Assembly (NCBI GenBank): GCA_964546655.1
Contig: CAZJKL010000001.1
Location: 2,093 to 66,092 of the forward strand
From: an uncultured Bacteroidales bacterium
GTDB taxonomy: Bacteria; Bacteroidota; Bacteroidia; Bacteroidales; CAZJKL01
Reading direction: 5' to 3'
DNA: 64,000 nucleotides
The translations under genes and the position numbers were made by a program. How positions within the stretch are numbered: the stretch's first letter is position 1; each line of letters begins with the position of its first letter. A model generated the notes under the pieces. That model was given only the letters and a program-made list of their open reading frames with translations. It made no database searches and was not told where the DNA came from. Below, in pieces: positions 1 through 64,000 of the stretch.

Positions 1-586
1 ATGCAAAAAATAATGAACTTTTTTTTAGTTTAGATTCATCATTATTTTCATAACTTTTAATAAAATATAAAACAAAAATAAAAAATAAAGAGACAATAAT
101 AAAAGAGAAAAACTCAGGTAGAATTCTATTTGATATTTCTAGAAATACAATAGAAAAAAAAGGAGTTAGTTGAATAAAAAGGGCATTTAATAAATTTTTA
201 AAATATTTATAAGTGAATAATCCTAACATAAATAATAAAACTGCATTTAAGAAAATAAAAGTAATAGAAATAGAATGAAGATAAAAATCAGGATTTTTAA
301 TAATATTTTCGTCAAGAGAGCCTTCTTTAAATAAATTAACAGTAGAAATTACAATTGCAGAAATATATTGTATTGGAATGCCTGGGTGGTCAACAAAATT
401 ACAGATATGTCCATTGGTAATTGCAAGTGCATTATACAAATAAGCCATTTCAGGGTCAACATGATTTAATGAATAATGGCTAATTTGGGTCTTATAATTT
501 ATACATATTAATACAAAAAGAATTGGTAAAAATAATAATATGATGTAATTAATTTTCTTTTTTAATGACAACATAATACTTTTCAT
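1..586 (-). CDS. Partial (runs off window start) polytopic membrane protein, probable GT-C-fold glycosyltransferase
   Basis: Not in the ORF track; translated by hand. ATG at 586-584 overlaps the TAA of the upstream gene (TAATG) and the frame stays open to base 1: MKSIMLSLKKKINYIILLFLPILFVLICINYK...HVDPEMAYLYNAL...VDHPGIPIQY, followed by several hydrophobic helices. An acidic first periplasmic loop is typical of GT-C enzymes. Confidence 0.6.
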   Translation of the reverse strand, partial: MKSIMLSLKKKINYIILLFLPILFVLICINYKTQISHYSLNHVDPEMAYLYNALAITNGHICNFVDHPGIPIQYISAIVISTVNLFKEGSLDENIIKNPDFYLHSISITFIFLNAVLLFMLGLFTYKYFKNLLNALFIQLTPFFSIVFLEISNRILPEFFSFIIVSLFFIFVLYFIKSYENNDESKLKKSSLFFA

Positions 587-2595
587 TAAAGATAAATAAT
601 TTCAAATTTTTCACATTCTCCAATATTATCGGAGTTTGCAAAAATAAGATTAGTCTTTTTATCTACAGATAAATATTTACCATTAATTGCTTTAATAGCA
701 TAGTATGTTTTATTAATTTTATATAAATAAAATGTTTCCCAATCGCACATTAAATCTTTATCTACAGTTAACTCATTTTTATTTTCAATATTTGAAGAAA
801 TAAATTTATTTTGAAAAGACAATAATCCCAAAGAATTATTATTAAGAACAACTAATTTGAATAATTCCCATGAAAGAGAATGATCTTTGTCTGCTATTAG
901 GAAAGGAGTTCCTTTCGGATTGTCAAAACTAATACTTATGTATTTACCATTTGCCGATTTAATATTTATAGATTTAATTTCTTTAATATTCTTATTTATG
1001 TCATTAATTTTTTGAATAGAATTTATATCACACTTTGAATAATCACACCATTGCTTTAATGAAGTTATATCCATATTATCAAAAAAGCTCATATATTTTT
1101 CAGGATAATTTCCTGTATATGCATTAACAACTGGTATATTTAAATATTGAGCAGCCAATATAGCAGAAATATTAGTTTCAATTATTTTATCATGAGAATC
1201 TGGTTTTGATAAAATTGGCATGTAGGCTATTGCTTTATATTTATTATTATATTGTTTATTAATATTATTAACAATTAAATTAATTTCATTCTGAGAATCT
1301 TTTTTGTCAAAAATCTTTAATTCATTATTATTTATAATATTCTCATAAATAGCAATAAAAGGAAGAATTAATAATATAAATTGTTTTAATTTATAATTTA
1401 TTTTAAGTTCATTAAATGAAACAACAAATATAAACAAGAAGAATATAACTTGAATATTAATAATTCTATCAATAGAACGCATAGACTTAAATCCAGGTAA
1501 ATAATGTATCAATCTATATAAAGAGAATTCATGGATGTTTAAACAAAAAATAATGTTTAGAAATAAAGCAAGTAACAAGAATTTTAATAATTTGTTTTGC
1601 CTATTTTCTAATTTATTTTGTTTTAATATTAAAGCTATTGAAACAAGAATACCTATCCATGGAAGAATACCTACAAAATGAAAATGAGACCACCAATTTG
1701 GAAAAGCAAATTGGCTGTGTTGAGTTAGAATATACCAGTTTTTTGCTGCTATATGAGTGAAAAAATAAGAAATAGGTCTTGGTATAGAATCAAAAATACT
1801 ATCATAACTTCTGTTTTCTGTGATTTCTATCGCTTTAAAATAAGGTATCATTAAAAATGATAATAGTATTGCACAAAAAATTATAACAAAAGAAATATAA
1901 ATAATATTTTTCTTTTGTTTAAATAATAGAAAAAAGTCCCAGTCTTTATATGTTATAAAATAAGCAACAGATAAAAAGAATATTCCATAAATTAAGAAAA
2001 ATCCTAAATAAATTCCGCAATAAAATTGAAAAACAACACCCAATGAAGCAAATAAAAAATACTTTAATTTTTTATTTGATAAAAATTGCCATGTCCAAAA
2101 TAAAACAAGAGGAGCAATAAATTTTGGGAAAACTTGAACATGCTCAAAATGACCAATATTGTATATTCCAAAAGCAAAAATATATGCAGCGGCAGATGCA
2201 ATAAAAACATTTGAAGATATTTTGTTAAACACCCAAAAGCTAAATATAAAATTTAGTCCAAAAATGCAAATAATCCAAAATTGAAAGGAGGTTTCTCTTT
2301 CATAGCCTATTTCTCTGAATAATGAATAGATGGGCATTGTTCCAAGTAAGTTATCAGAAAAAGCGGTTACATTTTTTAATGGATGCATCATTGGTATATC
2401 CCAGTAATTAGCAATATCTCCCTTTAAATATTTATAGCCGTGTTCTAAAATATAATTATTAAATCTTGCGTCACCCTTATCTCCAATTATTTTCGAAAAA
2501 TCCGTATGGAAAATTTTTATTGGAACCGTATATAATCCAATAATTAACATTAAAATTGGGATTATAAAATATATTTGTTTTAATAGTTTTTTCAT
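586..2595 (-). CDS. GT-C/YfhO-like polytopic membrane glycosyltransferase with C-terminal fascin-like beta-trefoil domain
   Basis: About 11-12 hydrophobic segments; first loop GDKGDARFNNYILEH. The last ~130 aa hold repeated trefoil units (IKSANGKYIS..WELFKL, LLSFQNKFIS..WETFYL, IKAINGKYLS..EKFEI). Confidence 0.65.
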   Translation of the reverse strand: MKKLLKQIYFIIPILMLIIGLYTVPIKIFHTDFSKIIGDKGDARFNNYILEHGYKYLKGDIANYWDIPMMHPLKNVTAFSDNLLGTMPIYSLFREIGYERETSFQFWIICIFGLNFIFSFWVFNKISSNVFIASAAAYIFAFGIYNIGHFEHVQVFPKFIAPLVLFWTWQFLSNKKLKYFLFASLGVVFQFYCGIYLGFFLIYGIFFLSVAYFITYKDWDFFLLFKQKKNIIYISFVIIFCAILLSFLMIPYFKAIEITENRSYDSIFDSIPRPISYFFTHIAAKNWYILTQHSQFAFPNWWSHFHFVGILPWIGILVSIALILKQNKLENRQNKLLKFLLLALFLNIIFCLNIHEFSLYRLIHYLPGFKSMRSIDRIINIQVIFFLFIFVVSFNELKINYKLKQFILLILPFIAIYENIINNNELKIFDKKDSQNEINLIVNNINKQYNNKYKAIAYMPILSKPDSHDKIIETNISAILAAQYLNIPVVNAYTGNYPEKYMSFFDNMDITSLKQWCDYSKCDINSIQKINDINKNIKEIKSINIKSANGKYISISFDNPKGTPFLIADKDHSLSWELFKLVVLNNNSLGLLSFQNKFISSNIENKNELTVDKDLMCDWETFYLYKINKTYYAIKAINGKYLSVDKKTNLIFANSDNIGECEKFEIIYL

Positions 2596-2666
2596 TTTAA
2601 ATTAAAAGTTAATAAACAAAAGTATTAAAAAACATTATAAACATCTACATAAATTATATTTAGAAA

Positions 2667-4232
2667 TTAATAATTATGTTCAATAATTTTAGCCTTCATT
2701 TTATAAACATATTCAGGAATATTTTTATCGTATTTTTTAAAAATAACAAAAGAAATATTTTGTTTTCTTAATTTTTTCAATTCTTCTTCAGAAGGAATAA
2801 AATCATAAACATTTTCGAAATTTGTGAAAAACATTATAGATGGAAATGAAAGTTCTTGTACATTAAACAATATTACATCTTTGTTTTCCACAATTTCGGG
2901 TAATGCTTTTATAAATTGCATTTCGGTAAATCGGAATTTTCTATACCAAGATTTTTCTGGGTATTTAAGGCTATGTTCGACCTCAATTTTATTTGTGTTT
3001 AAGGTAAAATAACAAAACGAAATCAATAATAATAAAGTAAGATAAAACGAAATGTTTTTATTTGTTTTCTTATTAAAAAATAGTTCAAATTCACTAATTA
3101 CATTAGCAAAAGCAATAAAAATAAATACCGAAACAATTAAACCAAACGATTCAAGTTTAGTTTTTGCAATTGTGAAAATAGTATAACTAATAATTATTGA
3201 TAAAAAAATCATGATTTTATGAGATTTTTTATCAAGTTTGAAAAATAAAAATAGTAGTAATATAATTATAATATATGGTGTAATATTGTTTTCAAAATAT
3301 AAAAACTCTAATGCTTTAAAATGGTAATTCCAAGAGCCTTTGTGACCTTCAAGTGTTTCAAAAAAATGGCGGCTATTATAAGCATACTCATATCTGCTTT
3401 CAATTGGAAATTTTCTTAAAATATATAATTGCCAAGGCAGAAAAACTATAATTGCAATAGTCAATGAAACTATAATATGAAAGTAGTTTTTTAATTTTAA
3501 AATATTTTCTTTATTAGTTAATAAAACAATTCCCCAGCCACCAAAAACAATTAATCCGCTTAACCATTTGTTTAACACAGCACAACCTGCAAAAATGCCA
3601 ATAAATATTACATATTTCAATGAATTATTTTTAGTGTATTCGAACCAAGCCCAAAATGAAGCTGAAACGTAAAAAATAAAAGCGATATCATTATGGTCAC
3701 AAATTTTTCCACCTACAATTAAATCTAATAAATAATATGAAAAACAAAACAAAAAGCCAGCATAAAAGCCGGTTTTTTTAGACACAGTAATTGACCCAAT
3801 TCTATAAATGAAAAATACTATTATAGAATGCATTATAATACTTGGCAATCTAACTGCAAAAACATTGGTTCCAAATATTTTTATACTTAATGCAATTTGC
3901 CATAAAAACAAAGGTTGTTTATGAAGCCAAATATGATTTCTATCCCAGGTTTCATAATTGTATTCAAGAATTGGGTTTAAATATAAAGTAGGCTTTAACG
4001 GGTTTTCAATCATATTTTTGGCAACCAAAGCATGAATTTGTTCGTCCCAATAATTTAAAAAAGGATCAAGAGAGGCAAAGAATAAGCCTAATAAAAAGGA
4101 ACCTAATATTAAAATTATAACTGAAAGCTTCGGACTTTTATAATGAAAAGTAAATAGTGCAATAATAATTAATAATATAGCACTATAAAAGAAAATTAAT
4201 TGATCTGTAATAAAAAAATCAGAATCCAACAT
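2667..4232 (-). CDS. ArnT/PMT-family (GT83/GT39-like) membrane glycosyltransferase
   Basis: YWDEQIHALVAKNM, HKQPLFLW, RLPS and NKWL motifs plus many TM helices. The ORF track extends to a TTG at 4256; ATG at 4232 is the more likely start. Confidence 0.8.
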   Translation of the reverse strand: MLDSDFFITDQLIFFYSAILLIIIALFTFHYKSPKLSVIILILGSFLLGLFFASLDPFLNYWDEQIHALVAKNMIENPLKPTLYLNPILEYNYETWDRNHIWLHKQPLFLWQIALSIKIFGTNVFAVRLPSIIMHSIIVFFIYRIGSITVSKKTGFYAGFLFCFSYYLLDLIVGGKICDHNDIAFIFYVSASFWAWFEYTKNNSLKYVIFIGIFAGCAVLNKWLSGLIVFGGWGIVLLTNKENILKLKNYFHIIVSLTIAIIVFLPWQLYILRKFPIESRYEYAYNSRHFFETLEGHKGSWNYHFKALEFLYFENNITPYIIIILLLFLFFKLDKKSHKIMIFLSIIISYTIFTIAKTKLESFGLIVSVFIFIAFANVISEFELFFNKKTNKNISFYLTLLLLISFCYFTLNTNKIEVEHSLKYPEKSWYRKFRFTEMQFIKALPEIVENKDVILFNVQELSFPSIMFFTNFENVYDFIPSEEELKKLRKQNISFVIFKKYDKNIPEYVYKMKAKIIEHNY

Positions 4233-4373
4233 TATAATTAATTTAATAGAATTCAAAAATAAACGTTTTTAATTAGAAATATTGTTCGAGTTTTAAAATA
4301 AAATTCAAAAAACTAAAAAAAATGGATTGTTTTTTTCGGCAAAATATTTATCTTGCAATCGAATTTAAAAAAT

Positions 4374-5015
4374 ATGTTACAACCATTATTCACAGGTATT
4401 ATTTTAGGTGCGACTCTAAGTTTTCTTATAGGTCCTGCTTTTTTTACTTTGATAGATACTAGTATTAAAAGAGGTTTTTTCTATGGATGGGCTTTTGCTG
4501 TTGGAATTCTTATTAGTGATATAATGTATATTTCAATAATTATGCTAGGCGTTTCGAGCTTACTTGAAAATGTTATGTTTAAAAATATAATGTCAGTCGC
4601 TGGAGGGTTACTGCTTATTGCTTTTAGCATTTATTACTTTACACGTAAAAAAGAAACTAATTTTACTCGAAGAAAAAAGCTTTTAACTCAAAAAGTTCCT
4701 TTGGTAAATTTAATTCTTAAAGGTTTTGTTTTAAATACTTTTAATCCTACTGTTTTATTTTTTTGGATTGGTATTATAAGCTCAGTTTCTATTCAGGTTC
4801 AAGGGGCAAAAAATGGTGTTTATATATTTTTATCTGGTTTGTTTATAACCATGCATGGAATGGATATAATTAAAGCTTATGTTGCTCAAAAAATCAATAA
4901 ATTTTTAACCCCAAATATTATGTATCTTTTTAATATTTTAGTTGGTGTAATTTTATTTTGTTTTGGCGGATATCTTATCTTAAATTATTTAAACAGCGTA
5001 TTACATTTGTTCTAA
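4374..5015 (+). CDS. LysE/RhtB family amino-acid translocator
   Basis: GPAFFTLIDTSIKRGF and GFVLNTFNP motifs, about 6 TM segments. The ORF track starts at TTG 4353; ATG 4374 is in frame. Confidence 0.85.
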   Translation: MLQPLFTGIILGATLSFLIGPAFFTLIDTSIKRGFFYGWAFAVGILISDIMYISIIMLGVSSLLENVMFKNIMSVAGGLLLIAFSIYYFTRKKETNFTRRKKLLTQKVPLVNLILKGFVLNTFNPTVLFFWIGIISSVSIQVQGAKNGVYIFLSGLFITMHGMDIIKAYVAQKINKFLTPNIMYLFNILVGVILFCFGGYLILNYLNSVLHLF

Positions 5016-7445
5016 TCCTTCAACTTCTCCTCCCTGATTATTTGGCTTTTGTTTTTTAAAGTTGTTAATTTTATAGCTAAAAGTAATCATATAAACCTGA
5101 TATTCTCTATTCATTTTTTCAAATGTATAATATGATTTATTTAATATTGTGCGTTCAGAAGTTCTTGTTTTAAATACATCTTGTATATTTAAGGTTAAGC
5201 TTGCTTTTTTCTTAAATACATCTTGTTTAATACCAAAATCAAAATAATAAACTTCTGATTTTTCTCCTTGAATATCAACCGAAGGGCTATTGTAAACTCC
5301 AGTTAACTGGAATTTAGTTGTTTTTGTAATTGTAAAATTTGTCGCTAATTTTGTTTCATAGTTAAAACTATTATCTTTAACATTTTCTCCGGTAATATTT
5401 CCATTTACACTCATATTATATAAATTCCCTGATAAATTAATATTTATCCATTTCTTTGGGTCAATATTAAGCATAAGTTCAAAGCCATACGATTCTTTTT
5501 TGTCAAAATTACCCATTGTAGATACCTTTCTGTTTAGTTCATCAATTGTGATTATACGAACAATTGAATTAGTAGTAAGGTTATAATAAGTTCCTAAAGA
5601 ATAAAACATTTTTTTATAATTTTTTTGATAGTTTATTTCAAAAGCATTAATATCCTCTGGTTTAAGATATGGATTACCTTTGCTTAAATTATATAAATCA
5701 GAAAAATTTGGATAAGGATTTAATAACCAAGGTTTTGGCCTATTAACTCTTTTGCTATAACTTAATTGAATATTTCTATCTTTTGTTAGTTTCTTATTAA
5801 TATGCACAGTTGGATAGTAATTACTAAGATTTACCAGATATTTTTCATTTGTGGTTTTCTGTTCAATAATTCTATCTGTTATTTCATATCTTAATCCAAG
5901 CTGATATTCAAATTCTTTAAATTTGCTCGAAAAAGTAGCGTAAGTAGCGTAAATAGATTGATTAAAGAAAAGTATATTTGAGTAATTAGTATTATTTATC
6001 CATAAAACAGAATTTAAATCAAAGTCTTCATAAATAAAATCAATATCACCATTAGGACCGGTTGTATATTGAAATCCTGATTCAAATTTGCCAATCTTTA
6101 AAGGATTTGTATAATCAATTTTTAACTGATAATTTTGACGATCTGCATTTGTTTGTGAGCGATTTCTTGAACCATCGCTAGTTTTATTAAATAAGTTGTT
6201 TGTATAATCTAATACTGAATTTTCTTTTGTTAAGCCTGTTAATGTTGAAACATTTGTGAAAAATAAAACTTTATGGTCTTCTTTTTTAAATTTTTTTTGA
6301 TATGATAAATCAAATGAATATATAGACATATGCATACTATATCTGTTGTCTGACAATGAATAAATGCTATTTAAAACATCGTCATTATAACTATCATAGC
6401 TATTGTATGAAGTTAATTTGTTTCTTTTCATTAAAGCCTCTCTATAATTAAAAGCAAATGTAATCGAGTTGTTTGGGTTAATTGCATAGTCAAAGCCTCC
6501 ATTTATACTTTTACTTTGTCTTAAAAATCTCATGTCTCCATCTTCAACCAAATTATTAATAGTATCAGAATTATAAATTTCATTTATTGTTTTAGAATTC
6601 CCCAGGTTCCATTTATTATTATAACTCGCTCCAATAAAGTAATTAAACTTCTTCTTTCTTAAATTAAATAAAAAATCGGCATTATATTTATCATTTTTAC
6701 CAGCCGATAAATTAACTATACCATTAAAGCCATCGCGTTTTTCTTTTTTCAAAATTATATTAATAATACCTGCTGTTCCTTCAGGGTCATATTTAGCAGA
6801 TGGATTAGTTATTAACTCAATTTTTTCGATAGAACTTGCCGGATATTGATTAAGAATATCGTTCCCATCCATTATACTTGGTTTTCCATCAATTAATACA
6901 GTATAGTTTGTATTTCCCCTTATAGCAACATTCCCTTCAATATCAACAGAAACAGATGGAACATTTTTTAATACATCAATTGCAGTTCCTCCTGTAGCAT
7001 TAAGGCTTTGATCAACATTTATTACTTTTTTGTCAATTTTGTATTCTATATAATCTTTTTGTGCAACAACTTGCACTTCAGAAATATTTTGTGTGCTTTG
7101 TTCTAAAAAAATATCTTGTACCTTAATCTTCTTAATTTTGTCGTTAATGGTTATATTGTTAATTGTTTTTTTATTATATCCAATAAAATTAGCAATCAGA
7201 TAGTAATTGCCATCTTTTATATTAGCTAAAACATAATTTCCGTTATCATCAGTAACATTTCCTGTAACCAGCAATGAATCAGTTGCTTTGTATAATGTAA
7301 CATTTGCGTATGAAATTGGTTTTTTTGTGTGCGAATCGTAAATATTTCCTGAAATATTAGCTTTTATTTGTTTTGCTGTTTCATTTTGGGAATATAAGTT
7401 AATTACAGAAATTAACAGGATAGTTAAAGTATATATAAATTTCAT
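5001..7445 (-). CDS. TonB-dependent receptor (carboxypeptidase-regulatory-like N-domain, plug, beta-barrel)
   Basis: Signal peptide LYS|QNE; ISYANVTL..FIGY N-domain; plug DVLKNVPSV and IELITNPSAKYDPEG; aromatic-rich barrel strands. The 3' end overlaps the convergent LysE gene by 15 nt. Confidence 0.9.
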   Translation of the reverse strand: MKFIYTLTILLISVINLYSQNETAKQIKANISGNIYDSHTKKPISYANVTLYKATDSLLVTGNVTDDNGNYVLANIKDGNYYLIANFIGYNKKTINNITINDKIKKIKVQDIFLEQSTQNISEVQVVAQKDYIEYKIDKKVINVDQSLNATGGTAIDVLKNVPSVSVDIEGNVAIRGNTNYTVLIDGKPSIMDGNDILNQYPASSIEKIELITNPSAKYDPEGTAGIINIILKKEKRDGFNGIVNLSAGKNDKYNADFLFNLRKKKFNYFIGASYNNKWNLGNSKTINEIYNSDTINNLVEDGDMRFLRQSKSINGGFDYAINPNNSITFAFNYREALMKRNKLTSYNSYDSYNDDVLNSIYSLSDNRYSMHMSIYSFDLSYQKKFKKEDHKVLFFTNVSTLTGLTKENSVLDYTNNLFNKTSDGSRNRSQTNADRQNYQLKIDYTNPLKIGKFESGFQYTTGPNGDIDFIYEDFDLNSVLWINNTNYSNILFFNQSIYATYATFSSKFKEFEYQLGLRYEITDRIIEQKTTNEKYLVNLSNYYPTVHINKKLTKDRNIQLSYSKRVNRPKPWLLNPYPNFSDLYNLSKGNPYLKPEDINAFEINYQKNYKKMFYSLGTYYNLTTNSIVRIITIDELNRKVSTMGNFDKKESYGFELMLNIDPKKWININLSGNLYNMSVNGNITGENVKDNSFNYETKLATNFTITKTTKFQLTGVYNSPSVDIQGEKSEVYYFDFGIKQDVFKKKASLTLNIQDVFKTRTSERTILNKSYYTFEKMNREYQVYMITFSYKINNFKKQKPNNQGGEVEGLEQM

Positions 7446-7595
7446 TTTTTAGCCCCCTAAAATTTAAAATATTAATTGAGTGTAAATATATAATTTTAAT
7501 AATTTCAATTTACACATATTTATATAAACCTTAATAATTAATATTTTAATGGTAAAATAGCTTTAAAAGATAAAAATATGAAATTATAATAGTAT

Positions 7596-8633
7596 TTAAA
7601 GATTGTTTACAATTTTTAAAAGATCACTATCAATAAAAAATTCTGATGTAATATTGCCATTAATAATAGGAGCTTTAATTCCATTATTAAAATTAATATT
7701 TCCTTCAAAAACTCTTGCTTCGTCCCAAATGTTGTTTTTAATAAAACTATTTAAAGTGAAAGCACCTCCTTCGATTATTATTGACTGAATTTTTCTTTTA
7801 TAAAGATTATTTAAAATACTTGTTATTAAATTTCCGTCGAATTTAATTGTTTCATATTCAATATTTAATTCGTTTACACTTTCTTTTTCTGTGAAAACAA
7901 TAGTTTTAATTGTATTATCAAAAATATTTAAGTTTTTTGGAAGAGATAATTCTTTATCTAATACTATTCTTAAAGGATTTTTCCCTTCAAACAATCTTGC
8001 ATTAAGTTTAGGGTTATCAATTAAAGCAGTGTTAGTACCAATTAAAATTGACTGTTCTTCGGTACGCCACTTATGAACCAATACTCTTGATTGAAGAGTT
8101 GAAATCCAATTAATTTCATTAGTATCACCTTCTTGTCTTATTTTGTCAATAAATCCATCAATAGTTTGAGCCCATTTAAGTATAATGTAAGGACGATGTT
8201 TTTCGTGAAAAGTATTAAATCTCTTATTCAGGTTTTTACAGTCTTCTTGTGATACGCCAACCTCTACTTCGATACCTGCATTTTTTAATTTCTCAATACC
8301 TTTCCCCGATACTTCTGGATTTGGGTCAATTTGACCAATTATAACTTTGGGGATTTTATTAGCAATAATTAAATCGGCACAAGGCGGAGTTTTTCCTGTA
8401 TGTGAGCAAGGTTCTAAATTAACATATAAAGTAGAATCTTTCAATAAAGATTTATCTGAAACAGAATTTATAGCATTAACTTCGGCATGAGCTTCTCCGT
8501 ATTTTTGGTGATAGCCACTTCCAATAATTTGGTTATTGTGAACAATAACACAACCAACCATCGGATTAGGTGCAACATTGCCAATTCCTTTTGATGCTAA
8601 TTCGATGCATTTTAACATGAATTTATTTTCCAT
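7596..8633 (-). CDS. ribD: Bifunctional diaminohydroxyphosphoribosylaminopyrimidine deaminase / reductase RibD
   Basis: PNPMVG, HAE, EPCSHTGKTPPC zinc motif; KWAQTIDG and IEGGA reductase motifs. Confidence 0.97.
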   Translation of the reverse strand: MENKFMLKCIELASKGIGNVAPNPMVGCVIVHNNQIIGSGYHQKYGEAHAEVNAINSVSDKSLLKDSTLYVNLEPCSHTGKTPPCADLIIANKIPKVIIGQIDPNPEVSGKGIEKLKNAGIEVEVGVSQEDCKNLNKRFNTFHEKHRPYIILKWAQTIDGFIDKIRQEGDTNEINWISTLQSRVLVHKWRTEEQSILIGTNTALIDNPKLNARLFEGKNPLRIVLDKELSLPKNLNIFDNTIKTIVFTEKESVNELNIEYETIKFDGNLITSILNNLYKRKIQSIIIEGGAFTLNSFIKNNIWDEARVFEGNINFNNGIKAPIINGNITSEFFIDSDLLKIVNNL

Positions 8634-8652
8634 AAAGCTTCTTTATATTAAA

Positions 8653-8778
8653 AAAGAGGCTGTCTAAAAAGAGAGAAGATGTCTTTCTGAGTAAAACGAA
8701 GAACCTAATAATAAATGCATTAAGATTTTTCACTTCGTTCAAAATGACAAAAATATGTTCTTTTCGGACAGCCTCTTT
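8653..8778. repeat. Nested inverted-repeat element (MITE/REP-like), copy 1
   Basis: Outer IR 8653-8672 / 8759-8778 matches at 18/20 (aaagaggctgtc...gacagcctcttt). Inner IR 8680-8706 / 8723-8749 has 18/27 Watson-Crick pairs, plus 5 G-U pairs on the minus strand. TTAA at both ends. Confidence 0.8.
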
Positions 8779-8781
8779 AAT

Positions 8782-10335
8782 TTATTTAACAATCATTTTA
8801 TTTGTAATTCTTTCTCTGCTTGTTGTAAGAGTGTAGAAATAAACCCCACTTCCCCAATCATTAGCATTTATTTGAACTTTATTTTCACCACTTTGTTTTC
8901 CTAAATCTTTATTATAAACAACTTTTCCTGTAATATCAGATATTGAGATTACTACATTATCGGTATAACCCAAATCATATCTAATATTTGTAGTATTTTC
9001 GAAAGGATTAGGATAGTTTTTAACTGATAAATTATTATTGGTTTCATTAATACCAATATTTTTACTTGCAGCCAAATTATAATCAATTATAAAGTTTTCA
9101 TAAGAATAAGTATTTTCAAAAGCATAAGTATTTATATAATAACCATAATAAGAATCACTAGGGTCAAATTTATTATATTTATTTACAACACCACTTTCAT
9201 TATAATTATCATAACTATAATAAGGGTAAGTATCAGGGCCGTTTTCTTCAAAAGCAAGTAAATTAATATAATTTAAATTTGAAGCAGTATCTTGATTTTT
9301 AACCCATTCATATCCTGGAATAAATCTAAATGTTGAAGTAATCAAATGCTTAGCCTCAATTTTAAAAGCCTTTGGAAGAGGAACATCAATTTTATGACAA
9401 TAAAAATTATTGCTAGAAGGCAATAAAGAGCTATCTTTAAATGTTTCACCAGTTAAAGGAACTTTTATTGTTATTACACTATCAGCAATAAGATTGTCGT
9501 TATTAATATTATATGTCAAAGCATTAATATAAACAGTATCAGTATTAAATTCTGTTTCCATTCCTACAAAATAAGCAGTTCTAATTCTAGTTGTTTGAAT
9601 ATTTAAATCAATTTCAACTAATAAAGTGTCAACAATTTCTCTCTTTAAAACTAGAGGAATTCTGTTGTCAAAATGAGAATAAACACTATCAATTGAATAA
9701 ACAACAGAATCATAGTAAACAGTAAAAATACTGTCAGGAATTATAGTAGTATCAATTAAAGACATTGCAGAATCTCCCATATATTCATCTAGAATATAAT
9801 AATTTGTGTCGTCAGGATTTAAAGAAGTATCAACTATTGCTACATTTATATTTAACGTAGAATCTGGAGTTATTAAAGTGTCATTATATGAAACAGAATC
9901 TAAATTTCTATTATAAATTCCATAAAAACTTAAACCATGTAAATAATAATCATCATTTCTGCCAATATTATACTCACTTGGTTGAATAAAATAATCAGCA
10001 GCAGGGTCTAATATTGTTGAAATTGCATGAATAAAAGGTGTTCCGTAATCAGGGTTTCCATAACTATCTTGAAATTCATAAGCAATGGTAGTGTCAGGGA
10101 ATAATGGACTAATATGAATAATATTTTGATTGTCGCCAACAACTTCTTTAACCATAAAAGCATAGTTGAAAATTCTGTCGAAACTGCCTTTTGTTATTCT
10201 TTGATTTTTGTAATCTAAACTTACTTCTTTTTTAATTGAAGGAAATTTATAATTTGATTTTTGTTCAAGTAATTTTTGCGAAAAAGCAATTTGGAAGATG
10301 CTTAAAATTGCAATAAAAATTAATAGTTTCTTCAT
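8782..10335 (-). CDS. T9SS type A sorting domain-containing secreted protein, unknown function
   Basis: Signal peptide AFS|QKL; C-terminal NYPNPFENTTNIRY...ISDITGKVV...SGVYFYTL...KMIVK sorting domain. Confidence 0.85.
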   Translation of the reverse strand: MKKLLIFIAILSIFQIAFSQKLLEQKSNYKFPSIKKEVSLDYKNQRITKGSFDRIFNYAFMVKEVVGDNQNIIHISPLFPDTTIAYEFQDSYGNPDYGTPFIHAISTILDPAADYFIQPSEYNIGRNDDYYLHGLSFYGIYNRNLDSVSYNDTLITPDSTLNINVAIVDTSLNPDDTNYYILDEYMGDSAMSLIDTTIIPDSIFTVYYDSVVYSIDSVYSHFDNRIPLVLKREIVDTLLVEIDLNIQTTRIRTAYFVGMETEFNTDTVYINALTYNINNDNLIADSVITIKVPLTGETFKDSSLLPSSNNFYCHKIDVPLPKAFKIEAKHLITSTFRFIPGYEWVKNQDTASNLNYINLLAFEENGPDTYPYYSYDNYNESGVVNKYNKFDPSDSYYGYYINTYAFENTYSYENFIIDYNLAASKNIGINETNNNLSVKNYPNPFENTTNIRYDLGYTDNVVISISDITGKVVYNKDLGKQSGENKVQINANDWGSGVYFYTLTTSRERITNKMIVK

Positions 10336-10360
10336 TTTGGGTCTGTTTTAAATAATTTAA

Positions 10361-10376
10361 TAGATTTGCAAAAGTA
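10361..10376. promoter_or_regulatory. Overlapping divergent Bacteroidota -7 promoter motifs
   Basis: TAGATTTG on + (10361-10368) and TACTTTTG on - (10376-10369), between the divergent T9SS cargo gene and prmC. Confidence 0.45.
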
Positions 10377-10460
10377 AGTAATTATTTCTAATAAATTAAT
10401 TAAAAAATAATAAATTAAGAATGCTGTTTTTAGAAAATTATTAACAATAGATATGTTAAA

Positions 10461-11312
10461 ATGAATAAAATTAAAAATTTAAAGCAAAAATTTACAAATG
10501 AGTTAAAGTTTTTATGTGAATTTAACGAAATAGTATCAATTTTTAATATTGTTATTAATCATATAAAATCTTATTCAGCTATTCAAATTACATTAAATCA
10601 AGAAGAAGAATTAAGTAAAATTGAAGTTGATGAAATAAATTTAATTTTAGAAGAATTAAAAAAAGAAAAGCCAATACAATATATTATAGGCGAAACAGAG
10701 TTTTATGGTTTAAAATTTAAAGTTACACCCGATGTATTAATTCCAAGAATGGAAACAGAAGAGTTGGTAGATTTTGTTTTAAAAAGTATTGATAAAAAAA
10801 CTAATATTAAAATAATAGACATTGGAACCGGTTCGGGATGTATTCCTATTTCGATAAAAAAAAATAGCCCAAACTCTATAATTACTGCTATTGATATTTC
10901 AGAGGAAGCTTTAGAAATTGCAAAGTATAATGCAAATGAAAATAATTGTGAAATAAATTTTATTCAAGACGATATTTTAAATCCAAGTTTTTCGAAGTAC
11001 ATTAATCAATATGATATTATAATTAGCAATCCTCCGTATGTTATGGAAAGTGAAAAAGCTAAAATGAAAAATAATGTTTTAAATTATGAACCGCATTTAG
11101 CCTTGTTTGTTGAAGACGAAAATCCATTGGTTTTTTATGAAGCAATTATAAAATTTTCGAAAACAAAACTAAGTGCAAATGGTTTAATTGTTTTTGAATT
11201 TAATGAAGCTTTAGGACAACAAATGATTGAATTAGCTATGAAAAATAATTTTATATTTTTTAAAATTTTGAAAGATATAAATGGTAAAGACAGATTTTTA
11301 CTGTTAAAATAA
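10461..11312 (+). CDS. prmC: Release factor glutamine methyltransferase
   Basis: PIQYIIG, VLIPRMETEEL, DIGTGSGCI and NPPY motifs. Confidence 0.96.
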   Translation: MNKIKNLKQKFTNELKFLCEFNEIVSIFNIVINHIKSYSAIQITLNQEEELSKIEVDEINLILEELKKEKPIQYIIGETEFYGLKFKVTPDVLIPRMETEELVDFVLKSIDKKTNIKIIDIGTGSGCIPISIKKNSPNSIITAIDISEEALEIAKYNANENNCEINFIQDDILNPSFSKYINQYDIIISNPPYVMESEKAKMKNNVLNYEPHLALFVEDENPLVFYEAIIKFSKTKLSANGLIVFEFNEALGQQMIELAMKNNFIFFKILKDINGKDRFLLLK

Positions 11313-11314
11313 AT

Positions 11315-13150
11315 TTATTCAACAACAGCTTCTTCTAATTTCAAATTATCGATAATAAATTTTTGGCGTTCAGGAGTGTTTTTTCCCATATAAAAATTAA
11401 GCATTTCATGAATACTGTCGGTTCTTTTAAACATAACAGGTTCTAGTCGAATGCTTTTGCCAATAAAATTTTTAAATTCATCAGGTGAAATTTCTCCTAA
11501 ACCTTTAAATCTAGTAATCTCAGCCTTTTTTCCTAATTCATTAATTGCTTTAACTCGTTCATCTTCATTATAGCAATAATAAGTTTTTTTGGTATTTCTA
11601 ATTCTAAATAAAGGTGTTTGCAAAATATATAAATGACCAGCTTTTATTAATTCTGGGAAAAATTGCAAGAAAAAAGTTAGCAATAACAATCTAATATGCA
11701 TGCCGTCAACATCGGCATCAGTAGAAATAATAATATTATTATATTTCAATTCGTCAATACCATTTTCAATATTAAGAGCATGGTAAAGAAGGTTAAATTC
11801 TTCGTTTTCGTATATAACTTTTTTACTTAAACCAAGAGTATTTAATGGTTTTCCTTTTAGGCTGAATACAGCTTGAGTATTAACATCTCTAGCTTTAGTT
11901 ATAGAACCACTAGCCGAGTCACCCTCGGTAATAAAAATACTTGATTCTTTGCTTCTTTCGTCTTTTGAATAAAAGTGAATACGGCAATCTCTAAGTTTTT
12001 TATTGTGAACATTAGCTTTTTTAGCTTTTTCTTTTGCAACTTTTTTTATGTTCGAAAGAGCCTTGCGTTCATTTTCGGTTTCAACAATTTTGCTTAAAAG
12101 AAGGTCTGCTGTTTCAGGATTTTTATGTAAAAAATTATCTAATTGTTTTTTTATAAAATCATTAACAAAAGCTTTTATTGTAACACCGTCTGGTTCAACA
12201 TATTGAGAACCTAATTTAGTTTTAGTTTGAGATTCGAAAACCGGTTCGGTAACTTTTATGCTAAAAGCTGCGATAATAGAAGTCCTTATATCAGAAGGCT
12301 CAAGATTTTTATTGTAATATTCACGAATAGTTTTTACTAAACATTCCCTTAAAGCTAATTGATGAGTGCCGCCTTGCGGGGTATATTGTCCGTTAACAAA
12401 TGAATAATATTCTTCGCCATATTTATTTTTAGAATGAGTAAGAGCAAGTTCTATGTCTTCGCCCTTTAAATGAATTATAGGATAAACAATGTCATCATTT
12501 ATATTTCTTTCTAATAAATCTTTTAAACCATTTTCCGAATAAATTTTATTGCCATTATAATTAATGGTAAGACCTGCATTTAAAAAAACATAATTCCAAA
12601 GAAGTCTTTCGATATGTTCTTCAATATAAATATATTTTCCAAAAATTTCTTCATCAGGAATAAAACTAATTTTAGTTCCATTTTTCGAATTAGTTTCGCC
12701 AGTAATATCTGAAGTAACTACCCCAGTATTAAACTCAACCGTTCTTGTTTTTTTATCACGAACAGATTGAACTTTAAAATAAGAAGAAAGAGCATTTACC
12801 GCTTTTGTTCCTACACCATTAAGTCCAACAGATTTTTTAAAAACTTTGCTATCGTATTTTGCACCTGTATTTATTTTAGAAACACAATCAATAATGCTTC
12901 CTAAAGGAATTCCTCTGCCATAATCTCGAACAGTAATAGTTTTATCATTAACACTAACATCAATGTATCTACCATTGCCCATAACAAACTCATCTATAGA
13001 ATTATCTATTACTTCTTTAAGCAGAATATAAACACCATCGTCATAAGAGTGACCATCTCCTAATTTTCCGATATACATACCGGGTCTTAGTCGTATATGT
13101 TCTTTCCAATCTAATGATTTGATGCTCTCTTCGTTATATTGTTCTGACAT
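11315..13150 (-). CDS. parE: DNA topoisomerase IV subunit B
   Basis: [41 protein letters not shown] and RFKGLGEI motifs. The 611-aa length and [10 protein letters not shown] segment fit Bacteroidota ParE rather than GyrB. Confidence 0.92.
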
Positions 13151-13168
13151 AGAATTTATAAATTTTTA

Positions 13169-13176
13169 CAAAGATA
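13169..13176 (-). promoter_or_regulatory. Bacteroidota -7 promoter element for parE
   Basis: TATCTTTG on the minus strand, about 20 nt upstream of the parE ATG. Confidence 0.55.
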
Positions 13177-13254
13177 TAGTCTTTCTTATAAAAAATATAG
13201 GAAAATTTAAAATTAGATATTAAAAGAAATTAACAGGGTTAAAAACAATTTTTA

Positions 13255-14007
13255 TTAGTAGAATCTATAGGTCAGACCTAAAGTTAGTCCTCCATAAAAA
13301 ATATGAGTCCCTTTATGAACAGCTGAATTTTCTACAAATACAGCTTGAATATTTCTGCCATAAGCGTCAATTCCCTGAGCATCGGTAAAGCTATAACTAG
13401 CCCTTGCTCCAACTTTTAATATTAAAGCTTCTTGGTATAAATTAAAATAAGACCCAAAACCAAATACTGCCGAAACATATTTTTTTACAAACTGTTCTTT
13501 AACATCAGCACCCTCAACATCTCCAATTTGAAAAATTGAATTTTTGATACTTAAAGGGTCAGTATTCCATGTTAAATTATATTTTCCTGAATTTAAAATA
13601 GAAAATTGAGGCCCTATTTCTATATAACCATTTTCACCGGCTTTTATTTTTAAAAGAACAGGAACATTAAATAAAGAAAGGTCAACTCTTGAGTTAAAAC
13701 TACCCGCACTATTAGTGTATAACTGAGAAACCGCAGAATATTCAAATTCAATAGCAGGGTAAAAAATAGATATATCAAAAATTACCTCAAAATCGGCTCC
13801 AACATTATATCCAAAAGATAGTTCTGTGTTTTGAGTATCACCAACATCTAAGATATTTTTATTCATTAAAAATGTAGTGTTGTATGTAAAATGACCACCA
13901 GGACAAATTAAATATCTAGATCTTCTTCCTACTCCTCTTCCAAAATCAGTACCCCAACTAAAATCAGATATTATTAAGATTATGATTATAAAAAAATACT
14001 TTTTCAT
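13255..14007 (-). CDS. Outer membrane beta-barrel protein (PorT/OmpA-like porin family)
   Basis: Signal peptide; FNVPVLLK and YIEIGPQFSIL strands; C-terminal GLTYRFY. Confidence 0.75.
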   Translation of the reverse strand: MKKYFFIIIILIISDFSWGTDFGRGVGRRSRYLICPGGHFTYNTTFLMNKNILDVGDTQNTELSFGYNVGADFEVIFDISIFYPAIEFEYSAVSQLYTNSAGSFNSRVDLSLFNVPVLLKIKAGENGYIEIGPQFSILNSGKYNLTWNTDPLSIKNSIFQIGDVEGADVKEQFVKKYVSAVFGFGSYFNLYQEALILKVGARASYSFTDAQGIDAYGRNIQAVFVENSAVHKGTHIFYGGLTLGLTYRFY

Positions 14008-15023
14008 TATTTATTTGATTTAGTTTTTTTACTTTTTGCTTCTTTTTTATCTTGTTTTGATTTATAAGGCTTTGAATTTCCAAATATAGAAAAATTTAAA
14101 TATCGATGAGGATTTAATCTAATATCTTCTAAAAGTATATCTAAGTTTTTTGAAGCTTGAGCTAAATCTTCATATAATTTTTTATCATTAGCAAGCATTC
14201 CTAAACTGCCTTTGCCTTGCGAAATATCGGTTAATACTATATTGCACTTTTCTAATGTTTTGTTTGCAGTTGAAATAGTTGAAACAATATTTGCTTTAGC
14301 TAAAGAATCGCTAACAGAAGAAAAATTATTAATAATATTTGTTAATACCCCATTATTGTTTTTAAGATTTGTTGATATCGATTCAAGATTTGAAAAGAAA
14401 ACAGATAAATTTCCTTTGTTATTAGTGAAAACTGTATCTAAATTTGATGTAATATTTTCAATATTTCCTACAACACTTTTTAAATTGGTAAAACTATTAT
14501 TAATGTTTTGAATAGTTTGTTTATTGAAAATTGCTCTAATAACAACCATAGCCGAGTCTATAGAAGACATCATTTCTTCGGCTTTCTTTTTTATTGGAGC
14601 AAGTTGAATATCAACGCTTTCAGCTAAACTTATTTGAACATCCGAGGTTAAAGTATCACCATCTTTAATATTAATAGGGCTATCTTTTAATTCTAATTGA
14701 ATAATTTTCGAACCTAATAAATCTGAATTTATTATTTTAGCTATAGAATTATTTGGTATATTAATATTGGTTTTATTAACAGAAAAACTTACGATTATGC
14801 GACCTGAATTATCTGGATGAAAATAAATATTATCAATATTCCCAATATTAAAACCATTTATTTGAACCGCACTACCAACATCTAATCCTTCAATTTTATT
14901 AAAAACGGAGTATAATTCAACTCTATTGTCGAAAACATCTCGGCCCTTTAAAAAGTTTAGACCCCAAACAATAGCTATAACACTAACAACTACAATTAAT
15001 CCTATTTTTATTTCTTTTTTCAA
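14007..15023 (-). CDS. MCE/MlaD family protein
   Basis: N-terminal TM anchor KKEIKIGLIVV..WGLNFLKG; GLDVGSAVQINGFNIG MCE motif; helical tail ending DIRLNPHRY. Confidence 0.9.
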   Translation of the reverse strand: MKKEIKIGLIVVVSVIAIVWGLNFLKGRDVFDNRVELYSVFNKIEGLDVGSAVQINGFNIGNIDNIYFHPDNSGRIIVSFSVNKTNINIPNNSIAKIINSDLLGSKIIQLELKDSPINIKDGDTLTSDVQISLAESVDIQLAPIKKKAEEMMSSIDSAMVVIRAIFNKQTIQNINNSFTNLKSVVGNIENITSNLDTVFTNNKGNLSVFFSNLESISTNLKNNNGVLTNIINNFSSVSDSLAKANIVSTISTANKTLEKCNIVLTDISQGKGSLGMLANDKKLYEDLAQASKNLDILLEDIRLNPHRYLNFSIFGNSKPYKSKQDKKEAKSKKTKSNK

Positions 15024-15057
15024 TTTAATTTAATTTTTGTAAAGTTAAAAATACTTT

Positions 15058-16221
15058 TTAATTAGCTAAAGCTTCTTTAAGAGAAATTCTTTTATTATTT
15101 TTAAATGCGATAATAAATGCATCATTAAATCCCAATTGTTTCACTTCTTTCTGTATTTCTAAAATTTTTCTATAATCATTTTCTTCTCCAGTTGTGTATT
15201 TATATGAGTCATTATTCAAATATTCTTTAACTGTTAATCCCTTGAATTTTTCAGAATTCAAAGGTATTCTAGCACTTGAAGATGTTAGTTGAACTTTGTA
15301 AATAACTTTGTTTTCATCCATAATACTTGTTGACTGAGATGAATTACTATTATTAATACTATTATCTGATTCAGTTGCATTATTTGTTGATGAATTATGC
15401 TTTTCCTTAATTATTTCACCCATCGACTTATCCATAGTGTTTTTATACTCAGAAAAGGCTTTAAAAATTGAATTTGATATTTCTTGTTGTGATTCTTCTT
15501 TTACTAAATATTGCTCTTCGTTTGAATTAGACAAAAATCCAATTTCAATTAAAACACTCGGCATTGTCGGTTGATATAGAACAAGAAATCCAGCTTGATT
15601 AACACCTCTGTCAAATCTTCCTAAACCTTTAAGTTTAGTTTGAACTTTTTCAGCAAAAGAGATGCTTTGCATCATATTTGTATTTACAAACAAACTAAAT
15701 TTAATATAATCTTCTACAGAATTAGGGTTAAACCCTTCGTATTTCATTTCATAATTATCTTCCATTAAAATAGCAGAGTTTTCTCTTTTTGCAATTTCTA
15801 AACTTGCTTCTGATTTATGAATACCCATGACAAACGTTTCGGCTCCGAAAGGAGTGCTACTTGGGTTTGCATTACAATGTATTGAAATAAATAAATCAGC
15901 ATCATTTTTATTTGCTATTTTTGCTCTTTGGTTTAATTCAATAAATTGATCATCGCTTCTTGTGTAAATAACTTTTACATCGCTATAATTTTGTTTTATT
16001 AAATTACCTATTTTTAATGCAACAGATAAAACAATATCTTTTTCATAAACACCATTTCTGCTAACACATCCTGGATCTTTGCCTCCATGACCGGCATCAA
16101 TAACAACAGTTTTTATCTTGTACGAATACAATTCTTGCGATAAAACCGTTACAGATAAATTAATAAAGATTAATATTGCAAAAAAAAATATTATATTATT
16201 TTTAAAAAGTTGCTTTAACAT
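15058..16221 (-). CDS. N-acetylmuramoyl-L-alanine amidase (Amidase_3)
   Basis: VVIDAGHGGKDPG, FISIHCNA and MPSVLIEIGFLSN motifs; SPOR-like C-terminus. Confidence 0.95.
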   Translation of the reverse strand: MLKQLFKNNIIFFFAILIFINLSVTVLSQELYSYKIKTVVIDAGHGGKDPGCVSRNGVYEKDIVLSVALKIGNLIKQNYSDVKVIYTRSDDQFIELNQRAKIANKNDADLFISIHCNANPSSTPFGAETFVMGIHKSEASLEIAKRENSAILMEDNYEMKYEGFNPNSVEDYIKFSLFVNTNMMQSISFAEKVQTKLKGLGRFDRGVNQAGFLVLYQPTMPSVLIEIGFLSNSNEEQYLVKEESQQEISNSIFKAFSEYKNTMDKSMGEIIKEKHNSSTNNATESDNSINNSNSSQSTSIMDENKVIYKVQLTSSSARIPLNSEKFKGLTVKEYLNNDSYKYTTGEENDYRKILEIQKEVKQLGFNDAFIIAFKNNKRISLKEALAN

Positions 16222-16285
16222 ATATAAATCATTCTAATGAATTTATTAGTTTTGGTCTTTTATTTCAAAATACAAAAATATTAAA

Positions 16286-18934
16286 TTGATATTAATTAAA
16301 TACATAAAATTCGTTTTTTGCAGAATATTTTTATTTCTGCTTGTTTTGTGTCTTAATTTTAAGGCTTATTCAATGCCTAATTATTTAGTTGCTTTTGCCC
16401 CAGATTCTGTGCTTTTAACTGATACAATAAAGGTTGATTCTGTTCTAAAAACTGATAATAAAATAATTGAAAAAGATACAAGCAAAATTCTTTCTGATGA
16501 TGCCATTGAAACAAAAATCACATATATAGCAAAAGATTCGATCAGATTTTTGATTGGTGAGAAGAAAATGTATCTTTTTGGTAATGCAGAAGTTAAGTAT
16601 GAAGATATTACTTTAAAATCTGATTATATCGAAATTAATATGGATTCGCGTGTTGTTTTAGCAAAAGGCACCTCAGATTCTCTTGGTAAAGTTATTGGAA
16701 AACCTGTTTTTTTGCAAAACGAACAAACATTTAAGGCAAGTATTATCGAGTATAATATGGATACCAAAAAAGGTAAAATATATGATATTATTACAAAAGA
16801 AGGTGATGGGGTTATTCATGGCGAAGATGTTAAAAAACATCCTAACAATGAAGTTCATATTTGTGGAGGTAAATATACAACTTGCGATTTAGACCACCCT
16901 CATTTTTATATTAAAGCTGAAAAAATTAAAGTTATTCCCGACGATAAAATTGTTACTGGTCCAGCTTATCTTGTTGTTGAAGATGTTCCTTTGCCTTTGG
17001 TTTTGCCTTTTGGAATTTTTCCTAACAAAAAAGGTGCAAAGTCTGGGGTTCTTATACCTTCTTTTGATGAGTCGGCGAATAGAGGATTTTTTCTTAAAGA
17101 TTTAGGCTATTTTATTAATGTTAGCGATAAAGTTAATACTTCTGTTTTAGGTGATATTTATTCTAATGGAAGTTGGGGACTTAAAACTTTAACTAATTAT
17201 AAAACTTTGTATAAATATAATGGAAGTTTAAATGTTAGTTATTCTCGATTATATGATGGTTTACAAGGTTTGCCCGACACACCTAAAAGCACCGATTTCT
17301 TTATTAGATGGACTCACAGTCAAGATGCTAAAGCTCGCCCTAATAGCAGATTTTCGGCAAATGTTAATGCCGGGACAGGAAGTTATCATACAAATAACCC
17401 TTCTGCATCTAGTGATTTCCTTTCTAATACTTTTAGTTCATCGGTTTCTTATCAAAAAACTTTTGCTGGCACGCCTTTTAATATGTCGGTTAATTTAAAC
17501 CATTCACAAAACTCTAAAACTAAAATAGTTAGCTTAGGTGTTCCTGAAATAACTTTTAATATGAATCGAATTTTTCCTTTCGAAAGAAAAAGCAGAATAG
17601 GATCGCCAAAAGTTTGGGAAAAAATTAGTGTTAGTTATAATTTTAATATTAAAAATGAGTTAAAAAAAGCAGACTCTCTTATTTTTTCGCCATCAACTAC
17701 TATTAAAGATTTGAATAATGGAATTAAGCACAGTATTCCAATTAGCACAAATATGAAATTGTTAAGTTACTTTAATTTAACGCCATCTTTTGTTTATACC
17801 GAAAGGTGGTATCCGAGAAGTGTAAAAAAAGAATGGGACGAAACTTCGAATTCGGTTATAGTTAAAGATGTTTTTGAGTTTTCGAGAGCTTATGATTATA
17901 ATTTTAATACTAATTTAACTACAAAACTTTATGGTTTAATTGCCACTAAGAAAAATTTCCCTTTAAAAGCATTAAGACATGTTTTAACTCCTTCTGTAGG
18001 ATATACATATAAACCTGATTTTAGTAAACAAAAATGGGGTTTTTACGATTCGGTGCAAGTTGATACTTTAGGAAATAAAGTTTTATATTCTAAATTTGAT
18101 GGCGGAACTAATTATTGGTCAGGTATATACGGTAGTCCATCGTCTTATGAGCAAAGTATGTTAAATTTTTCTATTAGTAATAATCTCGAAATTAAAATCA
18201 GGAACAGAAAAGATACTATTACAGGAATAAAAAAAGTTGTTTTAATTGAAGATTTAAGATTTAGCTCTTCTTATAATTTTGCGGCTGATTCATTGAAATG
18301 GTCAAAAATAAATATATCAGGTAGAACTAAATTGTTTAATCGTTTATATATTAATTACACAGCACGACTCGATCCTTATGTTATGTATCAAGATAAGATT
18401 AACAGCAATTACTATAATATAAATATTTTCGAATATAATAAATTTGGAAGATTAGCAAGAATGATGGATTCTAAATGGAGCTTTTCATTGCAATTAGCTT
18501 TAGATCCTAAAATGTTTGAGAAGAAAGATAATAATGTTTCGAAGAACGAAGAAAAAAGCGAATACTTTAAAATTCCTTGGAATGTTAATGTAAATTACTC
18601 ATTAAACTACGGGGAGGTTTATTATTATAATAATTTAGGTAAAGTTGATTCTATTGCTAAGGATACTACTCATACTATTGATTTTAACGGAGGTTTTGAT
18701 ATATCTCCTAATTGGAGAATTGGATACAGAACGGGTTATGATATTGTTAATAATGATATAACCTATACTGAACTTAACTTGTATCGTAGTTTGCATTGCT
18801 GGGAATTAGAATTTAAATGGATTCCTTACGGTATGCAAAAGAAATATGAAGTTAATATTCACGTAAAATCACCAATTTTAGAAGGATTAAAAGTAGAAAG
18901 GAAAAAAGATTGGCGTGATGCTTATCAGCGGTAA
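16286..18934 (+). CDS. lptD: Putative LPS assembly protein LptD (Bacteroidota type)
   Basis: YTTCDLDHPHFY, PLVLPFGIFP and LYRSLHCWE motifs; divergent from the amidase-MCE pair; TAGTTTTG -7 motif at 16247-16254. Confidence 0.88.
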   Translation: MILIKYIKFVFCRIFLFLLVLCLNFKAYSMPNYLVAFAPDSVLLTDTIKVDSVLKTDNKIIEKDTSKILSDDAIETKITYIAKDSIRFLIGEKKMYLFGNAEVKYEDITLKSDYIEINMDSRVVLAKGTSDSLGKVIGKPVFLQNEQTFKASIIEYNMDTKKGKIYDIITKEGDGVIHGEDVKKHPNNEVHICGGKYTTCDLDHPHFYIKAEKIKVIPDDKIVTGPAYLVVEDVPLPLVLPFGIFPNKKGAKSGVLIPSFDESANRGFFLKDLGYFINVSDKVNTSVLGDIYSNGSWGLKTLTNYKTLYKYNGSLNVSYSRLYDGLQGLPDTPKSTDFFIRWTHSQDAKARPNSRFSANVNAGTGSYHTNNPSASSDFLSNTFSSSVSYQKTFAGTPFNMSVNLNHSQNSKTKIVSLGVPEITFNMNRIFPFERKSRIGSPKVWEKISVSYNFNIKNELKKADSLIFSPSTTIKDLNNGIKHSIPISTNMKLLSYFNLTPSFVYTERWYPRSVKKEWDETSNSVIVKDVFEFSRAYDYNFNTNLTTKLYGLIATKKNFPLKALRHVLTPSVGYTYKPDFSKQKWGFYDSVQVDTLGNKVLYSKFDGGTNYWSGIYGSPSSYEQSMLNFSISNNLEIKIRNRKDTITGIKKVVLIEDLRFSSSYNFAADSLKWSKINISGRTKLFNRLYINYTARLDPYVMYQDKINSNYYNINIFEYNKFGRLARMMDSKWSFSLQLALDPKMFEKKDNNVSKNEEKSEYFKIPWNVNVNYSLNYGEVYYYNNLGKVDSIAKDTTHTIDFNGGFDISPNWRIGYRTGYDIVNNDITYTELNLYRSLHCWELEFKWIPYGMQKKYEVNIHVKSPILEGLKVERKKDWRDAYQR

Positions 18935-19031
18935 ATTTAAAATGTGATTTTTTAATTTAAATCTTTTAAAATCGAATATTAATTATAAAGAAATTATTAT
19001 TTGAAAATTGTCTAAATCATTGAAAATAAAT

Positions 19032-19039
19032 TAATTTTG
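19032..19039 (+). promoter_or_regulatory. -7 promoter element upstream of the five-gene operon
   Basis: TAATTTTG followed by C, about 70 nt before the ATG at 19108. Confidence 0.45.
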
Positions 19040-19107
19040 CTAAATAATTAAAAGGGGTTTTCAATTTTTTATTATTATAGTCGGTATCATATAAAATACA
19101 AAAGATT

Positions 19108-20304
19108 ATGAAAGAGTTCCTTACTCAAAAAATGATTAAGAAAAATATCTTAATAACATTTATCTTAATTTTGTTTGCAATTTCTAGTAATGCTCAATGG
19201 ACATTTACATACAATGTAACTTATTCATGTAGCAGTGGGTACATTCCTTATCCTCCATTTCCTAATGTTGTAATGTACACAAAAGAAGCTTGTGAATACA
19301 ATAGATCTGGTGTTTTATCAAGTAGTGGGAATGATGTAGGGCTTTGGGAAACATGTATTCAAACAATAACTGCCACTCCTTGTGTTAATTCTGGAGGTGG
19401 TGGAAGCACAGGTGAAATAGGAGATTATATAAATCCGAATAAAGCTGCTGGACAAATTAATCCAGGTGATGCTTCACTATATGGTATTTATGAAGGTAAA
19501 CCTTTTTCAACTACTCATCAAAGTTCGGCTCTTGGTGATTTAGCTGCAGAGTATCAAGAATTGACAAAAAGATTGGGAATAAAATTTGTTGATGGACAGG
19601 CGGTTAATTCACCAGTAGCTTTAACAGGCGACCCAACTTATGATGCATTTTTATTAAATCAGTATTTGCAATTTAATCCTAATTTTAATAATAATACCAA
19701 TAAACCTTTATCTGTTAATCCCAATGATGTTAAAACAAATTCAGGGGATAATACCGCAGGAACTATAAACCCAAATGATTTAAAAGCCTCTGAACCAGCT
19801 AAGCCTTCGCTTAAAGACTCTTATGTACCACCATTAGTGCCAAGCGAAATTAAAGAAAAAACGAAACACGAAAACATTGAATTAGCAAGAGAATCTCTTG
19901 TTTCTTTAGCGGCTGTTGCTCCAAAACCTTTTAGTTATCTTGGTATAGCAATAGTTGATATTTATGCAGCTAATGCTACTCAACTTGTAGATTGTTTAGA
20001 TGGTAATTGCCAACCAACTCTTAATGTTTATGTAAATATGGCATCACAAGTTGCTACAGATGTTGCTGTTCAGGGTGTTGGTGATTTAGGAAGTATGGCT
20101 GCAGGTAAATTGTTTGCAAATTTAGCTTTGAAAAACGGAAATATGCTAAAAGGTGCTGATATGGGGTTTAAAGAATTCCGCAAGGGTGTTGCTGAAGAAG
20201 TAGTACCACAAATTGGGGAAGGTCATTTTGCTGTAGTTAGTGGAGTTACCGACTTAGCAAAAAAATGGGTTAATGCTTCTGGGGTAGAAACAATTTATGA
20301 TTAA
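19108..20304 (+). CDS. Exported hypothetical protein (Cys-rich N-domain, Asn/Pro linker, Ala/Gly-rich helical C-domain)
   Basis: 398-aa ORF; signal peptide ISSNA|QWT; no recognisable family and no T9SS sorting domain. Confidence 0.75.
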   Translation: MKEFLTQKMIKKNILITFILILFAISSNAQWTFTYNVTYSCSSGYIPYPPFPNVVMYTKEACEYNRSGVLSSSGNDVGLWETCIQTITATPCVNSGGGGSTGEIGDYINPNKAAGQINPGDASLYGIYEGKPFSTTHQSSALGDLAAEYQELTKRLGIKFVDGQAVNSPVALTGDPTYDAFLLNQYLQFNPNFNNNTNKPLSVNPNDVKTNSGDNTAGTINPNDLKASEPAKPSLKDSYVPPLVPSEIKEKTKHENIELARESLVSLAAVAPKPFSYLGIAIVDIYAANATQLVDCLDGNCQPTLNVYVNMASQVATDVAVQGVGDLGSMAAGKLFANLALKNGNMLKGADMGFKEFRKGVAEEVVPQIGEGHFAVVSGVTDLAKKWVNASGVETIYD

Positions 20305-20343
20305 TACCAGAAAAGCCAATCTAATTGTAAAAAAATAATTCAC

Positions 20344-21435
20344 ATGAAAAATATTTTTAAATATATATTATTACTGTCAATAACATTAGTTCTTATTTCT
20401 ACTTTTAGTATTAATGTAAAAGGATTATCGGTAAACAAAGCAGGTGATTCTATTCGCTTCGAAATATTATTACATAAAAAAATGCTTAATGACTCGAAGA
20501 TTGATGTTAAATTTATTGAATCAATAGAAATCACTTCTTCTCAATTATTAATGCTTTCTTCTTCAAATCAATTTTATTTATTAGGTTTGGGTGGCATAGC
20601 TCCTGTAAGTCAAAAAGAAAATGATACAATAACTTCATTTGCTTATACTTCAGATGGTTTACTAATGATTGTTCGAAATAATGAACTTTGTTATATTGAT
20701 ACCTTAGGAAAATTAGCTAAACTTTATACATTACCTAGTCATAATATGAAAATTTCGGCAGGTAAAAAAGTTATGTATTTATTCGACAGTAGTAAAAATA
20801 AAAAGAAGTATATTGTTTATTCTTTAGCTCATGGCGGAAGATATAATGAAATACTTGTAACTTCAACACCAATAAATGCTGTTGCCGAAACTAAAAATCA
20901 ACTTTTGTTTTCAACTGGTAGTGCATTATATAGCTATAATTTAAACGATAAAAAAACAAAAGCATTAGTTAATGTTCCAAATAACTATGAAATAAAGTCA
21001 ATAGCAGTTGATACTTTATCAGGTCGAATATATTTTTCAACAAACAATGCTGTTTATGCATTAAAAGATTCACTTGCAGTAGCAATAACAGATAAATTTA
21101 CAGGCTCACTTAAATATTATAATAATAGTATTATGATAATTAATTCGGAAAAACAATTTATAGTTAGAATAATTGGCTTAGAAGATAAAATAAAATCGGT
21201 AAATACGGCAAAACCACAAGAAATTAGTAAAACAGTAGAAGTACTTACAAATGAGAGTGTTATAAAAATGGTAAATGCTAAACTTTCTGATGAAATGATT
21301 ATTAATATAATTAACAAATCGGAAGTAAACTTTAATACAGATGTAAATTCGATGATTAATTTATCTAATCAGCAAGTTTCATCGGCGGTTATTATGGCAA
21401 TGAAAAATGCAATGAAAGCAAAAAACAATAAATAA
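20344..21435 (+). CDS. Exported beta-propeller protein with C-terminal 55-aa helical domain
   Basis: Hydrophobic N-terminus; blade-like repeats (ITSFAYTSDGLLMIV, INAVAETKNQLLFST, IKSIAVDTLSGRIYFST). Confidence 0.7.
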   Translation: MKNIFKYILLLSITLVLISTFSINVKGLSVNKAGDSIRFEILLHKKMLNDSKIDVKFIESIEITSSQLLMLSSSNQFYLLGLGGIAPVSQKENDTITSFAYTSDGLLMIVRNNELCYIDTLGKLAKLYTLPSHNMKISAGKKVMYLFDSSKNKKKYIVYSLAHGGRYNEILVTSTPINAVAETKNQLLFSTGSALYSYNLNDKKTKALVNVPNNYEIKSIAVDTLSGRIYFSTNNAVYALKDSLAVAITDKFTGSLKYYNNSIMIINSEKQFIVRIIGLEDKIKSVNTAKPQEISKTVEVLTNESVIKMVNAKLSDEMIINIINKSEVNFNTDVNSMINLSNQQVSSAVIMAMKNAMKAKNNK

Positions 21436-21466
21436 AAAGTGTAAGAAACTACATAAAAGTAAACAA

Positions 21467-22768
21467 ATGAAAAAAAGTATATTAATCCTAGCTCTTGTAT
21501 TTGTAGCATTAACAAGTAGCATACAAGCACAAACGTTAACAGTTTTAACAAACAATACTATTGTAAAAATGGTAAAGGCTAGCCTTTCAGATGAAATTAT
21601 AATTGATGAAATTAATAATGCAAATGTTAATTTTAATCTTAGTCCAGATTCGGTTAGTTATTTAGCTAATGAGAAGGTATCAGAGCAAGTTATACAAGTA
21701 ATGAAGGTGGTTAATGAAAAACAAAATCCTGTAGCTGAAATTACTGCTCAAGAAGAACCTGTTGATTATAATTCGACCCAAACAACAGAACCAACTCAAG
21801 AAATTCAGACAGAAACACAAATTACAACCAATCAAGTTGCAACTTCTGAAACAACTGAACCTTTAGTTAGTGAAAACAAAATTCAACAAGCAAACGAATC
21901 AACAACAAATTCAATAGAAGCTGTTAGTTATACCATTCCAATTGAAGGATTGATAAATTATTTTAATAATGAATACAATAATATGACAAACCTAATTAAA
22001 GGTTATGACAGCAGAATTAGAGATTCGATAAATAGAATAAATAAAATAAAACTAACCCTTACTCAATACGAAAAAGATTTAACAAACACTAAAAATGCTG
22101 ATACAAAAGCTTTTACAAACGATATTTTAATTATTAAGAAAAGTGTTGTTTCTTACCGTGAAAAATATAAGCAAGCAAAAGGCAAAATGTTTACAGATGG
22201 TATGAACATCGTAAAAGAAATAAAAGAAAAAAGTGAAGCAAAAAATAGCGAAATAGGTAGTAAGTTTAGTGAAACATGTAAAAATATAAAAGACTACAAA
22301 TCTGATCCTTCTAAGGGCAGAGAGGCAAAAACAATAAGTATTACAAAGCAAAAATTTAATGAAGAAATAATAAATTATGTAACTTCATTAAAAGAGATAC
22401 CTTGTTTTTACCAAAATGAAATTATAGTATTGCAAAATTTAATTACTCAATACAGCATTAAAGCTGAAGAAATTATTAAAAAAGACGCCGAACTTGCAAA
22501 ACAACTAGAGCCTTTAGATAAACAAATGAATGATTTAAAACAAGATTCGAAAAAGAATAAAAAAGAGATTTCTGAATTAAAAAAACAATGTTCGAAAATT
22601 GAAAAAGAAAGAAAACAACTTGAAGAACAAATGGGCAGTGATAGTAAACAGTTGTCAGAAAGCCTAAAACAATCAAGTAAAGAAATTCAAAGCACTTTAA
22701 TTGCAAGATATATTGATATTATTGAAACTATAAATTTTTCATATTTAGACAAATTTAATTTAGACTAA
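21467..22768 (+). CDS. Exported protein: 55-aa helical domain, T/E/Q-rich linker, two tandem long alpha-helical repeats
   Basis: Signal peptide SIQA|QTL; heptad-rich Lys/Glu C-terminal two thirds. Confidence 0.75.
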   Translation: MKKSILILALVFVALTSSIQAQTLTVLTNNTIVKMVKASLSDEIIIDEINNANVNFNLSPDSVSYLANEKVSEQVIQVMKVVNEKQNPVAEITAQEEPVDYNSTQTTEPTQEIQTETQITTNQVATSETTEPLVSENKIQQANESTTNSIEAVSYTIPIEGLINYFNNEYNNMTNLIKGYDSRIRDSINRINKIKLTLTQYEKDLTNTKNADTKAFTNDILIIKKSVVSYREKYKQAKGKMFTDGMNIVKEIKEKSEAKNSEIGSKFSETCKNIKDYKSDPSKGREAKTISITKQKFNEEIINYVTSLKEIPCFYQNEIIVLQNLITQYSIKAEEIIKKDAELAKQLEPLDKQMNDLKQDSKKNKKEISELKKQCSKIEKERKQLEEQMGSDSKQLSESLKQSSKEIQSTLIARYIDIIETINFSYLDKFNLD

Positions 22769-22772
22769 CTTT

Positions 22773-24593
22773 ATGTTTAATAAAGAATATATAAAACAAA
22801 ATATTTTGAAAATACTTAAACCCTGTTTTTTCATGGGGCTATATTGTGTTTTCTTTTTTCCTTTATTTTTAAAGGCACAAGATAAAATTCACAAAACCGA
22901 CAATACAATTATAGATGTTAAAGTTTCTGAAGTTAGCGAAACTGAAATTAAGTATAAAAAATTTAGTAATTTTAATGGACCTACATATACTATAAATAAG
23001 TTAGATGTAAATATGATTGTTTATGAAAATGGAGAGCAAGAAATATACAATCAAAAATTGGTTCAACAAAAGCAAAAGATAGATCCACAGATTTATCTAG
23101 AAGAATATATGGGGGTTAAATTAGAAAAATCTACGAAAAACAATGGCGTTAAAATTATTGATAAAGTTAAAGGACATAGGTTAAAAAAAGGACTTTCTCC
23201 AGGTGAAGTTGTTATTGGTATTTTTACTGCATATGTTGGTTTTGGAGTTATGGCTATTGCCGGAGAATTTTCATTAAGAAATGCAGTTATAACAGCATTT
23301 AAAATTGGTGATGAAGATGATGCTAAATGGACTAAAGTAAATAATATTTCAGACCTTACAAAAGCATTTATAAAAGCGTCTCAGGATAAAAAAAGTAATA
23401 GTGTAAATATCGTAAATTTTAAAATTAAAAAAGGTATTGGAAAATCAATTGGATGGGTAAATCTTAAAGATTTTGATGCTAGTTTAATTGAAACATCTTT
23501 AGATAAAGCCAGAAATTTACTTCTTTCTGGGAATATGAATTTGGCCATTGCTACATATTCTAAATGTATAGAAGAAGACTCTGTAAACTCTGCTTTACTT
23601 GCCGAAGATGCTTATGCTCTTGCTTTAAATGGAATATATGACATTGCATTGTTGCGATTGGATCAAGCTTGGGGCCTTAAACAAAATAAGCCTGAAGTAA
23701 ATTACTATACAGCTCAAGTGCTTTCTTTAATGGGATATGATGATATAACAAATTCGCTTTGGAAGTCTTCCGAAAAATATACTGCTCCTGAGTGGATAGC
23801 TTTAAAAGCTCCTTTATTATTGAAAAAATATAAGAATAAAAACACTAATTCTTCTATAAAAACTAAAGAAGAACTTATTGCAAATTTTAAACGTGCTAAT
23901 GAATTAGCAGCACAACAATTTTATTTTCAGTCAATTGTGTTGTTTCAAAATATAATAAAAATGTGTCCCGATGAATATTTCCCATACATTGGTTATAGCC
24001 TTTCAATGGAAAAAATTGGTGCTTATGACCAATCGGCACAGGCTATAGAAAAAGCTATAAAATTAATTGAAAACAATCCTGAAGCAAGTAAAAACAAACA
24101 GGTGTTTGAGCAACGTCTTAATTATATTAAACAACAATCAAATCTGTTCCCTCTTGGCACTACTTTACCTGGGTTGTCTCAGTTAACTAATTCTGAAAGC
24201 TTTCGCCCTCAAATGATGGCTTATTCAGGAGTTAGTTTAGCTAAATCACAAACCTTAATTAATGCACGATTGGGTTATTTCTTATCAAAATCAAACAATT
24301 TATCTTTTGATTTAGGAGTAAATAAAATAGGTGAAAATTCTTATTCTAATGTTGGATTTGCTATATATTCAAGGCATAAGAGCATGGTTTCGGGTGGTGG
24401 ATTAATGATGTTGAGTGGCGGAGGTGTTACTTCATTATATGTGAAGTTGTCAGTTGGTATCAGTGCTTTAAATAAAAAGAAAACCTCAAGTTTTGACTTT
24501 TTTATTGATGTAAATAAAGGTTTGAAAAAAAACTCACTCACATCATTTAGTATCTCGATTGGTAAAAGTATTTATTTTGGAAAAAGGAAATAA
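22773..24593 (+). CDS. Multidomain envelope protein: Bacteroidota N-domain, PDZ-like segment, TPRs, C-terminal beta-barrel
   Basis: LKA|QDKIHKTDNTIIDVKVSEV..IKYKK..GPTY N-domain; MGVKLE..GVKII..GLSPGEVV PDZ-like segment; TPR helices; alternating-hydrophobic strands ending ISIGKSIYF. Confidence 0.65.
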   Translation: MFNKEYIKQNILKILKPCFFMGLYCVFFFPLFLKAQDKIHKTDNTIIDVKVSEVSETEIKYKKFSNFNGPTYTINKLDVNMIVYENGEQEIYNQKLVQQKQKIDPQIYLEEYMGVKLEKSTKNNGVKIIDKVKGHRLKKGLSPGEVVIGIFTAYVGFGVMAIAGEFSLRNAVITAFKIGDEDDAKWTKVNNISDLTKAFIKASQDKKSNSVNIVNFKIKKGIGKSIGWVNLKDFDASLIETSLDKARNLLLSGNMNLAIATYSKCIEEDSVNSALLAEDAYALALNGIYDIALLRLDQAWGLKQNKPEVNYYTAQVLSLMGYDDITNSLWKSSEKYTAPEWIALKAPLLLKKYKNKNTNSSIKTKEELIANFKRANELAAQQFYFQSIVLFQNIIKMCPDEYFPYIGYSLSMEKIGAYDQSAQAIEKAIKLIENNPEASKNKQVFEQRLNYIKQQSNLFPLGTTLPGLSQLTNSESFRPQMMAYSGVSLAKSQTLINARLGYFLSKSNNLSFDLGVNKIGENSYSNVGFAIYSRHKSMVSGGGLMMLSGGGVTSLYVKLSVGISALNKKKTSSFDFFIDVNKGLKKNSLTSFSISIGKSIYFGKRK

Positions 24594-24595
24594 AG

Positions 24596-25390
24596 ATGAA
24601 ACATATATATATAATATTAACCATATTTTTATTTAGCTTTTCTTTTGTTTCTGCACAAGATGCTAAAAAACTAGAATCGTTTAAAATAACTACATTACAA
24701 AAATATAATATGTATTTTAATAATGCAGAATTAAACGAAAGTGGCAAATTAAAATTATCAGCTTTAGATAAATATTCGCAACAAAACACAGAAGAAAAAA
24801 AAGCTATAATTCAAAAAATAAATTTAGAATGGCAAGATTCAATAGTTATTGTAAGTTATGGAACAAAAAGAGAATTGTGGGGTTGGAATTCTTCGACTAA
24901 AACTACACAACTACTTGATATATTTGATTTTGGTAAACAACCTTCATCTTTAATACCTGCTTTAGATGCGAACAAAACAGCTCTTCATCCTTGGTTTTTT
25001 TATGTTGGAGGATTTATGACTGGAGACAACCAGAAAAATATGAGTTTTTCTTTTAATACTCGTCTGGGATTTTTCTTATTAAAAAATAGATGGGATTTAG
25101 CGACTACTTTTTCTGCGGGAACAATTGAAGTGGGAGATACAGCTTCGAGCAATTTTACATCATTTGGGTTAATGAGCAGAGTTTATTTTCCGATAAAAAA
25201 TGTTAGTGTTTTCCCTAATATTGGAGGCGATATAACTTTGGGCGATGATGGTGCAAGTGCAGGATTGTTAGTTGGTGCTAGATGGCATTTTAATATGGGA
25301 AGTCTTGATTTTGGAGTAAGGTTCGGAAATGAAGTAAGAGCTATGCTTGGTTATACTTTTTTCCCTACAAGAAAGTCTAAAAAAAGATAG
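24596..25390 (+). CDS. Outer membrane beta-barrel protein, unknown function
   Basis: Signal peptide VSA|QDA; about 8 amphipathic strands from PWFFYVGG to MLGYTFF. Confidence 0.7.
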   Translation: MKHIYIILTIFLFSFSFVSAQDAKKLESFKITTLQKYNMYFNNAELNESGKLKLSALDKYSQQNTEEKKAIIQKINLEWQDSIVIVSYGTKRELWGWNSSTKTTQLLDIFDFGKQPSSLIPALDANKTALHPWFFYVGGFMTGDNQKNMSFSFNTRLGFFLLKNRWDLATTFSAGTIEVGDTASSNFTSFGLMSRVYFPIKNVSVFPNIGGDITLGDDGASAGLLVGARWHFNMGSLDFGVRFGNEVRAMLGYTFFPTRKSKKR

Positions 25391-25417
25391 TTGTTTGAAA
25401 AAATATTGAAATTTTAA

Positions 25418-25533
25418 AAAGTGGATATCCAAAAAAGATGTCTTTCTTTTTAAAGTGAAAGAGCTAACAGTCAAGTTATTAAGATTTTTTAGTTCGTTCA
25501 ATAAGATTTTTTTATTTTTTAGACAACCAATTT
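25418..25533. repeat. Degenerate second copy of the nested inverted-repeat element
   Basis: 25436-25506 aligns ungapped to 8677-8747 at 53/71 nt by manual count (shared blocks agatgtctttct, attaagattttt, ttcgttcaa). Outer IR 25418-25436 / 25515-25533 matches at 15/19. Confidence 0.7.
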
Positions 25534-25540
25534 AAGTTAC

Positions 25541-28500
25541 TTATTTTAATAATACTTTTTTAGAAATTTTTGTTGATTCATTATTTAAAACAATAAGATA
25601 AACACCTGAAGATAATTCTTTTGTGTCAAATTTAGTTGCATTTAATCCATTTTCAGTTGTTCCTTGATTGCTAATTAGTAATCTTCCAGTAATGTCATAT
25701 AACTGAGCATAGTATTTGTCTCCTTCAGATGAATTAAATAAAATAGTTAAAGTTTTATTATTTTTAGAGTCAATCATATTAATATATTCAAAATCAATTT
25801 GTTCAAATTTGTCGCATCCAACATAAACAATTTGAGAATATGATGAAGTGCCGTCAAAATCTGTTTGTTTTAATCTGTAATATGTGCCTTCAGAATAAGG
25901 AGACATATCATAATATTCATAATTTCGTTCAATATTACTACTTCCTGAACCTGTAATTGTAGCAACTACTTCATAATTAATCCCATCATTGCTACTCTCT
26001 AAAGTAAAATAATCATTATTAATCTCTGTAGCAGTAGTCCATTTAACAATAGAAATTTCGTTTTCACAAGAAGCAGTAAAACTAATTAATTCAATAGGTA
26101 ATATTTCAATGCCTTCGTAAGCACCTATATGAGGAATAGATCTTCCTGTGCCATGTATATCGTCTGTAACAGATAAATCCACACCAGCTTTAAGGTCATC
26201 ATATAAAATATCTAAAAAGCATGAAGAACAATTGATAAATTTAGGATCTACTCCAAAAGAGTTTGCATCATTTGATGTCCCGTTAGAAACCATATCAGCA
26301 CCTTGCCAAGACGCTAACGTAGTATATGAAGCAAAAGAGTGCCATTTAGCAATATTAGCTCCATTAGGGGCATATAAAATATTATTATTACAATAGTATA
26401 TTTTATCATCATCAGCATCATAAGTATCATAAAATTCTAAACAAGCTCTAGATGAACTGCTACTTGTTGTATATAAAATATTATTTCTTATATCCCAGTC
26501 CTTTTGTGTGTCATAAGAGTTTGTTCCATCATTAAAATAAACACATGATTCGGATGTATACATAGAATTATGATATAGTTGATTTCTTTTATGAATATTT
26601 TCAGTATAATCATCATAAGAATAAAGTCCATATTTAGAACTACAAATAAAATTGTTATAAACACTTATTCCATCAGTTGAATTATCACAATATACTGCAG
26701 CAAAACCGTTTTTAACTTTATTAGAATAAATATTAAAAGGGTTATCCGAAGAAGTGTTTTTACCACAAGCATATAAATACATTCCAGAGTTATCAGCGTC
26801 AGTGTTTCCAAATAATGTAATTAAGTTATTAAAAATATTATAACCTTGTAAATTGTTATTATAATCTCCACCAACTAATTTAATAGCAGTTTTTACCGAA
26901 GAAATGGTGTTGTCATTAATTGTATTTTGCGTAGGCCAAAACTCATTACCAGCACTTTGGAAATAATGCTTACAATAAATAGCATAAGCATCAGCCCCAG
27001 TCATTGTAATAGTATTAAAAGAAATAGTATTAAAGTCATTATCTCCAAGTAAGTGTATTCCATATCCATCTTCACTTGAATTAGTAATTATATTTTTGCT
27101 TATTATACAATTATTTCCATGGATTGGAGCATCGGTAATAGATTTTAAATAAATATTAATACCAAGAGAAGCAGTTGTTGACGTTATATCTAAATAACAA
27201 TTTTTAACTGTAAGATAATCACCATATTCTTTATAAATATTGTGTTTATTATCATTACTATTGTTAAATCTTATACCATCAATCCATATATATTCAACAT
27301 CATAAGAAAGAGACATATTATTAGAAGTAGCTTCAGCAGTAAAAATTGTTTTTGATGAACCAGCACCTATAAATTTAAGTGGTGCAGTTGAGCTCCCCAT
27401 GTCCGAAGCACTTAATGTTATTGATTCGGTATAATCGCCAGCATCAATTAATAAAATATCAGAATCTGTTAAAACATAATTATCAATAATATCTTGAACG
27501 CTGTTTACCGCTTTATTAGGTGCTAAACCATCATAAGTAGTTCCATTATATGCTCCTCCAATAGCTGTTGAGTAAATATCTCCAGTAGTTGAAGCATCAT
27601 TAATATAATAATTAACAGCAGAAGCTGATGGTATCACTGTTGTTTCACCTAAAGAAGCCCAACTTGTTCCGTATCTTTTGTAAAATTTTAAATAGTATGT
27701 TGTTCCATTAGTTAAACCTTTAACTAATTGTGTTGTTGTTAAGCCTTTGTAAACAACATAGCCACCACCAAAAGATGTTCCTGATGAATAAGTTGCATTA
27801 GCAGTATAAGCAGAACCATCTCCAGAAGGAGTTCCTGTTACACTCGAAGAAGCTTTAGCAACAATCATTATTTCATCAGTTTGGCAACCTGGGTTAGTCC
27901 ATGATAGAACAGCTACACCATTTCCTGAAATTGGAGTATTAATTGTAGCACTTGTATTTGCTCCAGAAATTGTAACTTCATCATAAGAATCAGCACAAGC
28001 ACCATTGTCTAAAGTCCATCTAAAAATATTATTTCCATCACCAAGAGATGTTATTCCTGATGTAGCAACAGAAGGAGTGGTAATAATACCTTCTCCACTT
28101 ATTAAAGCCCAAGTGCTACTACCACTTGCTGGAGTATTTCCCGAAAGTGTTGCAGTTGTTGCACCGCAAATTATTTGATCGCTTCCAGCATTTGCTACAG
28201 TTGATGTATTAACTGTAACTGTAACGCCTGTTGCATCAGAACTATTGCAAGAAACATCAGCAGAGCATCTGCATTTAACCTTATATGTTGTTGTTGTGTT
28301 TGGACCAACTCCTATAATTGAAGAGTAAGCAGAATTATATGTTTCAGCATTAGTCCAAGTTGTACCGTTCCAATAAGTGTTGTCACTTCCAGTACCAGTG
28401 TACCATGCATATTCCCAAGAACCACTACATCCTGAACCACCAACTTGTCCGGCACCAAGAGTATAACTACTTCCAGAACATATTGTTTTAGATTCTTCAG

Positions 28501-29482
28501 AATCATAAACAGCATTAAGAGTAGGAGCAGTGCAAACACCTAAGCACGTTTTTTCAATAACATTTGATTCAGCTGCTCCAGTCCAATCAGATTTACATAC
28601 TACTCTAGCCAATCTCTTATACCAAGTAGTAGTAGAAATAGAAGAAGGGTTGTATGTAGCAGAGTTTGAGCTAGAAATATCAGACCAAGGGCCTGTATTA
28701 CTTGTAGTTGAATATTGCCATTTATACTCAATAGCACCACCAACTTGATCGCTAGCAGCAACCGAGCTTGTAATATTTGAAGGATCCCATGTTCCTGAAT
28801 TTGATTCATCACTAGCAATAGTTCCTCCAATAGTTGGGTTTGTGCATGATATTGTTAATTTGTTATTTATATAAAAATTCCCCGCTGTACCTGTAACATT
28901 AGCATCAAAAGTTGCTTTTGTATCATTTCTGTAATAACAATATCTTGATGTACCTGCTGTATATCTAAATTGTGGCCCATTGCTCGAATTAGTTGCTTTA
29001 TAATTCAAATAATAAATTTCTAAGTTATCTGTATTATTGTATGCAAAATCTGTAATATCAATAGTTTTATAGTTTGAATTATAATCAATTGTTCCGTCAT
29101 AAACTAAAGTCCAACTACTAGTTAATTCAGCACCAGTAGGTCGTGCTGTAGTTACAGTTGCTGCACTTGTATGCCTCATATATATTTTTTGAGTAGTCCA
29201 AGAAGTAACACTACCAGTATTGTTTTCAAATGCAATATGAGTTATGCTACCATTAGTAGCAATTTCACTTTGTAAATAAATCATCTTTGACCAACCATAA
29301 TTGTAATTTCTTACAAAAGGAGCATTTGTTTGATATGTAGTTCCGGTTCCAATTGTTCTGGTTGTTTGACTAAAAACATTTAAACTAAACATTAATATTA
29401 AGAATACAAATAATGATATTATTTTATCAGAATTTGTTTTGCTAAATTTAATTATAAATTTATATTTATAATTTGTTTCCAT
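25541..29482 (-). CDS. Large T9SS-secreted multidomain protein (Ig/PKD/FN3-like domains, right-handed beta-helix, sorting domain)
   Basis: VFS|QTT; EYKWQYS..TWYKR Ig-like; ANAGSDQIIC PKD-like; GLTNGTTYY FN3-like; Asn/Ile-rich beta-helix; LPIELISF..YYRLKQTDFDG module; YDITGRLL..SGVYLIVL..KKVLLK sorting domain. Confidence 0.88.
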   Translation of the reverse strand: METNYKYKFIIKFSKTNSDKIISLFVFLILMFSLNVFSQTTRTIGTGTTYQTNAPFVRNYNYGWSKMIYLQSEIATNGSITHIAFENNTGSVTSWTTQKIYMRHTSAATVTTARPTGAELTSSWTLVYDGTIDYNSNYKTIDITDFAYNNTDNLEIYYLNYKATNSSNGPQFRYTAGTSRYCYYRNDTKATFDANVTGTAGNFYINNKLTISCTNPTIGGTIASDESNSGTWDPSNITSSVAASDQVGGAIEYKWQYSTTSNTGPWSDISSSNSATYNPSSISTTTWYKRLARVVCKSDWTGAAESNVIEKTCLGVCTAPTLNAVYDSEESKTICSGSSYTLGAGQVGGSGCSGSWEYAWYTGTGSDNTYWNGTTWTNAETYNSAYSSIIGVGPNTTTTYKVKCRCSADVSCNSSDATGVTVTVNTSTVANAGSDQIICGATTATLSGNTPASGSSTWALISGEGIITTPSVATSGITSLGDGNNIFRWTLDNGACADSYDEVTISGANTSATINTPISGNGVAVLSWTNPGCQTDEIMIVAKASSSVTGTPSGDGSAYTANATYSSGTSFGGGYVVYKGLTTTQLVKGLTNGTTYYLKFYKRYGTSWASLGETTVIPSASAVNYYINDASTTGDIYSTAIGGAYNGTTYDGLAPNKAVNSVQDIIDNYVLTDSDILLIDAGDYTESITLSASDMGSSTAPLKFIGAGSSKTIFTAEATSNNMSLSYDVEYIWIDGIRFNNSNDNKHNIYKEYGDYLTVKNCYLDITSTTASLGINIYLKSITDAPIHGNNCIISKNIITNSSEDGYGIHLLGDNDFNTISFNTITMTGADAYAIYCKHYFQSAGNEFWPTQNTINDNTISSVKTAIKLVGGDYNNNLQGYNIFNNLITLFGNTDADNSGMYLYACGKNTSSDNPFNIYSNKVKNGFAAVYCDNSTDGISVYNNFICSSKYGLYSYDDYTENIHKRNQLYHNSMYTSESCVYFNDGTNSYDTQKDWDIRNNILYTTSSSSSRACLEFYDTYDADDDKIYYCNNNILYAPNGANIAKWHSFASYTTLASWQGADMVSNGTSNDANSFGVDPKFINCSSCFLDILYDDLKAGVDLSVTDDIHGTGRSIPHIGAYEGIEILPIELISFTASCENEISIVKWTTATEINNDYFTLESSNDGINYEVVATITGSGSSNIERNYEYYDMSPYSEGTYYRLKQTDFDGTSSYSQIVYVGCDKFEQIDFEYINMIDSKNNKTLTILFNSSEGDKYYAQLYDITGRLLISNQGTTENGLNATKFDTKELSSGVYLIVLNNESTKISKKVLLK

Positions 29483-29761
29483 AACTTTAAGTTTATTATA
29501 AATGTATTAAAAGTTAATATTAGTTTCTTTATTTAAAAAAAAATACTTCTACTTATTTTCAATAACGATTTAATACATCAGTGGTTGCAAAATACTGTAT
29601 GTTTTTATTTTTATTTTTATTATGTTTATTTGTTTTATATATGATTAGTGTTTTTTGGTAAATTAATTCTATTCTTTAATTTTAATAAATGGTAAAAATA
29701 ATATCTTTGTTTACTTTAAATAATACATTTTAAAGTTTTATCGATATAATATTAATTATTT

Positions 29762-30337
29762 ATGTTACAAATAGGAAAAACTATAATTTCTCAAGAAATA
29801 TTTGATTTTTGTTTTTTATGTGATTTAAAAAAATGTAAAGGAGCTTGTTGTGTAGAAGGTGATGCAGGTGCTCCTTTAGAGCTTGATGAATGCAATTTTT
29901 TAGAAGACAATATTGATATTATTAAACCTTATTTAAGTGAAGAAGGGCTTAATGCTATAGAAAATCAACATGTTTTTATATTAGATGATTTTGGTGATGG
30001 CTTTGTTACGCCTTTAATTAATGATAAAGATTGTGCTTTTTCTTATAAAGAAGATGGAATAACTTATTGTGCTATCGAGAAAGCATTTATTGATAAAAAA
30101 GTTTCATTAAGAAAACCTATTTCTTGTTATTTATATCCTATTAGAATTACTAAATATAAAGAATTTGAAGCTATTAATTATCATAAATGGGATATTTGTA
30201 ATGATGCTTGTGTAAATGGTAAAAGAGAGAAAGTTGCTTTATATAAATTTTTAAAAGAACCTTTAATCGTAAAATACGGAAAAGAGTGGTATAATGATTT
30301 GGTTAATTGCGGTAAAGAATTGAAATGGATTGAATAA
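29762..30337 (+). CDS. DUF3109 family Cys-rich protein
   Basis: FLCDLKKCKGACCVEGDAGAPL and KPISCYLYPIR; TATCTTTG -7 motif at 29702-29709. Confidence 0.88.
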   Translation: MLQIGKTIISQEIFDFCFLCDLKKCKGACCVEGDAGAPLELDECNFLEDNIDIIKPYLSEEGLNAIENQHVFILDDFGDGFVTPLINDKDCAFSYKEDGITYCAIEKAFIDKKVSLRKPISCYLYPIRITKYKEFEAINYHKWDICNDACVNGKREKVALYKFLKEPLIVKYGKEWYNDLVNCGKELKWIE

Positions 30338-30396
30338 CTTTTTTTTGAAAAGAAGAAAATAATAATAACTTTGTTAAATATATTTAAACCAAAATA

Positions 30397-31374
30397 TTGA
30401 TGAAAACCATTAAAGAATTAATAAATATTGTAGAAACTAATATATCAAAGCAAGATTTTGTTCACGAACCAAAAGAACTTTATGAACCAATTAAATATGG
30501 CTTGTCGAGTGGAGGAAAAAGACTTAGACCTGTTTTAACTTTAATAGGTTGTGAAATGTTTGATGGCAAAATAGAAGATGCCATAATGCCAGCTTTAGGT
30601 ATTGAAATTTTCCACAATTTCACATTAGTTCATGACGATATTATGGATAATGCTCCTTTAAGAAGGGGACGAGAAACTGTTTATAAAAAATGGAATTCTA
30701 ATATTGCTATTTTATCTGGTGACGCAATGATGATTAAGGCTTATCAATATATTTCAAAATGTAAAAGCTCACAGTTACCTAAAATACTTGAAACTTTTAA
30801 TGATATTGCCCTAAAAGTTTGCGAAGGTCAGCAGTATGATATGAACTTTGAAAATACCGATAATGTTACAATTGAGCAATACAATAAAATGATTGAATTA
30901 AAAACATCGGTATTGCTAGCGGGTAGTTTAAAAATTGGTGGAATTATCGCTGGGGCTAATGAGAAAAATCTTCATAATTTATATGAATCTGGTAAATATA
31001 TGGGTTTAGCTTTTCAGGTTCAAGATGATTTATTAGATGTTTTTGCTGAGCAAGATAAATTTGGTAAAAAAGTAGGCGGTGATATAGTTTGTAATAAAAA
31101 AACATGGCTTCTTATTAAAGCTTTAGAAGTTGCAGATAAAAAAGATAAAAAAATTATTAATGAATGGTTAAATAAAAAAACTTTTATTGAAGAAGAAAAA
31201 ATTGAAGCTATTACAAATATCTATAATAAATATAATATTAAACAATTGGCTATTGAACAAATTAAAACTTTCTTTAATGAAAGCAAAAAACACTTTGAAT
31301 TAATTTCTGTGGCTGATAAAATGAAAGAGAATCTTATAATTTTTATGAACATGTTAATGAAAAGAGATTATTAA
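30397..31374 (+). CDS. Polyprenyl diphosphate (FPP/GGPP) synthase
   Basis: GGKRLRP, first DDIMD and second QDDLLD aspartate-rich motifs, GQQYD. Confidence 0.95.
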   Translation: MMKTIKELINIVETNISKQDFVHEPKELYEPIKYGLSSGGKRLRPVLTLIGCEMFDGKIEDAIMPALGIEIFHNFTLVHDDIMDNAPLRRGRETVYKKWNSNIAILSGDAMMIKAYQYISKCKSSQLPKILETFNDIALKVCEGQQYDMNFENTDNVTIEQYNKMIELKTSVLLAGSLKIGGIIAGANEKNLHNLYESGKYMGLAFQVQDDLLDVFAEQDKFGKKVGGDIVCNKKTWLLIKALEVADKKDKKIINEWLNKKTFIEEEKIEAITNIYNKYNIKQLAIEQIKTFFNESKKHFELISVADKMKENLIIFMNMLMKRDY

Positions 31375-31389
31375 TAAAATTTTATTATA

Positions 31390-31992
31390 ATGACTTTTAC
31401 TCTTAATTTTTTAGTTTCGTTTTTAATAGTATTTATTGCTAATTTTAATAGTGCCGATGAGTGGTTATTAAAAAAAGACAGTAATGGTATAAAGGTTTAT
31501 ATAAAAAATGATGAAAGTGCTAAAATTAAAGAATTTAAAGCAATAACGATAATTGAAACTAATATTGAAAATGTAAACAAATTAATTGGCGAAACCGAAA
31601 AAGCCAGTAAATGGATGTCGAATGTAACCGAAACAAAAGTTATTAAAAAAGTTAGTAATAACGAACAATATGTTTACTCTGTTATTGATATGCCTTGGCC
31701 AGTTGATGACAGAGATATAATAATTAATTCAAAAACAATTAGAAGCGGAGGAAATATTAAGATTGAAATGAATGGCGTTCCTAATTATGCTCCGAAAAAA
31801 GAAGGTTTTATAAGAATGCCGATATCAAATGGCTCTTGGACATTAATAAAAGAAAGTGATAATAAAACAAAAGTTATTTATCAGTTTTTAGCTGATCCTG
31901 GAGGAAATATTCCTGCTTGGGTAATTAATATGTTTCTTGTTGATGGCCCCTATGAAACATTAATAAATATGAAAAAAATGCTTAAAAACTAA
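31390..31992 (+). CDS. START domain-containing lipid-binding protein
   Basis: WLLKKDSNGIKVY, DMPWPVDDRD and DPGGNIPAWVIN motifs. Confidence 0.9.
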   Translation: MTFTLNFLVSFLIVFIANFNSADEWLLKKDSNGIKVYIKNDESAKIKEFKAITIIETNIENVNKLIGETEKASKWMSNVTETKVIKKVSNNEQYVYSVIDMPWPVDDRDIIINSKTIRSGGNIKIEMNGVPNYAPKKEGFIRMPISNGSWTLIKESDNKTKVIYQFLADPGGNIPAWVINMFLVDGPYETLINMKKMLKN

Positions 31993-31998
31993 TATAAA

Positions 31999-33051
31999 AT
32001 GAATAATTATAATGTGATTGGTTTAATGTCTGGTACTTCATTAGATGGACTTGATATAGCTTATTGCAGTTTCATTCTTAATAATAATAGTTGGCAATAT
32101 AAAATATTAAAAGCAAAAACTGTTGAATATTCGGCTGAATGGCTTGAAAAATTAAAGACTATTCACAATAAATCAGCCTTTGAATTGGTTTCAGCAGATA
32201 TTGAATATGGTAAATATATTGGTAAATTTGTTAAAGAATTTATAGATGAAAATAATATAAATGTTGATTTTATATGCTCTCACGGACATACTATTTTTCA
32301 TCAGCCTCAAAAGGGAATAACCTATCAATTGGGTAATGGAAATAATATTAAAGCTGTTACGGGAGTTAGTGTAATTAATGATTATCGAACTTATGATGTT
32401 GCCATTGGAGGTCAGGGTGCTCCGTTAGTTCCAATTGGAGATGAACTTTTGTTTGCTAACTATAATTACTGTATCAATTTGGGAGGGTTTGCGAACATTT
32501 CTTATAATAAAGATGGTAAACGAATAGCTTTTGATATTTGCCCGGTTAATATTGCACTAAACTACTTAACTAATAAAATAGGCGAAAAGTTCGATAATAA
32601 TGGAAGTTATGCTTCAAAAGGCAAGCTAAATACCGAATTGTTAAATGAATTAAATAAAATACAGTTTTATAGTGAAAAACCACCAAAATCGCTAGGGCGA
32701 GAATGGTTAGAAAAAGTTTTTATTCCAATAATTGAAAAATATGATATTAGCATAAATGATAAATTAAATACCATTTGTGAACATATCGCAATACAAATTA
32801 CAAATATTATTAATAAAGATAAACTTGGAACCGTTTTAGTAACTGGCGGAGGTGCATACAATTCATTTTTAATTTCTTTATTAAAAAACAAAACAAATAA
32901 TGAAATTATTATACCCGACAAAAGTACAATTGATTATAAAGAAGCATTAATTTTCGCCTTTTTAGGTATATTAAAAATTAGAAATGAAATCAATTGTTTG
33001 TCGTCTGTTACAGGTGCAAAAAAAGATAATATTGGTGGAATAATTTGTTAA
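31999..33051 (+). CDS. anmK: Anhydro-N-acetylmuramic acid kinase
   Basis: GLMSGTSLDGLD, SHGHT, GGQGAPLVP, NLGGFANI and GGGAYN motifs. Confidence 0.95.
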   Translation: MNNYNVIGLMSGTSLDGLDIAYCSFILNNNSWQYKILKAKTVEYSAEWLEKLKTIHNKSAFELVSADIEYGKYIGKFVKEFIDENNINVDFICSHGHTIFHQPQKGITYQLGNGNNIKAVTGVSVINDYRTYDVAIGGQGAPLVPIGDELLFANYNYCINLGGFANISYNKDGKRIAFDICPVNIALNYLTNKIGEKFDNNGSYASKGKLNTELLNELNKIQFYSEKPPKSLGREWLEKVFIPIIEKYDISINDKLNTICEHIAIQITNIINKDKLGTVLVTGGGAYNSFLISLLKNKTNNEIIIPDKSTIDYKEALIFAFLGILKIRNEINCLSSVTGAKKDNIGGIIC

Positions 33052-33152
33052 AATGTTTTTATTGATATTTATTTTAACAAATAAAAATAAATACCGTATA
33101 AATAAAAAATATAATTTATTTTTAATTTTATTAAAGAAAAAACTATTTATTA

Positions 33153-36100
33153 ATGAAGGATTCACAATACAAACAACTTATTAAATCGGCTCCATTTGGT
33201 TATGCCTACCATAAAATAATATTAGATAAAAAAGGTAACCCTATAGATTATGAATTTTTAGAAATAAATGAATCTTTTGAAAAACTTACAGGGTTAAAAT
33301 CAAATAATGTTATTAATAAAACATTAAAAACTTTATTTCCAAATATTGGAAGTGGCGAATTTGACTGGATAGGATATTACGGTGAAGTTGCTTTAAATGG
33401 AGGTGAAAAAGAATTTGAACAATATTCTGAACATCTTAAGAAATGGTATAAAGTGCAGGTTTATTCACCCGGAAAATATTATTTTTCAACTATTTTTATT
33501 GATATAACAAATGAAAAGATTAAAAATCAAGAATTAACAAAAAAGAATAAAGAGATTGAAGAATTATCAGAAGTTAGTTTAACTTTTTCATGGGAAATTG
33601 ATTCGGATGGATTATATACTTATGTTAGTCCTGTTGTTGAAAAATTATTAGGTTATAAACCCGAAGAATTAATAAATAAAAAACATTTTTATGATTTAGC
33701 TCCTATTGAAGATTTTGAACAATTAAAAGAATCTTCGTTGATTTTCTTGAATAATAAAATAAATATAGTTGATTTTGAAAATAGAATGGTTTCGAAAAAT
33801 GGAGAAATTGTTTGGGTTATTACAAATGGCTTTCCGTTAGAAGATGAAAAAGGAAATACTGTAGGATATCGTGGAATAGATTTTAATATTACCGAAAGAA
33901 AAATTATTCAACAAAAAGATGAAATAAGAGCTAAACTTGTAGAGTATTCGGTTAATCACAGTTTAGAGGAATTATTAACATATTCATTAGATTATATTGG
34001 TGATATTGTTTCTAGTCCAATTGGTTTTTTCCATTTTGTAAATGAAGATCAAAAAACATTATCATTACAACAATGGTCAACAAAAACATTAAAGTATTTT
34101 TGTAAAGCAGAAGGAAAGGGTGCTCATTATGATATATCTAAAGCTGGAGTTTGGGTTGATTGTGTAAGAGAAAAAAAGGCAATAATTCATAATGATTATA
34201 ATTCACTTAAAAATAAAAAAGGATTACCTAAAGGACATGCTGAAATAATTAGAGAATTAGTAGTGCCTGTTTTCCGTAAAGATAAAATAGTTGCAATATT
34301 AGGCGTTGGAAATAAACAATCTTTATATACTCAAGATGATTTAGATACTGTAAATTATTTAGCTAATATAACATGGGAAATTGTTGAGAATAAACGAAAT
34401 GAGGAAAACCTAAGGGTTAGTGAAGAACGTTACCGTAGCTTATTCGAAAATGCAACCATAGGAATTTACAGAACAACTCCTGAAGGAAAAATTTTAATGG
34501 CAAATCCAGCATTATTAAAAATGTTGGGATATGATTCATTTGATGAATTAGCAAAACGAAATCTTGAAAAAGATGGTCAGGAATCTCGTTATCCTAGAAA
34601 CGAATTTAGAAAACGGATTGAAGAAACAGGTGAAATAATTGCATTAGAATCTGTTTGGTTATTAAAAGATGGCTCTAGTATAGATGTAATGGAAAATGCT
34701 CGTCTTTTTAAAGATAATGCTGGGAATGTATTGTATTATGAAGGAATAGTTGAAAATATTAGCGAAAGAAAAAAACAAGAACAAGCTTTATTAGAAAGTG
34801 AGCAAAAATATAGGCTACTTACCGAAAATTCATCAGATGTAATTTGGAAATATAATCTTTCGAAAAATTGCTTTACTTATGTTAGTCCTTCGGTTTATCA
34901 GTTAGTCGGAAAAACATCAGAAGAAGTTCTGAACGAAACTTTAGAGCAATCGTTAAGTCCAGATTCAATGTTAGAAATTCAAAAAACATTAAGCGAAACT
35001 TTTGATGATTTTTTTAATAATACTGAAGAAAATAAACATTATATTTTAGAAGTTCAACAACCTCACAAAAAAGGAGGTTATATTTGGGCTGAAATGGCTT
35101 GTAGTTATCGTATAAATGAAGATAATGAAATTGAAGTTGTTGGAAGTAGTCGTAATATTGAAGAAAGAAAAAAATTAGAAGAAGATTTAATCAAAGCTAA
35201 AGAACAAGCAGAATCTGCAAATAAAGCAAAATCAGAATTTTTAGCAAATATGAGCCATGAAATTAGAACACCGCTTAATGGTGTAATTGGCTTTACCGAT
35301 TTATTGTTAAAAACCGATTTAAATAAAGTTCAAAAGCAATATGCTGATAATATTCATAACTCGGCCGATACATTGTTGGGAATTATAACAGATGTTTTAG
35401 ATTTATCTAAGATTGAAGCAGGTAAATTGGAATTAGATATAATTAAAACCGACCTATTAGATTTGGTTGAACAAACAACAGATATTATTAAACTTCATGC
35501 TTCAAAAAAAGGATTAGAATTTTTATTAAATGTTCAACCTGATATTCCAAAATTTATATATGCCGACCCAATTAGATTAAAGCAAATACTAATTAATATT
35601 TTAAATAATGCAGTTAAATTTACCGAAAAAGGAGAGGTTGAGCTAAAAGTTTCTTATAAAAAAGTTAAAAATAAGAAAGGTATTTTTGATTTTTCGATAA
35701 GAGATACAGGTATAGGAATTAGCACCGAAAAGCAGCAAAAACTTTTTAAAGCTTTTTCACAAGCTGATACATCAACAACAAGAAAATATGGAGGAACTGG
35801 ACTTGGGCTTGTTATTTCTAATCTTTTGGCTGATAAAATGGGAGGTAAAATTCAATTAAAAAGTAAACCTAATAATGGCTCCGAATTTTATTTTAGTTTA
35901 AATCTTGATTTTGAGAATGGAGAAAAATTTAATAACTCAGATTTATCTCATATTAACCGAGTTCTTCTTGTTGATGATAATAAAAATAACTTAACAATTC
36001 TTGAACATACTTTTGCTTACTGGGGAATTAAAACAGATCAATGCGAAGATGGCGTTTCTGCATTAAAAATTATTGAAAAATCTGCTCCATTTGATATTAT

Positions 36101-37151
36101 TATTGTTGATTATCAAATGCCTTATATTGATGGTATTGAAACAATAAGAAAAATTCGTGAAAAGTTAAAGTTATCTCAAAAAAAACAACCAGTTATTCTT
36201 CTCTATAGCTCTTCTGATGATTCAACAATTAATCACGAATGTGAAAAGTTAGGAGTTAATTGTAAAATAATTAAACCTGTAAAATCCAGAGATTTATTTA
36301 ATTATATAAAAAATATTAGAAAAGAAAATGTTGAAGAAAATGGTTCTCTTATACAATACGATAAACCAAAAATTTCTAATCAATATACGATTTTAATAGC
36401 TGAAGATGTTGAGGTTAATTTAATTTTGGTTAAAATATTTATTAATTCGTTAATGCCTAATGTTAGTATTCTTGAAGCTAGAAATGGTAAAGAAGCAATA
36501 AGTTTATATAAGAAAAATGATATTGATCTAATTTTCATGGATATACAAATGCCTGTTATGGACGGTTTGGAAGCTACGAAAGAAATTAGGAAACTTGAGA
36601 AATTAAAAAATAAATTTACGCCTATAATTGCTCTTACAGCTGCGGCAACAATTGAAGATAAAGATATTTGTTTAAGTATTGGAATGAATGATTTTCTTGT
36701 AAAACCAATAAAAGAAGAAAATATTTACAAATCAATAATTAAATTTTTGCCTTTAAAAGATGAAAATAAAACAGTTACTATTGAAGAAAACAGTTTTGAT
36801 AAGAATAAAAGTTTTGATGAAGAAACTTTAAGTAAAAGATTAGGTAATGGAAACAGAATTTCTGACGAATTAATTCAAATTTCAATTAATAATTTAGACG
36901 AATATGTTAAAAGTATTAATGATGCAATTGTTGAAAAAAACATAAATGATATTAAAAATTTATCACATAAAATTAAAGGAATTTGTTTAACAATGTGTTT
37001 TAATAATTTGGCCGAAATTATTGTTGAAATAGAAAAAGAAGCAAAAAAAGAAACTAAAAAAAATAATTATAGTGTTTTAAATATTTTAAATGAAAAAATA
37101 AATAATGAGTGGCAAGTACTAAAAGAGATTCTTGAAAATTATATTAGTTAA
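33153..37151 (+). CDS. Cytoplasmic hybrid sensor histidine kinase (PAS x4, GAF, HisKA, HATPase, two REC, Hpt)
   Basis: [16 protein letters not shown]-box; [15 protein letters not shown]-box; GGTGLGL; LLVDD..DYQMP and AEDV..DIQMP receivers; HKIKG Hpt; no TM segments. Confidence 0.95.
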
Positions 37152-37154
37152 AAA

Positions 37155-38423
37155 ATGAGATATTATTTTACATTATTTATACTGCTTTTTTTTATTAATT
37201 TTTGTATTTCTCAAAATATAAGTATCGGCTCTTGTAGTGAATATGATAGTGCAAAAGTAATATTAATGCATCAACCTTCTGATGAACTTTTTTATGGTGT
37301 AATTCATCCTGATGCAGCTCTTTTCGAAGATTATTTTAGCTCGTATTTGGCAAAAGAAGAACACAAAGCATATCAAGAATTATTAAAATCAAAAAATATT
37401 AAGGTATTAACTGTTCGAGAAATATTGTTAGATAAAACTATTGATGTTAATGGGAAAATTATAGAAGGAGAGGAGCTAGAAAAATTACAAACTTTTGCCA
37501 AAAAATACATAAAACTAAATACCGATAATATTAATTCATACGAAAAAAATGAACAAATAAAGTATCTTAATAATATTTTAAACAAAATGCATCCTTATGA
37601 TTTGGTTAATATTATTTTACTTCAACCTATTATTACTTTGAAAAAAACCGATATAAATACTTTTTATACAGCTGATTATAATGTAAATCCTGTTATGAAT
37701 CTTTATTTTTTGAGAGATCAATTAATTACAACTAAAAAAGGTAATATTATCGGAAAACTAAACTCAAATCAAAGAGCTGTTGAAGCAGATATTATTGAGT
37801 TTTGTTTAAATAAAATTGGAGCTAAACCTTTATATCGAATTAATGGTGAAAAAGCTTTTTTAGAAGGTGGCGACTTCTTAACTTTTGGTGATTATGCTTT
37901 TATAGGTTGTGGGTTAAGAACAACTCAAGAAGCTATTAATCAATTACTTAGTTTAGATTTATTTGGTGCTAAAAAACTAATTGTAGTTAAAGATACTTGG
38001 CATAATCAGGCTCAAATGCATTTAGATACTTATTTTAATATTATTGACAAAAACCTTGTTGCTTTATCTCAAAAACGCTTTAATGCAAACGAAAATGATA
38101 GCTTATATTTAAAAGCTGATATTTATGAAAAAGTTGGAGATAGTTATGTTAAAACCGATAATGATTTAAATTTTGTAAAATATTTAACCAAAACTTTAAA
38201 TGTTGAAATTATTAGTATTTCAGACGAAGACCAATTAAATTATGGCGTTAATTTTTTAACTATTGCTCCAAGAGAAATTATTGCCGTTAAAGGATTGTCG
38301 GATTTGTTTAAATTATCGATGAGTAAACATAATGTTAAAGTCAATTGGATTGATTTTTCTAATCTTAAGCTTGGTTATGGTGCCGCACACTGTACAACGC
38401 AAGTATTACAAAGAAAGCATTAA
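37155..38423 (+). CDS. Arginine deiminase family protein with N-terminal Sec signal peptide
   Basis: NLYFLRD, LEGGD, MHLDTY and GAAHCTTQ supply the Asp/Glu/His/Asp/Cys active-site set. N-terminus MRYYFTLFILLFFINFCIS|QN. Confidence 0.85.
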   Translation: MRYYFTLFILLFFINFCISQNISIGSCSEYDSAKVILMHQPSDELFYGVIHPDAALFEDYFSSYLAKEEHKAYQELLKSKNIKVLTVREILLDKTIDVNGKIIEGEELEKLQTFAKKYIKLNTDNINSYEKNEQIKYLNNILNKMHPYDLVNIILLQPIITLKKTDINTFYTADYNVNPVMNLYFLRDQLITTKKGNIIGKLNSNQRAVEADIIEFCLNKIGAKPLYRINGEKAFLEGGDFLTFGDYAFIGCGLRTTQEAINQLLSLDLFGAKKLIVVKDTWHNQAQMHLDTYFNIIDKNLVALSQKRFNANENDSLYLKADIYEKVGDSYVKTDNDLNFVKYLTKTLNVEIISISDEDQLNYGVNFLTIAPREIIAVKGLSDLFKLSMSKHNVKVNWIDFSNLKLGYGAAHCTTQVLQRKH

Positions 38424-38522
38424 GTTTTAAGATGCTTATTGTTTTATTTTTATAAATTTGCATGTGTTCTTTTATATTTTATTAAAGAATCCATATGGCA
38501 AATTAAAGAAAATAATATTCAT

Positions 38523-41030
38523 ATGAAAAAAAAGAAAATTATAAAAACTGATATCAAGCATAATCCTGTTGAAAATAATAGTAAAAAGAATTATTCTTTA
38601 AATATAATAACAAGTATATTCTTGTTTTTTTTAGCTTGTTTACTTTATATAAACACCATTTCTCATGGTTTTGTTTTAGATGATTTTTCGGCTATAAAAC
38701 AAAATTTTTTAGTTCAGAAAGGAACCGAAAGTATTTCTGATATATTTCAAACTTCATATCGCCACGGATATTGGTTCACAAAAGATACTTTATATCGTCC
38801 TTTATCATTAGTTATGTTTGCCATCGAATGGCAAATTTCACCAGACAACCCAATGATACATCATATTATAAATATATTAATGTACGCTTTTTCTGGCGTT
38901 TTACTTTTCTATACTTTAAAAAAACTATTATCAAAATACAATATAATTATTCCGATAATTGCTTCAATATTATTTATTGCTCACCCAATTCATACCGAAG
39001 TTGTTGCTAATATTAAAAGTCGTGACGAAATTTTATGTTTGTTTTTTATCCTTATTTCAATAAATTTACTTTTAAGTTATTTGAAAAATAATAATATTCT
39101 GTTGCTCATTTTTAGTTTGTTATCTTATTTCATAGCGTTTTTATCTAAAGAAAGTGCAATCACTTTTTATCTTATTTTGCCTTTTATTATTTTGTTTTTT
39201 ACCGATACCGAAAAAAAGAAAGGTATAATTACAACTATTTTATTTATTATACCTGTTGTTTTATATTTATATATTAGAGCAAATGTTCTTGCGAGTGTTA
39301 AAGGTGTTGATGAGGTTAGTATTTTAGATAATTATCTGGTTGGGGCTTCTGATAATATTGTGCATTTTTTTACCGCTGTTTACTTGCTTGGGAAATATCT
39401 AATGCTACTTATTTTGCCTCATCCTTTGGTTTCAGATTATTCTTTTAGCCAATTAGAATTTGCTAATATAACTAACCTGAAAGCTATTTTTTCTTTTATT
39501 ATTTACGCTGCTTTAGGATTCTATGCTCTTAAAAAGTTATTTAGTTTTATAAAAAGCAAAGACGATAAAAATATTATTTTGGTTTTTGGAATAATCTTCT
39601 ATATTTTATCAATATCAATAGCTAGTAACTTATTTGATGCTGTTTTAATTGGAACCGCTTTCGCAGAACGATTAATGTATTTTCCATCAATTGGTTTTTG
39701 CTTAATTTTAACTTGGGCTTTAATTTCATTGTTTAAAATTAATTCTAATGAAAATGAAAATAACCTCGATGTAAAAGAGTTTATTAAAAAATATTCAAAA
39801 GTTTTATCGGTTATAGCTGTGATTTTAGTTTTATACAGTTTTAAAACTATTGATAGAAACAAAGCTTGGAAAAGTAGCTTTTCTTTATACGAAACCGATA
39901 TCGAATATTCGCCAAATAGTGCAAGAATGAGGTATTTTTATGGAATGCAAATTATGGTTGATAAGGCAGTTGAAGGTTATCAAAAAGAGATAGATAGTCT
40001 TATTGCTAATTCTTCTGTTTCTAGACAGTATTCTGACATTATAAATAATTTAGATAAATATAAAAAAGATGCTGATAAATATCAGATTGACTTAGATAAT
40101 CGAATTGTTGAATCAAAGAAAAATAACAATATTCAAAACACCGAAAAGCTTAAAATCGAAAAAGAAATTCATAAAGAATATGTTTTATCTCAAATTAAAA
40201 AGGCTAATGAAGAAATAAAACTTTTTATTAGTAATAATCCCGAAGCCAGAAAAATATCTGAATTAGATGCTTTGAAAATCAAGACTTTATATGATGCGAA
40301 AGAACAACTCGAAATAGCTTTAAAAATTCACCCCGAATATTCAGATGCTTATGAAAGAATAGGTATGGTTTATTATAGGCTTAAAGATAATGAAAAAGCT
40401 TTAGAATATTATGCTAAATCATTGCAATTTGACCCTACTAAAGCAAGAACATATAGCAATATGGGTATTATTTATTTTACCGATCAAAATTATGCTAAAG
40501 CTATTGAGGTTTACGAAAAAGCATTAGAATATGATCCTCGTTTTGCTGATGCGTACCGAAATCTTGGCAGCTCTTATGGTATTTTAGGTGAATATGATAA
40601 AGCTGTTAATTGTTTTAATAAAGGAATTGAATTTGAGCGAAATAATGAAATTTTTTATTATTATCTTGGCTTAACATACCGAAACAAAGGCGATGCTAAA
40701 TATAATCAAGGTAATATCTCTGAATTAATATCTTGTTACAATAAAGCATCTGAATTTTTAAATAAATCAATTGAAAAAGGTCATAATAAAAATGAAGCTT
40801 ATTTAATTATCGGGAATATTTATCTTCGTTTAAGCGAGGTAGATAAGGCAAATAGCAACAATCATTATAATACAGCTTTAAATTGTTATAAAAAAGTAAT
40901 AAGCATTGACCCTAAAAATTCAACAGCTTATTATATGATGTATGTTTTATATCGCCAAAAAGGTGAAATTAAATTAGCTGATGAAAATTTTAATATTGCA
41001 TATAGCTTAAATCCTTCTTTAAAAAAATAA
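38523..41030 (+). CDS. TMTC-like GT-C glycosyltransferase (DUF1736-like) with TPR repeats
   Basis: GFVLDDFSAI acidic loop, YRPL, HPIHTEVVANIKSRDEIL, SKESA, AERLMY and C-terminal TPRs. ORF track start is TTG 38439; ATG 38523 is more likely. Confidence 0.85.
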   Translation: MKKKKIIKTDIKHNPVENNSKKNYSLNIITSIFLFFLACLLYINTISHGFVLDDFSAIKQNFLVQKGTESISDIFQTSYRHGYWFTKDTLYRPLSLVMFAIEWQISPDNPMIHHIINILMYAFSGVLLFYTLKKLLSKYNIIIPIIASILFIAHPIHTEVVANIKSRDEILCLFFILISINLLLSYLKNNNILLLIFSLLSYFIAFLSKESAITFYLILPFIILFFTDTEKKKGIITTILFIIPVVLYLYIRANVLASVKGVDEVSILDNYLVGASDNIVHFFTAVYLLGKYLMLLILPHPLVSDYSFSQLEFANITNLKAIFSFIIYAALGFYALKKLFSFIKSKDDKNIILVFGIIFYILSISIASNLFDAVLIGTAFAERLMYFPSIGFCLILTWALISLFKINSNENENNLDVKEFIKKYSKVLSVIAVILVLYSFKTIDRNKAWKSSFSLYETDIEYSPNSARMRYFYGMQIMVDKAVEGYQKEIDSLIANSSVSRQYSDIINNLDKYKKDADKYQIDLDNRIVESKKNNNIQNTEKLKIEKEIHKEYVLSQIKKANEEIKLFISNNPEARKISELDALKIKTLYDAKEQLEIALKIHPEYSDAYERIGMVYYRLKDNEKALEYYAKSLQFDPTKARTYSNMGIIYFTDQNYAKAIEVYEKALEYDPRFADAYRNLGSSYGILGEYDKAVNCFNKGIEFERNNEIFYYYLGLTYRNKGDAKYNQGNISELISCYNKASEFLNKSIEKGHNKNEAYLIIGNIYLRLSEVDKANSNNHYNTALNCYKKVISIDPKNSTAYYMMYVLYRQKGEIKLADENFNIAYSLNPSLKK

Positions 41031-41039
41031 ATTTTTAAT

Positions 41040-42284
41040 ATGTGCATAATTTATAATATCATAATTTTACTTTATTCTTTCGGAATTAAAATAGCTTCAC
41101 TTTTTAATAAAAAAGCAAAATTATGGGTTGACGGAAGAAAAGATATTTTTGAAAATCTTAAAAATAATATTGATAATAATTCGAAAATAGCATGGTTTCA
41201 TGTTTCTTCATTAGGCGAATTTGAACAAGGTCGTCCGTTAATCGAAAGTTTTAAAAATAAATATCCAAACTATAAAATATTGTTAACTTTCTTCTCTCCA
41301 TCTGGATACGAAGTTCGTAAAAACTACGAATTTGCCGATTATGTTTACTATCTTCCGGCTGACACAATTAAAAATGCGAAAAAGTTTATTAATATAGTTA
41401 ATCCTGATATTGTTTTTTGGGTTAAATACGATTTTTGGTTCAACTATCTTAATAACTTAACAAAACGAAATATACCAATTATACTAATTTCGGGGTTGTT
41501 CAGAAATGACCATATATTTTTTAAATTTTATGGCTCATGGTTTAAAAGCATTTTAACAAAGTTTAATCATTTATTTGTGCAAAACGAAAGTTCAGCTAAA
41601 ATTTTAAAATCAAATAATATAAATAATTACACTGTTGCTGGCGATAACCGCTTCGATAGAGTTTTAGATATAGTAAAAAATGCAAAAGAATTTCCTTTAA
41701 TTGAGAAGTTTAAGGATAATAAAAATATTTTAATAATTGGTAGCTCTTGGATTCAAGACGAAGAAATAATTATACCTTATATTAATAGTTTTTCGGGAGA
41801 TTGGAAGTTTATTATAGCACCACATGAAATTAAGCAAGAAAATATTGAAAGAATACTGAATTCAATATCGAAAAAAATTACAAAATATTCGATAGCTGAT
41901 GATAAAATTGATAATTATGATGTTTTAATTATTGATAATATTGGAATGCTTTCGGGTATATACAGGTATGTTAATTTAGTTTATGTTGGCGGAGGTTTTG
42001 GTAAAAGCATACACAATACTCAAGAACCTGCTATTTGGGGATTACCAATTGTTTTTGGACCAAAATATGAGAAGTTTCAAGAAGCAGTTGATATGAAAAA
42101 TTTAAATGGAGCTTTCGCTGTTTTTTCGAAAAACGAAGCCTTAAAAACTATTGATGAATTAATAAATAATGCCGACTTAAGACAAAAAGCATCTGAAATA
42201 AATAAAAATTATATGATAAATAAAACAGGTGCAACAAGCAAAGTTATGAGTTGGTGTTTAAAAATGAATATATTAAGTTTATAA
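41040..42284 (+). CDS. waaA: 3-deoxy-D-manno-octulosonic acid (Kdo) transferase
   Basis: WFHVSSLGEFEQG, LLTFFSPSGYE, GDNRFD, IAPHE and VGGGFG..HNTQEPA motifs. Confidence 0.93.
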   Translation: MCIIYNIIILLYSFGIKIASLFNKKAKLWVDGRKDIFENLKNNIDNNSKIAWFHVSSLGEFEQGRPLIESFKNKYPNYKILLTFFSPSGYEVRKNYEFADYVYYLPADTIKNAKKFINIVNPDIVFWVKYDFWFNYLNNLTKRNIPIILISGLFRNDHIFFKFYGSWFKSILTKFNHLFVQNESSAKILKSNNINNYTVAGDNRFDRVLDIVKNAKEFPLIEKFKDNKNILIIGSSWIQDEEIIIPYINSFSGDWKFIIAPHEIKQENIERILNSISKKITKYSIADDKIDNYDVLIIDNIGMLSGIYRYVNLVYVGGGFGKSIHNTQEPAIWGLPIVFGPKYEKFQEAVDMKNLNGAFAVFSKNEALKTIDELINNADLRQKASEINKNYMINKTGATSKVMSWCLKMNILSL

Positions 42285-42324
42285 CGAAAACAATGAATTG
42301 AAGTAAGAAATTAATTATTAAAAA

Positions 42325-42820
42325 ATGAAAACAAAAAATATATCAATTATTGTTTTAATAATTTCATTTTTACATAGGGTGTAAAAAATATGAAGATGGC
42401 CCTTTGATTAGTTTTAGAAGTAAAGAAAGTAGAATAAGCGGTCTTTATAGACTTAATAAACTATATGTAAATGGGAAAGATTCATCAATTGTTTATGAAG
42501 AAAAATATGGAATAAACAGTCAATTAAGCATTGGTATTGAAAAATCAGCTCATCCATATATATATTTTTGGAGTATTTGCGAAGAAGGAGAATTAGTCCC
42601 AACATGTTATAATAATGGCATGTGGTTTTTGTCAGAAGATAAAAATTCCATTGAGTTAAGTATTGATATTGGAGATACTTTTTGGCCTTTTAATTATAAA
42701 AATAAAGCCGGTAGTTTTATCAAAATTAAAAGATTGACTAAAGATGAATTATGGTTAGAGTCTTATTATAATGAAAAACAATATGTTTTAAAATATTTCA
42801 AAATAAAACAATATAATTAG
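42325..42820 (+). pseudogene. Frameshifted lipoprotein gene (GC-KKYEDGP type)
   Basis: ATG 42325 gives MKTKNISIIVLIISFLHRV*. The +1 frame gives YIGCKKYEDGPLISFRSKESRI..., continuous with ORF 42404-42820. The shift lies around the T5 run at 42367-42371. Confidence 0.7.
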
Positions 42821-42849
42821 CATACATATGTAAAGAAAATTTGAATATA

Positions 42850-42882
42850 TATACATTTCGAATTTTAAATGTATAGTTTTTT
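42850..42882 (+). terminator. Possible intrinsic terminator
   Basis: 9-bp stem tatacattt / aaatgtata, 8-nt loop, followed by gtttttt. Confidence 0.4.
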
Positions 42883-42959
42883 ATAAAAATTATTTTTCAA
42901 TTTTTATTTCTAATAAAAAAACATATATATTTGACTTTTATATTTGAAACTATTAACCA

Positions 42960-43150
42960 ATGACCGAATTTTTCCAATGGCTTTTTGATTGGTATATGGC
43001 CAATATGAATTACTAACCATAATAATACTTATGGCATTAGAAAGTACTTTTATCCCAATACATTCTGAAATAGTAATACCACCAGCGGCTTGGAAGGCTG
43101 CTGCTGGAGGATTAAATATTTGGTTGGCAGTTGCTTTTGCTACCTATATT
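42960..43150 (+). pseudogene. dedA-family pseudogene, 5' fragment
   Basis: MTEFFQWLFDWYMANMNY, then a stop at 43014 from a 1-nt loss. The shifted frame reads TIIILMALESTFIPIHSEIVIPPAAWKAAAGGLNIWLAVAFATYI, a DedA N-terminal signature. Two TATATTTG motifs lie upstream (42926, 42939). Confidence 0.8.
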
Positions 43151-44424
43151 GAGAATGTTGCAGGGTAAAAAAACATCAAAAAACGATACAAATAACTGAC
43201 TATCAATTTGTTGGAAAGAAATAATATTCTTATATTTGTAAAAAAAATAAAATTATGGTAGGATTTGCAGATATAACATTAGCTCAAAGAAAATTAAAAT
43301 CAGATTTTTTTGAAAACATAAATAAAATCATAGATTGGAATCCAATAGAAAAGATAATAAAGAAGCATTATAATAAAGGTTTTAGTGTAGTAGGTCGTCC
43401 ATCAATAGAAGGGATATTGTTATTTAAGATGTGTTTATTGCAGACATGGTATGGTTTAAGTGATTATGAAATAGAAGATCAAGTAAATGATAGATTATCG
43501 TTTAGTAGGTTTATAGGCTTAAGTTTAGATGAAAAAAGTCCTGACCACAGCGTAGTAAGTAGGTTTAGGACAGAACTAACAAAAAAGAAAGCATTTGAAA
43601 AGCTATTAAATGCGATAAACGCACAATTAGTAGGACATAATATAATAGTAAAACAAGGTTTAATAGTAGATGCAAAAGTAACAGATACTCCAAGAAAGCC
43701 TAAAGGCAAGAAAGAATACGAAGCAACAGAAGATAGAAATGAAGAAAACACTGAGCCCAAGACAATATTAAAAGAGAAGATAAAATCTAATGTAGATAAA
43801 GAAGCTAAATGGGTAAAAAAAGCTGGCAAATTACATTTTGGATATAAACAACATACAGGAACAGATGAAAACGGATTAGTTTTAGGCATAGTAACAACCC
43901 CGGCAAATGAGAGTGATATAAAACATTTACAGGATGTAATAGACAAAATAAATCCATCAAAAGGCACTTGGGTAAAAGCAGATAAAGGATATAAGTCAGA
44001 AGAAAATGATAAATATTTAACAAAAAATAAATTACGTAATCATATAATGAAAAAGGCACAAAAAAACAAGAAATTAACAGAAAGAGAGCAGGTTGTAAAT
44101 AATCTTATCTCTAAAACAAGATATAAAATAGAAAGGACATTTGGTTCTATAAAAAAATGGTTTAAAAGTAATCATGCAAGATATGTCGGAATAGAAAAGA
44201 TGCATACGCAGCATCTAATAGAAGCAATAGCATACAATTTATATCGTTCACCTGGGATAATTATGTCCAAATGCCAATAATTGGCAAGAAATCACTCTAA
44301 ATGAGTGATTAAAACAAAAATAAATTAAAAAAATAGGAAAAAAACATACAATTTTTATTGAAAATCTTCTGAAAATCATAAAAAGAAAAAAAATATGCTG
44401 AAATTTTAATTTAGCAATACTCTC
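43151..44424 (+). mobile_element. IS5-family insertion sequence, 1274 bp
   Basis: Imperfect TIRs gagaatgttgc (43151) / gcaatactctc (44414-44424), 9/11 match; flanked by ATATT direct repeats at 43146-43150 and 44425-44429; single transposase. Confidence 0.88.
43255..44280 (+). CDS. IS5 family DDE transposase
   Basis: GRPSI..LFKMCLLQTWYGLSD..PDHS..SRFR N-domain; VDA, ADKGY and IERTFG catalytic D-D-E; TATATTTG promoter motif at 43231. Confidence 0.96.
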   Translation: MVGFADITLAQRKLKSDFFENINKIIDWNPIEKIIKKHYNKGFSVVGRPSIEGILLFKMCLLQTWYGLSDYEIEDQVNDRLSFSRFIGLSLDEKSPDHSVVSRFRTELTKKKAFEKLLNAINAQLVGHNIIVKQGLIVDAKVTDTPRKPKGKKEYEATEDRNEENTEPKTILKEKIKSNVDKEAKWVKKAGKLHFGYKQHTGTDENGLVLGIVTTPANESDIKHLQDVIDKINPSKGTWVKADKGYKSEENDKYLTKNKLRNHIMKKAQKNKKLTEREQVVNNLISKTRYKIERTFGSIKKWFKSNHARYVGIEKMHTQHLIEAIAYNLYRSPGIIMSKCQ

Positions 44425-44588
44425 ATATTAGCATTTCGCCAGTTTCATTACAAAAAGAAACTATTGATTTTGAATTACTTTCTGGCTTATTATCGCCATA
44501 CATGCACGAAATGTCATACGTTTTATTAGGAATAGGTGCTGCTTTTGTTATTTATTTAATTGTAAAATATAAGAAGAGCAAGAAGTAA
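44425..44588 (+). pseudogene. dedA-family pseudogene, 3' fragment
   Basis: In frame with the 5' fragment once the IS and one repeat copy are removed. Ends YMHEMSYVLLGIGAAFVIYLIVKYKKSKK*, a DedA-like C-terminal helix with a basic tail. Confidence 0.6.
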
Positions 44589-44666
44589 ATACTAAATATA
44601 ATTTTACTTTGGCGTTAATGTTAATGAAATAGAAAGTTTTAGTTAAATAATTGTTACCTTTGAATT

Positions 44667-45116
44667 GTGATAATTAAAAAGATGAATACTAGAATTAATA
44701 ATTTTTTCAATTTTTTTATAATATTAATATTATTAACAGCCACAATAGGTTTCTCGGTTGTTAAACATTATTGTTCATCTTGCAATAGTAATGAAATTTC
44801 GATTAATAGCTTCAGTTGTTGCGATCACAATATCGAAACTCATTTACATGAAGGTCTAGTTTGCTGCGATTTTTCAAATGAAAATAAAACTTCTTTTAAC
44901 GATGATTGTTGTGATAATTTTGAAAATAGAATAAAAACAGACAACTTTATAAGTTGTGAAAAATTCAAAATACCCAAACTAAATTACATTGTTAATAATA
45001 TTATTTATCAATGTTGTTATTCGAATTATAATATTGATTTTTCTCACACCAATATCATAATACCTCCTCCCAAAGGAATTCATTTAAATTTATTGAACTG
45101 TATATTATTAATTTAA
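44667..45116 (+). CDS. HYC_CC_PP family Cys/His-rich small protein
   Basis: KHYCSSC, three CC pairs, IIPPP and a terminal CILLI; directly upstream of a TonB-dependent receptor; TACCTTTG motif at 44655. Confidence 0.8.
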   Translation: MIIKKMNTRINNFFNFFIILILLTATIGFSVVKHYCSSCNSNEISINSFSCCDHNIETHLHEGLVCCDFSNENKTSFNDDCCDNFENRIKTDNFISCEKFKIPKLNYIVNNIIYQCCYSNYNIDFSHTNIIIPPPKGIHLNLLNCILLI

Positions 45117-45200
45117 TAAAATTCATTTTTAGATTTTGAAATTCTGCTTAATATAATTTTAAGCAGTTAAAAACTTTTATAAAATTTAAAATGAATAATT

Positions 45201-47453
45201 ATGTTAAAGAAAATAATACTAATTAATTGCTTTATATTTACAGTAATTAATTTAGCTTTTTCACAAGAAAAGCAAATAAAAGGGAAAGTTTCGGGAGAAA
45301 TAATTTGTACCGAACATCACGAAGAAAACGAAAAACACAAACAAGAAATTGAATTATTAACCGGAGTAAATGTATATATACTAGGTTCTAATAAAGGGAC
45401 AGTTACCGATGAATCTGGTGAATTCATTATGAAGATTCAAGAAGATGAAGAAAATTATTTAATATTTAGTTTCATTGGTTATAAATCAGATACAGTAAAA
45501 ATTAATAAAAATCAAAAATTTATTAAGGTTATATTAAAACAAGGCAAAACAATAAGTGAAGTCGTTGTTAAAGGAGAACAGTCTGAGGATAATATAGCAA
45601 AAATGCAAACTATTCAAACCAAGAGTCTAGACCAAGAAGATTTTAAGAAAATGGCTTGCTGTAATTTATCTGAAAGTTTTGAAAATAGCCTTGATGTTGA
45701 TGTTGAATATTCAGATGCTATTACAGGCGCAAAACACATTAAGATACTTGGATTATCTGGTTTTTATACTCAAATTTCAACAGAAAAGACACCAGATTTA
45801 AGAGGCTTATCTTCAAGTTTTGGATTGGGATTAATTCCTGGTGCATGGATGGAAGCAATTCAGATTTCGAAAGGAAGTAGTTCGGTTCAAAGTGGATATG
45901 AGTCAATGACAGGAGAAATAAACATTGAACTCTTAAAGCCACAAAAAGCAAATCCTTTAACTATTAGTCTTTTTTCAGATGATATGAATCGTAGAGAAGG
46001 AGATATTATTTATTCTAAAAAATTAAACAATAACTTATCTACTATGCTTTTTCTTCACGGAACAATAAAAAATACTGTTTCTGATAATAATAATGATGGG
46101 TTTATTGATGTTCCTGCAAATAAAATGTATAATATTTTTAACCGATGGAATTGGGAAAATAATAGAACTCATATTCAATTTGGATTTAGAGTTATTGACG
46201 ACGAAAAAAAAGGTGGTCAAATTAAAGGGTTTAATGAACCATTTAATAACGATAGTATTTACAGAACAAAATTTAATATAAAAAACTATAAAGCATTTTT
46301 AAAAGCAGGTACTTTTTTGAAAAATACTGAAAATAGCATTGCCTTAATAACTTCTGCTTCAAAGCACGAACAATACGGTTTTATTGGCTTAAATAACTAT
46401 AATGGACTTCAAAATAATATTTATTCTAATTTGCTTTATAATTATTCATTTTCTGAAAAAAGAGTTATTCTTATTTCTGGTGTTTCAGTAAACTACGATG
46501 AATTTAATGAAACTTTAAATGATACTATTTTAAATAAAGAAGAATTAGTTTATGGTATATTCGAAGAATTAACATATAAACCAAATTCGATAATTAGTAT
46601 AATAGCAGGGGTAAGATTAGATGAAAATTCGATTTACGGAACAATATTTACGCCGAGAATTCATGCTAAATTCGATTTTATTAGAAATATTTCTTTAAGA
46701 ATTAATATAGGAAAAGGTTCTCGTTCAGCTAATATCATTTCAGAAAATATAAATTTACTGTCAAGTTCAAGAAAGCTATTGTTTAAAGAAAATCTTAAAT
46801 TAGAAGAATCAATTAACTATGGAGTTGGACTAACAAAAACCTATTATCTGAAAAACAACAATAAAATTACAACTACATTAGACTTTTTTAGAACAGAGTT
46901 CCAAAATCAAATTATTGTTGATGTTGAACAACTTAAAGGATTTGCATATATATATAACTTAAAAGGTAAATCGTTTAGTAATAATATGCAGTGCGAAATA
47001 AAAACAGAAATTTCAAGATTAGAGATAATTACTGCATTTAGATACAATGATGTTAAAAAAACTTATGAAAACATTGTTAAAGAAGAACCACTTTCGGCTA
47101 AATATAAAGGCCTTCTTGCTTTAACTTATAAAACAAAAAACAAAAAATTTGATTTTAACATTACTTGTCAATATAATGGAAAGTCTAGATTACCAGATAT
47201 TTCTAATGGATCTGTTTTAAATAATGTTGAACAACCTAAGTATTCAGAAGAATATATTTTAATTCATAGTCAAATTAACTACAGAGTTAAAAAGTTTGAA
47301 TTTTATTTAGGTAGCGAAAATTTAACTGATTATATTCAAAAAAATCCAATAATTTCGGCAGAAAAACCATTTAGCAATAACTTTGACTCTTCTTTTATTT
47401 GGGGACCAATAACAGGTAGAATGTTTTATTTGGGTTTAAGGTTTAAATTATAA
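45201..47453 (+). CDS. TonB-dependent receptor, probable metal uptake
   Basis: AFS|QEK; plug with MACCNLSESFE; IQISKGSSSV; C-terminal GRMFYLGLRFKL. Confidence 0.9.
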   Translation: MLKKIILINCFIFTVINLAFSQEKQIKGKVSGEIICTEHHEENEKHKQEIELLTGVNVYILGSNKGTVTDESGEFIMKIQEDEENYLIFSFIGYKSDTVKINKNQKFIKVILKQGKTISEVVVKGEQSEDNIAKMQTIQTKSLDQEDFKKMACCNLSESFENSLDVDVEYSDAITGAKHIKILGLSGFYTQISTEKTPDLRGLSSSFGLGLIPGAWMEAIQISKGSSSVQSGYESMTGEINIELLKPQKANPLTISLFSDDMNRREGDIIYSKKLNNNLSTMLFLHGTIKNTVSDNNNDGFIDVPANKMYNIFNRWNWENNRTHIQFGFRVIDDEKKGGQIKGFNEPFNNDSIYRTKFNIKNYKAFLKAGTFLKNTENSIALITSASKHEQYGFIGLNNYNGLQNNIYSNLLYNYSFSEKRVILISGVSVNYDEFNETLNDTILNKEELVYGIFEELTYKPNSIISIIAGVRLDENSIYGTIFTPRIHAKFDFIRNISLRINIGKGSRSANIISENINLLSSSRKLLFKENLKLEESINYGVGLTKTYYLKNNNKITTTLDFFRTEFQNQIIVDVEQLKGFAYIYNLKGKSFSNNMQCEIKTEISRLEIITAFRYNDVKKTYENIVKEEPLSAKYKGLLALTYKTKNKKFDFNITCQYNGKSRLPDISNGSVLNNVEQPKYSEEYILIHSQINYRVKKFEFYLGSENLTDYIQKNPIISAEKPFSNNFDSSFIWGPITGRMFYLGLRFKL

Positions 47454-47474
47454 AATGCAAATATTTTTTATTTT

Positions 47475-47514
47475 AAAAACTCATAGCTACAATATAGAAT
47501 AGTTATGAGTTTTT
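47475..47514 (+). terminator. Intrinsic terminator after the TonB-dependent receptor
   Basis: 15-bp stem aaaaactcatagcta / tagttatgagttttt with one G-U pair, followed by a T run. Confidence 0.75.
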
Positions 47515-47544
47515 TTTAAATTTGCTCCACAATAATTTTAATAG

Positions 47545-48441
47545 ATGTATTTTCTAAAAAACAATAAAAGAGGAGTAAGAAATATTTATAGGGAAAATAT
47601 GCCTTTGCCCGAAATAATTTCTAAAGATTTAAAGCATTTATTTAAGTCTATTCTAAATTTTATAATTAACGGATTTAAAACAAAAAATATTTTTATATAT
47701 CCCGAATATCCAAGTAAAGGTTCTGTTATTTATAAAATAGCTAATAATCTTAATTATAATATTTCTAATAAAGAGCTAAAAAACAGTAAAATAGCATTGT
47801 TTTGGGAGAATACAACTTTTAGAAAAGAATTTAAATATCTTGAACAAATATCAAATAAAGTTAAGGTTATAAATCTTTATAACAGAAATATTAGTAAAGA
47901 ATATGTAGATGAGGCTTTTGGAAATGTTTTCAATTATTCAACCATAATAAACCCATTGGAATATGAAGGATATTGCGTTAAAAAAAGCATAATAAATGCA
48001 ATGCACGATGGCGAAATATTAAAATGCCCTTTAACTTCAATTGAAAAAGATTTTGTTTATCAGATATTGATTGATAATACTTTTGACAAGGAAACTGTTT
48101 TAGATATAAGAGTTCCTATTTTTAATAAAACAATAGATTTCGTATATTTAAAATACAGAAAAATAGATGAACGATTTAAAAATACAACAACTAAAGCTGT
48201 TATTTGTAATATTAATGATGTTTTAACTAAAGATGAAATTGAAAAAATTAATAAATTTAGTGCTGAAATAAAGCTAGATTATGGAGAATTAGATGTTTTA
48301 AGAGATAATTTGTCGGGTAAAATTTACATTATTGATGTTAATAATACACCTTACGGACCGCCTTCTTCTATGACTAAAAAACAAAAAAGAGAAGTTATTG
48401 AAAAGTTAAGTTCCGTTTTTCGGGATATGTTTTTAAATTGA
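47545..48441 (+). CDS. Hypothetical protein with ATP-grasp-like motifs
   Basis: VKKS, YQILID, DIRV, YGELDV and IDVNNTP appear in the order expected for RimK-like ATP-grasp enzymes. Confidence 0.55.
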   Translation: MYFLKNNKRGVRNIYRENMPLPEIISKDLKHLFKSILNFIINGFKTKNIFIYPEYPSKGSVIYKIANNLNYNISNKELKNSKIALFWENTTFRKEFKYLEQISNKVKVINLYNRNISKEYVDEAFGNVFNYSTIINPLEYEGYCVKKSIINAMHDGEILKCPLTSIEKDFVYQILIDNTFDKETVLDIRVPIFNKTIDFVYLKYRKIDERFKNTTTKAVICNINDVLTKDEIEKINKFSAEIKLDYGELDVLRDNLSGKIYIIDVNNTPYGPPSSMTKKQKREVIEKLSSVFRDMFLN

Positions 48442-48533
48442 CTTTTTTTATTTGGAATATTAATAATTTAATCCTAATTTTTTTAATTTTAAATTGAAAT
48501 ATTTTTATTTTTGTTAAATAAAAAATTTAAAAA

Positions 48534-49025
48534 GTGCCAAAAAAGATTCGAGTAAAAGTTCGTAAAATAATTGACAAAAAAGTAAACTTATCTACATTAA
48601 AAAAACAATTAATAAAGTTTACTCTAATCGGATTATTAGCTGTTTTTGTTGATATGGCAAGTTATTATGTTCTATTAAATATCTTTCCTCTTAAAATGTC
48701 GAGTTTTTTTAGCAATGAAGCTATCGCTAAAACACTTTCATTTATTTGCGGTATGAGTATTACTTATACTTTTAATAAACTTTGGACTTGGAAAAAAAGC
48801 GACAAATCTAAAAAAAGATTTGCCAAATTTGCATGTTTATACGGAGCATCATTGATAATTAATGTTTCGGTTAATTCATTTTTATTATATTTATTATACG
48901 ATAAAAAAGAATTAATTGATTTGCCTTTTAAATACCTAATTGCATTTATTGGTGCAACAGGAATAAGTGCTTCTGTTAATTTCATTGGACAAAAAACTTG
49001 GGTTTTCAAATCTGTTATAGAATAG
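48534..49025 (+). CDS. GtrA family polyprenyl-phosphate-sugar flippase
   Basis: QLIKFTLIG, TYTFNKLWTW and VNFIGQKTWVF; 4 TM segments. Confidence 0.9.
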   Translation: MPKKIRVKVRKIIDKKVNLSTLKKQLIKFTLIGLLAVFVDMASYYVLLNIFPLKMSSFFSNEAIAKTLSFICGMSITYTFNKLWTWKKSDKSKKRFAKFACLYGASLIINVSVNSFLLYLLYDKKELIDLPFKYLIAFIGATGISASVNFIGQKTWVFKSVIE

Positions 49026-49178
49026 TGTTAATCTATCTTTCAAAAAAAAACACCAATTACGATTATTTTAAAATATAAATCAATAGTCTATTACAAACTA
49101 ATTTGATTTTAATTTTTTATTAGTTTTATTTTTAATTAATGTTTTTATATTTTTACCAAGATTTAACTTTAATATAAT

Positions 49179-50108
49179 ATGCTAAAAGATAAACCCATAA
49201 TTTTTCAATTATTTACACTTGTTTTTTTGTTCCTTTTTTCATTATTAGTAGTTCAAACAATAAGCTTTTTTATTGCAATACCTTTGTTTAATATTAATTT
49301 ATTTACAACTCCTGAAATAATTTATAGCTTTGATAAAGAAGGAGTTATAAATTTAAATCGATTTATACAAGTACTAACATTTATTTTTGCTTTTATTTTA
49401 TTTTCGCTTCTTTTTACAAAAGCAATTTCGGATAATACTTTTGAATTTTTAAAATTAAATAAAATACCCAATATTGTGAGTATAATTATTGTTTCATTAA
49501 TTATAATTTCATACTCACCATTAGTTGATTGGTTAGGAATTATTAATTCGAAAATGCATTTTCCAAAATATTTAATTTGGGTTGAAAAATGGATGAGAGA
49601 TATGGAAATTAGTAATGGAAATATTTCACGAGCTTTATTGTCTGGAAACACCATATATTATTTAATGCTAAATTTATTTATTATAGCAGTTCTTCCTGCG
49701 ATTGGAGAAGAATTATTGTTTCGAGGTATTTTGCAAAATCGTATGATAAAAATTACAGACAATGTTCATTGGGGAATTTTTATAACAGGTTTTATTTTTA
49801 GTGCTTTTCATTTCCAGTTTTTTGGATTTATTCCACGACTTTTATTAGGTGTTGTTTTTGGATATATTTTTTATTGGAGCAATAGCCTAATTCTTCCTAT
49901 GATAGCACACTTTTTAAATAATGGAATTGCCGTTGTTGTTGTATATTTTTATGGAACCGAAAATTCTTTTATTGATATTCAGAATAATAATGTTGATATT
50001 TCTTATGTTCAGGTAATTTTAAGTGCTATATCGGTTTTTGTTTTATTATTTTTATTATACAATAATGAAAAAGATGGGATGAGGTCGTTAAAAGAAAAAT
50101 TTTCATAG
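49179..50108 (+). CDS. CPBP (CAAX/Abi) family intramembrane metalloprotease
   Basis: EELLFRG, FSAFH and HFLNN motifs. Confidence 0.92.
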   Translation: MLKDKPIIFQLFTLVFLFLFSLLVVQTISFFIAIPLFNINLFTTPEIIYSFDKEGVINLNRFIQVLTFIFAFILFSLLFTKAISDNTFEFLKLNKIPNIVSIIIVSLIIISYSPLVDWLGIINSKMHFPKYLIWVEKWMRDMEISNGNISRALLSGNTIYYLMLNLFIIAVLPAIGEELLFRGILQNRMIKITDNVHWGIFITGFIFSAFHFQFFGFIPRLLLGVVFGYIFYWSNSLILPMIAHFLNNGIAVVVVYFYGTENSFIDIQNNNVDISYVQVILSAISVFVLLFLLYNNEKDGMRSLKEKFS

Positions 50109-50243
50109 ATTTATAATTAAACTTTAAAGTTTGTAGTAGTAACCAAACAACTAATTATTAATATCTATTATATAATATATTTATTTTTTTTGCGTTTCAC
50201 TTTTTTACTAAAATATTATAATCAATAAAAACACATATAACTA

Positions 50244-51347
50244 ATGAAAAATTATTATTTTATTATCTCTTTTCTGTTTACTTTTATTTTTTTCTCTTGT
50301 TCTAAAGATGAAAATCTTGAAGTACTACCAAAATATCATTACTTCAATGGTAAAATAGGTGTTAACGATAAATCTACGGTTTTTTCAAATGATGGTAATG
50401 TAATTATTTGTGGAAGATACAATGATAATCTTTTTATTCTAAAAACATCAAATGCTGGTAAAGTAATATGGCGAAAAGAATATTATAAAAGTGGTAATAC
50501 AATACCTTCAATTATTGAAGTTGAAAGTGGTGAATTATATATGTGTGATGCAAATTCACTTTTATTTAAATTGAATTCGCAAGGAGATACTTTATGGACA
50601 AAACAAATTAATGCCAATTCAAACTTTATAGTTACTGATTTAATAGAAACAGCAGACGGGAATATTATTCTATCTAAATACGATAAAAACTATGGATATG
50701 ATTCTGAATTATATAAAGTAGATTCAAATGGTAATATATTATGGATGAAACAAGTTTTACATAAAGTAATTACTCGAATTGTAGAATTGAATAATGGTGA
50801 AATAATCACTTCTGGATATAATGGAAATGGGTTAAGTGGAAAGACCTTAATTCTATCAAAATATGATTCTACTGGGTCAGAAATTTGGAGTAATTCTTCT
50901 TATGATATCCCATTGTCTACTAATATAAATTCACTCATTAGGTTGCCTTCTGGTGAGTTAATGATGTCTGGTAATTGTCAATATGGAGGCACATATGATA
51001 GTGAAGGACACCGTAATCCTGTTAGTAGCTCACCAGAAAATTTTTATTTGTTTAAATTTGACAACTCTGGAAACTTGGTGTTTTCTAAAACATACGGGCT
51101 AGGAAGTGCTTATTCTATGAAAAAGAATAATGATGACACATTTACTATTATTGGAAATATTGAAACAGAAGTTGGGATTTTGAAAATTGATAAAGATGGT
51201 AATAAACTTTTGTGGAAAAAAACCGGAGATGTTACATCAGGAATGTTTTCGAATATTGTTAAGGATAATGAAAATAACATAATTACAGGAAATTACAATG
51301 GAAGTGTTTGTATGATAATTACTGACAATAATGGTGTTTTTAAGTAA
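50244..51347 (+). CDS. Lipoprotein with beta-propeller repeats
   Basis: Lipobox FFS|C; six L-x-K-x-[DN/S]-x-x-G-x-x-x-[WF]-x-K type repeats. Confidence 0.75.
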   Translation: MKNYYFIISFLFTFIFFSCSKDENLEVLPKYHYFNGKIGVNDKSTVFSNDGNVIICGRYNDNLFILKTSNAGKVIWRKEYYKSGNTIPSIIEVESGELYMCDANSLLFKLNSQGDTLWTKQINANSNFIVTDLIETADGNIILSKYDKNYGYDSELYKVDSNGNILWMKQVLHKVITRIVELNNGEIITSGYNGNGLSGKTLILSKYDSTGSEIWSNSSYDIPLSTNINSLIRLPSGELMMSGNCQYGGTYDSEGHRNPVSSSPENFYLFKFDNSGNLVFSKTYGLGSAYSMKKNNDDTFTIIGNIETEVGILKIDKDGNKLLWKKTGDVTSGMFSNIVKDNENNIITGNYNGSVCMIITDNNGVFK

Positions 51348-51666
51348 TATTTTTTTAAAAAAAAACATGATGATATATATATTAAACTAAAATATTTATA
51401 TTTTGTGTCTAAAATACCTAATATGATATTTAATTATTTTACTAAATTTATTGTTTAAACTTTTGACTTATTTTAGGACAAAAGACTATTTAAAGATGGC
51501 AACAATCCATAACTAAACAGATACAATATTAATATATGCTATTGGATTGCAGAAGAAATCCTGACGATAAGAAAATAGGTAAACTAGTAAGTAGAAAATA
51601 AGTTTTTAAAACTATTTATTAAAATAATATTATATTTGTAGTAATTGAAATTAAAGATTATTATTA

Positions 51667-52011
51667 ATGACAAACGATTGGAAAAGCAGATTAGGCGTTG
51701 TTTATTCAACAAGTCAAAGTTTTCAATATGAAAATGGAGAGCAAGAAGAAGCAGAAACATTACCTAACAAACAGCAAAATTTAAAAATTTGTTTAGATAA
51801 AAAACAAAGAAAAGGCAAAGAAGTTACTTTAATAACAGGATTTGTTGGTAAATACGATGATTTAAATGAGTTAGCTAAAAAGCTTAAAACAAAATGCGGT
51901 GTTGGTGGTACGTGTAAAGATGGCGAAATATTAATTCAAGGTAGTTTTGTCGAAAAAATTATGGGTATTTTAATTTCCGAAGGTTATAAAGTTAAAAAAA
52001 TAGGTGGGTAA
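51667..52011 (+). CDS. yciH: SUI1/eIF1-like translation initiation factor
   Basis: RKGKEVTLITGF, LKTKCGVGGTCKDGEILIQG; TATATTTG motif at 51631. Confidence 0.92.
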   Translation: MTNDWKSRLGVVYSTSQSFQYENGEQEEAETLPNKQQNLKICLDKKQRKGKEVTLITGFVGKYDDLNELAKKLKTKCGVGGTCKDGEILIQGSFVEKIMGILISEGYKVKKIGG

Positions 52012-52021
52012 TTAAATATCT

Positions 52022-52519
52022 ATGAAAGAAAAAATTGAAGAAATATTAAACGAATTTGATTTAACACCATCTAGGTTTGCCGATATTATTCAAGTGCAAA
52101 GGTCTAGTATTTCTCATATAATTTCTGGTCGAAATAAACCAAGCCTCGATTTTATTCAAAAAATATTAATTGCTTTTCCCGAAATAAATACCGACTGGTT
52201 ATTGTTAAATAAAGGCGATATTTTTAATAAAAACCAAGATAATACTAAAAGCATAAATACAAACATAAATACAAATACTTCAAATATAACCAATGAAGAA
52301 ACTGTTGTAAATAACCAAATTCCTAATTACAATCAAACAAACATTAATTTAAAAAACATTCAATTAGAAGATACACCAATAAATTATACTCCGAAAACAG
52401 AAGAAGCCCCAATATCAAAACCCCATAAACATGTTCCCGAAATTGAAACAGAAGAAGAAAAAACAATAGAGAAAATAGTTTTCTTTTATACCGATGGAAC
52501 ATTTAAAATTTACACATAA
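52022..52519 (+). CDS. XRE-family helix-turn-helix protein
   Basis: FADIIQVQRSSISHIISGRNKPSLDF HTH; Asn/Thr-rich linker; C-terminal IEKIVFFYTDGTFKIY. Confidence 0.88.
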   Translation: MKEKIEEILNEFDLTPSRFADIIQVQRSSISHIISGRNKPSLDFIQKILIAFPEINTDWLLLNKGDIFNKNQDNTKSINTNINTNTSNITNEETVVNNQIPNYNQTNINLKNIQLEDTPINYTPKTEEAPISKPHKHVPEIETEEEKTIEKIVFFYTDGTFKIYT

Positions 52520-52534
52520 AAACAATACATTTTT

Positions 52535-53005
52535 ATGAACATAATAATTTTATTAATAGGAAAAACCAAAGAAAAATTTATCGAAGAAGGTTTTAAAAAG
52601 TACGAAGAAAAATTAAAACATTATATACCAATAAAAGTAAATTTTTTAACCGAAATAAAAGCAAGTAACTCTTTAACAATTAAAAGTTTAAAAGAAAAAG
52701 AAGGAGAGTTAATAATAAAAAACATACCCAAAGAATCAATAGTTTATTTGTTAGACGAATTAGGAGAAAACTATAATTCGAAAGAGTTTTCAAATTTTAT
52801 TCAGAAAAACCTTAATAGCTCAATAAAAAATGTAGTTTTTATAATAGGAGGGGCTTTTGGTTTTAGCGATGAAATTTATAAAACATATAAAAATAAAATA
52901 GCATTATCAAAAATGACATTTACACATGAAATGTGTCGGTTGTTCCTAATAGAGCAGATATACCGAGCATTCACTATAATAAAAAATGAACAATACCATC
53001 ATTAA
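52535..53005 (+). CDS. rlmH: 23S rRNA (pseudouridine1915-N3)-methyltransferase
   Basis: FIIGGAFGF, LSKMTFTHEMCRLFLIEQIYRA and QYHH motifs. Confidence 0.96.
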   Translation: MNIIILLIGKTKEKFIEEGFKKYEEKLKHYIPIKVNFLTEIKASNSLTIKSLKEKEGELIIKNIPKESIVYLLDELGENYNSKEFSNFIQKNLNSSIKNVVFIIGGAFGFSDEIYKTYKNKIALSKMTFTHEMCRLFLIEQIYRAFTIIKNEQYHH

Positions 53006-53054
53006 GTTTAAATAATATTAATAAATTTGTTTTTTAATTTTAAATAATAAGAAT

Positions 53055-54329
53055 ATGAAAAATACTAATGTGGCTTTTTTAATAGTAACAGTTGTTGTTT
53101 TAGGCTTGTTTTCAATGTCTTTTACAAAAATTACAGGAGAAGATGAAAATATTATAAATCAAGGTCAAAACGTAAAGAAAAAATTTAAAAAAGTTATTAA
53201 ATATAAATACTATAGCGATATAATTGTTTTAGAAGGAAATATAAATAAAGGTAAAGACAAATACAATTTAATATTAGATACTGGAGCACCAATGGTTATC
53301 TCAAAATCATTAGCCGAAGCATTAGGATTAAAAAAATTAGAAGCAAAAATAGACAATAGCGGATGGGCTTCAATAACCGGAGATATTGTTGCACTTGATA
53401 ATTTTAAGTTTTATGGATTAAAATATACCAACCTTGTTGCTATGGTTGTTGATTACTCGAAAATGGGATATTTAAATTGTTTAGGAAAAGACGGAATGGT
53501 TGGAGCAAACTTAATGAATAAAGGACTAGTTCAAATTAACTATTTTGATTCAACATTAACAGTAGCTAATAATTTAGATAAAATGAAATATGTTAATGAT
53601 GCAATACCTGTTAAATTTACCACTTCACCACAAGGTTCTCCTTCAATAAAAGTAGTTGTTAACGATAGCATCACTATGGATTTACTTATAGATACTGGCC
53701 ACAATGGTTCAATAACATTAGCTTCGAAAAGCTTTACAAAAAGCCTTGATAAATTAGGTTCAAATGAAAAAGCAGTTAGTTATGGTAAAACAATGCTAAC
53801 AGCGAAAGGAACCGATGAAATGCAAAAACAAGTTCAAACATACTTGTTAAAATTAAAATCACTTCAATTAGGCAATGAAAAAATTGAAAATTTACCTGTT
53901 AAATTAGACAATTCTATAAGCTTAAATGATAATTCGGGTTTAATTGGTAATAAATTTTTAAAACATTTTATTATAACAATTGATTGGAGTACAAGCACAA
54001 TGTATTTTTATCGTGATACTAGGGTGAAATTAGAAGACAATCAAGATTCATACGGACTTTCTTATGTTCCTGCTTCAAAAGAAGCACTTATGGTAAGCAC
54101 AATTTGGGAAAATACACAAGCCGAAAAAGTTGGAATAATACCAGGCGATATTATAGTATCTTTAAATGGTAAAAAAACAAGTGAAGTATTACAAAATTTT
54201 GATGTGTGTGCATTTTATCGCGGAGAATTTAGATTCACAGATCCAAAAGACACTTCAACAAATATTACTATATTAAGAAACGGTCAAGAAATAGTTTTTA
54301 CATTGCAAAAAGAAAAATTATTCAAATAA
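53055..54329 (+). CDS. Exported double-retropepsin aspartyl protease with C-terminal PDZ domain
   Basis: ILDTGA and LIDTGH catalytic motifs, GLIGNKFL flap region, AEKVGIIPGDIIVSLNG PDZ segment. Confidence 0.88.
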   Translation: MKNTNVAFLIVTVVVLGLFSMSFTKITGEDENIINQGQNVKKKFKKVIKYKYYSDIIVLEGNINKGKDKYNLILDTGAPMVISKSLAEALGLKKLEAKIDNSGWASITGDIVALDNFKFYGLKYTNLVAMVVDYSKMGYLNCLGKDGMVGANLMNKGLVQINYFDSTLTVANNLDKMKYVNDAIPVKFTTSPQGSPSIKVVVNDSITMDLLIDTGHNGSITLASKSFTKSLDKLGSNEKAVSYGKTMLTAKGTDEMQKQVQTYLLKLKSLQLGNEKIENLPVKLDNSISLNDNSGLIGNKFLKHFIITIDWSTSTMYFYRDTRVKLEDNQDSYGLSYVPASKEALMVSTIWENTQAEKVGIIPGDIIVSLNGKKTSEVLQNFDVCAFYRGEFRFTDPKDTSTNITILRNGQEIVFTLQKEKLFK

Positions 54330-54350
54330 AATATTTTTAAGTTTGAAATT

Positions 54351-54376
54351 AAAAGGGTGGTTTTTATCACCCTTTT
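54351..54376. terminator. Bidirectional intrinsic terminator
   Basis: aaaagggtg / caccctttt stem with T runs on both strands, between convergent genes. Confidence 0.8.
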
Positions 54377-54393
54377 TTATTTCATATAACTTA

Positions 54394-56721
54394 TTAAAAT
54401 TCAATTCTATAGCTTAAGTTTGGAATAACTAATTGATTAATATCTTTCAAGATTTTATTCTGGGTTTTATCAAAATAATAACGAGTCAATTCTTTATAAC
54501 CTAATAAATTAATAAAACTAAATTCAAAAACACTCGAATGTTTTAACTTGTTCTTGCGATAAACAATAGAAATAGATATTACTTGTGCATCTGATTTATT
54601 TTTAGAAAATGCTTTTGTTGTATCTTCAACTATAGTTTTTAATAAATAACTTTGTTCTTCATTAATAGGAGTTGTTTTATCTCCACCCATAGCACACAAT
54701 TTTAAGTTAAAGCTAAATAAATTATTTTTTTCCTTACCTACTGCCCATTCTTTTCCACCAAGAATATTTATAACATAGTTTTTGTTAAATCTTGTATTAC
54801 GCTCAATATTGTCACCACCAGTATATTTCGAATCAAATAATGAAGCTGTTAATAAATAATAAATACCTTTGCTAAAGAATTTTTCATAAGTAATATCAAT
54901 TCCATAATTTTTACCAGAGCCTTTATTTACCAGAGAATCATTAAAATACATTTCATTTTCAAGATTTATCAAAGAATAATATGAATTTGGAATAACCGGA
55001 ACTTTAAATAAATATTGATAATAAGGTTCAATTTTTAAACGTGAATTAGAATTTAATTTTATTTCGTAAGAAAGAATTAAATGATTAGATTTAGAAAAAT
55101 CAAGATTTTTATTAGGCATTTCGCCATTAATATTTGTAAAATAAAAGTTTAATAACTCCATCTGACTATGTAATCCGTATGAAATTCCAATATTTTGTTG
55201 TGAATTAGGTTTATAGATAAATCCAACTCTTGGTTCAAAAGAATTTCTATTGTTTAATGTAAGTAATTGATAATGAATACCTATATTAAAATCAAGCTTT
55301 TCGGATAAGGTTATTTTAGATTGTGAAAATAAATGAATAAAGTATGAATAACCTTTGTTGTCTACAATTGGATTTAAATCATTAATAACAGAATCATAAG
55401 AAGCAAAAAACATATTATACTGTAGGCGATCTATATTTATTCCTGTCTTATTACTGTGTTTAGAATTGAATTTATAATTTAAGTTTGAATTAAATGTTAC
55501 TTTAGATGTGTTGTTGTTAATTTTATCGGTATGGTTTAAATTTAAATTGTTATTATAATTGTATTTATTTAATAATAATCCATTTCCACTTAATGCTAAA
55601 TTGGTTTTTAGGTACGCTTTATCGCCAATATTAGATTTATTACTTACACCTACGGCTCCCATAAATAAATCTGTAGAATATTGTTCTTTATCAATATCAG
55701 ACTCCCAAGAAGCAGTATCATTTAAAGCATTTCTGCCCTGATAATCTAATGCACCAATACCCCAAAAAGAGAATGTGCCAATTTTATTAGTCGGAAAATT
55801 TAATTTAAATGATAAATCTTGATATTTTAATTTCCCCATTTCTGGAGGAAGAATTGGAGAAAGTAAACCAAAAGTTGAATATCTATAATTAAATAAATAA
55901 GACGATTTAGAATCTTTACAAAATGGCCCTTCAGATGAAAAATCAATTCCTGCAAGACCAACCTGAAAAGCACTTTCTCTTTTATCTTTATTACCATTAC
56001 GAAGTCTTAAGTCAAAAACTCCAGATAAAGCATTCCCATATTCAGCAGGAAAAGCACCTGTAAAGAAATCTGAATTATCAAGAACAAGACTACTTAAAGC
56101 AGTAATAGCACCCGCACCAAGCGTACCCATATTAGCAAAGTGACTTGGATTAGAAATTTCTACACCTTCAAATCTCCATAAAAGGCCTTTGGGAGCATTG
56201 CCCCTTATTACAATGCCATTATTGCTCATTGTACCTGATACTCCAGCAAATGATGAAGCTAAACGTGCTGGGTCGCTATAACCTCCTGCATATCTACTAG
56301 CTTCTTCAACTGTAAATTGACGAGCACTCATCATTGCCATTGAATTAATAGCTTCTGACTTGTCCGCTTTTACTGTAACCTGTTTAGTTAAGTTTGCAGT
56401 TTCTGTCATTTCAATTTTTAGTACAACTTCTTTTGCCGAATTTACTAGCAATTCGTTTATAATAATTGTTTGGTAACCAATAAAACTAATTTTAATATTA
56501 TATCTTCCAACAGGAACTTCATTTATGGTAAAATTTCCATCAAAGTCAGTTGTTGTTCCAATAATTGGGTTACTATTAATAATTGAGATAGAAGCTCCGG
56601 GTAAAGGAAGTTGCGTTTCTTTTTCTATAACATTTCCTTTAATGTTTTGCATTAAAGATTGAGCATCTAATTCTTTATAAAAGATAAAAAGAAAAAATGT
56701 AAAAATAAAAACTGCTTTCAT
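54394..56721 (-). CDS. TonB-dependent receptor
   Basis: LDA|QSL; LPGASI..TTDFDG..FIGY N-domain; DPARLASSFAGV and IVIRGNAP plug; DFFTGAFPAEYGNALSGVFD; ends PNLSYRIEF. Confidence 0.92.
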   Translation of the reverse strand: MKAVFIFTFFLFIFYKELDAQSLMQNIKGNVIEKETQLPLPGASISIINSNPIIGTTTDFDGNFTINEVPVGRYNIKISFIGYQTIIINELLVNSAKEVVLKIEMTETANLTKQVTVKADKSEAINSMAMMSARQFTVEEASRYAGGYSDPARLASSFAGVSGTMSNNGIVIRGNAPKGLLWRFEGVEISNPSHFANMGTLGAGAITALSSLVLDNSDFFTGAFPAEYGNALSGVFDLRLRNGNKDKRESAFQVGLAGIDFSSEGPFCKDSKSSYLFNYRYSTFGLLSPILPPEMGKLKYQDLSFKLNFPTNKIGTFSFWGIGALDYQGRNALNDTASWESDIDKEQYSTDLFMGAVGVSNKSNIGDKAYLKTNLALSGNGLLLNKYNYNNNLNLNHTDKINNNTSKVTFNSNLNYKFNSKHSNKTGINIDRLQYNMFFASYDSVINDLNPIVDNKGYSYFIHLFSQSKITLSEKLDFNIGIHYQLLTLNNRNSFEPRVGFIYKPNSQQNIGISYGLHSQMELLNFYFTNINGEMPNKNLDFSKSNHLILSYEIKLNSNSRLKIEPYYQYLFKVPVIPNSYYSLINLENEMYFNDSLVNKGSGKNYGIDITYEKFFSKGIYYLLTASLFDSKYTGGDNIERNTRFNKNYVINILGGKEWAVGKEKNNLFSFNLKLCAMGGDKTTPINEEQSYLLKTIVEDTTKAFSKNKSDAQVISISIVYRKNKLKHSSVFEFSFINLLGYKELTRYYFDKTQNKILKDINQLVIPNLSYRIEF

Positions 56722-56803
56722 TTGATTTTAAAATTATATATTTTTACAAAATTGATTAAAAATAATTATTAATACAATACTGATTTTTAAGTATTTTTAA
56801 ATT

Positions 56804-57571
56804 ATGACAAATAAGAAATTTGAAAAAATACAAGCCGAATATGATGGAGTATTTTCATTAATGCAATTTAAAGAAGAAAAATTAGACTACAGCATAATAC
56901 AGAAGCATATAGATTATCTAACACAAATAGATGAAAATTGCAATAGCATTTTCTTAATATTTGATTTATTCAAAAAGAAACATTTATTTATTTCGAAAAA
57001 TATTTCAAAAACTCTACACTTAGATTATATTTCTGCAAATGAAGATGATAAATATTTAGATATTAGAACTCATCCAGAAGATCTGCTTATGCTTTATGAG
57101 ACAGGAGTTTATTTTCTGAAATATGCTATTTCTCTTCCATTAGAAAGTAAAAAAAATGCAAAATTGGTAAATGAATACCGCATTCTTAATGGGCAAGGGG
57201 AGTATGTTAAAATAGTAGAGCAACAAAGTTGTTTAGAAATGGATAAAAGTGGAAATGTATGGTTAGCGTTGGGAATTATTGATATCTCATTAAACCAAGA
57301 AAAAAATTTTAGATTTCAAAGTCGATTAATAACAATGGGAACAAATGAAGTTTTTACTTTTCCTCCCAAAACAAATAAAGATATTTTAACACTGAGAGAA
57401 ACTGAAATATTAGGTTTAATTGCTAAAGGTCTAATAAGTAAACAAATAGCTGATAAATTATTTATTAGCGTAAATACTGTAAATACACACCGGCAAAGAA
57501 TAATAGAAAAACTTAATACAGGCAATATAATAGAAGCTATAAATTATGCTTCATCAAAAGGGATCATTTGA
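56804..57571 (+). CDS. LuxR-family regulator with PAS-like sensor domain
   Basis: LTLRETEILGLIAKGLISKQIADKLFISVNTVNTHR HTH; THPED PAS-like motif; divergent from the TonB-dependent receptor. Confidence 0.9.
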   Translation: MTNKKFEKIQAEYDGVFSLMQFKEEKLDYSIIQKHIDYLTQIDENCNSIFLIFDLFKKKHLFISKNISKTLHLDYISANEDDKYLDIRTHPEDLLMLYETGVYFLKYAISLPLESKKNAKLVNEYRILNGQGEYVKIVEQQSCLEMDKSGNVWLALGIIDISLNQEKNFRFQSRLITMGTNEVFTFPPKTNKDILTLRETEILGLIAKGLISKQIADKLFISVNTVNTHRQRIIEKLNTGNIIEAINYASSKGII

Positions 57572-57697
57572 AAAATTATTTTTTAAGAATTTAGATATTT
57601 ATTTAATTAAATATTAACAATTTTTATTTGATAAATTAAAGATAATATAGTGTTATATAATTTAACATTTGAGTAAATTTGTCCAAAATTGAAATAA

Positions 57698-59485
57698 ATG
57701 AAGAACAAAAGAAATTTTTGTATTATCGCACATATTGATCATGGGAAAAGCACTCTGGCAGACAGATTATTAGAGTTTACAAAAACTTTATCAGACAGAG
57801 ACAGAAGAGATCAATTTTTAGATAATATGGATCTAGAAAGAGAAAGAGGCATAACTATAAAAAGTCATGCTATTGTTATGGATTATGAATTAGATGGTCA
57901 AAAATATCAGTTGAATTTAATTGACACCCCTGGCCATGTCGATTTTTCTTATGAAGTATCACGTTCAATAGCTGCTTGTGAAGGAGCTTTATTGGTTGTT
58001 GATGCGGCACAAGGTATTCAGGCTCAAACGATTTCAAATTTATATCTAGCTTTAGAAAATGATTTAGAAATTATACCTGTAATTAACAAAATTGACCTTC
58101 CTAATGCAATGCCCGAAGAAGTTGAAGATCAAATTATCGATTTAATTGGTTGTGATAGAGAAGATATAATTCATGCAAGTGCAAAATCAGGTTTGGGAAT
58201 TGATGAAATTTTAGCTCAAATTATAAAAAAGATACCTGCTCCAAAAGGAGATGCTAGTGCTCCTTTACAAGCATTAATTTTTGATTCAGAATACAATTCA
58301 TATAAAGGAGTTATTGCTTATTTTAGAGTATTTAACGGAACAATTCACAAAGGTGAACATGTTAAGTTTATTAATACTCAAAAAGATTATTATGCCGAAG
58401 ACATTGGATTCTTAAAACTTGCTCATTTTTCGAAAGATAAAATTGAAGCAGGAGAGATAGGTTATATAATGTCGGGAATTAAAGATGCTCGTGAAGTAAA
58501 GGTTGGTGATACTATAACAGCAGTTAAAAACCCAAGTAATGATGCTATTGGTGGTTTTAAAGATGTTAAACCAATGGTTTATGCTGGTATTTATCCTGTT
58601 GATACTGACGATTTTGAAGAATTAAGAGCTTCTCTCGAAAAATTGCAATTAAATGATGCTTCTATTGTTTTTGAACCAGAAACATCTGCGGCTCTTGGTT
58701 TTGGTTTTAGATGCGGCTTTTTAGGAATGCTTCACCTTGAAATTATTCAGGAACGACTTGAGCGTGAATTTGAAATGACTGTTATTACAACTGTTCCAAA
58801 CGTTTCGTATCATGCATATATGAGCAATGGAACCGAAAAAATAATTAATACACCTTCGGATTTACCAGAACCAAACTATTTAGATAGAGTTGAAGAACCT
58901 TACATAAATGCTCAAATTATTACAAAATCTGAATATATAGGTTCAATAATTAAATTATGTATCGAAAAAAGAGGCACTTTTAAAAATCAGGTTTACATTA
59001 CAACCGATAGAGTTGAACTTACTTTTGATGTCCCTTTAGCCGAAGTAGTTTTCGACTTTTACGATAAATTAAAAACAGTATCAAGAGGTTATGCATCTTT
59101 CGATTATCATATTTCGGGTTACAGACCATCTGATTTGGTTAAATTAGATATTATGCTTAATGGCGATATGGTTGATGCCCTTTCGGCTCTTATTCATAAA
59201 GAAAATGCTTATCATTTAGGTCGAAGAATGACCGAAAAATTAAGAAAAATTATCCCAAGACAACAGTTTGATATTGCTATTCAGGCAAGTATAGGAGCAA
59301 AAATTATTGCTAGAGAAACTGTTAAAGCAGTTAGAAAAGATGTAACTGCTAAATGTTATGGCGGTGATATTACTCGTAAGCGTAAGCTTTTAGAAAAACA
59401 AAAGAAAGGTAAGAAGAGAATGAGACAAATTGGTAATGTTGAAGTACCACAAAAAGCTTTCCTAGCAATATTAGAAGTTGATTAA
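57698..59485 (+). CDS. lepA: Elongation factor 4
   Basis: [36 protein letters not shown] and KCYGGD; TAAATTTG motif at 57674. Confidence 0.99.
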
Positions 59486-59505
59486 TAAAATAATAATTAC
59501 TATAT

Positions 59506-60603
59506 ATGAACATAACAAATAAATCACAACTGTTAAAACAAATCGAGCGAATTAAAAATAATATTTGTTCGTTACCTGATTATAAAACTCAGTTATCTAC
59601 AATTGAACAAGATATTTTATTAGATGAAATTAAAACTTTATATTTTTTAGTTAAAAATTCTGCTAAATCCGAAGAACCTTCTATAATTATTACTCCAACC
59701 CAATTAGAGCAATTAAGAAAAGATATTATTAAAGAATTAAACGGTAAAAATTTAGAAAAAGAAGAAAAAATTGAAGTTATTAATTTAACCGAAGGTTGTA
59801 ATGATAATAAGAAAAATGAAAATAATCGTATAGATATTGAATTTGCTCCTCATGTTGAAATGAATATGCCACTTTATTCCGAAGGATTAGTTGAAATTTA
59901 TGAAGAGAAAGAAGAAAATTCTAAAAATAATATTATTGAAAATAATGTTAAGATAGAAGAGGTTGAAAAAGAAGAAGTTAAAGTTGAAGAGGTTAGACCT
60001 GAAGAAAAAGTTGAATTAGTAAATTTAGAAGAAAAAGTTGAAGAAATAAAAGTTGAAGAAAAAATAGAACAAATAATTGCAGAAGAGAAAAAAGAAGAAA
60101 TCAATATTGAAGAAAAAATAGAACAAATATTTGTAAAAGAGAAAATAGATATTAAGCCAGATTTTAATGGTAATATTATAGAAAATCAACAAAATATATC
60201 AGAGAAAGAAAGTCATAAATCTGACCATAAAAACTTTGATTTATTTACAACAACTTCACCTGTAACAACTTCTAGTCATAGTGTTATTGATAAATTTGAA
60301 AATAAAAAATCGTTAAATGATTTAATTGCACAAGAAAACAAGACTACAATTATTGATAAAGCTCAAAATTCAAATATTAAAGACATAAAATCGTTAATTG
60401 GAATAAATGAAAAGTTTTTATTTATTAATGAATTATTTGAAGGAAATCTTGATGAATACAACAATACAATAAATTATATATGTAATAACGATGACGCTAT
60501 TCAAATTAAAAATTTATTAAATAGTTTGCAAGAAAAATATAAATGGAATGAAGAAAGTGATGCTTTTATTAGATTAAAAGATATTGTTGGTAAAAAACTT
60601 TAG
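59506..60603 (+). CDS. Hypothetical protein with Glu-rich disordered core and helical C-domain
   Basis: 365-aa ORF; acidic low-complexity middle; C-terminal IGINEKFLFINELFEGN..Y. Confidence 0.7.
   Translation: MNITNKSQLLKQIERIKNNICSLPDYKTQLSTIEQDILLDEIKTLYFLVKNSAKSEEPSIIITPTQLEQLRKDIIKELNGKNLEKEEKIEVINLTEGCNDNKKNENNRIDIEFAPHVEMNMPLYSEGLVEIYEEKEENSKNNIIENNVKIEEVEKEEVKVEEVRPEEKVELVNLEEKVEEIKVEEKIEQIIAEEKKEEINIEEKIEQIFVKEKIDIKPDFNGNIIENQQNISEKESHKSDHKNFDLFTTTSPVTTSSHSVIDKFENKKSLNDLIAQENKTTIIDKAQNSNIKDIKSLIGINEKFLFINELFEGNLDEYNNTINYICNNDDAIQIKNLLNSLQEKYKWNEESDAFIRLKDIVGKKL
60001..60135 (+). repeat. 27-bp (9-aa) degenerate tandem repeat, five units
   Basis: EEKVELVNL / EEKVEEIKV / EEKIEQIIA / EEKKEEINI / EEKIEQIFV. 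Exact 23-nt duplicate at 60053-60075 and 60107-60129. Confidence 0.75.
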
Positions 60604-60663
60604 GCAAAAAAAAGTATTTAATATAACGCAAAACCAAATAATACCTAAAACCACAATTTTTAA

Positions 60664-61953
60664 ATGATTAAAAAAAATATAAATTCTTTATTTTTAATTT
60701 CTTTCATTTGTTTTGTTTATACACCTATAAAATCTCAAAATATTGATTATGCGAAAAAGGTAATTGATACTTTGTGTTCTCCAAGTATGCACGGAAGAGG
60801 CTACGTAAACTCTGGAGATAAAATTGCAGCAAATTATATCATAAGCGAATTAAGCAAGTTAAACTTAAATAAAGTAGGCGATTCATATTCGCAAGGTTTT
60901 AATGTGTCGGTAAATACATTTCCAACAAAAGTTAAAGTTACAGTAGATAACACAGATTTGAAACCAGGTAAAGATTTTTATGTTTACCCAACTTCATTAG
61001 GATTAAAAGGTAAATATAAAGCAGTAATGTTTAATAAAAGCATTATAGAAAACACCGATTCTTTAAATTTATTTAATCAGAAAAACTATAAAAATTCGGT
61101 TATTATTGTAGATGATAAAGATATAACCGACGAAGATCAAAAGAAGATTATCGAAGCCATGTATTCTAATCCTTTAAAAGCCAAGGCTATAGTTATGATA
61201 GAAGACGATTCTATTAAATTTGGAGTTTCACAAGAATTATGGGATTATACTTTAATTCAAGCAAAACGGAACCAAATTTTTAATAAAGCAAAAACAATAA
61301 AATTTGATATTGAAAATTTATACTATAAAAATTATCCCACACAAAATATTGTAGCATATTACAAGGGAGCTATGAATCCTGATACATTTATTGTTTTTAC
61401 TGCACATTATGACCATCTCGGAAGAATGGGTTCTGAAATATATATACCAGGAGCAAATGATAATGCCAGTGGCGTTGCAACATGCCTCGATTTAGCAAAA
61501 TACTACGCCGAAGAAGGAAATGAATCATTTTATTCAATAGCATTTATTTTTACTTCTTCTGAAGAATTAGGTTTATTAGGTGCTAAATATTTTGTTGAAA
61601 ACCCTTTAATTCCATTAAATAAAATTAAATTTTTAGTAAATCTTGATATTATTGGAACTGGAGAAGATGGTTTAAAGGTGGTAAATGGTTCTGTTTTTAA
61701 TGAAGAATTTAAACGCTTGGTTTCAATTAATAATGAATTTGAATATGTTAAAGATATAAAAAGAAGAGGCGAAGCAGCAATAAGCGACCATCACCCTTTT
61801 TACAAAAAAGGAGTAAAATCGTTTTTTATTTATACAATAGGTGGTTCTCCTTCATACCATACAATGTATGATAAACCAGAATTATTACCTTTATTTGTTT
61901 ACGAAGATTTGTTTAATCTTCTTGTTGATTTTGTTGAATCATTTGAATTATAA
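60664..61953 (+). CDS. M28 family aminopeptidase (exported)
   Basis: TAHYDH, GANDNASGV, SEELGLLG, NLDIIG, SDH and YHT zinc-ligand motifs. Confidence 0.93.
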   Translation: MIKKNINSLFLISFICFVYTPIKSQNIDYAKKVIDTLCSPSMHGRGYVNSGDKIAANYIISELSKLNLNKVGDSYSQGFNVSVNTFPTKVKVTVDNTDLKPGKDFYVYPTSLGLKGKYKAVMFNKSIIENTDSLNLFNQKNYKNSVIIVDDKDITDEDQKKIIEAMYSNPLKAKAIVMIEDDSIKFGVSQELWDYTLIQAKRNQIFNKAKTIKFDIENLYYKNYPTQNIVAYYKGAMNPDTFIVFTAHYDHLGRMGSEIYIPGANDNASGVATCLDLAKYYAEEGNESFYSIAFIFTSSEELGLLGAKYFVENPLIPLNKIKFLVNLDIIGTGEDGLKVVNGSVFNEEFKRLVSINNEFEYVKDIKRRGEAAISDHHPFYKKGVKSFFIYTIGGSPSYHTMYDKPELLPLFVYEDLFNLLVDFVESFEL

Positions 61954-61959
61954 AAAAAA

Positions 61960-62637
61960 ATGGCCGGATTATTATATATTGTTCCAACGCCAATAGGCAA
62001 TTTAGAAGACATAACATACAGAGCTATATCGGTATTAAAAGAATGTGATTTAATTTTAGCCGAAGATACCCGAAACTCAATAAAACTATTATCGCATTTC
62101 GGAATTAGTAATAAAATGACTTCATATCATCAGCATAATGAACATAAAATTTTCAAAAATATAGTTGAAAAATTAAAAGAAGAACAAAAAATAGCTTTAA
62201 TAAGTGATGCCGGAACACCAGGAATTTCTGATCCAGGATTTTTATTAGTAAGAGAATGTGTTAAAGAAAATATTCAGGTTATTACTTTACCCGGAGCAAC
62301 AGCATTTGTACCAGCACTTGTAAACTCAGGTTTGCCTTGCGATAGATTTATTTTCGAAGGTTTCTTACCCGTAAAAAAAGGACGACATTCGAAATTAACT
62401 CAATTAGCAACCGAAGAAAACACAATAGTTTTATATGAATCAACTCATCGAATATTAAAATCGTTAAAAGAGTTTGCTACATATTTTGGAGAAGATCGCC
62501 AAGCATCTGTTTCAAGAGAAATTTCTAAAATTCACGAAGAAACAGTTAGAGGTACTTTTAACGAAATTCACGATTCACTTTCTAATAATTCGATAAAAGG
62601 CGAATTTGTTGTTATTATTGATGGAAAAAGCAAATAA
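61960..62637 (+). CDS. rsmI: 16S rRNA (cytidine1402-2'-O)-methyltransferase
   Basis: VPTPIGNLEDIT, AEDTR, SDAGTPGISDPG and KGEFV motifs. Confidence 0.97.
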   Translation: MAGLLYIVPTPIGNLEDITYRAISVLKECDLILAEDTRNSIKLLSHFGISNKMTSYHQHNEHKIFKNIVEKLKEEQKIALISDAGTPGISDPGFLLVRECVKENIQVITLPGATAFVPALVNSGLPCDRFIFEGFLPVKKGRHSKLTQLATEENTIVLYESTHRILKSLKEFATYFGEDRQASVSREISKIHEETVRGTFNEIHDSLSNNSIKGEFVVIIDGKSK

Positions 62638-62703
62638 AGGTTATTAAAGTTTCTGAAAAGTAAAATTATTATTACATTTAATTCCTTAAAAATAAAAGTT
62701 AAA

Positions 62704-63492
62704 GTGAATAAAATTTTATTTCAAATAATTATATTTCTTTTAAGTTTAAATAGCGTTTTGTTTTCACAAACAGTTGTTAAAGAGTATAATACAAATTCTA
62801 AAAGTATAGAATGTGATCAATTTAACGATATATATTTGTCAGATGGCAAATCAATAAAAAAATATAATTTTAATTTCGAATTATTAAGTGAATACACAAA
62901 CACATCATTAGGAAATATTGATTCTTATGATGTTTTTAATCCATTTAAGATTTTAGTTTATCACAAAAATTACAATAAAATAGTTTTATTAGACAAAACC
63001 CTTTCTTACGATAATTCACAAATGAGTTTAGACGATTATTACAATGCAAACCTTGTTTGTTTGTCGGGCGATAACAATTTATGGGTTTTTGACAATGTTA
63101 CTAAAGAAATAATTAAATTAGATAAAAACAAAAAAGTTATTAGTAATAGTGGAAATATAAATCAGTTGTTAAACATTGAAGTAAGTCCAATTTTAATGAA
63201 AGAATACAATCAAAATTTATATTTATACGATTCAATAAATGGTTTTATTGTGTTTGATATTTACGGAACATTTAATAAAATAATACCTTTGAAAAAAATG
63301 TCAAATATTAAATTTTTAGATGAATATTTATTCGGATTAGAAAATAAAAAAATAATATTTTACAATACAAAAAACATAGAAACAAAAGAAATAGAAATTA
63401 GAGATAGTTTAGTTGATTTTGCAATAAACAGAGACTATTTATTTCTGCTCTTAAAAGATAAATTACTAATTGAAAAAAATATATTAAAATAG
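62704..63492 (+). CDS. Exported hypothetical protein, probable beta-propeller
   Basis: LFS|QTV; beta-rich with DIYLSD, NLWVFD and FDIYGTF strands. Confidence 0.65.
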   Translation: MNKILFQIIIFLLSLNSVLFSQTVVKEYNTNSKSIECDQFNDIYLSDGKSIKKYNFNFELLSEYTNTSLGNIDSYDVFNPFKILVYHKNYNKIVLLDKTLSYDNSQMSLDDYYNANLVCLSGDNNLWVFDNVTKEIIKLDKNKKVISNSGNINQLLNIEVSPILMKEYNQNLYLYDSINGFIVFDIYGTFNKIIPLKKMSNIKFLDEYLFGLENKKIIFYNTKNIETKEIEIRDSLVDFAINRDYLFLLLKDKLLIEKNILK

Positions 63493-63563
63493 TTTTTTGA
63501 GGTTTTTATTTTATTTCATAGAATTATTTAATATTTTTATTTTTTTATTAAAAATGATGTAAG

Positions 63564-64000
63564 ATGCATATAGCAATAGCAGGTAATATAGGTTCGGGAA
63601 AAACAACCTTAACCACATTATTAGGAAAACACTTTAAATGGGAAACACATTTTGAAGATGCCGAAAAAAATCCATACCTTAATGACTTTTATGAAGAGAT
63701 GCAAAGATGGTCCTTTAATTTGCAAATCAATTTCTTATATACTCGTTTTAAAAACATTCAATTAATTAAAGAAAGAAATAAACCAACAATACAAGACAGA
63801 ACAATATACGAAGATGCATTTATTTTTGCTCCAAACCTTCATGCTATGGGGTTAATGTCAACAAGAGACTATGAAACATATATGTCGCTTTTTGATTTTA
63901 TAAATTCATTTATTAAAGCTCCAGATTTGTTAATATATCTTAGAGCATCGGTTCCTACATTAGTTAATCAAATTCAAAAAAGAGGAAGAGATTACGAGAA
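63564..64000 (+). CDS. Deoxynucleoside kinase, partial (runs off window end)
   Basis: Not in the ORF track; translated by hand: MHIAIAGNIGSGKTT P-loop, NPYLNDFY..WSFNLQ, QDRTIYED and PDLLIYLRASV. Confidence 0.92.
   Translation, partial: MHIAIAGNIGSGKTTLTTLLGKHFKWETHFEDAEKNPYLNDFYEEMQRWSFNLQINFLYTRFKNIQLIKERNKPTIQDRTIYEDAFIFAPNLHAMGLMSTRDYETYMSLFDFINSFIKAPDLLIYLRASVPTLVNQIQKRGRDYE

Follow-up and report, generated by a model that had tools for sequence, protein, structure and literature searches.

The CGTC-tagged REPs constitute a superfamily of bacterial repeats whose members include the dRS3 elements of Neisseria and the RPE-4 and RPE-6 elements of Rickettsia (Di Nocera, De Gregorio & Rocco 2013, PMC3733652). 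They are defined by a tag located on one side only (TGTC being a common variant, and CCTC also occurring), an 8–9-bp stem starting with A-T pairs, a loop of 4–5 nt, and a short unpaired tail with the consensus CCA (PMC3733652). Most of them are arranged as heads-out dimers, often as heterodimers, and reside no more than ~20 nt from the 3′ end of a convergent or co-directional gene, with no flanked tyrosine transposase; in some species, e.g., H. neapolitanus, the dimers lie inside a longer palindrome (PMC3733652). Later, a nuclease was assigned to hairpins of this superfamily, those of the NTS/SRM kind: Ssn, a group of GIY-YIG nucleases with a single domain and a length of ~94 aa, binds and cuts them exclusively in the single-stranded state, and the hairpins flank the Ssn genes (Chenal et al. 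2025, PMC11893778). The partner nuclease family of these hairpins was thus described only in 2025, and a repeat of the Bacteroidota can now be filed with the CGTC/TGTC-tagged REPs as well. It was encountered as two copies, each placed directly behind a gene for a T9SS-sorted protein. The reading preferred here, with a probability of roughly 0.8, is that both belong to a dispersed family of REP-type repeats with a CGTC/TGTC tag and have no T9SS-specific role.

The window, i.e., the whole stretch of 64,000 nt that was analysed, corresponds to C1:2093-66092 of a genome of 2.96 Mb in 127 contigs with a GC content of 27.5%. The GTDB order of this genome also includes the MAG ‘Bacteroidales bacterium STF1_8’ (referred to below as G023), which belongs to a different family. 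Copy 1 occupies a 148-nt gap on whose two sides lie minus-strand genes, the 517-aa T9SS gene with its stop and a ribD-like gene with its start, and the only other contig that carries the ribD protein shows the same gap of 148 nt; copy 2 is flanked by a plus-strand gene on one side and by the stop of the 1313-aa T9SS-tail gene on the other (Table 1). As the initial annotation had claimed, the copies end 3 nt and 7 nt, respectively, from the stop codons of two T9SS-sorted genes, and both are enclosed by outer inverted repeats, which measure 20 nt with 18/20 positions paired (90%) in copy 1 and 19 nt with 15/19 paired (79%) in copy 2 (25418-25436/25515-25533). Each of these genes has a PF18962 match at the C-terminal end of its product. 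The claimed relatedness of the two copies holds equally well: the best ungapped 71-mer agrees at 53/71 positions, whereas 300 shuffles averaged 33 and never exceeded 39, and a gapped alignment yields ~70% identity across ~140 nt. Compared with shuffled sequences, copy 1 folds with z-scores of −6.0 and −5.5 on its two strands; copy 2 has a z-score of −0.9 and is decayed.

Table 1. Coordinates of the two composite copies, of their parts and neighbouring genes, and of the small GIY-YIG genes; positions refer to the window unless a contig is named.
Feature	Position	Strand	Basis
Copy 1, ~125-nt composite (outer palindrome plus head-to-head tagged hairpins)	8653..8778	.	nhmmer 105 bits, model positions 2-125
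Copy 1, outer palindrome, left arm AAAGAGGCTGTCTAAAAAGA	8653..8672	+	inverted-repeat comparison
Copy 1, outer palindrome, right arm TCTTTTCGGACAGCCTCTTT	8759..8778	+	inverted-repeat comparison
Copy 1, left tagged hairpin, GAGC type, slightly decayed: TGTC-TTTCTGAGT-AAA-ACGAAGAAC-CTA	8680..8707	+	
Copy 1, right tagged hairpin, GAAC type: TGTC-ATTTTGAAC-GAA-GTGAAAAAT-CTT	8722..8749	-	strict monomer match C1:10817-10840(-)
T9SS-sorted cargo gene, 517 aa, stop 8782-8784	8782..10335	-	PF18962 Por_Secre_tail, 54.6 bits, C1:10880-11107 = window 8788-9015
ribD-like gene, 345 aa, start 20 nt past copy 1	7596..8633	-	Pfam dCMP_cyt_deam_1 and RibD_C
Copy 2, full-length composite related to copy 1, decayed	25418..25533	.	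nhmmer 39.7 bits, model positions 2-121
Copy 2, left tagged hairpin, remnant TGTCTTTCTTTTTAAAGTGAAAGAGCTA	25439..25466	+	
Copy 2, right tagged hairpin, remnant	25481..25506	-	
T9SS-sorted cargo gene, 1313 aa, stop 25541-25543	25541..29482	-	PF18962, 42 bits, C1:27642-27851 = window 25550-25759
Small GIY-YIG gene, intact, 105 aa	C2:57105-57422		PF01541 only
Small GIY-YIG gene, intact, 118 aa	C3:27787-28143		PF01541 only

Inside the outer repeats, a 27-bp inner inverted repeat had been described as a single long stem. Its arms are indeed present, but they constitute two separate tagged hairpins arranged head to head. The basic unit is a hairpin of ~28 nt consisting of a TGTC tag, a 9-bp stem, a loop of 3–5 nt, and a CTN tail, and its stem holds a conserved tandem G·A at positions 6–7 (…CTGA(G/A)C / G(C/T)GAAG…). 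Two types can be distinguished: the GAGC type with the consensus TGTC-(A/T)TTCTGAGC-RAA-GCGAAGAAT-CTA, and the GAAC type with the sequence TGTC-ATTTTGAAC-GAA-GTGAAAAAT-CTT. A pattern composed of tag, tandem G·A, and complementary stem detects 86 monomers genome-wide in its strict and 97 in its relaxed form, as opposed to 0–2 in shuffled genomes. The tag reads TGTC in 95/97 units and CGTC in one, and the tail conforms to CTN in 83/97. Stem position 1 is an A-T pair in 44/94 units (T·T in 33), followed by T-A at position 2 in 76/94. About half of the units have a 3-nt loop (GAA or AAA) and many a 4-nt loop (GGCA or GACA); these loops grow to 5–6 nt if the closing C-G pair opens.

Subfamilies of the unit differ from each other by paired changes (TTC/GAA, TTT/AAA, TGC/GCA, CCC/GGG, TAC/GTA, and TGT/ACA), and beside the loop a G-C pair in some corresponds to an A-T pair in others. 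A covariation analysis, of the kind suggested in the initial annotation, showed compensatory double changes at 4/7 stem pairs among 62 distinct units, a set that was picked with a pairing filter. The covariation score amounts to 0.56 versus 0.23 in shuffles, none of 500 of which reaches it, and controls with a slid partner stay at or below 0.135. When the pairing filter is omitted and units are anchored on the tag and the G·A core only, 84/94 have at least 6/7 pairs.

Paired units are predominantly arranged head to head with the tags pointing outward (22 pairs, as against 7 tail to tail and 3 in tandem), and all but two of these 22 combine one GAGC-type with one GAAC-type hairpin into a heterodimer, the modal spacer being 20 nt. 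The ‘non-canonical pairs’ of the supposed long stem are transitions that distinguish these two hairpin types. Within each hairpin, the positions at which the arms differ compensate each other; the long cruciform is therefore weakened while each hairpin remains intact. For the long hairpin formed by the heterodimer, the calculated energy is −21 kcal/mol as RNA and −6.7 kcal/mol as DNA, while a hypothetical homodimer would reach −46 and −31.5 kcal/mol. By nearest-neighbour calculation, the long hairpin is still more stable than two separate ones, so that the support for the two-hairpin form comes from covariation. An excess of G-U pairs on the transcribed strand, noted earlier for the inner stem, turned out to be private to copy 1, since the long hairpin of the family consensus contains 2 versus 3 G·T pairs on the two strands.

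Iterated nhmmer searches of the whole genome starting from copy 1 retrieved 78 units, which reside at 59 sites after merging. Being a near-palindrome, the element yields a match on both strands at every unit. About 16–20 units are of full length (~125 nt), and the remaining ones, i.e., more than half, are devoid of the outer arms. The intermediate segments are conserved across copies, and the ~125-nt composite as a whole is the unit that multiplied. Tandem arrays occur as well, for example at C20:21766-22163, where four units succeed each other every 106 nt, and half-copies are located on the tag side in nine cases and on the tail side in none. Several units are found at contig ends, and the true copy number is therefore higher. 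The family is non-coding. Its units break assemblies, as the copies at contig ends illustrate, and can be mistaken for small ORFs; a covariance model of the dimer, such as the one referred to below as R1, would mask them in annotation.

The placement of these sites was assessed with long ORFs as a proxy for genes (2452 ORFs, 90.6% coding). Among the 46 sites with two neighbours, 17 lie in convergent, 25 in co-directional, and 4 in divergent gaps, while the gaps of the entire genome comprise 262 convergent, 1796 co-directional, and 267 divergent ones; convergent gaps thus make up 11% of the genome's gaps versus 17/46 of the sites. Measured from the sites, 3′ ends lie at a median distance of 30 nt and 5′ ends at one of 123 nt. 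In co-directional gaps, the orientation of the element relative to transcription is balanced at 10:14 (p=0.54). The earlier suggestion of a MITE/REP-like family targeting the 3′ ends of genes was accordingly right in kind, given ~59 sites, the enrichment in convergent gaps, and the proximity to 3′ ends.

T9SS genes are well represented in this genome, with about 80 genes encoding PF18962. Six of the 59 sites follow such a gene, and 73 of 79 T9SS genes are without a copy. Among the 3′ ends adjoining sites, T9SS genes account for 6/66 versus a background of 3.2% (p=0.02), which is a roughly threefold excess. When only genes with at least 100 nt downstream are considered, the T9SS background rises to 5.4% and the excess weakens to p=0.14. 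There is some circularity in this control, given that a gap of this kind is created by the element itself. Behind the six T9SS genes, the element is oriented 3:3. The idea that T9SS genes prefer terminators with a GGCTGTC stem, and that these in turn attract the element, was also considered and rejected (2/20, p=0.13).

The repeat is by no means confined to the genome from which the window was taken. In G023, at least 23 copies of the composite are present with 78–81% identity. Between the two genomes the outer palindrome is kept by compensatory changes, C-G being replaced by A-T at one pair and A-T by C-G at another, with double changes at 7/18 pairs in all. Matches to R1 were obtained in 77/301 genomes sampled from the order (E≤1e-3) and, at E≤1e-5, in 93/301 genomes of a phylum-wide sample, where other classes are among the positives; the dimer is accordingly present in about 25–30% of the sampled Bacteroidota. 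The right, GAAC-type arm of copy 1 occurs letter for letter in other phyla (Clostridia/Bacillota-type MAGs): the 27-mer AAGATTTTTCACTKCGTTCAAAATGAC is found without a mismatch in Bacteroidia MAGs and in Flagellimonas sediminis, as well as in MAGs labelled Clostridia, Tepidanaerobacteraceae, Peptococcaceae, and Acutalibacteraceae. A GTCATCCTGAGCG(A/T)AGCGAAGGATCTT arm accompanies it as a partner in at least the MAGs labelled Clostridia, Acutalibacteraceae, and Tepidanaerobacteraceae. Rfam contains no such family: it gave no match to the window at gathering score, and at E≤10 only generic hairpin matches far below threshold for copy 1 and a GC-richer relative; full-text literature searches with the arm sequence and with peptide artefacts (FAQNDK and the like) returned no match.

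In its full-length form, the composite carries the hairpin pair in the loop of an outer palindrome, AAAGAGGCTGTC…GACAGCCTCTTT, which resembles an intrinsic terminator in that a GGCTGTC/GACAGCC stem is accompanied by runs of A and T. This resemblance underlies the alternative that survives best, namely, that the composite is a bidirectional terminator or a stabiliser of mRNA 3′ ends, selected by the host and repeated by chance. On either strand, the outer stem GAGGCTGTC/GACAGCCTC leads into a T run, the GGCTGTC/GACAGCC stem recurs as compact terminator-like hairpins right after four genes (C10:7775, C20:21182, C30:30915, and C41:5269), and the preference of the family for 3′ ends and convergent gaps is what would be expected of such a device. 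However, an insert of ~100 nt in the loop does not make a canonical terminator, a terminator consensus scan produced no match at copy 1, and over half of the units have no outer stem at all. In several co-directional gaps, moreover, the start codon that follows lies at a distance of just ~20 nt; this includes the ribD start behind copy 1, which suggests read-through rather than termination. As an origin of the family, host selection of a terminator therefore appears unlikely, if compatible with the preferred explanation of a tagged REP family. Under the preferred explanation, too, a transcribed composite would probably terminate or stabilise the mRNA upstream of it, as a side effect.

Less room is left for a classical MITE, in which the outer repeats of 18–20 bp would represent the terminal inverted repeats of a DDE transposase, flanked by a TTAA or TA duplication, and the hairpin pair would be cargo. 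The composite does bear terminal inverted repeats, its conservation between two Bacteroidales families extends over the entire element, and the near-identical copies in G023 suggest a recent burst. Yet no consistent target duplication exists. TTAA, which had been put forward as the boundary of both window copies, occurs at both ends in copy 1 only, i.e., in 1/16 full copies of this genome; its rates at the individual ends (4/16 and 8/16 of the full copies) compare with 28% of random intergenic 13-mers, and no duplication is common to eight copies from G023, so that TTAA was rejected as a target duplication. A transposase with matching GAGGCTGTC ends, the presence of which had been proposed as a check, was not found in the draft genome, and no gene is enclosed by a pair of matching ends, an absence that a draft assembly leaves unproven; the genes located between neighbouring repeat sites are CheW-like, small HTH-like, and RhuM-like, and none of them is a transposase. 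Many members, furthermore, are without outer arms and were repeated nevertheless, some of them in tandem arrays. Taken together, an origin as a classical MITE is improbable.

Slimmer still is the chance that a REP-associated tyrosine (Y1/HUH) transposase (RAYT) acts in trans to mobilise the element as a REPIN. Inverted REP doublets correspond to the REPIN architecture, and the genome contains three small Y1_Tnp genes (C21:42600-43061, C10:34710-35156, and C17:40583-41152). Each of these genes, however, is flanked by a different REP type of its own (the GTAG-type CCGTAGG…GACATTATGG, GCTTAAAAGCAACTGCAAT, and GGGCACGGATTNCAAATCCGCGCC), and the TGTC hairpin is present at none of the three loci. 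The same separation applies to the superfamily, since no Y1 gene has been found flanked by CGTC-type REPs (PMC3733652).

A 3′ UTR RNA structure specific to T9SS mRNAs (acting in localisation, stability, or translational coupling, for example), which the initial annotation had held to be an option, is scarcely credible even though both window copies lie 3–7 nt past T9SS genes and such genes are over-represented among the 3′ neighbours, because 53/59 sites are located elsewhere and most T9SS genes are copy-free, the excess weakens in the control for downstream gaps, orientation is random both behind T9SS genes and overall, the G·U counts of the consensus are symmetric between strands, and the element is also present in Clostridia-type genomes. 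The phylum of the latter is not known to have a T9SS. The small number of T9SS-adjacent sites and their random orientation are the outcome that the initial annotation had named as refuting, and the option of a role in secreted-protein mRNAs is thereby refuted. The family accumulates behind genes of all sorts, and its copies are thus no signal for secreted-protein genes. A false but tempting tie between a structured element and T9SS genes has thereby been removed.

While the assignment to a tagged REP family concerns what the element is, the small GIY-YIG genes of the genome bear on how it might have spread. Both intact ones (Table 1) are bracketed by cousin hairpins that share with the family an apex of the form TGAGC-N3-4-CGAA. 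These cousins are low-copy, feature a GC-rich stem, lack a GTC tag, and do not represent the dispersed TGTC form; 8 of the ~12 non-TGTC hairpins of this form in the genome cluster at the two genes. Further GIY-YIG sequences comprise one gene with an in-frame stop, one short match near a contig start, and uvrC. The nearest solved structures to the two intact proteins are those of the UPF0213 proteins 1zg2 and 1ywl, and NCBIfam offers no informative family for them. In a relative (G222), the TGTC family itself is found at such a gene: a 102-aa homologue with 41–45% identity has dimers on both sides, scoring 59 and 46 bits, in a layout with one dimer upstream, a monomer 20 nt before the GIY-YIG start, and one dimer downstream. 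Across 301 genomes of the order, 45 contain both the dimer and a GIY-YIG homologue, 32 the dimer only, 58 the homologue only, and 166 neither (odds ratio 4.0, p=4e-7, with kinship ignored). A close homologue (E≤1e-8) is thus missing from 32/77 dimer-positive genomes, some of which, such as G023 and G173, harbor more distant small GIY-YIG genes. The published degenerate SRM pattern HGTCWYN(0-2)YYVSBRHN(0-5)WNVSBRGN(0-2)RNCYNB matches 0/97 units and has no match in the genome. The odds that the tagged hairpin is linked to an Ssn-like GIY-YIG nuclease are about even.

If such a link exists, the element would act at the level of DNA. A hairpin extruded in single-stranded DNA would be the putative site of a GIY-YIG nuclease of the Ssn kind, and the element may have spread by nicks beside the TGTC tag that were then copied or repaired. 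The same nick-and-copy reaction is also a candidate source of the arrays of half-copies, which occur on the tag side only. The heterodimer design may serve to avoid a stable cruciform, and copies may persist behind genes because insertions are tolerated there. A bolder version, to which a small probability is attached, regards the 125-nt composite as a self-contained vehicle in which a terminator-like palindrome is combined with a mismatched pair of nuclease hairpins and which is spread by a small GIY-YIG nuclease with no transposase involved. This would account for the tag-side half-copy arrays (9 versus 0) and for the heterodimer design, and likewise for the conservation of the composite across Bacteroidales families and for the exact arm in Clostridia-type genomes.

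Several described systems share features with the repeat. Like the terminator-bearing MITEs exemplified by the Correia elements of Neisseria and like the ERIC and BIME mosaics of enterobacteria, the composite is a nested intergenic palindrome of ~125 bp that probably becomes part of the 3′ end of the mRNA from the gene upstream and forms mosaics and tandem arrays; it differs from them in that neither a TA or TTAA duplication nor sequence similarity is present. The REPIN-RAYT system (Bertels & Rainey 2011, PMC3116915) provides a parallel in which two inverted REPs separated by a short spacer form a hairpin of ~70 nt, and in which tens of extragenic, non-autonomous copies occur. REPINs, however, are GTAG-tagged and have a flanked Y1 transposase, whereas the Y1 genes of the genome studied here carry other REPs.

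The closest correspondence is with the CGTC-tagged REPs, and the family fits this superfamily (Neisseria dRS3/NTS type). Despite this fit, several differences exist: the stem contains a conserved tandem G·A mismatch, the tail reads CTN rather than CCA, the loop measures 3–5 nt instead of 4–5 nt, and the host is an AT-rich uncultured Bacteroidales. Shared features are the one-sided tag in its TGTC variant (95/97 units); a stem of ~9 bp beginning with A-T and then T-A, a short loop, and a short unpaired tail; the prevalence of head-to-head dimers (22, as against 7 tail to tail and 3 head to tail), 20/22 of which are heterodimers; the extragenic location near 3′ ends of convergent and co-directional genes (17 and 25 sites versus 4 divergent ones, at a median of 30 nt); the lack of a flanked tyrosine transposase; and the nesting of dimers in a longer palindrome, as known from some species. 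With respect to the NTS/Ssn system (PMC11893778), the SRM pattern does not match any of the 97 units and the GIY-YIG proteins are nearer to UPF0213 structures, while the hairpin follows the layout of NTS (CGTCATTCCCGCGMAVGCGGGAATCYRG) with the tag on one side, genes for GIY-YIG proteins of ~100 aa are bracketed by related hairpins, and motif and gene co-occur across genomes. To the topic of hairpins and their nucleases, the family adds compensatory differences within each hairpin, a Bacteroidales GIY-YIG gene bracketed by dimers, and partial copies that accumulate on the tag side only. Should the vehicle proposal prove true, the composite would represent the GIY-YIG counterpart of the REPIN-RAYT system.

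Partial copies of the TGTC-tagged hairpin, comprising the tag and the 5′ half of the stem, lie directly upstream of full hairpins in this genome, nine on the tag side versus none on the tail side. Such one-sidedness would fit a process that recognises the tag and runs in one direction. One 27-nt arm of the element recurs without a single change in MAGs from a different phylum, at least three of which (L025, L027, and L038) carry it together with a partner arm of higher GC content; this points to either transfer between phyla or very strong constraint. At copy 1, the full-length composite behind the T9SS-sorted gene, only ~20 nt (window 8634-8652) separate the element from the start codon of the ribD-like gene; ribD transcription therefore probably passes through the element, starting at the T9SS gene or further upstream.

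Three small Y1/HUH genes, IS200-like or RAYT-like, are each flanked by arrays of a hairpin repeat of their own (GTAG-type CCGTAGG…GACATTATGG; GCTTAAAAGCAACTGCAAT; GGGCACGGATTNCAAATCCGCGCC), and the genome thus contains at least four separate REP-like families. The Y1 transposase-like gene on contig C21 adjoins a CRISPR array whose repeat unit is 36 nt long; in the opposite-strand reading, this unit ends …AATTTCTACTATTGTAGAT and resembles the repeats of Cas12a (type V-A) systems. A protein of 1265 aa that resembles N6-adenine methyltransferases and bears the motifs DPACGSGAF and NPPY also has a Y1_Tnp match, with the HUH-like motif GDHMHIL, in an inserted region followed by Pro/Ser-rich repeats; the same Pfam match occurs in a 1269-aa ORF of the Bacteroidales MAG STF1_8, a member of another family.

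Coordinates of hairpin-associated features (C, contigs of this genome unless prefixed; L, loci from other genomes)
Feature	Position	Remark
Y1/HUH genes with hairpin arrays	C21:42600-43330, C10:34710-35400, C17:40300-41570	outside window
CRISPR array	C21:42205-42540	outside window
Methyltransferase-like gene	C89:1299-5096	outside window
Pfam match, STF1_8	G023:C26:26015-26374
Partial copies	C6:44886, C6:45136, C6:9796, C7:68588, C16:49117	outside window
Partial copies, further sites	C20:21749, C24:1710, C46:20787, C46:20890	outside window
Hairpin-pair arrays/mosaics	C20:21766-22163, C6:44779-45119, C7:68482-68800, C24:1-420, C73:1-214	first site: period 106 nt
Copies in larger mosaic	C15:32470-32755, C15:44548-44832, C36:19850-20046
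Identical 27-nt arm	L025, L027, L033, L034, L038	MAG labels Clostridia, Tepidanaerobacteraceae, Peptococcaceae, Acutalibacteraceae
GIY-YIG gene (102 aa)	L046:1480-1788 (G222:C41)
Bracketing TGTC-family dimers	L046:1163-1246, 1797-1878	both sides of gene
TGTC-family monomer		20 nt before GIY-YIG gene start

Hairpin pairs without the outer palindrome build tandem arrays, several of which form contig ends, and also occur in mosaics with other repeats, in a manner similar to BIME/NIME clusters. In a larger mosaic, three copies of the element with a different, common left flank lie inside a 200-285-bp repeat that is itself assembled from other repeat pieces. In G222, a relative of the same order, a GIY-YIG gene between dimers of the TGTC family (L046:1163-1878) constitutes, within the Bacteroidales, an arrangement like NTS-ssnA-NTS.

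Follow-up and report, generated by a model that had tools for sequence, protein, structure and literature searches.

Two adjacent genes of an uncultured Bacteroidales bacterium share a segment of about 55 residues, which lies at the C-terminus of the first protein (ORF A) and at the mature N-terminus of the second (ORF B). This tail-to-head arrangement raises the question of which kind of module the two proteins have in common, how it came to reside on both of them, and whether it joins them to each other or to a shared component of the cell envelope. The genes were analyzed within a stretch of 64,000 nucleotides (the window), where they belong to a five-gene operon with the following features:

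19108-20304, + strand: operon gene 1, an ORF for an exported protein of 398 aa; homologues upstream of A in L004-L009, L036, L039, L043, L044, and L048
20344-21435, + strand: ORF A, 363 aa, with N-terminal hydrophobic helix (signal peptide or signal anchor), predicted six-bladed beta-propeller, linker, module, and basic tail
20455-21174, + strand: beta-propeller body of ORF A (aa 38-277), defined by the DSSP strands E38-E277 of the AF2 model and by Foldseek
21199-21237, + strand: disordered linker of ORF A (aa 286-298), pLDDT < 50, varying in length and sequence between orthologues
21238-21408, + strand: module copy A (aa 299-355), HMM score 86.8 bits, AF2 helices H303-311, 316-325, 334-342, and 347-362
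21467-22768, + strand: ORF B, 433 aa, composed of a signal peptide, the module, a Q/T/E-rich linker, and a long stretch of putative helical or coiled-coil character
21539-21709, + strand: module copy B (aa 25-81), right behind the signal peptide, HMM score 79.8 bits, sister to the A copies in the module tree
21710-21916, + strand: low-complexity Q/T/E/P-rich linker of ORF B (about aa 82-150), read from the translation
22773-24593, + strand: operon gene 4, 606 aa, with small N-terminal beta-type domain, TPR-like region, and conserved C-terminal part
22869-23048, + strand: N-terminal domain (aa 33-92, ~60 aa) of the 606-aa protein, which other proteins carry in fusion with module arrays
24596-25390, + strand: operon gene 5, an ORF for an exported protein of 264 aa

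The shared module and its host proteins

The segment noticed in the initial annotation was recovered in place, with 29 of 55 residues being identical in an ungapped alignment of the A C-terminus and the mature B N-terminus. Whole-protein BLASTP of A against B returned this segment alone as significant (30/60 identities, E = 4e-13). The source genome holds only these two copies, and their DNA is 67% identical (111/165; third positions 32/55). A family profile built from four phyla underlies the HMM scores and bounds listed above and sets the module length at ~56 aa. The resulting "LTN module" profile of 56 aa is characterized by an LTN start, two [AG]-[GK]-hydrophobic-S turns, F/Y at position 31, and an AM end; both window copies conform to it and retain L2, T3, N4, I24, F31, L41, and M54.

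AF2 modeled the isolated module with a pLDDT of 97 and a pTM of 0.80 as four helices and two beta-bridges, which predicts an autonomous fold of four short helices. Alignment of the two module halves by hhalign (94% probability, E 1.4e-7) shows, on the sequence level, that the module consists of a helix-turn-helix unit of ~26 aa that was duplicated internally. Taken together, model and half-to-half alignment depict a pseudo-two-fold symmetric fold. Nearly all positions conserved on family level are core or helix-capping residues, leaving just N4 (93%, up to 100%) and D32 (67%) as possible functional polar residues. Systematic differences between A and B copies are found at the surface-like positions 22/23, 35, 39, 48, and 52: at 22/23, 35, 39, and 52, A copies carry N-I/L, V/I, I, and M/L, and B copies D/E-E, a polar residue, K/N, and Q/E, respectively, each pattern being conserved within its group.

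The body of ORF A had been called a propeller in the initial annotation, and the structural models agree. The AF2 model, calculated with 11 orthologues as input, has a mean pLDDT of 82.4 and about 24 strands at aa 38-277. A Foldseek search with this body retrieved six-bladed propellers (8djf, 3ott, Pizza6) at a probability of 1.0 and a TMt of up to 0.77, so that a six-bladed beta-propeller is predicted. In a homologue search 42 homologues of ORF A were recovered, and among A orthologues the propeller body is less well conserved than the module. For ORF B, signal peptide cleavage was read by eye between SSIQA and QTLTVLTN, and a putative helical rod is suggested for the remainder by sub-threshold matches of aa 289-407 to coiled-coil families. 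Every ORF B homologue (P0209-P0214 and the B genes of the operon loci) begins with the module, followed by a linker of very variable length, which in P0210 hosts a SPOR domain. Both module copies adjoin disordered or low-complexity linkers, in A according to the model and in B according to the translation.

Distribution and architecture of the module family

A search with the family profile (E<=1e-3) revealed at least 13,870 protein clusters (50% identity) carrying the module, mostly as copies behind a signal peptide. They are found in Acidobacteriota, Nitrospirota, Verrucomicrobiota, and a few Bacteroidota, which agrees with the statement of the initial annotation that envelope proteins lacking annotation carry similar segments in several phyla. 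Most members carry one to six copies beginning directly after the signal peptide; in 119 of the best 150 proteins, the start of the first copy lies just past it, at residue 15-45, and 36 of the 150 end no more than 15 residues past the last module. The survey includes arrays of two to six copies, secreted proteins consisting of modules only, and proteins with the module in C-terminal position (ORF A, L013), and the C-terminal domains behind the module are highly diverse. Pfam families co-occurring within the best 150 proteins were OmpA, TonB_C, LpoB, CsgG, PEGA, DUF2846, and FlgT_M, all being periplasmic or outer-membrane families, and no peptidoglycan hydrolase was among them. A single module match per genome was found in 19 of the 30 positive Acidobacteriota genomes as well as in G202, G204, and G205. 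No recurrent gene partner appeared near 15 module genes from other phyla.

Database searches assigned no known family to the module. No Pfam-A entry (2025 copy) reached its gathering cut-off over the module in the two window copies, nine hosts from other phyla, 150 representatives, or the family consensus, and NCBIfam (release 20) returned no relevant match above the curated cut-offs for the window proteins and 10 strong family members. Profile search of the PDB gave no sequence match to the module with E < 0.01, and the best Foldseek hits had E-values of 5.3 (PDB) and 1.5 (BFVD). A characterized family of unrelated function, which would have contradicted the initial reading, was thus not found over the module in Pfam, NCBIfam, PDB, or Foldseek. 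Ankyrin-repeat proteins were discarded as a fold match, as the TM of about 0.5 for a few of them was not significant. DUF7626 (PF24625; best score 21.6 vs. a gathering cut-off of 27), T7-like_Y65 (PF10911; 23 vs. 25), and SAM_DprA (PF18255) each matched one helix-turn-helix half of ~20 residues; since all scores were below cut-off and only half of the module was covered, membership in these families was rejected. Phage lysins commonly carry classical wall-binding modules. Searches of 2.9 million viral contigs, 50,697 phage genomes, and 72,556 plasmids returned no match to the module, and its consideration as a lysin component was dropped. A literature search for a description of such a domain retrieved nothing relevant. 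Judged by these sequence comparisons, the module defines a very large and yet unannotated family of cell envelope proteins.

Origin of the pair within the operon

In the module tree, all A and all B copies from seven genomes fall into one clade (99/98), within which the A copies are monophyletic (99/74). The duplication consequently predates the split of these seven genomes, in line with the old duplication proposed initially on the basis of the diverged DNA, and the phylogeny identifies A and B copies as sister paralogues from a single old event. The pair has been selectively retained in 12 syntenic five-gene Bacteroidales operons. Gene 4 orthologues come after B, or after A if B is missing, at every operon locus, and gene 5 orthologues close the operon in L004, L007-L009, L036, L038, L039, L041, L043, L044, L047, and L048. 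No match was obtained for gene 1 in Pfam and NCBIfam, gene 5 had neither a family nor a PDB match, and the TPR matches of gene 4 are weak. A scan of the operon for sigma-70 promoters and terminators gave no difference from shuffled sequences.

Over the operon loci, we counted 12 with A module and gene B, one with A module and no B (L044), none with B and no A module, and five with neither, these counts being phylogenetically non-independent. Gene B is hence only present where A has a module (12/12) and absent at all five loci where A lacks it; two of these five, L036 and L041, keep the remaining operon. Since the A module lies directly next to gene B on the DNA, one deletion takes both, and their co-loss need not be functional. 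Given this contiguity and the exception L044, strict co-occurrence was rejected as a proof of docking. An adjacent pair of module genes in G303 (Acidobacteriota) was likewise rejected as a second tail-to-head case, both modules being N-terminal and the bodies unrelated.

Possible tethering or docking, and related systems

We tentatively favor the module as a periplasmic tether that places A and B at one envelope layer, probably the peptidoglycan, although this reading falls short of even odds. The analysis shows the domain with its predicted fold and its family, the single duplication, the linkers, the synteny, and the interchange with SPOR, and from these we infer both the binding as such and what is bound. 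Carried on a flexible linker, the module would hold its host protein at a common envelope component, most probably peptidoglycan. The ancestral module would have resided at the 5' end of gene B and been duplicated locally onto the adjoining 3' end of gene A, and as a result, we propose, both proteins would be held at the same layer: the propeller of A and the coiled-coil protein B, beside the proteins encoded by operon genes 4 and 5.

A lead toward this role comes from SPOR domains (PF05036), which are found in FtsN, DamX, DedD, and RlpA and adopt an RNP-like beta-alpha-beta fold. Denuded peptidoglycan glycans are the SPOR ligand (PMC6895207). Among 49 A orthologues, the C-terminus holds the module in 32, only a SPOR domain in three, module plus SPOR in five, and neither in nine. 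The SPOR-only forms have at least three separate origins and are nested among module forms; all SPOR domains of A and B homologues score 22-35 bits, above the Pfam cut-off. Module and SPOR are similar in being small autonomous periplasmic modules on flexible linkers at protein termini, and they occupy the same slot, or stand side by side, in A orthologues and in one B homologue (P0210, which combines module, SPOR, and coiled coil). Their folds are unrelated, as the module is predicted to be all-helical, and the window module has no SPOR profile match. The repeated appearance of SPOR in the same slot of A orthologues favors envelope binding. The predicted autonomous fold and the disordered or low-complexity linkers next to both copies also support the tether. 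Likewise, the family-wide usage, with post-signal-peptide position, arrays, varied C-terminal domains, and envelope partners, appears typical of anchoring modules, and the single-match genomes imply that the module acts without a second module-bearing protein.

Several observations count against tethering. Conservation lies mainly in core and capping positions, and the wall-binding domains LysM, SPOR, PG_binding_1, OmpA, and SLH resemble the module neither in sequence nor in fold (Pfam, PDB, Foldseek). Neither a co-occurring peptidoglycan hydrolase (best 150 proteins) nor an occurrence in phages was found, the latter unlike classical wall-binding modules. Proteins combining module and SPOR may indicate that the two are non-redundant, and the surface-like differences between A and B copies are not expected, from sequence, if the same ligand was bound in the same way.

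The main rival is homotypic docking, in which the modules would bind each other, the C-terminal one of A to the N-terminal one of B, joining propeller to rod, with homo-oligomers or intramolecular pairs elsewhere; we consider it rather unlikely. It is suggested by the sister paralogues standing side by side in 12 loci, by the co-occurrence pattern described above, by the group-specific conserved surface-like positions, which would fit an asymmetric interface, and by the pseudo-two-fold symmetry of the fold. The co-occurrence is weakened by L044, by the contiguity of A module and gene B, and by the non-independent counts, whereas ligand avidity is the better fit for single-copy genomes, for secreted proteins made of modules only, and for arrays reaching six copies. 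The N-terminal modules on unrelated bodies in G303 also speak against it. The initial annotation had proposed either docking or envelope binding. This pair of options is partly supported by a discrete linker-borne module, its retention as a pair in 12 operons, and an envelope family, and envelope binding in addition by the SPOR slot, while pure A-B docking is limited by single-module genomes, module-only proteins, and L044. A combined reading is still less likely: the module would represent a novel type of anchor in the cell wall or envelope with a fold unlike solved structures, SPOR-interchangeable, of which the A and B copies would also pair and couple the propeller to the coiled-coil rod in an outer-membrane-associated machine.

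Docking of both modules onto an operon partner, the 606-aa scaffold with its small beta-type domain at the N-terminus or its TPR part as the binding site, is improbable. Its N-terminal domain (aa 33-92) shares 52% identity with aa 17-76 of P0009 (six modules) and 34% with P0022 (five modules), a fusion which shows co-use, not binding. This domain occurs only at module loci (window, L006, L038, L043, L044, L048) and is missing in the module-less L036 and L041, but also in six module-bearing operons (L004, L007, L008, L009, L039, L047); moreover, most members of the family belong to phyla and genomes that lack this operon. Equally improbable is a passive element, i.e., a stable cap or spacer guarding the new N-terminus or setting distance with no specific partner: the near-confinement of conservation to core and capping residues, the preferred site immediately behind the signal peptide, and the lack of a conserved neighborhood outside the operon (15 module genes, other phyla) would fit, but C-terminal placing (A, L013), long arrays, a conservation above that of the propeller, the exchange for SPOR as a bona fide binding domain, and N4 being invariant at 93-100% do not.

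The tether reading can further be compared with known systems. SLH domains (PF00395) are helical, comprise ~55 aa, and anchor diverse passengers to the wall in one to three or more tandem copies. The module resembles them by architecture, not by a structural match, in size, helices, tandem copies, and post-signal-peptide or C-terminal placing; it differs by the missing TRAE motif and by no Pfam SLH match in the members tested. Type I dockerins (~70 aa) contain a Ca-binding F-hand pair, bind cohesin, and assemble cellulosomal enzymes. They likewise are small terminal modules with internal two-fold duplication, set on linkers in many secreted hosts, whereas neither Ca-binding loops nor a cohesin-like partner nor a Pfam match were found for our module. 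PorE of the type IX secretion system combines TPR, a WD40 propeller, CRD, and a peptidoglycan-binding OmpA_C-like domain, by which a machine associated with the outer membrane is fastened to the wall (PMC7192894, PMC12773672). It belongs to the same phylum and likewise combines propeller, TPR repeats, and terminal module, but as a single lipoprotein instead of parts spread over several genes, with no sequence relationship and another terminal module. PorE is a functional analogy supporting the tether reading.

The module tags thousands of unannotated exported proteins in poorly studied phyla, for all of which a domain definition, together with a confidently predicted fold and a testable role, would offer a first handle, and the SPOR exchange within one orthologous family is an unusually clean lead to its function. 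If binding proves true, the few known envelope-anchoring domains would gain another structural class, and the conserved five-gene operon would become easier to interpret.

A module shared by two neighboring genes and its family

The propeller protein ORF A and the exported protein ORF B are encoded on the same strand with an intergenic gap of 31 nt, and each carries one copy of a four-helix domain, hereafter called the LTN module.

Features of the operon (window coordinates; aa, residues of the respective protein)
19108-25390, + strand: five-gene operon encoding, in this order, a 398-aa protein, ORF A, ORF B, a 606-aa protein, and a 264-aa protein
20344-21435, + strand: ORF A, 363 aa
20344-20420, + strand: N-terminus of ORF A, aa 1-25, with a helix at aa 2-25 (AlphaFold2 model)
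ORF A, aa 38-277: ~24 strands (AlphaFold2 model)
ORF A, aa 286-298: disordered stretch, pLDDT <50
21238-21408, + strand: module copy A, aa 299-355, 86.8 bits against the family profile
21467-22768, + strand: ORF B, 433 aa
21539-21709, + strand: module copy B, aa 25-81, 79.8 bits against the family profile

BLASTP comparison of the whole proteins revealed a single significant similarity, aa 295-354 of A versus aa 21-80 of B (30/60 identities, E 4e-13), and a recount of the ungapped alignment reported in the initial annotation returned exactly its 29/55 identities. The source genome (2.96 Mb, 127 contigs) holds only these two copies. An AlphaFold2 model (pLDDT 97, pTM 0.80), built from an alignment (A2) of 20 copies from four phyla, comprises helices at module positions 5-13, 18-27, 36-44, and 49-57 as well as two beta-bridges, one residue each, at positions 3 and 30. 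Both halves are homologous, T3-I24 matching S34-L55 (hhalign, 245 instances, 94% probability, E 1.4e-7); consequently, the unit can be described as N-cap S/T, helix, A-G turn, and S-capped helix, repeated twice. The hydrophobic core (L2, V7, I8, M/L10, I20, I24, F31, L38, L41, V46, V50, I51, M54) and the capping residues are conserved family-wide, with N4 retained in 93% and D32 in 67%.

No model in Pfam-A or NCBIfam covers the module, be it queried with the window copies, host proteins of other phyla, the top 150 representatives, or the family consensus; Pfam matches were limited to sub-threshold stretches of ~20 residues (DUF7626, T7-like_Y65, SAM_DprA). A sequence-profile search of the PDB and Foldseek against PDB and BFVD gave nothing significant. 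A match to a characterized family with an unrelated function, named in the initial annotation as an argument against its own reading, was observed in none of these tests.

An exhaustive search of 1.84 billion representatives with the module HMM matched 13,870 proteins at E<=1e-3, of which 4,320 reached E<=1e-10 and 26 reached E<=1e-30. When one genome per species was scanned by pattern and by tblastn, the module was located in Bacteroidota (Bacteroidales and other metagenome-assembled genomes), Nitrospirota, Verrucomicrobiota (Opitutales), and many Acidobacteriota. Carriers amounted to 7 of 201 sampled Bacteroidota and 30 of 121 Acidobacteriota genomes, 19 of the latter 30 with a single match, and three genomes from other phyla hold exactly one copy each. 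The module was not found in the viral contigs, phage genomes, or plasmids searched, and 15 module genes outside Bacteroidota showed no common recurrent gene partner.

Within the best 150 of the 13,870 proteins, a selection biasing frequencies toward multi-copy proteins, 127 hold two copies and some up to six, separated by linkers of 17 aa (median). The first copy follows a hydrophobic leader (signal peptides were judged by eye), starting at residue 30 in the median and at residues 15-45 in 119 of 150; the last ends within 15 residues of the C-terminus in 36, and 42 proteins do not exceed 200 aa. All names in the source databases read “hypothetical protein”, and the Pfam families co-occurring in these 150 (DUF2846, CsgG, PEGA, Gly-zipper, OmpA, TonB_C, LpoB, FlgT_M) are periplasmic or outer-membrane types, in agreement with the initial annotation, which placed such modules in unannotated envelope proteins of several phyla. 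A Terriglobia protein (L013, 4939-6174) carries its module C-terminally, behind a weak LpoB-like match and TPR repeats, so ORF A does not stand alone in this respect. Two adjacent co-directional module genes in an Acidobacteriota genome (L045, G303:C129:7000-13000, ~2058-4035) were considered as a second tail-to-head case and rejected, since each begins with signal peptide and module before unrelated bodies, a head-head arrangement unlike the window.

Protein anatomy, operon variants, and origin of the pair

The ORF A model (11 orthologues, mean pLDDT 82.4) matches six-bladed propellers with probability 1.0 (Foldseek), which together with its ~24 strands bears out the propeller originally proposed; its profile weakly matches the BT4673 propeller sensor domain. 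The N-terminal helix lacks an obvious A-x-A cleavage site and precedes a G-[LF]-[PS]-x-K-x-DS motif conserved among orthologues. Judging from the model, it may be a signal peptide or an uncleaved signal anchor, in which case ORF A would sit on the inner membrane. Past the disordered stretch follow the module and a basic tail. ORF B appears to comprise a signal peptide, the module, a Q/T/E-rich linker of ~70 aa, and a further ~280 aa matching coiled-coil families only below threshold. Both modules are thus terminal and flexibly tethered.

The 606-aa protein has an N-terminal domain of ~60 aa (aa 33-92, 22869-23048; …QDKIHKTDNTIIDVKVSEVSETEIKYKKF…VYENGEQEIY) that matched no Pfam family and is present in some operon orthologues only (window, L006, L038, L043, L044, L048). 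Just upstream of the operon, an 882-aa ORF (16286-18934, + strand, listed start TTG) may encode a divergent LptD-like outer-membrane protein, to judge by weak NCBIfam LptD and LptA matches (25.9 bits versus a cut-off of 944).

Gene order is syntenic across all related loci examined.

Module in A and gene B at related loci
A with module, B present: 12 (window, L004-L009, L038, L039, L043, L047, L048; C-terminal in A, N-terminal in B)
A with module, B absent: 1 (L044; module on a ~100-aa Thr-rich linker)
A without module, B absent: 5 (L036, SPOR only; L037, L040, L041, L042)
A without module, B present: 0

L036 and L041 represent shorter operons, in which a 398-like gene and A, with SPOR tail or no tail, are followed by 606-like and 264-like genes. 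The distribution suggests that the A module and gene B are coupled among these phylogenetically non-independent loci; their contiguity in the DNA, by which one deletion would take away both, and the kinship of the loci are serious caveats.

Phylogenetic analysis of 77 module instances unites all A and B copies in one clade (support 99/98), which on the B side also includes P0057, apparently a two-module protein of the B type; the A copies are monophyletic (99/74). This clade and the derived states common to both copies (Lys and Asn for two turn glycines, D17, K55) point to a single duplication in the operon ancestor. Along with a DNA identity of 67% (third positions identical in 32/55), this fits the old, diverged duplication initially assumed. 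Since both copies flank the A/B gene boundary, the simplest route would be a local tandem duplication that appended the 5' portion of B to the 3' end of A.

Exchange with a peptidoglycan-binding domain at the tail of A

With the propeller part alone as query, 42 homologues were retrieved, and the C-terminus was classified for 49 A bodies comprising these and the orthologues derived from the loci. The module alone is found in 32, SPOR (PF05036) alone in three (P0167, P0170, P0184), the module followed by SPOR in five, and nothing in nine, every SPOR call exceeding the Pfam gathering score. Well-supported branches of the propeller tree force at least three origins of the SPOR-only state, P0167 for instance being sister to the module-bearing P0169 (99/82); the state without a tail has at least two origins. 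The B homologue P0210 combines module, SPOR, and coiled coil. SPOR domains bind peptidoglycan glycan strands without peptides (PMC6895207); in view of the SPOR forms of A and of P0210, a proven wall-binding domain has repeatedly been placed in or beside the module slot of both proteins. The tail of A as a swap site is the most informative result of this analysis.

Possible functions of the module

Across the family, the module behaves as an avidity-type anchor rather than a dedicated hetero-docking device, considering its position behind signal peptides, the arrays, module-only proteins, single-copy genomes, and varied unrelated passengers. The interchange with SPOR additionally suggests the wall as its place and perhaps its ligand. 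We therefore favor, tentatively and at somewhat less than even chances, a putative tether in the periplasm, attaching to the peptidoglycan layer or one of its components, by which A and B would be co-localized. Several points weigh against it: the module appears to be absent from phage lysins and hydrolases, no polar or aromatic surface is conserved, and the surfaces of the A and B modules diverged. The two groups differ at positions 10, 22/23, 35, 39, 48, and 52, with A more hydrophobic and B more acidic or polar. These same points place a putative direct module-module docking, by itself rather unlikely, as a close second; the two are not exclusive.

The N-terminal domain of the 606-aa protein seems improbable as a docking site for the modules: it is followed by arrays of six and five modules in P0009 (52% identity) and P0022 (34%), yet six module-bearing operons do without it. 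Least likely is a purely structural cap or spacer.

Closest to the module by function are SPOR, SLH, and the arrangement of PorE, which combines a propeller with an OmpA_C-like domain (PMC7192894, PMC12773672), and by logic dockerin; it falls outside all of them, as every sequence or fold family test was negative. The module represents a genuine domain family, ancient and widespread, that the libraries searched do not describe; in kind, it is one more putative small extracytoplasmic targeting module.
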